From assembly GCA_030668875.1 (NCBI GenBank), contig DAOVER010000038.1, positions 1-28,644 on the forward strand: a stretch of DNA of 28,644 bases, given 5' to 3'. The DNA is from Candidatus Heimdallarchaeota archaeon. Lineage in GTDB: Archaea; Asgardarchaeota; Heimdallarchaeia; Heimdallarchaeales; Heimdallarchaeaceae. The position numbers were made by a program, and so were the translations under genes. The notes below the pieces were generated by a model. That model was not told where the DNA came from. It ran no database searches and saw nothing but the letters and a program-made list of their open reading frames with translations. The number at the start of each line of letters is the position of its first letter. Position 1 is the first letter of the stretch. Shown in pieces: positions 1 to 28,644 of the stretch.

Positions 1-7
1 GCTTACT

Positions 8-21
8 CAAAAGTTTATAAA
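8..21 (+). promoter_or_regulatory. Putative archaeal BRE/TATA promoter
   Basis: CAAAAG followed by TTTATAAA (14-21). A start about 25 nt downstream falls at 41-45, the beginning of a hairpin. Confidence 0.45.
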
Positions 22-40
22 AGCTCTTACCATATTTTCT

Positions 41-167
41 ATAGAGGTGTGGTTTTGTTTTGTTCATACTAACAAACCATATGCACCTCTATTTTCTCTT
101 TGTATTACCGACAAAAAAGGTGTTCAAGTACTGGTACAAAAATCAAGTTGATGGTTAGCCTTTTTTT
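41..167 (+). ncRNA. Candidate small structured RNA or 5' leader
   Basis: Stem ATAGAGGTG(41-49)/CACCTCTAT(84-92) with an inner GGTTT-TGTT/AACA-AACC stem. Second stem AAAAAAGG(113-120)/CCTTTTTT(159-166) ends in a 7-T run. No family recognised. Confidence 0.25.
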
Positions 168-231
168 AATGCTGAAAGCAAATACTTTAAAAATAAAATT
201 GTAAAGAAGAAATTGTTAGGCGGTGACCTAA

Positions 232-1296
232 ATGAGTTATGAAGTAAATGAAAAATTTTTAGCAAAACTAGTTTCTGTACCACGAGCAACAGGATATGAA
301 TTTCCTGCTCAATTAGAGATGAAATCATATCTCGAAAATGATGTTGATAAGATTACAAGTGATAATTTAGGTAATCTTTGTGCAATAATTAACCCTGATA
401 GTCCTTTCAAGATTATGCTTGCGGGACATATAGATCAAATTGGTTTTCAGATCTCTTATATTGATGACGAAGGTTATCTCTGGTTCCTTCCTTTGGGTGG
501 TTTTGATACTTCAACACTACCCGGAAAACGTGTAAAGGTTTTCAGTGAAAAAGGGGAATTTCTAGGTGTAATAGGAAAGAAAGCAATACATCTAATGAAA
601 CCTGAAGAACGCAAGAAAGCCCCAGAAATGGAAAAACTCTTTATTGATATAGGATGCAAAGATAAGGAAGAAGCATTGATTAAGGTTGATGTTGGAGATT
701 TTGCTGTTTTTGATTATGGATACGCACGCTTAGGTGATAATGGTTTAGCAGTTGCAGCTGGATTTGATGATGCTATAGGTGCTTTTATTGTAGCAGAAAT
801 TATGAGGGAATTAGCAAAAGACAAGAGCTTCTATGCAGGAGTATATGGAGTTTCAACAGTTCAAGAAGAAATAGGTTTAAGGGGAGCTACTGTTGCGGCT
901 AGAAATCTAAAACCTGATGTTGGAATAGCATTTGATGTAGGATTTGCAGCAGATGCACCCGATTTGGAAAAGAAAGCAATAGGTGATACAAAAATGGGTG
1001 GTGGTCCAATTATCTCAATCGGTCCAAATCTTAATCCAATTGTTGTTAAACGTCTCTTTGCAACAGCTGAAAAACTTGGAATACCTTGTCAAAAACATGC
1101 TGCTAATAGAGGAACTGGAACTGATGCAAATGCAATTCAACTTGCAGGTGCTGCAACAGGACTAGTAAGTATACCAAATAGATACATGCATACAGCCTCA
1201 GAACTTATCCACTTAGAAGACGTAAAAAATATCATAAAACTAGTAGTTGAATTCATCAAAGAAATTAAGGAAAAGGATTCATTTCTACCTCTTTAA
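232..1296 (+). CDS. M42 family aminopeptidase (TET/FrvX-like)
   Basis: Metal-ligand motifs AGHIDQIG, GFDDAIG, VQEEIGLRGA, AFDVG and RYMHT. SD-like AGGCGGTGA lies upstream. Confidence 0.95.
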   Translation: MSYEVNEKFLAKLVSVPRATGYEFPAQLEMKSYLENDVDKITSDNLGNLCAIINPDSPFKIMLAGHIDQIGFQISYIDDEGYLWFLPLGGFDTSTLPGKRVKVFSEKGEFLGVIGKKAIHLMKPEERKKAPEMEKLFIDIGCKDKEEALIKVDVGDFAVFDYGYARLGDNGLAVAAGFDDAIGAFIVAEIMRELAKDKSFYAGVYGVSTVQEEIGLRGATVAARNLKPDVGIAFDVGFAADAPDLEKKAIGDTKMGGGPIISIGPNLNPIVVKRLFATAEKLGIPCQKHAANRGTGTDANAIQLAGAATGLVSIPNRYMHTASELIHLEDVKNIIKLVVEFIKEIKEKDSFLPL

Positions 1297-1327
1297 TCTC
1301 TTTTTCATTTTTCAAAAGATTATTAAT
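1297..1327. terminator. T-rich convergent intergenic region, probable terminator
   Basis: TCTCTTTTTCATTTTTC directly follows the peptidase stop, between convergent genes. Confidence 0.4.
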
Positions 1328-2278
1328 TCAATTAGTTATTAGTAAATCACAACTAAGTGTGGAAGAAAAGTCTAGCTGAAAATTATTTGAAACGGAATCC
1401 TTGACTTTTTCGTATAAACTATAGAATTCATTAACATCCTCAAAAGATTGATCTGTTTTGATTTTATCCAAAATATTTGAAAACCCTGATCTATCAAGAA
1501 AATCGTCTTTAGCAATAACTAATAGAGATAAATCCGAATGTGAGATGTAAAGCACCTTATGGCCTTCATAACTTATCTCCTCGAGTAGATCTAATGAATT
1601 ACTTTCAGATTCTTCAAACTTCTTTCTGTATGCGTTAATTGTGTTAATAACTTCATTCCTTTCCCGTGAATTATCATGAATATGTGCTATGTTGCCATTG
1701 ATTTTTACAAAAATATCTAATGAAAGTATTTTATTCTGAAATTTTCTCTTCTCAATAAACTGTTTTACAACCAACCAATTCATAGCTTCAGAGATGTATG
1801 CACCAGATTTTACAGACACGAAGAAGAACCTGAAAGGAGAATCAATAGATTTTAAAGCAATTTCATTTAATCTAAATCCTGAAACAATAGAATTAATCAC
1901 AGCTTCTTTATCTTCAACTAAATCCCATTTGTTAGCTAAAAACAAAATGGGAGCTTTCTTATCTTCTATCCAGGAAAAACATTTCCAGAACCATTCAGCG
2001 CTTTCTTCCATCTGTGATAAATCTGAAGCATCAAAGATATATATTAATCCAGAGGACATTTTGATGTAATTTTCCCAAATATGTGTTCTAAATGCCATAT
2101 GTCCCCCCATATCCCAGATCTGTAAAGGAAGATCCCTATATGAGGCAAATTCTACATCCACTCCAAAAGTAGGTTGGGATTCAACATGATTCCCTGTTAT
2201 GAGTCTCTGTGTGAAACATGTTTTCCCTGCTTTGGGTAATCCAGTAATTGCTATGGTAGTTCTCTTGATTTCAATCAT
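1328..2278 (-). CDS. Arf/Sar1-like small GTPase with C-terminal longin/roadblock-like extension (GTPase 1)
   Basis: G1 GLPKAGKT, G2 PTFG, G3 WDMGGH, G4 NKWD, G5 VSVKSG, then AMNWL and about 140 extra residues. The fold of the extension is inferred. Confidence 0.9.
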   Translation of the reverse strand: MIEIKRTTIAITGLPKAGKTCFTQRLITGNHVESQPTFGVDVEFASYRDLPLQIWDMGGHMAFRTHIWENYIKMSSGLIYIFDASDLSQMEESAEWFWKCFSWIEDKKAPILFLANKWDLVEDKEAVINSIVSGFRLNEIALKSIDSPFRFFFVSVKSGAYISEAMNWLVVKQFIEKRKFQNKILSLDIFVKINGNIAHIHDNSRERNEVINTINAYRKKFEESESNSLDLLEEISYEGHKVLYISHSDLSLLVIAKDDFLDRSGFSNILDKIKTDQSFEDVNEFYSLYEKVKDSVSNNFQLDFSSTLSCDLLITN

Positions 2279-2281
2279 CTC

Positions 2282-3184
2282 TTATTTCTTGTTTAACTGC
2301 TGAAGAAGAGCGATGTTCACAACTTCTTCTAATTGTTCTTTGAAATTTTCAGGAGGGTAAAAGTCATCCTTTATTAGTTGAGCTATAGATAGTGTTGCAA
2401 TAGATAGATCGTCTTTGGACACGTTACTTTCAGCCCCTACAACTACACTGAAATCTTTTTCTTTTCTTATACTTGCGGAACAATCTTGTAGTGAGATCAT
2501 GTTTTCATTTGCACCAAGATCATTCATCTGACCAATGCATTTCTTAATGATTGTCTCATATTCATCATTTTTCTTGGTTACTGATGTCCGATATATGGTT
2601 TCATTGTTCTGATTTAAAATCGATACAAAAGAGATTCTTGTTTCCTCTTTGATATACTCCGCTAGTTTATTGAACATCCATGAAATTGCGTTATCTACAT
2701 TTTCACCTGTTTTAGCTGATGTTTCCCATATTCTAAAGGATCTTTCTGGGTATCTTGAAACATCGTCAAGTTTAAACATATTTATTATTTCTTCAGTTGT
2801 TAGAAATGTGTCATCTTCATCTTTAAGATCTATTTTATTAGCTAGAAACATTAGAACTGCTTTTTTGGAAAGTCTATGTGAAATATATTCAAACCATTGT
2901 TTTGCTTCTGTGAATTTGCTCCTGTCAAAAATATCAAATACGAAAATAGCCCCCTTTGCTAAAGTTGTGTAATATTGCCACATTGTTTCACGAAAATGAA
3001 GCTGCCCACCAATATCTATAGCTTGGAAATCCAATCCTTTGTGTTTTAACATCTCAACATTCATACCAATGGTAGTCAAAGTCTCAGCAAATTTCATTCC
3101 TGAGATGTTTCTTAAGAGAGTGGTTTTTCCTGCATTCTCTATACCCAGTATCACGATATTGACTGGTTGTTTTCTAGTTCCCAT
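2282..3184 (-). CDS. Arf-like small GTPase with C-terminal longin-like domain (GTPase 2)
   Basis: G1 GIENAGKT, G2 TTIG, G3 DIGGQ, G4 NKID, G5 ETSAKTG. The tail (ISFVSILNQNNETIYRT ... FSVVVGAES ... LSIAQLIKDDF) has a longin-like strand/helix pattern. Confidence 0.9.
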   Translation of the reverse strand: MGTRKQPVNIVILGIENAGKTTLLRNISGMKFAETLTTIGMNVEMLKHKGLDFQAIDIGGQLHFRETMWQYYTTLAKGAIFVFDIFDRSKFTEAKQWFEYISHRLSKKAVLMFLANKIDLKDEDDTFLTTEEIINMFKLDDVSRYPERSFRIWETSAKTGENVDNAISWMFNKLAEYIKEETRISFVSILNQNNETIYRTSVTKKNDEYETIIKKCIGQMNDLGANENMISLQDCSASIRKEKDFSVVVGAESNVSKDDLSIATLSIAQLIKDDFYPPENFKEQLEEVVNIALLQQLNKK

Positions 3185-3186
3185 TA

Positions 3187-3738
3187 TTAAACACTCTTAC
3201 TAATTGTAATTTCCTTAACAGTAAATGAATTTGATATTTTAGATGACGATTCACCTACAACTTTAACTCTGTAATTTGAAACCATTTTATTAGAACTAGG
3301 AACACTTATTTGATGATTAGATTTCAGATTCCTTGAAATTGTCAGTAGTTTTACTTCAGGATTGGACATTTTTATTAATTCAATAATATCTAAGTCTTCT
3401 GTATTGTAGTCTGTTTCATCAAAAAGAATTACTTTGTAATTACCACTGATTATATCTAAAATTTCATCTACGTTAGATATAGTTGTAACTGAAAAACCTT
3501 GCTTTCTTAATATTATCTCGAAAAGATATCTTGTTTGAAAGTTTCTAGCAACAACTAAAACATCTCTGTTTATATTTCTATATCGAAATCTTGGTAACTT
3601 AAGTTTAGATTTTAAAAAATCATTAAATTGCTTGATTAATTTTTTGTCAGATTTCTCTGAAACTAGGTCTAAATTGCCTCTTGTAGAATCATTAGAAGTT
3701 TCACTTTCTTCTTTGACATTTTTATTTTTAGAGCTCAA
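3187..3738 (-). CDS. Atypical (pseudo-) receiver domain protein
   Basis: Receiver-like pattern VLVV ... ILRKQGFSV ... VILFD ... IIELIKMSNPEVKLLTIS. The acidic pair is replaced by ARN and there is no KP motif. TTG start with strong SD GAGGAGG. Confidence 0.7.
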   Translation of the reverse strand: MSSKNKNVKEESETSNDSTRGNLDLVSEKSDKKLIKQFNDFLKSKLKLPRFRYRNINRDVLVVARNFQTRYLFEIILRKQGFSVTTISNVDEILDIISGNYKVILFDETDYNTEDLDIIELIKMSNPEVKLLTISRNLKSNHQISVPSSNKMVSNYRVKVVGESSSKISNSFTVKEITISKSV

Positions 3739-3819
3739 TTTGACTCCTCCTCTTGTTCTATAAGTTTTTTTTCAATTGATAATAGCTTATTTAGTAATAA
3801 CACTATATTGAAAGAGATG

Positions 3820-3845
3820 TGAAAAAACATGGAAAAACATGGAAA
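3820..3845 (-). promoter_or_regulatory. 10-bp-period T-tract motif, copy 1
   Basis: Plus strand TGAAAAAACAT GGAAAAACAT GGAAA. Related copies occur at 10639, 14477 and 17845. Confidence 0.55.
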
Positions 3846-3849
3846 GAGC

Positions 3850-5295
3850 TTAGAATCCATTTTCCTCTCTATTCTTCAGCTTAATCTCGAAAATTGTGCC
3901 TTTAGGAAAATTATCCTTAAGAGTAATCTCTCCTCCATACCTCTCTATGGTTTTCTTGACAATATATAACCCAAGACCAGTTCCAGCTGTAGTACCATGC
4001 TTAAAACTACGCTCAAATACATGGGTCTTATGTTCATTCAAGATACCAGAACCATTATCAGCTATCCTTATCGTGCAAAAGCCATTACTAGATTTTATTG
4101 AAATTTTGATTATATCAGCTTGACCATGTTTAATAGCATTACTTATAATATTATCAATTACTGAAGTGAAAGCTGCATCAACATATAAACTACAGCTACC
4201 TTCAATCTCAAAAGTGATATTAAAGGGTGAATAACTTGAAATAGTATTGTTAAATAACTCTTTAGAATTTACTTCTGTTAGACTTTCTTTTTGAATAAAC
4301 GCTCTCTCTAGTTCTTCCATTTTTTGAATGAGATCGAAACTCTTCTGAGCTGATTTCACTGTCATCTCCAACAATATATTTTCTTTTACATCCTCATAAG
4401 CGGTGATAGCCCCCATTATGACAGAAAGGTTATTATTTAAATCATGACGTAAAATGCTATTAATTATCTTTAATGATTCATTAAGATTCTTGATTTCTTC
4501 CTCAGCTTCTAAACGCTCAGTTAAATCTCTGGCTACTGTCAGAATAACTCTTTCCCCTTCTAGATTGAAAAAGTTGGATCGGATTTCAACAGGTATTTGT
4601 TTCCCTGTTTTGCTGATTAGTATTGTTTCAAAAGTTCCTTGTTCTTCTTCTATAATTTTACGAATTATCTCTTTATTAGTTGTTTTTGCTTCAGGAGCAG
4701 TGATATCTAGCGAACTCATTTCAAGTAATTCCTCCCCTGTATATTCAAGAATACTACACGCTAAATCATTCACTTCAATGAAATCACTTAGAAATTCGTC
4801 TCCACTTATTCTTGAAAGAAACACCGCATCATTCGCATAATTAAACAGTTCTCTGAACTTCTTTTCAAACATTTTTGATGAATCAAGTGTTATTTGTTGT
4901 TCAGTGTAATCAATTGTTAATATTAAGTGAGTATTGGTTTTTTCTCTTCCCTTAAGGACAGTATATTTGTTGTTTAAGTATCTTCTTTCTCCATCTCCTC
5001 TAATGATCCAAAATTGAAGTTCTGTGGGTATTTGGCCTGTTTTAAGTGATGAATTAATTGTTTTGTTAACCCTGTCCGCATCTTCAGGAACAACATAATC
5101 TAGTATAGAAAAAATCCTGGTTTCTTCCCCATCAGTTATACCGAAAATCTCTTTTGATTCTTTGTTCATGAAGATATAATGTCCATTTTCTATTATTGAA
5201 ATACCAACTTGAATATTGTCGCTAATATCTCTGAAAATATCTTCACTTATGGAAAACATTTGATTTTCTTGATTTTTATTCTCTTGAACTTTCAT
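3850..5295 (-). CDS. Cytoplasmic 2xPAS sensor histidine kinase
   Basis: Two PAS domains, H-box ILRHDLNN, N-box NIISNAIKHG, G1 DNGSGI, G2 GTGLGLYIV. No obvious transmembrane segment. Confidence 0.93.
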   Translation of the reverse strand: MKVQENKNQENQMFSISEDIFRDISDNIQVGISIIENGHYIFMNKESKEIFGITDGEETRIFSILDYVVPEDADRVNKTINSSLKTGQIPTELQFWIIRGDGERRYLNNKYTVLKGREKTNTHLILTIDYTEQQITLDSSKMFEKKFRELFNYANDAVFLSRISGDEFLSDFIEVNDLACSILEYTGEELLEMSSLDITAPEAKTTNKEIIRKIIEEEQGTFETILISKTGKQIPVEIRSNFFNLEGERVILTVARDLTERLEAEEEIKNLNESLKIINSILRHDLNNNLSVIMGAITAYEDVKENILLEMTVKSAQKSFDLIQKMEELERAFIQKESLTEVNSKELFNNTISSYSPFNITFEIEGSCSLYVDAAFTSVIDNIISNAIKHGQADIIKISIKSSNGFCTIRIADNGSGILNEHKTHVFERSFKHGTTAGTGLGLYIVKKTIERYGGEITLKDNFPKGTIFEIKLKNREENGF

Positions 5296-5444
5296 ACTTC
5301 AACCTCTAATTTGTTGATTGTTTCCCAATCTGGATTGTTTGATTGAACATATTTGAATATACTTTTTCACAGCTCTATTCACCTCTTTTTCTTCAGCTTT
5401 TCTATTATAATTTTAATATTTTCTACACTGTGGACTGAAACACC

Positions 5445-5885
5445 CTATTGTGCAATAATCTCCCTACTTCGTTTTTCTAGAGTTATCTGATCATTCAGTA
5501 CTCCATTAACATATTCTAGCAGTAATGTAGTTGAAAATGGTTTATTCAAAACAGGTATTCCTTCAGGAAGTTCTTGATTTGTATATCCAGTAATTGCTAT
5601 ACATTTCACTCCGGGATTTTGTTTCCTTAACCTTCGGATTAATTCTACTCCTCCCATTTCTGGCATTATAAGGTCTGTAATTACTAGGTCGTATGATTTG
5701 TTATATAAATTCAGTGCTGTTCTACCATCTAAAGTAGAGATGACTTCATATCCTAATCTTTCCAACAATATTTTAATAACTAAATTAACTTCTTCATTAT
5801 CTTCAACTAGAAGGATTCGAACTGTTTTATTATTGTGTTTATATTTTCTGAAATCATCACTGTTTAGAGTTACTTTGATTACCAT
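5445..5885 (-). CDS. Single-domain response regulator (receiver)
   Basis: ILLVEDN, phospho-Asp in TDLIMP, ITG and NKPF are all intact. Confidence 0.92.
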   Translation of the reverse strand: MVIKVTLNSDDFRKYKHNNKTVRILLVEDNEEVNLVIKILLERLGYEVISTLDGRTALNLYNKSYDLVITDLIMPEMGGVELIRRLRKQNPGVKCIAITGYTNQELPEGIPVLNKPFSTTLLLEYVNGVLNDQITLEKRSREIIAQ

Positions 5886-5916
5886 TTTTTCTGCCTCCTT
5901 GTTCCTTTGATATTTC

Positions 5917-6318
5917 TTATGCTGTTGCGAGTCTTTCGTTTAAGATCGCAACGAGTTTTTTACTCCCAATTGGTTTATGAAGAACCTCAATATCTTGAGG
6001 AACAGTTATATTAGAAAAACCTGTTATAGCAATACATCTCAGATTTGGATCCTTTTTCTGCAGCTCTTGAATTAGTTCAATTCCATCCATTTTCGGCATG
6101 ATAATATCTGTTAAGACCAGATCAATAGTCTTATCAAACAATTGCAATGCTTCGGAACCATTAATCGCTTCGACAACATCAAATTGGCATTTTCTAAGAA
6201 TTAGTGTAGTTATCTCACGTAGCTTATCGTCATCCTCTACTAGTAAAATTCTTTTCTTTTCACTGTATTTACTGACAAGGTTTTCCTTCCTTTTGTAAAC
6301 ATGAATTTTAACCACCAT
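5917..6318 (-). CDS. Single-domain response regulator (receiver)
   Basis: ILLVEDD, TDIIMP, ITG, HKPI. Start placed at ATG 6318 (GAGAGG SD, overlaps the kinase stop); the ORF track extends to 6333. Confidence 0.9.
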   Translation of the reverse strand: MVVKIHVYKRKENLVSKYSEKKRILLVEDDDKLREITTLILRKCQFDVVEAINGSEALQLFDKTIDLVLTDIIMPKMDGIELIQELQKKDPNLRCIAITGFSNITVPQDIEVLHKPIGSKKLVAILNERLATA

Positions 6319-9300
6319 CCTCTCTTTTTTCATTCTGAGCTTTCTTTTCTTGACAATTTACCTGATCAAGTTCGTTTTGAACGTAGTTGACTATTTTTGA
6401 AGCTGTCATGGGTTTATTCAGAACTTTGACACCTTCTGGAACATGTACATCTGAATATCCTGTCATAGCTAAACATTTTATTTGAGGATTGATTTCTAAC
6501 AACTTCTCAATCAGTCTCTCTCCTCCCATAGTAGGCATAATAATATCTGTTAAGACTAGATCAAAAGAATCGTTATATAAGTCTAAAGCATTTTTCCCGT
6601 TTTCTGCAGTAACTACAGTATATCCGTAGTTCTCTAACATCATTTTTGTAATCTCTCTTACATCTTCATCGTCTTCAACTAGTAAAATTCTTCCTTCTCC
6701 ATTGCTTGCTGATTCCACAATCTCTTCTTCTATCAACCCCTCATGCTTTGGAATGTAGATGTGAAATTTTGTTCCTTCTTTCAATTCACTTTCCACATTA
6801 ATATAACCATTAGACTGCCTAACTATACCATAAACCTGTGCTAACCCTAACCCACTTCCTTTTCCTGGGTCCTTTGTAGTGAAAAAGGGTTCAAAGATCA
6901 TCTTTCTTGTTTGTTCATTCATCCCTTCCCCATTGTCTTCAATAATAAGCTGAATGTATTCTCGATTTTTGTCTATTTCTATTTCTTCAAAGTCCACTAT
7001 CTTTGAATGATCAATTTCTTCTACAGTGATATTGATTTTACCTCCACGAACAAGAGCATCTCTAGAATTCAATATGAGATTCATAAAAAGCTGTTGTAAT
7101 TGAACTCGATCTATTAAAACTGTCCAATCCTGTGTATTGGCAGATAAAATAATATTTTCCGGTAAGGACGATCTAATAACTCTGGAAAATTCTGTAATGA
7201 AATCAAGTATTGAAACAGGTTTTGGTTTAATCACTGTTTGTCTTGTAAAGTCTAACATCTGTCTTATCAATGATGCCCCTCTCTCACTTTGCTTGATTAT
7301 TAAATTCAGAAACTCTTTTGACTCTATATTTTCAGCATTCATTAAGGAGAAATCTGCTGCACCAATTATAGAAGCAAGAATATTGTTAAAATCATGAGCG
7401 ATACCACCAATCATCTTTCCTAATGTAGCTAATCTCTCTTGATGTAGTATCTTTTTCTGCATCTCTTTTTCTTCAGTTATGTCATGAATAGTTAGTAGCC
7501 AACCATGAACAAAATCACTCTTTATTGGACTCATAGAAACATAATAGGTATTACCATTCAGAGATAATTCCTTTTTGCCAAATTGCTTTAGCTCTTCAAG
7601 GTTTAATATTTCATTGTTTATTTCATCAGTCTTTGAATCTTTGATCATCTCTAAAAATCTACTTGCAGCTTTATTCACCATTACTACAGATTCGTGACTA
7701 TTCAAGAGAATGACACCGTCGGAAGTATGATCAAGAACTGCCTCTAATTCATCCTTTGCTGTTATAATTACTTTTAATCTTTGAAGAGTATGAGAAATGC
7801 TGTCTGCTATTTTATACAAGAACCAGATCTCTTCTTCAATATAAGCATCCTTTTGTTCTGAACCTATAACAATATATCCAACAACCTTATCCTCTGCAAT
7901 AAGCGGTATAGATATATGAGATGAAATTTTTTGAAGATTCTTCTCATTTGATGTAATAATAGTTATAGAATCGCGATTGGTTGAAGCATCAGGATTTATT
8001 TCTACAAATTCATCCTTAACTGTTTTTAGAAAATCATCGATTACTTCTTTATTACACTTTGGTGCTCCAATTTGAATGAGGTTTAATTCCTCTTGAGTTA
8101 TTAGTTGGACAATGATGTCATAATCAATTAACTGTGAAATATGCTTGGAAATAATTTCCATGGCTTCTTTTAAATCAAAAGTTTCAGATATATCTTTAAT
8201 AATATTGTACAATGTTTCCATTTGGTAAGTTCTCTGAATAACCTTCTCTTCTAGTTCTTCATTCAACTTACTTAATTTCTCTTCAGATTTTTTCCTTTCA
8301 GAAATATCTCTAGCGATTGTTAATACCATTTGATTGTTGTGATAATGAAAAGTATGAGCACTAACTTCAACTGGAATTATTTTCCCTTCTTTTGTACAAT
8401 GAGTCCCTTCAAAGGTTAGGTTTTTTAACGTTGTAAGTTTGCTAATTATCTCTGGAAGTTGCTTTTTAATTTCCTTTGAGGCTATATCAACAGGAGACAT
8501 TTTTCTGAACTCATCTTTAGTATAACCTAGCATATTACAGGCAACATCATTAACTTCAATAAAATTTGATGGCATCTGATCATCAATACTATAAAGATAT
8601 ATTGCATCATTAGCGTTATTAAAAATCATCCTGTATTTTTCTTCGCTGTCTTTAAGTTCTCTTTGAGTTTTTCTTATTTCAGTAACATCTTTTCCAGAAC
8701 TTAAAGTTCTTATAATTGTTCCTTCTTCATCCCTAATGAAAGTATTATCCCATGCTATTAGTCTCTCTTCACCATCTTTAGTGAGAATGAAGTTTTCATG
8801 GGACTCAGATTGTGTTAGTTTACCAGTTAATAATTCTTGATAAATTTCTTTTGTTTCTTCTCGAACTCTCTTAGGTAGAAAGTTTTCAAACCAATTTTTT
8901 CCAATTATCTCTTCGTGTTCATAGCCTAATAGTTCACAACCCCTTTTGTTGATTAATATAACATTTTCATTTGAATCAATTAAAGTTAGGATGGTATTTG
9001 CAATGTCTAGATATTTTTTTGTTGTTTCTCTTTCTTTCTCTAATTCTAATCTCATTTTGCGTTTTTCTGTGATATCTTCAAATAATACTGCAACATGATC
9101 TTTCATTGGAGAAAAAGATTTAGCTAAAAACCATTTACCAAGATTTTTGTTATAGTACTCTGATATTACAGTCTGTCCTGTTATCACGGTTCTTCCTAGA
9201 ATTACTATTGGATTAACCTCTTGTTTCTTCACGTTAGGATAGATTTCTGTTATTTTCTTGCCAATTATTTCATCTCTCTTCTTCTTAGTTAATTTTTCGT

Positions 9301-10552
9301 ATTCTGAATTAACTTCTACTAATATTGCATCTTCAGGGTCACCTTTTTTATCATATATCACTTCATATAAGGCGTAAGCTTGTTTCATTTCATTAAAAAG
9401 AGTACGAAACTTTTCTTCGCTAGTCTTTGCTTCTTTTTTAGCGATTCTTCTTTCAGTTATATCTCTTCCAACACATAAAATAGACTGTTGATTATCATAA
9501 CTGATAATTTTTGCCTTAAACTCCACATCTAATACTGACCCATATTTACAATTATGAGTTGTTTTAAATGTTATCTCTCCATTTTTCTTTAGTTCTTCAA
9601 TTCTCGAATCAAATAGGTCTCTATTTACTGAGGTCATAATGTCTAAAATATTCAGACTTAGCATCTCTTCTTCTGTATATCCTCTTGTTTTGTATGAGGC
9701 TTCGTTTACTTCAAGTATATTGCCTTTAAAATCTAAGATAAAGACAGAATCATTTATACCTTTGAGAGTTTCTGTCTGAATGCGAGAAACTTTTTTCTCT
9801 CCTTTTTGTTCAGCTATCTCCCTTTGAACGATTTCGTAGACGGTTTTTTTATAGAGTGTTTCATCTAGCTTATCTTCTCGTATTAATTGAAGTTGATGAG
9901 GGTCCATAAATAAAACATTTTCACATAAGTAACCATTAAAAATTAACTTAGAGTGTGTAATAATAGTCTCAAATAGTGTTTTAGAATCGAATTTGTATTC
10001 ATTATATAAACAGAAAAAAATAATATCTTTGTTTGAAATGAGTTTGTCGATAAGTGAATGAAGTTCCGTACTTATATTCATAGTTGAGTCCTTATTTTTT
10101 AAAGGTAAAATCTCAATGCTTATCCTTAATCCATTGAACTTGTCTTCTTGGGGAATTTCCAAATAAGCTTCAATTGATTCAATAGTTCTAGCAAGATTGA
10201 ACTCAGATTTATTACCATAAATATCTTCTGAATCTACGAACTCTAATGCTGAAGTATTGAGAAGATTCTTGATATCTTCTGAAGCCTTTATCTTTGTTAT
10301 AATATCTTCTATAGTTTTTTTTTCAACTATGATTACACATCTCTCTTTTTTTACTATGCCTGTTTTAAGGAATTCCATTATAGAATCTATCTTATCCTCA
10401 TCCTTTCGATAGATAGTACAGATGTGCTCGTTAGGAGATAGTTTCAATAGGTTTTCACCTAAATCATCAAATCTTCCAGAGAAATAAGCTAAATCATTGG
10501 AATTCTTCTCAATTTTGCTATTAGTTTCTGATTGCACGCGCAACTTAATCAC
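6308..10552 (-). CDS. Hybrid histidine kinase: MEDS-4xPAS-GAF-PAS-HisKA-HATPase-REC
   Basis: MEDS-like N-terminus (EHICTIY ... FLKTGIVKKERCVII ... GLRISIE), five PAS domains ending in DITE/DVTE/DISE, a GAF region, H-box GGIAHDFNNIL, PFFTTK-GKGSGLGLA and a C-terminal receiver. Confidence 0.93.
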   Translation of the reverse strand: MIKLRVQSETNSKIEKNSNDLAYFSGRFDDLGENLLKLSPNEHICTIYRKDEDKIDSIMEFLKTGIVKKERCVIIVEKKTIEDIITKIKASEDIKNLLNTSALEFVDSEDIYGNKSEFNLARTIESIEAYLEIPQEDKFNGLRISIEILPLKNKDSTMNISTELHSLIDKLISNKDIIFFCLYNEYKFDSKTLFETIITHSKLIFNGYLCENVLFMDPHQLQLIREDKLDETLYKKTVYEIVQREIAEQKGEKKVSRIQTETLKGINDSVFILDFKGNILEVNEASYKTRGYTEEEMLSLNILDIMTSVNRDLFDSRIEELKKNGEITFKTTHNCKYGSVLDVEFKAKIISYDNQQSILCVGRDITERRIAKKEAKTSEEKFRTLFNEMKQAYALYEVIYDKKGDPEDAILVEVNSEYEKLTKKKRDEIIGKKITEIYPNVKKQEVNPIVILGRTVITGQTVISEYYNKNLGKWFLAKSFSPMKDHVAVLFEDITEKRKMRLELEKERETTKKYLDIANTILTLIDSNENVILINKRGCELLGYEHEEIIGKNWFENFLPKRVREETKEIYQELLTGKLTQSESHENFILTKDGEERLIAWDNTFIRDEEGTIIRTLSSGKDVTEIRKTQRELKDSEEKYRMIFNNANDAIYLYSIDDQMPSNFIEVNDVACNMLGYTKDEFRKMSPVDIASKEIKKQLPEIISKLTTLKNLTFEGTHCTKEGKIIPVEVSAHTFHYHNNQMVLTIARDISERKKSEEKLSKLNEELEEKVIQRTYQMETLYNIIKDISETFDLKEAMEIISKHISQLIDYDIIVQLITQEELNLIQIGAPKCNKEVIDDFLKTVKDEFVEINPDASTNRDSITIITSNEKNLQKISSHISIPLIAEDKVVGYIVIGSEQKDAYIEEEIWFLYKIADSISHTLQRLKVIITAKDELEAVLDHTSDGVILLNSHESVVMVNKAASRFLEMIKDSKTDEINNEILNLEELKQFGKKELSLNGNTYYVSMSPIKSDFVHGWLLTIHDITEEKEMQKKILHQERLATLGKMIGGIAHDFNNILASIIGAADFSLMNAENIESKEFLNLIIKQSERGASLIRQMLDFTRQTVIKPKPVSILDFITEFSRVIRSSLPENIILSANTQDWTVLIDRVQLQQLFMNLILNSRDALVRGGKINITVEEIDHSKIVDFEEIEIDKNREYIQLIIEDNGEGMNEQTRKMIFEPFFTTKDPGKGSGLGLAQVYGIVRQSNGYINVESELKEGTKFHIYIPKHEGLIEEEIVESASNGEGRILLVEDDEDVREITKMMLENYGYTVVTAENGKNALDLYNDSFDLVLTDIIMPTMGGERLIEKLLEINPQIKCLAMTGYSDVHVPEGVKVLNKPMTASKIVNYVQNELDQVNCQEKKAQNEKREDGG
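8690..9076 (-). repeat. Duplicated PAS module, copy A
   Basis: Similar at DNA level to 13642-14028. By hand, 9001-9076 and 13953-14028 match at 69 of 76 nt. Confidence 0.85.
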
Positions 10553-10638
10553 AGTTTTTGAAAGAGATCTAAGTCTTTTCAGATATTCTTTTTAGTTTAA
10601 CATCCTTCTATCTTTATAACTAAATTTAGAAATATAAA

Positions 10639-10668
10639 TGAAAAAATGTGGAAAAATAGGGAAAAAAA
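10639..10668 (-). promoter_or_regulatory. 10-bp-period T-tract motif, copy 2
   Basis: Plus strand TGAAAAAATGT GGAAAAATAG GGAAAAAAA. On the minus strand it is followed directly by TTTATAT. Confidence 0.55.
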
Positions 10669-13600
10669 TCAATTAAAAATAGCTTTTCCTTTTGCTGTTA
10701 TCCCAAGAACTTTACTTCTTCCTTTGGTTAATTCATATATGTATTCTTCGCTAATTAAATCCTTTATTCGTTTCCTCGCTGTAGGTCTACTTATATCGAA
10801 AGCTTCAACGATATCTGTGTAGGAAGGTTTGTCTCCTGTTATGTTCCTTTTATGAACAAATTCTAATATCTCGATTAGTTCTTCAGGCAGAGTAGCTTCA
10901 GCTAAGGATTCAATCATTCGCATCTCTTTTCTCAATGATCTACTCTCTTTTTCAGTGATAGTTGCAGGATCAAGTGTTACAATGATTATGTGATTAGAGA
11001 GGTAGGCAATGTCCATTAATCTAAAGATGAAGAACAAAGTGGTCTCAAAACCATTCTTAGCAATGAGATAATCGAGCCTATCAATAACTATAACGTGCTT
11101 GCTTGGAAGTTCTTCTATTAGTTGTTCTATCTTGCTTAACTCGGAAGAGATGGTTTTTAGGTGCCCTTTTTCAGCTATTCTAAAGAAATCAAACCCATAA
11201 TTTATCTCTTTCTTCCATTCAGTTTCAGGTAATCTTGATAGAACTAGACCATTATATCCAACTCTTATCAAATCAGAAAAAGCTTCTTTTGAAATATATG
11301 GGCGCTCTTCTTCGGATAGATACAAAAGCGATTCTTCCAAATGATATCTCAAGGTTTGTCTTTTCAGCTCATCCTCTCTTTGCTTTTCAGCTGTGATGTC
11401 TCTAAGTGTTGTGAAGTATATTCTTTCTCCTGAAGTATCTATCTGAGCTATAGCAGTGATTGAACCCCAGAATTCGCTTCCATCTTTTCTAGAACGTTTT
11501 GTTTCAAAATTATAAACGAAATTCCTTTGACGTAATGAATCATAAAGTCTTTCACGATCTCTGATATTGAACCAATGATTAGTAAAAGGGGTTGAGAGAC
11601 ATTCTTCTTTTTTGTCATATCCAAAAAGCTTCCAAAAAGCTGGATTTATATCGATTAATTCTCCATCCAAGGAATTAATAGAAATAGCAAGGGGAATGTT
11701 TTCAAACAGATTTCGAAGTCTTTCTTCACTTTTTACTAACAGTTCTTCATTTATTTTTTTCTCCGTTACATCTATCAAAGAAGAATTATGATAAGTAGCA
11801 TTATTATTCTCATCATAAATAACTCGAGAGTACAACTCAATCCAAAAAAGAGAACCATCTTTCTTTTTCACCTTCATAAGATGATTATAATAAGAACCTT
11901 CTGTACCAAATCTTTCAAGAACTTCCTTACGGTCTTCTAAATCAAAATAGAACTCTTCAACTTGAAGTTTCATTATTTCTTCCACACTTTCATAGCCAAA
12001 AAATTTCACGAAAGCAGGATTACAGGCTATAATTTCCCCATTAGGTTTGTTTTGAATTAAACCAATAGGCGATTTATCAAAATGATCTCTGTATTTTTCT
12101 TCACTTTCTCTAAGTTCTTTTTCTGTCTTTTTTCGTTCAGTAATATCTCTACTTACAGACATAATGAGTTGTTTATCACCAAGATTTACCAGATTTAAGT
12201 TAAGTTCCTGCTGGTAAAGAGTACCATCTTTTCTAATTGCTATTGTCTCATAAGTCAAGAATTTCTCTTCGACGATATTTTTCAGAACTTTTTCCACAAA
12301 TTCGGGATTATTATATATATTAAAATCTAAAATGTTTTTGCCCACCGTTTCAGACCTTTCATATCCCTGCGTGTCTAAACCACTCTTGTTTATATCAATA
12401 ACTGTTCCATCTATTTCAAGAAGTGAAATGTCATCATGTGCATTGTCAAAGATGGACTTGAATTTTTCTTCACTTTCTCTAAGTTCTTTTTCAAGTTTTT
12501 TCTGTTCAGTTATATCAATTAGTGAAGCTATTTGTTGTTTTGTTTCAGGAATAATTCCTATTGTTACTAGTAGAGTTTTGTTTTCCCCAAATATGTTAAA
12601 ATCCGAGGTTTCAAAAGTCAATGGTGGAATAAAATCTATATTCATCCTTTTGACTGCTTTTATTATATTTTTTCTTTCTTCTTTCTGAACAAACTCTGTC
12701 CATTTTTTACCAATAAATTCGTCTTGTGAGATGCCTGATCTCTCTATCAATAGATCATTGACTAGTGTTATGGTAAAGTCTTCTTCTAATAGCATCATTC
12801 CTGTACCTGTATTGGCGAAAAGTGCTCTGTATAACGCTTCTGAAGATTTGATTTTTTCTTCACTTTCTTTCCTTTCAGTGATGTCTCTAATAATTACAAA
12901 GACTACTTCTTCACTACCAAGTAATAGTTTAACTGCGTTTGCTTCAATTGGGAAAATTGAACCATCTTTTCTTTTTGCTAAAGTTTCGAACTGAGCGTAC
13001 CCTTTCTTTTCGATTTCTTTCCCTCTTCTTATATGTTCTTCTTCAGTTTCAAATGTGTTAATTAATCTTGTATTATTAGAAATAACCTCAGAAGATTCGT
13101 ATCCAAACATCTCAAGAAATCTAGGATTTACTTCTAAAATAATACCTTCAACTGTTCTTAAAACATACCCATCATTGGAATAATTGAAAATACTTCTGAA
13201 CTTATGTTCACTTTTAAGAAGGTTTGAATATACCATTTTCTTCTCAGTAATGTCCTGTCCTTCTATTATAAATGAAGTAACAGCACTTTCATTATCTGTT
13301 ATTGGTTTCACAGAAAAATCCATAGTCTGAATATTGTCATTCTTATCTATATTTGTAATTTCATCTTGAATAACTTTCCCTTTAGAAGCTCTTTTTATAT
13401 TCTTTCGTAATCTAATTCTTTCTTCCTCTGAATGAGACCACCAATATGTATCCCAGATCAACTTTCCGACTACATCTTCATCCTTCAATCCTGCAAAATC
13501 TAGAGCTGTTTGATTGATTTTAAGTAATCTTCCTTCAAGATCTAAAATTCCAGTTAATTGAAAAGCATGGTTGAGGATGATATTTAATAATCTTTCACTT

Positions 13601-14382
13601 TCTCTCAGTTCTTCTTCTGCTTGTCTCTTTTCAGTAATATCTCTTCCTGAACTTAAAGTTCCTATGATTTTTCCTTCTTCATCTCTAATATCGGTATTAT
13701 CCCATGCTATTAGTTTCTCTTCACCATCTTTAGTAAGAAGGAGATTCTCATAGTACTCAGATTGCGCAATTTCATCATTCATTATCTCTTGAAAAACTTC
13801 TTTTGTTTTGTTACATATTCTCTTAGGTAGAAAATTATCAAACCAATTTTTTCCAATTATCTCTTCGTGTTCATATCCTAAAAGATCACAACCTTTTCTA
13901 TTAATTAATGAGACTTTCTCATTCGCATCAATTGCAATTAAAATGACGTTTGCAATGTCTAGATATTGTTTCATTGTTTCTCTTTCTGTCTCTAACTCTA
14001 CTCTCATTTTACGTTTTTCTGTGATATCCTCTCCTGAATATAAAACACCACTTAAATTTCCCTCTTCATCATTGAAAAAAGTGCTATGCCAAGAAATTAA
14101 TCTTTCTTCTCCTTCTTTTGTTAATATAGAATAACTCTTAGCTAGTTCGATCTCTTCTTTTTCATCAATTCGTTTAACAAAACTAGTTTTAATTTCCTTA
14201 GCTACTCCTTTAGGGAGAAAATTATTGAACCAGTTCTTACCAATAATTTCATCCTCTGAATAACCAAGAATCTCGCGTCCCCTTTTATTAATGAGAGTAA
14301 CTTTCTGATTAACATCAACTGCAATATAAATAAAATCTGCTATGTCAAGCAGTAATTGTGAACTAATTGCTCCTATACACAT
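10669..14382 (-). CDS. One-component regulator: 8xPAS-DUF835-like-winged HTH
   Basis: Eight PAS domains, then a DUF835-like region (GLVLSR ... VIVIDRLDYLIAKNGFETTLFFIFRLMD ... IIVTLDP), then a wHTH (SYTDIVEAFDISRPTARKRIKDLISEEYI ... ITAKGK). SD GAAGGGGA. Confidence 0.85.
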   Translation of the reverse strand: MCIGAISSQLLLDIADFIYIAVDVNQKVTLINKRGREILGYSEDEIIGKNWFNNFLPKGVAKEIKTSFVKRIDEKEEIELAKSYSILTKEGEERLISWHSTFFNDEEGNLSGVLYSGEDITEKRKMRVELETERETMKQYLDIANVILIAIDANEKVSLINRKGCDLLGYEHEEIIGKNWFDNFLPKRICNKTKEVFQEIMNDEIAQSEYYENLLLTKDGEEKLIAWDNTDIRDEEGKIIGTLSSGRDITEKRQAEEELRESERLLNIILNHAFQLTGILDLEGRLLKINQTALDFAGLKDEDVVGKLIWDTYWWSHSEEERIRLRKNIKRASKGKVIQDEITNIDKNDNIQTMDFSVKPITDNESAVTSFIIEGQDITEKKMVYSNLLKSEHKFRSIFNYSNDGYVLRTVEGIILEVNPRFLEMFGYESSEVISNNTRLINTFETEEEHIRRGKEIEKKGYAQFETLAKRKDGSIFPIEANAVKLLLGSEEVVFVIIRDITERKESEEKIKSSEALYRALFANTGTGMMLLEEDFTITLVNDLLIERSGISQDEFIGKKWTEFVQKEERKNIIKAVKRMNIDFIPPLTFETSDFNIFGENKTLLVTIGIIPETKQQIASLIDITEQKKLEKELRESEEKFKSIFDNAHDDISLLEIDGTVIDINKSGLDTQGYERSETVGKNILDFNIYNNPEFVEKVLKNIVEEKFLTYETIAIRKDGTLYQQELNLNLVNLGDKQLIMSVSRDITERKKTEKELRESEEKYRDHFDKSPIGLIQNKPNGEIIACNPAFVKFFGYESVEEIMKLQVEEFYFDLEDRKEVLERFGTEGSYYNHLMKVKKKDGSLFWIELYSRVIYDENNNATYHNSSLIDVTEKKINEELLVKSEERLRNLFENIPLAISINSLDGELIDINPAFWKLFGYDKKEECLSTPFTNHWFNIRDRERLYDSLRQRNFVYNFETKRSRKDGSEFWGSITAIAQIDTSGERIYFTTLRDITAEKQREDELKRQTLRYHLEESLLYLSEEERPYISKEAFSDLIRVGYNGLVLSRLPETEWKKEINYGFDFFRIAEKGHLKTISSELSKIEQLIEELPSKHVIVIDRLDYLIAKNGFETTLFFIFRLMDIAYLSNHIIIVTLDPATITEKESRSLRKEMRMIESLAEATLPEELIEILEFVHKRNITGDKPSYTDIVEAFDISRPTARKRIKDLISEEYIYELTKGRSKVLGITAKGKAIFN
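13642..14028 (-). repeat. Duplicated PAS module, copy B
   Basis: Paralogue of 8690-9076. Shared peptides include EDITEKRKMR.EL, YLDIAN, LLGYEHEEIIGKNWF, LTKDGEE.LIAWDNT and TLSSG. Confidence 0.85.
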
Positions 14383-14476
14383 GCGAATCCCCTTCTTCTA
14401 TACATGAAGACTAAGTGATATTGACCTCAATCTATTAATGTATTAAATATAACATTCATTTTTGTAGTAAAAAATC

Positions 14477-14503
14477 TTTTCCCTATTTTTCCATGTTTTT
14501 TCA
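14477..14503 (+). promoter_or_regulatory. 10-bp-period T-tract motif, copy 3
   Basis: TTTTCCCTATTTTTCCATGTTTTTTCA. It differs from the reverse complement of copy 2 at only two positions and lies in the divergent intergenic region. Confidence 0.55.
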
Positions 14504-14512
14504 CTTTCCTTT

Positions 14513-14531
14513 CTATAAAAGTTAATATATA
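14513..14531 (+). promoter_or_regulatory. Putative TATA element for the right arm
   Basis: CTATAAAA/TTAATATATA about 30-45 nt upstream of ATG 14559, consistent with a leaderless or short-leader transcript. Confidence 0.4.
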
Positions 14532-14549
14532 TTAATATTAAATTAAATA

Positions 14550-15458
14550 GTGAGTTACATGAGTATAACTAAGAAAATCCATCCATTGATTGCAATAACT
14601 GGATTAGAGAAAGCTGGGAAAACAACTTTTATTCATCGACTAAAAACAGGGGAGTTTAAAGGTGATTTCCATCCAACAGTTGGATTTGACCTTTCTATTA
14701 TAAAAGAAGATGATTATCGTTTTGATGTTGTAGATTTAGGTGGACACCAGTCTTTTAGATCTACTTTCTGGGAAAATTTCGTTTCTTCTTGTCAAGGTTG
14801 TATATTTGTTTTTGACAGAACTGATAATGATAGAATGGATATAGTGAAAGAATGGTTGTGGAAGGTAGAAGAATGGATTCCTAAAGACGCAAACTTTGCT
14901 TTCTTTGCTAATAAATCTGATTTAGATGATACACTGAGCTTGGAAGAAATAGTAGAAAGTCTTGATCTAACCAAATTCAGTGAATCACCATTGAAAAGTT
15001 TCAGAATTTTCGAAACATCAAGTGTATCAGGGCAAAACGTTAAAGAGTGCTGGACTTGGTTATCTAAGTCTATCCGGAGACGACTTGAAGCTAAACCTTC
15101 AGTAAATGTTTGTGCATTTGAAATTTTAGATGATAGACTTGAACCACTTGTTGAAACAGTGCTAATTGAAGAAGGAAGAAAAGCTGAATTAAAAGAAGTA
15201 CAACAAGTTTTCAGAACACACTCTCTAAAAATGATTGATTCTTTACCTTCAATTAGTATAGACAATTTTGTCGTTCATATGCTTAAAAAGGGTGATTATT
15301 ATGCTATTCTTTATGTTGATAAAGAGGATGAGCAAAGCATTGCAAGAGAAACAGGGTTAACCCTATTCTTTGAAACTCTTTCTAGATTGAAACGAGAACT
15401 AACAGTAGATGATGAAGTAATCAAGAACATGGTTGATTCTGTCAAATGGGAATTCTAA
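14550..15458 (+). CDS. Arf/Sar1-like small GTPase with C-terminal longin-like domain (GTPase 3)
   Basis: G1 GLEKAGKT, G2 PTVG, G3 DLGGH, G4 NKSD, G5 ETSSVSG. The true start may be ATG 14559. Confidence 0.9.
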   Translation: MSYMSITKKIHPLIAITGLEKAGKTTFIHRLKTGEFKGDFHPTVGFDLSIIKEDDYRFDVVDLGGHQSFRSTFWENFVSSCQGCIFVFDRTDNDRMDIVKEWLWKVEEWIPKDANFAFFANKSDLDDTLSLEEIVESLDLTKFSESPLKSFRIFETSSVSGQNVKECWTWLSKSIRRRLEAKPSVNVCAFEILDDRLEPLVETVLIEEGRKAELKEVQQVFRTHSLKMIDSLPSISIDNFVVHMLKKGDYYAILYVDKEDEQSIARETGLTLFFETLSRLKRELTVDDEVIKNMVDSVKWEF

Positions 15459-15482
15459 GTAGATTATCAGATCAAGCCAAGA

Positions 15483-16799
15483 GTGATTGAAGTGACAACT
15501 CTATCAGAAGTTTACAAAGTTAAAGGAGAAAGATCAAAAAAAGATATAAGTGAAGATGAAACACTCACTAACTTCTTTCATTCTTTAGTTGATGTTAATT
15601 CTGTTTCTGATATAATTGACAAAATATTCAACTTTTTGTTTGAATTATATCACCTGGAAGAGGGTTGCTTCTACTATGTTGATAAAAGAGAAAATATGCT
15701 CACTGCTTTTAGAAGAAGGAGTGAAGAACTGGAGTCTGTCGTAATTTTGAGTGAAAAGCTTCTATCTAGAATATATTCAATAAGGAAAACTCAAACTAGA
15801 AAAAGGTCGATTTCACTTAGAAAAAATATCCCAACAATATATTGCCCCTTTCATCTAGATAATTCTCTTGAATTTATGATAGAACTTCCCGTCTCTAAAA
15901 CTGTTCTAAATACAAATCAGATTATTAATGAACTTATGAAAATATTACCAATAATCTACATTAGTCTTAAAAATGCAGATTATCATCGATTTACAGAACT
16001 CTATGCTAAGGAGACAACTAAAATCCTTCAAAGTATCTCCTCAGGTATAGCTTCTATTGATTCTAAAGGCACTTTCCTCTTTGCTAATCAAATGTTTGAA
16101 ATGATGATAGGATACAGTTTAAATGAATTGTTGAGTTCTTCAACGCTTATCAATCATATCTTCCCAGATTTCTCTTTCATAATATTTGAAGGCAATGTGG
16201 TGGATAATCTAATCTACAATATAAGAAGGAAAGATGGAACAGAGTTTCCATGCCATATAACGATTACTCAAGTAAGTAAAGGAGATGAAACAACCTATAT
16301 ACTTAATTTGAAAGATGCTAGCTACATTATCAAACAAAAAGAGGAAATTAAAAACCTAAGAAAATCAATAGCTAATGAGGATAATATAGGTGTTGTACTT
16401 TTCCGTTTTGCGTCTTTTGGTGGAGAATTAATCAAAGAGGATCTTAGAAGTATTCAAATATTTCCAGAATATTTCTCCACGATGTGTTATACGAGCATCG
16501 CTCAAGGAAATAAACAACCAGTTGGAGTTTTTGGACCTTTACCAGCTCCGAAGCTAGATAATTACAGAACTATAATTTATGCATTTTTTGGAAAAGATGA
16601 TATTCCACTTGATCATCGGATGAAAGGAAGACAATATTATCTTATAGCAGTGATATTTCCAGAAAGAAAAACAGAATTCATTATCTCGAATAATAATATA
16701 GAAAAGGGATTCGATGATTATATCCAAAAATTCGAATACCCAAATCGTATGAAAAAACAAGAATTGTCACATTTTAGAGAAATAGTATTTGTAGATTAG
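15483..16799 (+). CDS. GAF-like/PAS sensor with C-terminal longin/uDENN-like domain
   Basis: Clear PAS (ILQSISSGIASIDSKG ... ANQMFEMMIGYS ... RRKDGTEFPC). C-terminal domain GVVLFRF ... FGPLP ... IIYAFF ... YYLIAVIFP; its fold assignment is tentative. Confidence 0.7.
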   Translation: MIEVTTLSEVYKVKGERSKKDISEDETLTNFFHSLVDVNSVSDIIDKIFNFLFELYHLEEGCFYYVDKRENMLTAFRRRSEELESVVILSEKLLSRIYSIRKTQTRKRSISLRKNIPTIYCPFHLDNSLEFMIELPVSKTVLNTNQIINELMKILPIIYISLKNADYHRFTELYAKETTKILQSISSGIASIDSKGTFLFANQMFEMMIGYSLNELLSSSTLINHIFPDFSFIIFEGNVVDNLIYNIRRKDGTEFPCHITITQVSKGDETTYILNLKDASYIIKQKEEIKNLRKSIANEDNIGVVLFRFASFGGELIKEDLRSIQIFPEYFSTMCYTSIAQGNKQPVGVFGPLPAPKLDNYRTIIYAFFGKDDIPLDHRMKGRQYYLIAVIFPERKTEFIISNNNIEKGFDDYIQKFEYPNRMKKQELSHFREIVFVD

Positions 16800-16878
16800 A
16801 AAATAAAAAATTGTAAAGTTAAGAAAAAGAAGAAAAAACACACATAATAAATACATATAATCAATAGAGGTTTAAAGA

Positions 16879-17823
16879 ATGGAAAACTTGAATTTCGAAA
16901 AAAAGAGTGTCCCCGTCACTCTGTTGGGATTAAATAATGCTGGTAAAACAAGTTTAGCATTAAGATTGGCGACAGGGAAATGGGTAGATAATACTTCCCC
17001 TACTATAGGTGTAAACTTTGAAACATATCGAGCTGGAGATAGTCTTCTTAAAATTTTTGATGTTGGAGGTCATGAAGTTTTAAGACGTCAATTTTGGTTA
17101 AATTATGCCGCAAATAGCTATGGTGTTCTCTTTGTATTTGACGCTTCAGATAAGAAAAGAACAGAGGAAGGTAAAGAATGGTTCTGGTATCTGATAGATA
17201 ATTTAGAGGTTGAACGGAGAATAGCCTTAGCTTTTCTTGCAAACAAAGCTGATCTTGAATCAATGGAAATGGATGAAGTTATCGAAGTTCTGGATTTACA
17301 AAAACTCAGTAAGTTTCCAAAAATTAGTTTTCAGATTTTTGAAGTAAGTGCAAAAACAGCAATGAATGTAGATACTGCAATGAATTGGTTTACAAAGAAA
17401 ATTCAAGAATGTACTCGAGAAAATACAGTGTCTCCTAAAGGATTAATAATTTCGTCCATATTTGGTAACATTAAACTTTTCTTAGATTTCTCTGATGTTC
17501 AACAAAATCTTATTTCTGTTCTAGACATGCTTTCTGAGGTTTTAAACGATAAGGATAATACTCTAAGAGATGAAAGGATAGCAAGTGTTGTATCACCATA
17601 TGGGCAGATCATTTTTCAAGAAAGAGGAGAAATTGTGATTTCATTAATTGTAGAACCAGAAGATTCTCAACTAGAAGCACAAAGACTGATTGAAATAATA
17701 TATGAACACATTGAAAGACAACATTCTACTTCTAAAGATGAATTGATGGAATTTATCATAAGAACACTTAATATTCCAGCAGATGATTACAGTGAAATTA
17801 ACGAGTATATATTGAAGGGATGA
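16879..17823 (+). CDS. Arf/Sar1-like small GTPase with C-terminal longin/roadblock-like domain (GTPase 4)
   Basis: G1 GLNNAGKT, G2 PTIG, G3 FDVGGH, G4 NKAD, G5 EVSAKT, then AMNWF. SD AGAGGT. Confidence 0.9.
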   Translation: MENLNFEKKSVPVTLLGLNNAGKTSLALRLATGKWVDNTSPTIGVNFETYRAGDSLLKIFDVGGHEVLRRQFWLNYAANSYGVLFVFDASDKKRTEEGKEWFWYLIDNLEVERRIALAFLANKADLESMEMDEVIEVLDLQKLSKFPKISFQIFEVSAKTAMNVDTAMNWFTKKIQECTRENTVSPKGLIISSIFGNIKLFLDFSDVQQNLISVLDMLSEVLNDKDNTLRDERIASVVSPYGQIIFQERGEIVISLIVEPEDSQLEAQRLIEIIYEHIERQHSTSKDELMEFIIRTLNIPADDYSEINEYILKG

Positions 17824-17844
17824 TGCAATCTATTTAGTCACTTC

Positions 17845-17880
17845 TTTTCATGTTTTTTCATATTTTTCCATATTCTTTTC
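17845..17880 (+). promoter_or_regulatory. 10-bp-period T-tract motif, copy 4
   Basis: TTTTCA TGTTTTTTCA TATTTTTCCA TATTCTTTTC, followed by AATTATATT. May double as a terminator. Confidence 0.5.
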
Positions 17881-17961
17881 AGAATTATATTAAGAATAAA
17901 GGTGTGAATAAGATTTAGTATATCTGCTTAAACAACATAATATAATATGAAGGTGTAACTG

Positions 17962-26487: not shown

Positions 26488-27426
26488 TCATTCATACAAT
26501 TTATGGATGTATTCTTTTTCTATTTCTAATTTCACATCGGGAATATTGTTACTAATACCAAATTCTGTTATGAATCCATGGATCAAATTTGCAGGAATCA
26601 ATTCAAAATACGGGTTGAAAATTTTAACGCTTTCCGGTTTGTCTTTTGACCAAACTTCAGTTGATTTATAACTTTGAATCGCAAATGGGATTGTCTTCAT
26701 ATGCAATTTCAATGTGGAACTTGCAACGTACATAGGTATTTGATATTGAAAAGCAAACATTCCTAATGCGTGGCAACCAATTTTATTTGCTACATTACCA
26801 TTTGGAAAGATAGCATCTGCACCGATTAGTACGATGTCAGGTTTGAAAGTTTTCATCGCTAAACCTACTGCAGCATCCACAAGATAGTTCACCCTAAATC
26901 CAGCTTTTGAAGCTTCCATCGCTAACTTTTTACCTTCAAGTGCAGGTCTAGATTCGAAGATTACTAATTCTGGTAATTCCTCTCTCGTCTTAAAATCTGT
27001 GAGTTTGAAGAGGGAATAAACAAACGTGCTTGAACGAGAGTAAGTCATAATTGTTTTGCATTTAGATAACACAGGGACAAGTTTTTCAGAAAGAGATTCT
27101 CTTTGATTGTCAAGTTTTTCTAAAACCCTATCGGCAATGTCTTCTACTTTTACTCCTAGTTGGAAGAAGTCTATAAAGTAAATTAGGACATTACGCAGAG
27201 CAACCATTTCTTTTTTGATTTTAATGATTTCTCTCAGCATAATGAAAAGGTCATTTATCGTTGTATATTTTTCTGGATTGTAAGAAATTTGCTGCTTGAC
27301 AATATGTATTGCTTTTCTAACAATTTCCTCTGACCCGCTTATATTATCTGCTTTTAGATTCATGATGCTTATTTGTCTTCTTGTCTTATTAGACAAAGCT
27401 AGGTACATGTCGTGCTTAGAGGTCAT
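26488..27426 (-). CDS. eIF-2B alpha/beta/delta family protein
   Basis: TYSRSS, FESRPALEG, IGADAI..NG.VANKIG and FELIPANLIHGFITE. The true start may be a downstream Met. Confidence 0.88.
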   Translation of the reverse strand: MTSKHDMYLALSNKTRRQISIMNLKADNISGSEEIVRKAIHIVKQQISYNPEKYTTINDLFIMLREIIKIKKEMVALRNVLIYFIDFFQLGVKVEDIADRVLEKLDNQRESLSEKLVPVLSKCKTIMTYSRSSTFVYSLFKLTDFKTREELPELVIFESRPALEGKKLAMEASKAGFRVNYLVDAAVGLAMKTFKPDIVLIGADAIFPNGNVANKIGCHALGMFAFQYQIPMYVASSTLKLHMKTIPFAIQSYKSTEVWSKDKPESVKIFNPYFELIPANLIHGFITEFGISNNIPDVKLEIEKEYIHKLYE

Positions 27427-27600
27427 GATATAGAGCGAAGATACTCTATACTCACTCTGAGTGGATACATCACGTATCCTCCTACCCCGTTCACACTACG
27501 TTTAGGTAGGGCTTTCGGATCGCTTTTTATCAGAATATTGTATGCAGCATTAACGTCAGCATTGATCAAGTGACCAGCAGCAGAACGAAATAGCCCTCGG
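27405..27600 (-). ncRNA. Putative omegaRNA (reRNA) overlapping the tnpB 3' end
   Basis: Three abutting hairpins: GGATAC/GTATCC (27463-27479), ACTCA/TGAGT (27450-27462) and TATAGAG/CTCTATA (27429-27450). The position matches the known location of TnpB guide RNAs. Boundaries are approximate. Confidence 0.5.
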
Positions 27601-28644
27601 TGGATCCTTTTCCCTTTGTACCTTTTCCGTTCCTTGGGGAACTCATTATCCAGGAAACTGCTTTTAGAGGTGTATTGTTCAGGAATCGTCTCCACTTTTA
27701 TCCCTCGTTCTGTTCCTTTATATTTTAGCATATCAATGATTTTTAGAAAGGGGATGGTGACGAACATCTGAGTGGTTTTCTTCCAGAAATGTACCCCTTG
27801 TTTCCATAAGGGATTATACCCTATGATTACTTCATGGAGCCCTCGTTCCACCCACAAGTCAACCAGATACTTGGTTAATTTGTGAATGGCATCATTCAGT
27901 TTCCTTCTCCACTTTTCTTTGAGCTTGTAGTAAGCTGGACCATACTTTAAACGATTATTCGATAGTAATTGTTTTCTCTGCTGCTGACTATACTGTGTTT
28001 GTAGTTTCTTCTGTTCTTTCAAATAATATTGCGTTATGGATTTTATTCCTTTCCCTGCATCTTTGATAACAATCGGTCTTCCTCCGAGGTTATCCACGAA
28101 AGTGGCAAGGTTGTCCATCCCTAGATCGACTGCTCCTTTTCTGATTCTCTTTTTCCTAAGATTGGGTATACTCTTGAGATAAACAAGTTCAAGGGTGTAA
28201 TGTGTTCTTCGGGGAATGATTCTTACTTCTCTTAGCTCTGCTTTAGCTGTTAGTCTTGTCTTGTAGGTGTATTTCACTTTCTTAGGTAACACTAACCATC
28301 CATTGACAATACGTGCTTGTTGGTTAGTAAAGATAGCTACCACTTCCCCATCCTTCTTTTTATAATTAGGTGGCTTAGGCATGGCAAAAAACAAGGTGGG
28401 TTTCTTCTTCCACTCTTGTTTAGCTCGGAAAAAGCTCTTCCAGGTTCTAGAAAGAAGTTTGAGTGTCTGTTGGGCAACATGAGCTGGAAGGGCTCTGTAA
28501 CACTCCTCCTGTTTCAATTGTCTGTCAAGATCATAGTAAAAAAGTAATTTACTTGTTTGCTTCAAAGAAGTTTTTATCAGAAAATTTGCTCGATTATAGA
28601 GATTTTTTGCTTGATGACAGATTCTGCTCAGTGCTGGATGATAC
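27423..28644 (-). CDS. tnpB: TnpB RNA-guided endonuclease (IS200/IS605 family OrfB), 5' end outside the window
   Basis: The frame stays open to the window edge (YHPALSRICHQAKNLYNRANF). RuvC-I VDLG, IGYN..WKQ, EQYTSK, RuvC-III NADVNAAYNI. Confidence 0.92.
   Translation of the reverse strand, partial: YHPALSRICHQAKNLYNRANFLIKTSLKQTSKLLFYYDLDRQLKQEECYRALPAHVAQQTLKLLSRTWKSFFRAKQEWKKKPTLFFAMPKPPNYKKKDGEVVAIFTNQQARIVNGWLVLPKKVKYTYKTRLTAKAELREVRIIPRRTHYTLELVYLKSIPNLRKKRIRKGAVDLGMDNLATFVDNLGGRPIVIKDAGKGIKSITQYYLKEQKKLQTQYSQQQRKQLLSNNRLKYGPAYYKLKEKWRRKLNDAIHKLTKYLVDLWVERGLHEVIIGYNPLWKQGVHFWKKTTQMFVTIPFLKIIDMLKYKGTERGIKVETIPEQYTSKSSFLDNEFPKERKRYKGKRIHRGLFRSAAGHLINADVNAAYNILIKSDPKALPKRSVNGVGGYVMYPLRVSIEYLRSIS
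27423..28644 (-). mobile_element. IS200/IS605-family element, right part
   Basis: tnpB with subterminal hairpins and visibly higher GC than the flank. The exact end is not resolved and tnpA is not in the window. Confidence 0.75.

What the first reader, a model, noticed from the sequence alone, without database searches (positions are those of the whole stretch)
15483..16799. PAS sensor fused to a longin/uDENN-like domain, between two GTPases
Seen: a GAF-like N-terminus, a clear PAS domain, a short coiled coil, and a roughly 135-aa C-terminal domain with an FGPLP motif instead of a kinase or HTH. The gene sits between GTPases 3 and 4. Established: longin and DENN modules are the GTPase-engaging parts of many eukaryotic GEF complexes. 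Inference (fold recalled, not computed): a ligand-regulated GEF/GAP-like protein, i.e. direct sensory control of an Arf-like switch.
Basis: inference. Interest (0 to 1): 0.72.

Follow-up and report, generated by a model that had tools for sequence, protein, structure and literature searches.

The report
Sensor-fused folliculin-type longin beside Arf-like GTPases
A Heimdall-group archaeon encodes a soluble GAF-PAS sensor protein ending in a longin domain like the catalytic part of folliculin/GATOR1/SMCR8, always next to an Arf-like GTPase, so it is a testable candidate for the missing signal-controlled off-switch (GAP) of Asgard Arf-family GTPases.

Summary
ORF 15483-16799 (+) encodes a soluble protein of 435-438 aa made of four parts: a GAF fold (Z 13.5 to PDE5 GAF), a PAS domain (above Pfam cut-offs), a linker helix and a C-terminal domain. 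The C-terminal domain has no Pfam family. It models confidently (pLDDT 94) as a longin fold.

Its best solved matches are a Lokiarchaeal longin, Lst4, FLCN, Npr2/3-NPRL2/3 and C9orf72-SMCR8. It belongs to a family found in every sampled genome of the window's class and also fused to REC, PAS, TPR, GAF, beta-helix and, once, a Ras-like GTPase. Its most conserved residues are a Gly in the b1-b2 loop and a D-x-R in the b4-b5 loop (R379, 43 of 44 sequences). These fit the "GP motif plus arginine finger" described for eukaryotic and Asgard GAP longins (PMC12290439).

An Arf-like GTPase of about 314 aa lies directly downstream in all 10 informative genome loci. A complex prediction puts R379 and the Gly loop on that GTPase's P-loop and switches (0.62 against 0.01 for controls).

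Best reading: a GAF/PAS-gated GAP for the flanking GTPases (about 0.55). No activity was tested.

The scan noted a receptor with a folliculin-like tail beside Rag-like GTPases in another Heimdall genome (e1-546884, e1-546882). I did not check that here.

The parts
15483..16799 (+). GAF-PAS-linker-longin protein gene (438 aa from GTG 15483; 435 aa if started at GTG 15492, as in the database record)
15546..15977 (+). GAF-fold domain (residues about 22-165), followed by a long helix running to about residue 181
   Evidence: AF2 pLDDT 85; PDE5A/PDE6/PDE2A GAF Z 12.7-13.5; Foldseek GAF hits at E 2.5e-4 and weaker
16020..16316 (+). PAS domain (residues 180-278); no cofactor motif recognised
   Evidence: Pfam PAS_9 E 3.1e-8 and PAS E 2.6e-6, both above their curated cut-offs
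16317..16379 (+). Linker helix between PAS and longin (residues 279-299)
   Evidence: helix at residues 2-12 of the domain model, which is protein 287-297
16380..16796 (+). Longin domain of the FLCN/NPRL2/SMCR8-like class (residues 300-438)
   Evidence: pLDDT 94, topology bbabbbaa; VIA Z 10.4 (8yqg), 9.4 (Lst4), 8.1 (FLCN), 7.4, 7.3, 7.0; Atlas rows carrying Folliculin, NPR2 and C9orf72 families
16419..16427 (+). b1-b2 loop G313-G314-E315, at the position of the family's G-P-E ('GP motif'). G313 is invariant. The second residue is Pro in 25 of 44 and Gly in 13 of 44.
   Evidence: touches switch II residues 65-67 of the GTPase in the predicted complex
16530..16544 (+). FGPLP (350-354), which is strand b3 of the longin fold. 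G, P and P are invariant or nearly so across the family. It is not in the predicted GTPase interface.
16611..16619 (+). D377-H378-R379 in the b4-b5 loop. D is in 44 of 44 and R in 43 of 44 sequences. R379 is the candidate arginine finger.
   Evidence: in the predicted complex R379 touches GTPase residues 20 (P-loop) and 39-41 (switch I)
16879..17823 (+). Arf-like GTPase (314 aa) with DVGGH in switch II and a 135-aa tail; the conserved downstream partner gene
   Evidence: Pfam Arf E 1.6e-32; best solved matches are chains named 'Arf GTPase', 8oul/8ouk; downstream of the sensor gene in all 10 informative genome loci and 5 contig contexts
14550..15458 (+). Arf-like GTPase (302 aa as listed; probably 299 aa from ATG 14559) with DLGGH and a 123-aa tail; upstream neighbour, 24 nt before the sensor gene
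   Evidence: directly upstream on the same strand in 6 of the 10 genome loci

Best explanation
The gene encodes a cytoplasmic one-component signalling protein. A GAF domain and a PAS domain, whose ligands are unknown, are joined by a helix to a longin domain. That longin is of the class which serves as the catalytic GAP module in eukaryotic folliculin-FNIP, GATOR1 (NPRL2-NPRL3) and C9orf72-SMCR8.

The proposed mechanism is as follows. The longin domain docks on the nucleotide face (P-loop, switch I, switch II) of the Arf-like GTPase encoded just downstream, and possibly also of the one upstream. It inserts the conserved Arg379 from its b4-b5 loop next to the Gly313-Gly314 loop and stimulates GTP hydrolysis. 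The GAF/PAS module, probably through the linker helix and dimerisation, sets how available or active the longin domain is.

Shown here: the domain folds, the family and its conserved residues, the gene linkage, and a predicted interface. Inferred: GAP activity, sensory gating, and which GTPase is the substrate.
For: (1) Fold. The AF2 model of 286-438 has pLDDT 94.1, pTM 0.90 and longin topology. VIA-align: 8yqg Lokiarchaeal longin Z 10.4 (rmsd 3.3, 134 aligned), Lst4 longin Z 9.4, FLCN 6nzd_H Z 8.1, SEA complex chain 8adl_S Z 7.4, GATOR1 chain 8fw5_B Z 7.3, C9orf72-SMCR8 7o2w Z 7.0. Foldseek's top ten are the same group. Atlas rows include a Heimdall cluster with PF11704 Folliculin in 23% of members (TM 0.68), and NPR2, C9orf72 and DENND11 clusters.

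(2) Motifs. Across 44 family members G313 and D377 are invariant and R379 is present in 43 of 44. The residue after G313 is Pro in 25 of 44. PMC12290439 reports that a GP motif in the b1-b2 region plus a neighbouring arginine finger sets GAP longins apart from GEF longins, and that both occur in Heimdallarchaeial longins.

(3) Gene linkage. The P0003-type GTPase lies directly downstream on the same strand in 10 of 10 informative genome loci of the family (59-86% identity, against 50-69% for the full-length sensor genes and 60-77% for the two cut by contig ends) and in 5 contig contexts. The genomes are kin, so they are not independent. A paralogue in the own genome overlaps an Arf-like GTPase gene.

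(4) Fusion. One family member (P0106, 337 aa) is a Ras-family GTPase fused to this longin domain, and it keeps the GP and D-x-R motifs.

(5) Complex prediction (P0003 + longin + GTP + Mg). Score 0.62, best of 3 controls 0.01. This mark was reached by 58 of 80 solved complexes and 2 of 110 mismatched pairs. The three runs agree in at least 89% of contacts and the partner's pLDDT is at least 87. The interface is GTPase residues 19-20, 24, 38-46 and 61-71 against longin residues 309, 311-314, helix a1, 342-345, D377, R379, M380 and Y385. My own alignments and riding ligands were used, so the calibration counts hold only roughly.

(6) Context. Zhu et al. 2025 searched for Asgard Arf GAPs by Foldseek and found none convincing.
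Against: - No activity or binding was measured.
- This subfamily has Gly-Gly, not Gly-Pro, in the b1-b2 loop.
- Z scores of 7-10 lie only just above the range the tool calls common, and non-GAP longins and roadblocks follow at Z 6-7. Foldseek's best E-value is 1.9e-3.
- The best structural match has no assigned function, and Lst4/FNIP is the non-catalytic partner.
- No sequence-level match to Pfam Folliculin or NPR2.
- Residue-level equivalence of R379 to FLCN R164, SMCR8 R147 or NPRL2 R78 could not be superposed here. It rests on loop position and the predicted contact.
- Solved complexes of longin GAPs with Rag and Arf exist, so the complex prediction may pass from memory.
- Eukaryotic longin GAPs are heterodimers carrying DENN or other C-terminal modules, which are absent here.
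- Most other family members examined (REC-, short PAS- and beta-helix-fused) have no GTPase gene beside them.
Confidence: 0.55

Rival explanations
1. The longin domain binds the flanking GTPase but does not act as a GAP. It could be a GEF, a nucleotide-state-specific platform or an effector, as in DENN, Mon1-Ccz1, TRAPP, Ragulator or MglB-type longin/roadblock modules. This is the GEF half of the first reader's 'GEF/GAP-like' reading.
For: Most longin and roadblock regulators of GTPases are GEFs or platforms (PMC3747258 abstract). Mon1-Ccz1, TRAPP, MglB and LAMTOR chains match at Z 6-7. The target lacks the Pro of the GP motif. The predicted interface on switch I and II would also suit a GEF or an effector.
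Against: A near-invariant Arg (43 of 44) and an invariant Asp sit in the loop that contacts the P-loop and switch I in the model with GTP bound. The closest matches of known function are the three longin GAP complexes, ahead of the GEF longins. PMC12290439 links the Arg and Gly-loop pair to GAP, not GEF, longins.
Confidence: 0.2
2. The domain is a general protein-interaction or dimerisation output of Heimdallarchaeial signalling proteins, with targets other than small GTPases. The adjacency to GTPases in this subfamily would then reflect co-regulation only.
For: The family is fused to REC, PAS, TPR, GAF and beta-helix modules. Members checked outside this subfamily have no GTPase neighbour. 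Longin domains also serve as SNARE and adaptor regulatory modules (Vamp7, Ykt6 and sigma-adaptin chains at Z 5.7-6.7).
Against: Adjacency is strict in 10 of 10 loci down to 50% identity. A Ras-GTPase-longin fusion exists. The complex prediction passed with near-zero controls and uses exactly the family's invariant residues.
Confidence: 0.12
3. The C-terminal domain is a third small-molecule-binding module, related in fold to GAF, PAS and IclR effector domains. The protein would then be a pure multi-sensor without a catalytic output.
For: Lower-ranked fold matches include IclR effector, LOV and GAF domains (Foldseek ranks 11-20; VIA Z 5.5-6.3). The conserved polar residues (Q341, D377, R379) could line a ligand pocket.
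Against: These matches rank below all the longin matches. The topology with two C-terminal helices is that of a longin. The conserved residues lie on a surface predicted to meet the GTPase, not in a pocket.
Confidence: 0.05

Closest known systems
Asgard 'FLCN/SMCR8-type' longin proteins with GP motif and arginine finger (Traffic 2025, PMC12290439)
   Same: Heimdallarchaeial longin domains that resemble eukaryotic GAP longins in structure, with a conserved Gly(-Pro) in the b1-b2 loop and a neighbouring conserved Arg. Their GTPase partner is unknown. An Atlas cluster of Heimdall proteins carrying PF11704 matches the model at TM 0.68.
   Different: The paper does not describe fusion to GAF/PAS or other sensor modules, nor a conserved operon with Arf-like GTPases (nothing found in its text). 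I could not check whether its sequences are this same family, because its supplement is not held. The target has GG rather than GP.
Folliculin-FNIP (yeast Lst7-Lst4), the longin-DENN GAP for RagC/Gtr2
   Same: Longin fold (FLCN Z 8.1, Lst4 Z 9.4). A conserved Arg lies in the loop before strand b5. From memory, FLCN Arg164 also lies in the b4-b5 loop. It acts on a GTPase that carries a C-terminal roadblock-like domain.
   Different: No DENN module and no known heterodimer partner. No Pfam Folliculin match. The neighbouring GTPases are Arf-like in sequence rather than Rag. N-terminal GAF-PAS sensors are absent from FLCN.
C9orf72-SMCR8-WDR41, a longin-DENN GAP for Arf (and possibly Rab) GTPases
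   Same: A longin GAP with an arginine finger that acts on an Arf-family GTPase. Structural match Z 7.0 (7o2w) and 6.2 (6lt0). The predicted interface uses the Arf switch regions.
   Different: It is a heterotrimer with DENN domains and WDR41. Zhu et al. 2025 judged their two Asgard candidates to lack the Arf-interacting regions. Here the domain stands alone behind the sensor domains.
GATOR1 (NPRL2-NPRL3-DEPDC5; yeast SEACIT Npr2-Npr3), GAP for RagA/B
   Same: Longin fold match (8adl_S Z 7.4, 8fw5_B Z 7.3). GP motif and an Arg finger on NPRL2, per PMC12290439.
   Different: It is a large heterotrimer under nutrient control by other complexes. The Pfam NPR2 model finds nothing in this genome.
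MglB, the bacterial roadblock-domain GAP of the Ras-like GTPase MglA
   Same: A small prokaryotic GTPase regulator of the roadblock/longin superfold, encoded next to its GTPase (Z 6.0 and 5.9).
   Different: Roadblock topology. From memory, MglB supplies no arginine finger. It has no sensor domains.

Membership tests
Longin domain (fold level) | b-b-a-b-b-b-a-a topology: a five-stranded antiparallel sheet sandwiched by helices | tested here: met
   DSSP of the AF2 model: E18-25, E28-35, H43-54, E63-69, E76-85, E99-108, H109-114, H118-129, H140-151; pLDDT 94
Longin domain (fold level) | Structural match to solved longin domains covering the whole domain | tested here: met
   8yqg Z 10.4 (134 aligned), 4zy8 Z 9.4, 6nzd_H Z 8.1; only 3 chains reach Z >= 8 and all are longins
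GAP longins (FLCN / NPRL2 / SMCR8-C9orf72 class) | GP motif at the end of the b1-b2 loop | tested here: inconclusive
   The family has an invariant Gly followed by Pro in 25 of 44 sequences. The target and its orthologues have Gly-Gly (G313-G314).
GAP longins (FLCN / NPRL2 / SMCR8-C9orf72 class) | Conserved arginine finger next to the GP loop, pointing at the nucleotide | tested here: inconclusive
   R379 is invariant in 18 orthologues and present in 43 of 44 family members. In the predicted complex it touches P-loop residue 20 and switch I residues 39-41 beside the G313 loop. No superposition on FLCN R164, SMCR8 R147 or NPRL2 R78 was possible.
GAP longins (FLCN / NPRL2 / SMCR8-C9orf72 class) | Sequence-profile membership (Pfam PF11704 Folliculin, PF06218 NPR2) | tested here: not met
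   No Pfam hit for the target. One of 44 family members hits PF11704 at E 0.013. Genome-wide searches with PF11704 and PF06218 find nothing at the locus.
GAP longins (FLCN / NPRL2 / SMCR8-C9orf72 class) | Heterodimer with a second longin subunit, and a C-terminal DENN or other module | tested here: not met
   The protein ends with the longin domain and has no DENN module. A partner longin was not tested. The tails of the flanking GTPases show no profile similarity to this family (hhalign probability 0.2).
GAP longins (FLCN / NPRL2 / SMCR8-C9orf72 class) | GAP activity on a Rag or Arf family GTPase | not testable with these tools
   Only a predicted interface is available.
DENN-family Rab GEFs (uDENN-cDENN-dDENN) | Central DENN and downstream dDENN domains after the longin (uDENN) | tested here: not met
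   There is no sequence after residue 438. The Atlas DENND11 match covers the longin part only.
Roadblock/LC7 (MglB, LAMTOR) | a-b-b-a-b-b-b topology without the two C-terminal helices | tested here: inconclusive
   The model has two to three C-terminal helices, as in a longin. Roadblock chains match at Z 5.8-7.1 over only 93-107 residues, below the longin matches.
PAS domain | Pfam PAS models above their curated cut-off | tested here: met
   PAS_9 34.2 bits (cut-off 27); PAS 27.8 bits (cut-off 22.6); residues 180-278
GAF domain | GAF fold | tested here: met
   PDE5A, PDE6 and PDE2A GAF at Z 12.7-13.5 over 148-157 residues. There is no Pfam GAF hit, so membership is at fold level only.
Arf family GTPases (the neighbouring genes) | Arf-family G domain with the G1-G5 motifs | tested here: met
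   Pfam Arf 112.8 bits for both. The best solved matches are chains named 'Arf GTPase' (8oul E 2.7e-24). P0003 shows GLNNAGKT, T42, DVGGH, NKAD and SAK.

The most novel reading that the evidence does not exclude
This longin family is the prokaryotic root of the eukaryotic longin GAPs (folliculin, GATOR1, C9orf72-SMCR8). In Heimdallarchaeia it serves as a general signal-output module. Sensor or receiver domains (GAF, PAS, REC, TPR, surface receptors) would directly gate an arginine-finger GAP acting on Arf/Rag-like GTPases. That would be a one-protein forerunner of eukaryotic nutrient-sensing GTPase control, with this operon as its simplest testable case.
Probability: 0.3. Interest if true: 0.85.

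Novelty: new variant of a known kind. Interest (0 to 1): 0.68.

Why it matters
Asgard archaea carry many Arf- and Rag-like GTPases, but no native GAP or GEF has been shown for them. A dedicated structural search found no convincing Arf GAP (PMC11914678). The authors who noticed GAP-like longins in Heimdallarchaeia left the question of partner GTPases open (PMC12290439).

This locus offers a concrete pairing. A candidate GAP longin sits in a conserved operon with its likely substrate. It has a specific residue to mutate (R379) and built-in sensor domains. If it holds, regulated GTPase switching of the folliculin/GATOR1 type predates eukaryotes and was wired directly to small-molecule sensing.

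Tried and rejected
- Pfam on the C-terminal domain and on all 44 family members: no family, apart from one PF11704 hit at E 0.013.
- Profile of the family against all PDB sequences: nothing below E 1.
- Pfam Folliculin and NPR2 models against the whole genome: nothing at this locus. The one weak Folliculin hit elsewhere is no better than hits in the control genomes.
- Language-model Atlas search of the domain: scores of 0.77-0.79 only, which count as leads.
- Foldseek against PDB: no hit at E <= 1e-3, although the top ranks are longin GAP complexes.
- hhalign of the GTPase tails against the longin family: no relation (probability 0.2). I therefore dropped the idea that the sensor's longin pairs with a homologous longin tail of the GTPase. 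The predicted interface also uses only the G domain.
- GTPase neighbours of other family members (short PAS-longin, REC-longin, about 598-aa beta-helix-longin): none found within the flanks held. The neighbourhood argument therefore holds only for this subfamily and one paralogue.
- Supplementary sequences of PMC12290439 are not held, so identity with the published Asgard longins could not be checked.
- Papers searched for PAS- or REC-longin fusions in Asgard archaea: none found. The library is incomplete.
Full report
**What is there.** The window has about 31-35% G+C. Its proteins are named Heimdallarchaeota/Heimdallarchaeaceae by the public sources. ORF 15483-16799 (+) gives 438 aa from a GTG. 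The identical database record has 435 aa, which corresponds to the second GTG at 15492. The protein has no hydrophobic segment.

Arf-family GTPase genes flank it on the same strand. One lies 24 nt upstream (14550-15458; probably starting at ATG 14559, as in its orthologues). The other lies 79 nt downstream (16879-17823). Both have Pfam Arf E 1.6e-32 and both carry an extra C-terminal tail of 123-135 aa. A 925-aa protein with no clear Pfam family follows. A large PAS/histidine-kinase/receiver block runs divergently on the other side.

**Checking the architecture.**
- PAS domain: above Pfam's curated cut-offs at residues 180-278.
- N-terminal region (22-182): folded with 18 orthologues at pLDDT 85. 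It is a GAF fold (PDE5A GAF Z 13.5, rmsd 2.9, 148 aligned; 70 chains at Z >= 8, dominated by GAF domains).
- C-terminal 153 residues: folded with a 44-sequence family alignment at pLDDT 94.1 and pTM 0.90. The order is linker helix, b1, b2, a1, b3, b4, b5 and two to three helices, which is the longin topology.

**What the C-terminal domain is.** It has no Pfam family and no sequence-level relative in the PDB. By structure, the only three solved chains at Z >= 8 are longins:
- a Lokiarchaeal longin (8yqg, Z 10.4);
- Lst4, the yeast FNIP (Z 9.4);
- human FLCN (Z 8.1).

The SEA complex, GATOR1 and C9orf72-SMCR8 come next at Z 7.0-7.4. Roadblock proteins and the GEF longins (TRAPP, Mon1-Ccz1) follow at Z 6-7.

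Foldseek's E-values are weak (best 1.9e-3), but its top ten are the same complexes. Among predicted structures, the model matches Heimdall clusters partly annotated Folliculin or NPR2, eukaryotic C9orf72 and DENND11, and the tails of Asgard Arf-family proteins. The Z values are only moderately above what the tool calls common. The class assignment therefore rests on the consistency of the hits plus the motifs, not on any single score.

**The family.** An exhaustive phmmer search with the domain found 112 representatives. Where named, they come from Heimdallarchaeota, Hodarchaeales and Odinarchaeota. Architectures seen:

| Architecture | Note |
|---|---|
| PAS-X | |
| REC-X | |
| REC-PAS-X | |
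| TPR-X | |
| PAS-X-GAF-GAF | |
| REC-X-HATPase | |
| X-PAS | |
| NosD/beta-helix-X | |
| Ras-family GTPase-X | one case, P0106 |

X is the longin domain.

In whole genomes the domain was found in all 43 sampled genomes of the window's class other than the window's own, usually in 3-10 copies. It was found in 6 of 156 sampled genomes from the rest of the phylum. The own genome has six copies.

The invariant or near-invariant residues are:
- G313 in the b1-b2 loop, followed by Pro in 25 of 44 sequences and by Gly in this subfamily;
- Q341-G342;
- G348 and G351-P352-x-P354 (the FGPLP strand);
- D377 and R379 in the b4-b5 loop (R in 43 of 44).

A 2025 paper reports that a GP motif in the b1-b2 region and a spatially adjacent arginine finger are shared by FLCN, NPRL2, SMCR8 and C9orf72. 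It reports that these are absent from GEF longins and present in Heimdallarchaeial longins, and it leaves the partner GTPase open (PMC12290439). The family here fits that description. I could not confirm that it is the same set of sequences.

**Link to the GTPases.** The full-length GAF-PAS-longin orthologues were found only in the window's own taxonomic family, in 11 of 28 genomes searched (E <= 1e-40).
- In all 10 loci with usable flanks, the orthologue of the downstream GTPase (59-86% identity) sits immediately downstream on the same strand. The full-length sensor genes there have diverged to 50-69% identity, and the two cut by contig ends align at 60-77%.
- The upstream GTPase orthologue is directly upstream in six of them.
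- Five metagenomic contexts agree. One has six Arf-like genes around the sensor gene.
- A more distant homologue (39% identity) has no GTPase within 1.5 kb.
- One own-genome paralogue (263 aa) overlaps the end of an Arf-like GTPase gene.
- Other family members examined have no GTPase neighbour.

Neighbourhood evidence is thus specific to this subfamily. The related genomes are kin, not independent observations.

**Predicted complex.** The downstream GTPase (16-row alignment) was folded with the longin domain (44-row alignment), GTP and Mg. The score was 0.62, against 0.01 for the best of three controls. This mark was reached by 58 of 80 solved complexes and 2 of 110 mismatched pairs. The three runs share at least 89% of contacts and the partner's pLDDT is at least 87.

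The interface is the GTPase's P-loop (19-20, 24), switch I (38-46) and switch II (61-71, including His65). On the longin side it comprises F309, S311-G314, helix a1, G342-Q345, D377, R379, M380 and Y385. R379 touches P-loop residue 20 and switch I residues 39-41. The G313 loop touches switch II residues 65-67. The family's most conserved residues thus form the predicted contact with the catalytic face.

Caveats:
- my own alignments and riding ligands depart from the tool's calibration;
- solved longin-GAP complexes with Rag and Arf exist, so the pass may reflect likeness rather than binding;
- the score is not a measurement.

**Mechanism.** The best-supported reading is a one-component sensor whose output is a longin-type GAP for the flanking Arf-like GTPases. 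These have His in switch II (DVGGH and DLGGH). From memory, this is as in Sar1, which also needs an arginine supplied in trans. GAF and PAS would gate the longin domain through the connecting helices. That step is pure inference, and no ligand can be named.

The GEF/platform reading remains possible. It is disfavoured by the conserved Arg/Asp loop and by which solved complexes match best. A function unrelated to GTPases is disfavoured by the strict gene pairing and the Ras-longin fusion.

**Comparison with what is known.** The protein works like the catalytic longin of folliculin, GATOR1 or C9orf72-SMCR8. It is not a member of those families by sequence profile. It also lacks their DENN or other C-terminal modules and any known partner subunit. 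It is not a DENN GEF.

The nearest described entities are the Asgard "FLCN/SMCR8-type" longins of PMC12290439. I did not find the following in the papers searched:
- the fusion to GAF-PAS, and across the family to REC, TPR, GAF and a GTPase;
- the conserved operon with an Arf-like GTPase;
- a residue-level interface model.

The scan earlier noted, on another Heimdall genome, a surface receptor with a folliculin-like tail beside Rag-like GTPases (e1-546884, e1-546882). I did not test that note. It suggests the same logic with a different input module.

**Verdict.** This is a new variant of a known kind. Interest is moderately high, because it turns an explicitly open question (the native regulators of Asgard Arf/Rag-like GTPases) into a simple bench experiment.

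Noticed in passing
L029-L040 (genomes of the window's genus); proteins P0031, P0032: A sister subfamily of about 598 aa joins an N-terminal NosD/right-handed beta-helix region to a longin domain that is 40-54% identical to the target's. It occurs in many genomes of the same genus but was not found in the window's own assembly. No Arf-like gene lies within the 1.5 kb held downstream.
   Followed up: partly
protein P0106 (337 aa): A Ras-family GTPase domain (Pfam Ras E 4e-33, residues 3-168) is fused directly to this longin family's domain (179-308). It keeps the G-P and D-x-R motifs, which gives a Rosetta-stone link between the family and small GTPases.
   Followed up: partly
L005 (own genome, contig 71): 1174-1965 (-) and 1958-2947 (-): A 263-aa paralogue carrying the same longin domain (E 4.9e-5) overlaps by 8 nt the end of a 329-aa Arf-like GTPase gene. 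This is a second longin-GTPase pair in the same genome.
   Followed up: partly
window 14550-14570 and 15483-15500: Start codons. Orthologues of the upstream GTPase begin at the Met that corresponds to ATG 14559, not GTG 14550. The database record of the sensor protein has 435 aa, which would start at GTG 15492.
   Followed up: partly
window 17962-20739 (+): A 925-aa protein with only sub-threshold TPR and HigB-like Pfam hits is kept directly after the downstream GTPase in close relatives (898 aa in L007 and L009). It may belong to the same module.
   Followed up: no
window 15087-15458 and 17416-17823 (tails of the two GTPases): The 123-135 aa tails of the flanking GTPases show no profile similarity to the sensor's longin family (hhalign probability 0.2). 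Their fold was not computed here. Atlas clusters of Asgard Arf-family proteins with tails do match the longin model (TM 0.60-0.66).
   Followed up: partly
L011 (metagenome contig, homologue at 50% identity): Six Arf-like GTPase genes (184-318 aa) cluster around the GAF-PAS-longin gene within 9 kb.
   Followed up: no
L016: 3158-4000 and 5001-5903 (Odinarchaeota contig): Two receiver-domain proteins about 1 kb apart both carry this longin domain at the C-terminus (tblastn E 6e-8 and 7e-13), with no GTPase gene on the 10.9 kb held.
   Followed up: no
window 6308-14382 (-) and loci L007, L009, L013: The divergent multi-PAS protein and the MEDS-PAS histidine kinase upstream are also kept in synteny with the GTPase-sensor-GTPase unit in relatives.
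   Followed up: no
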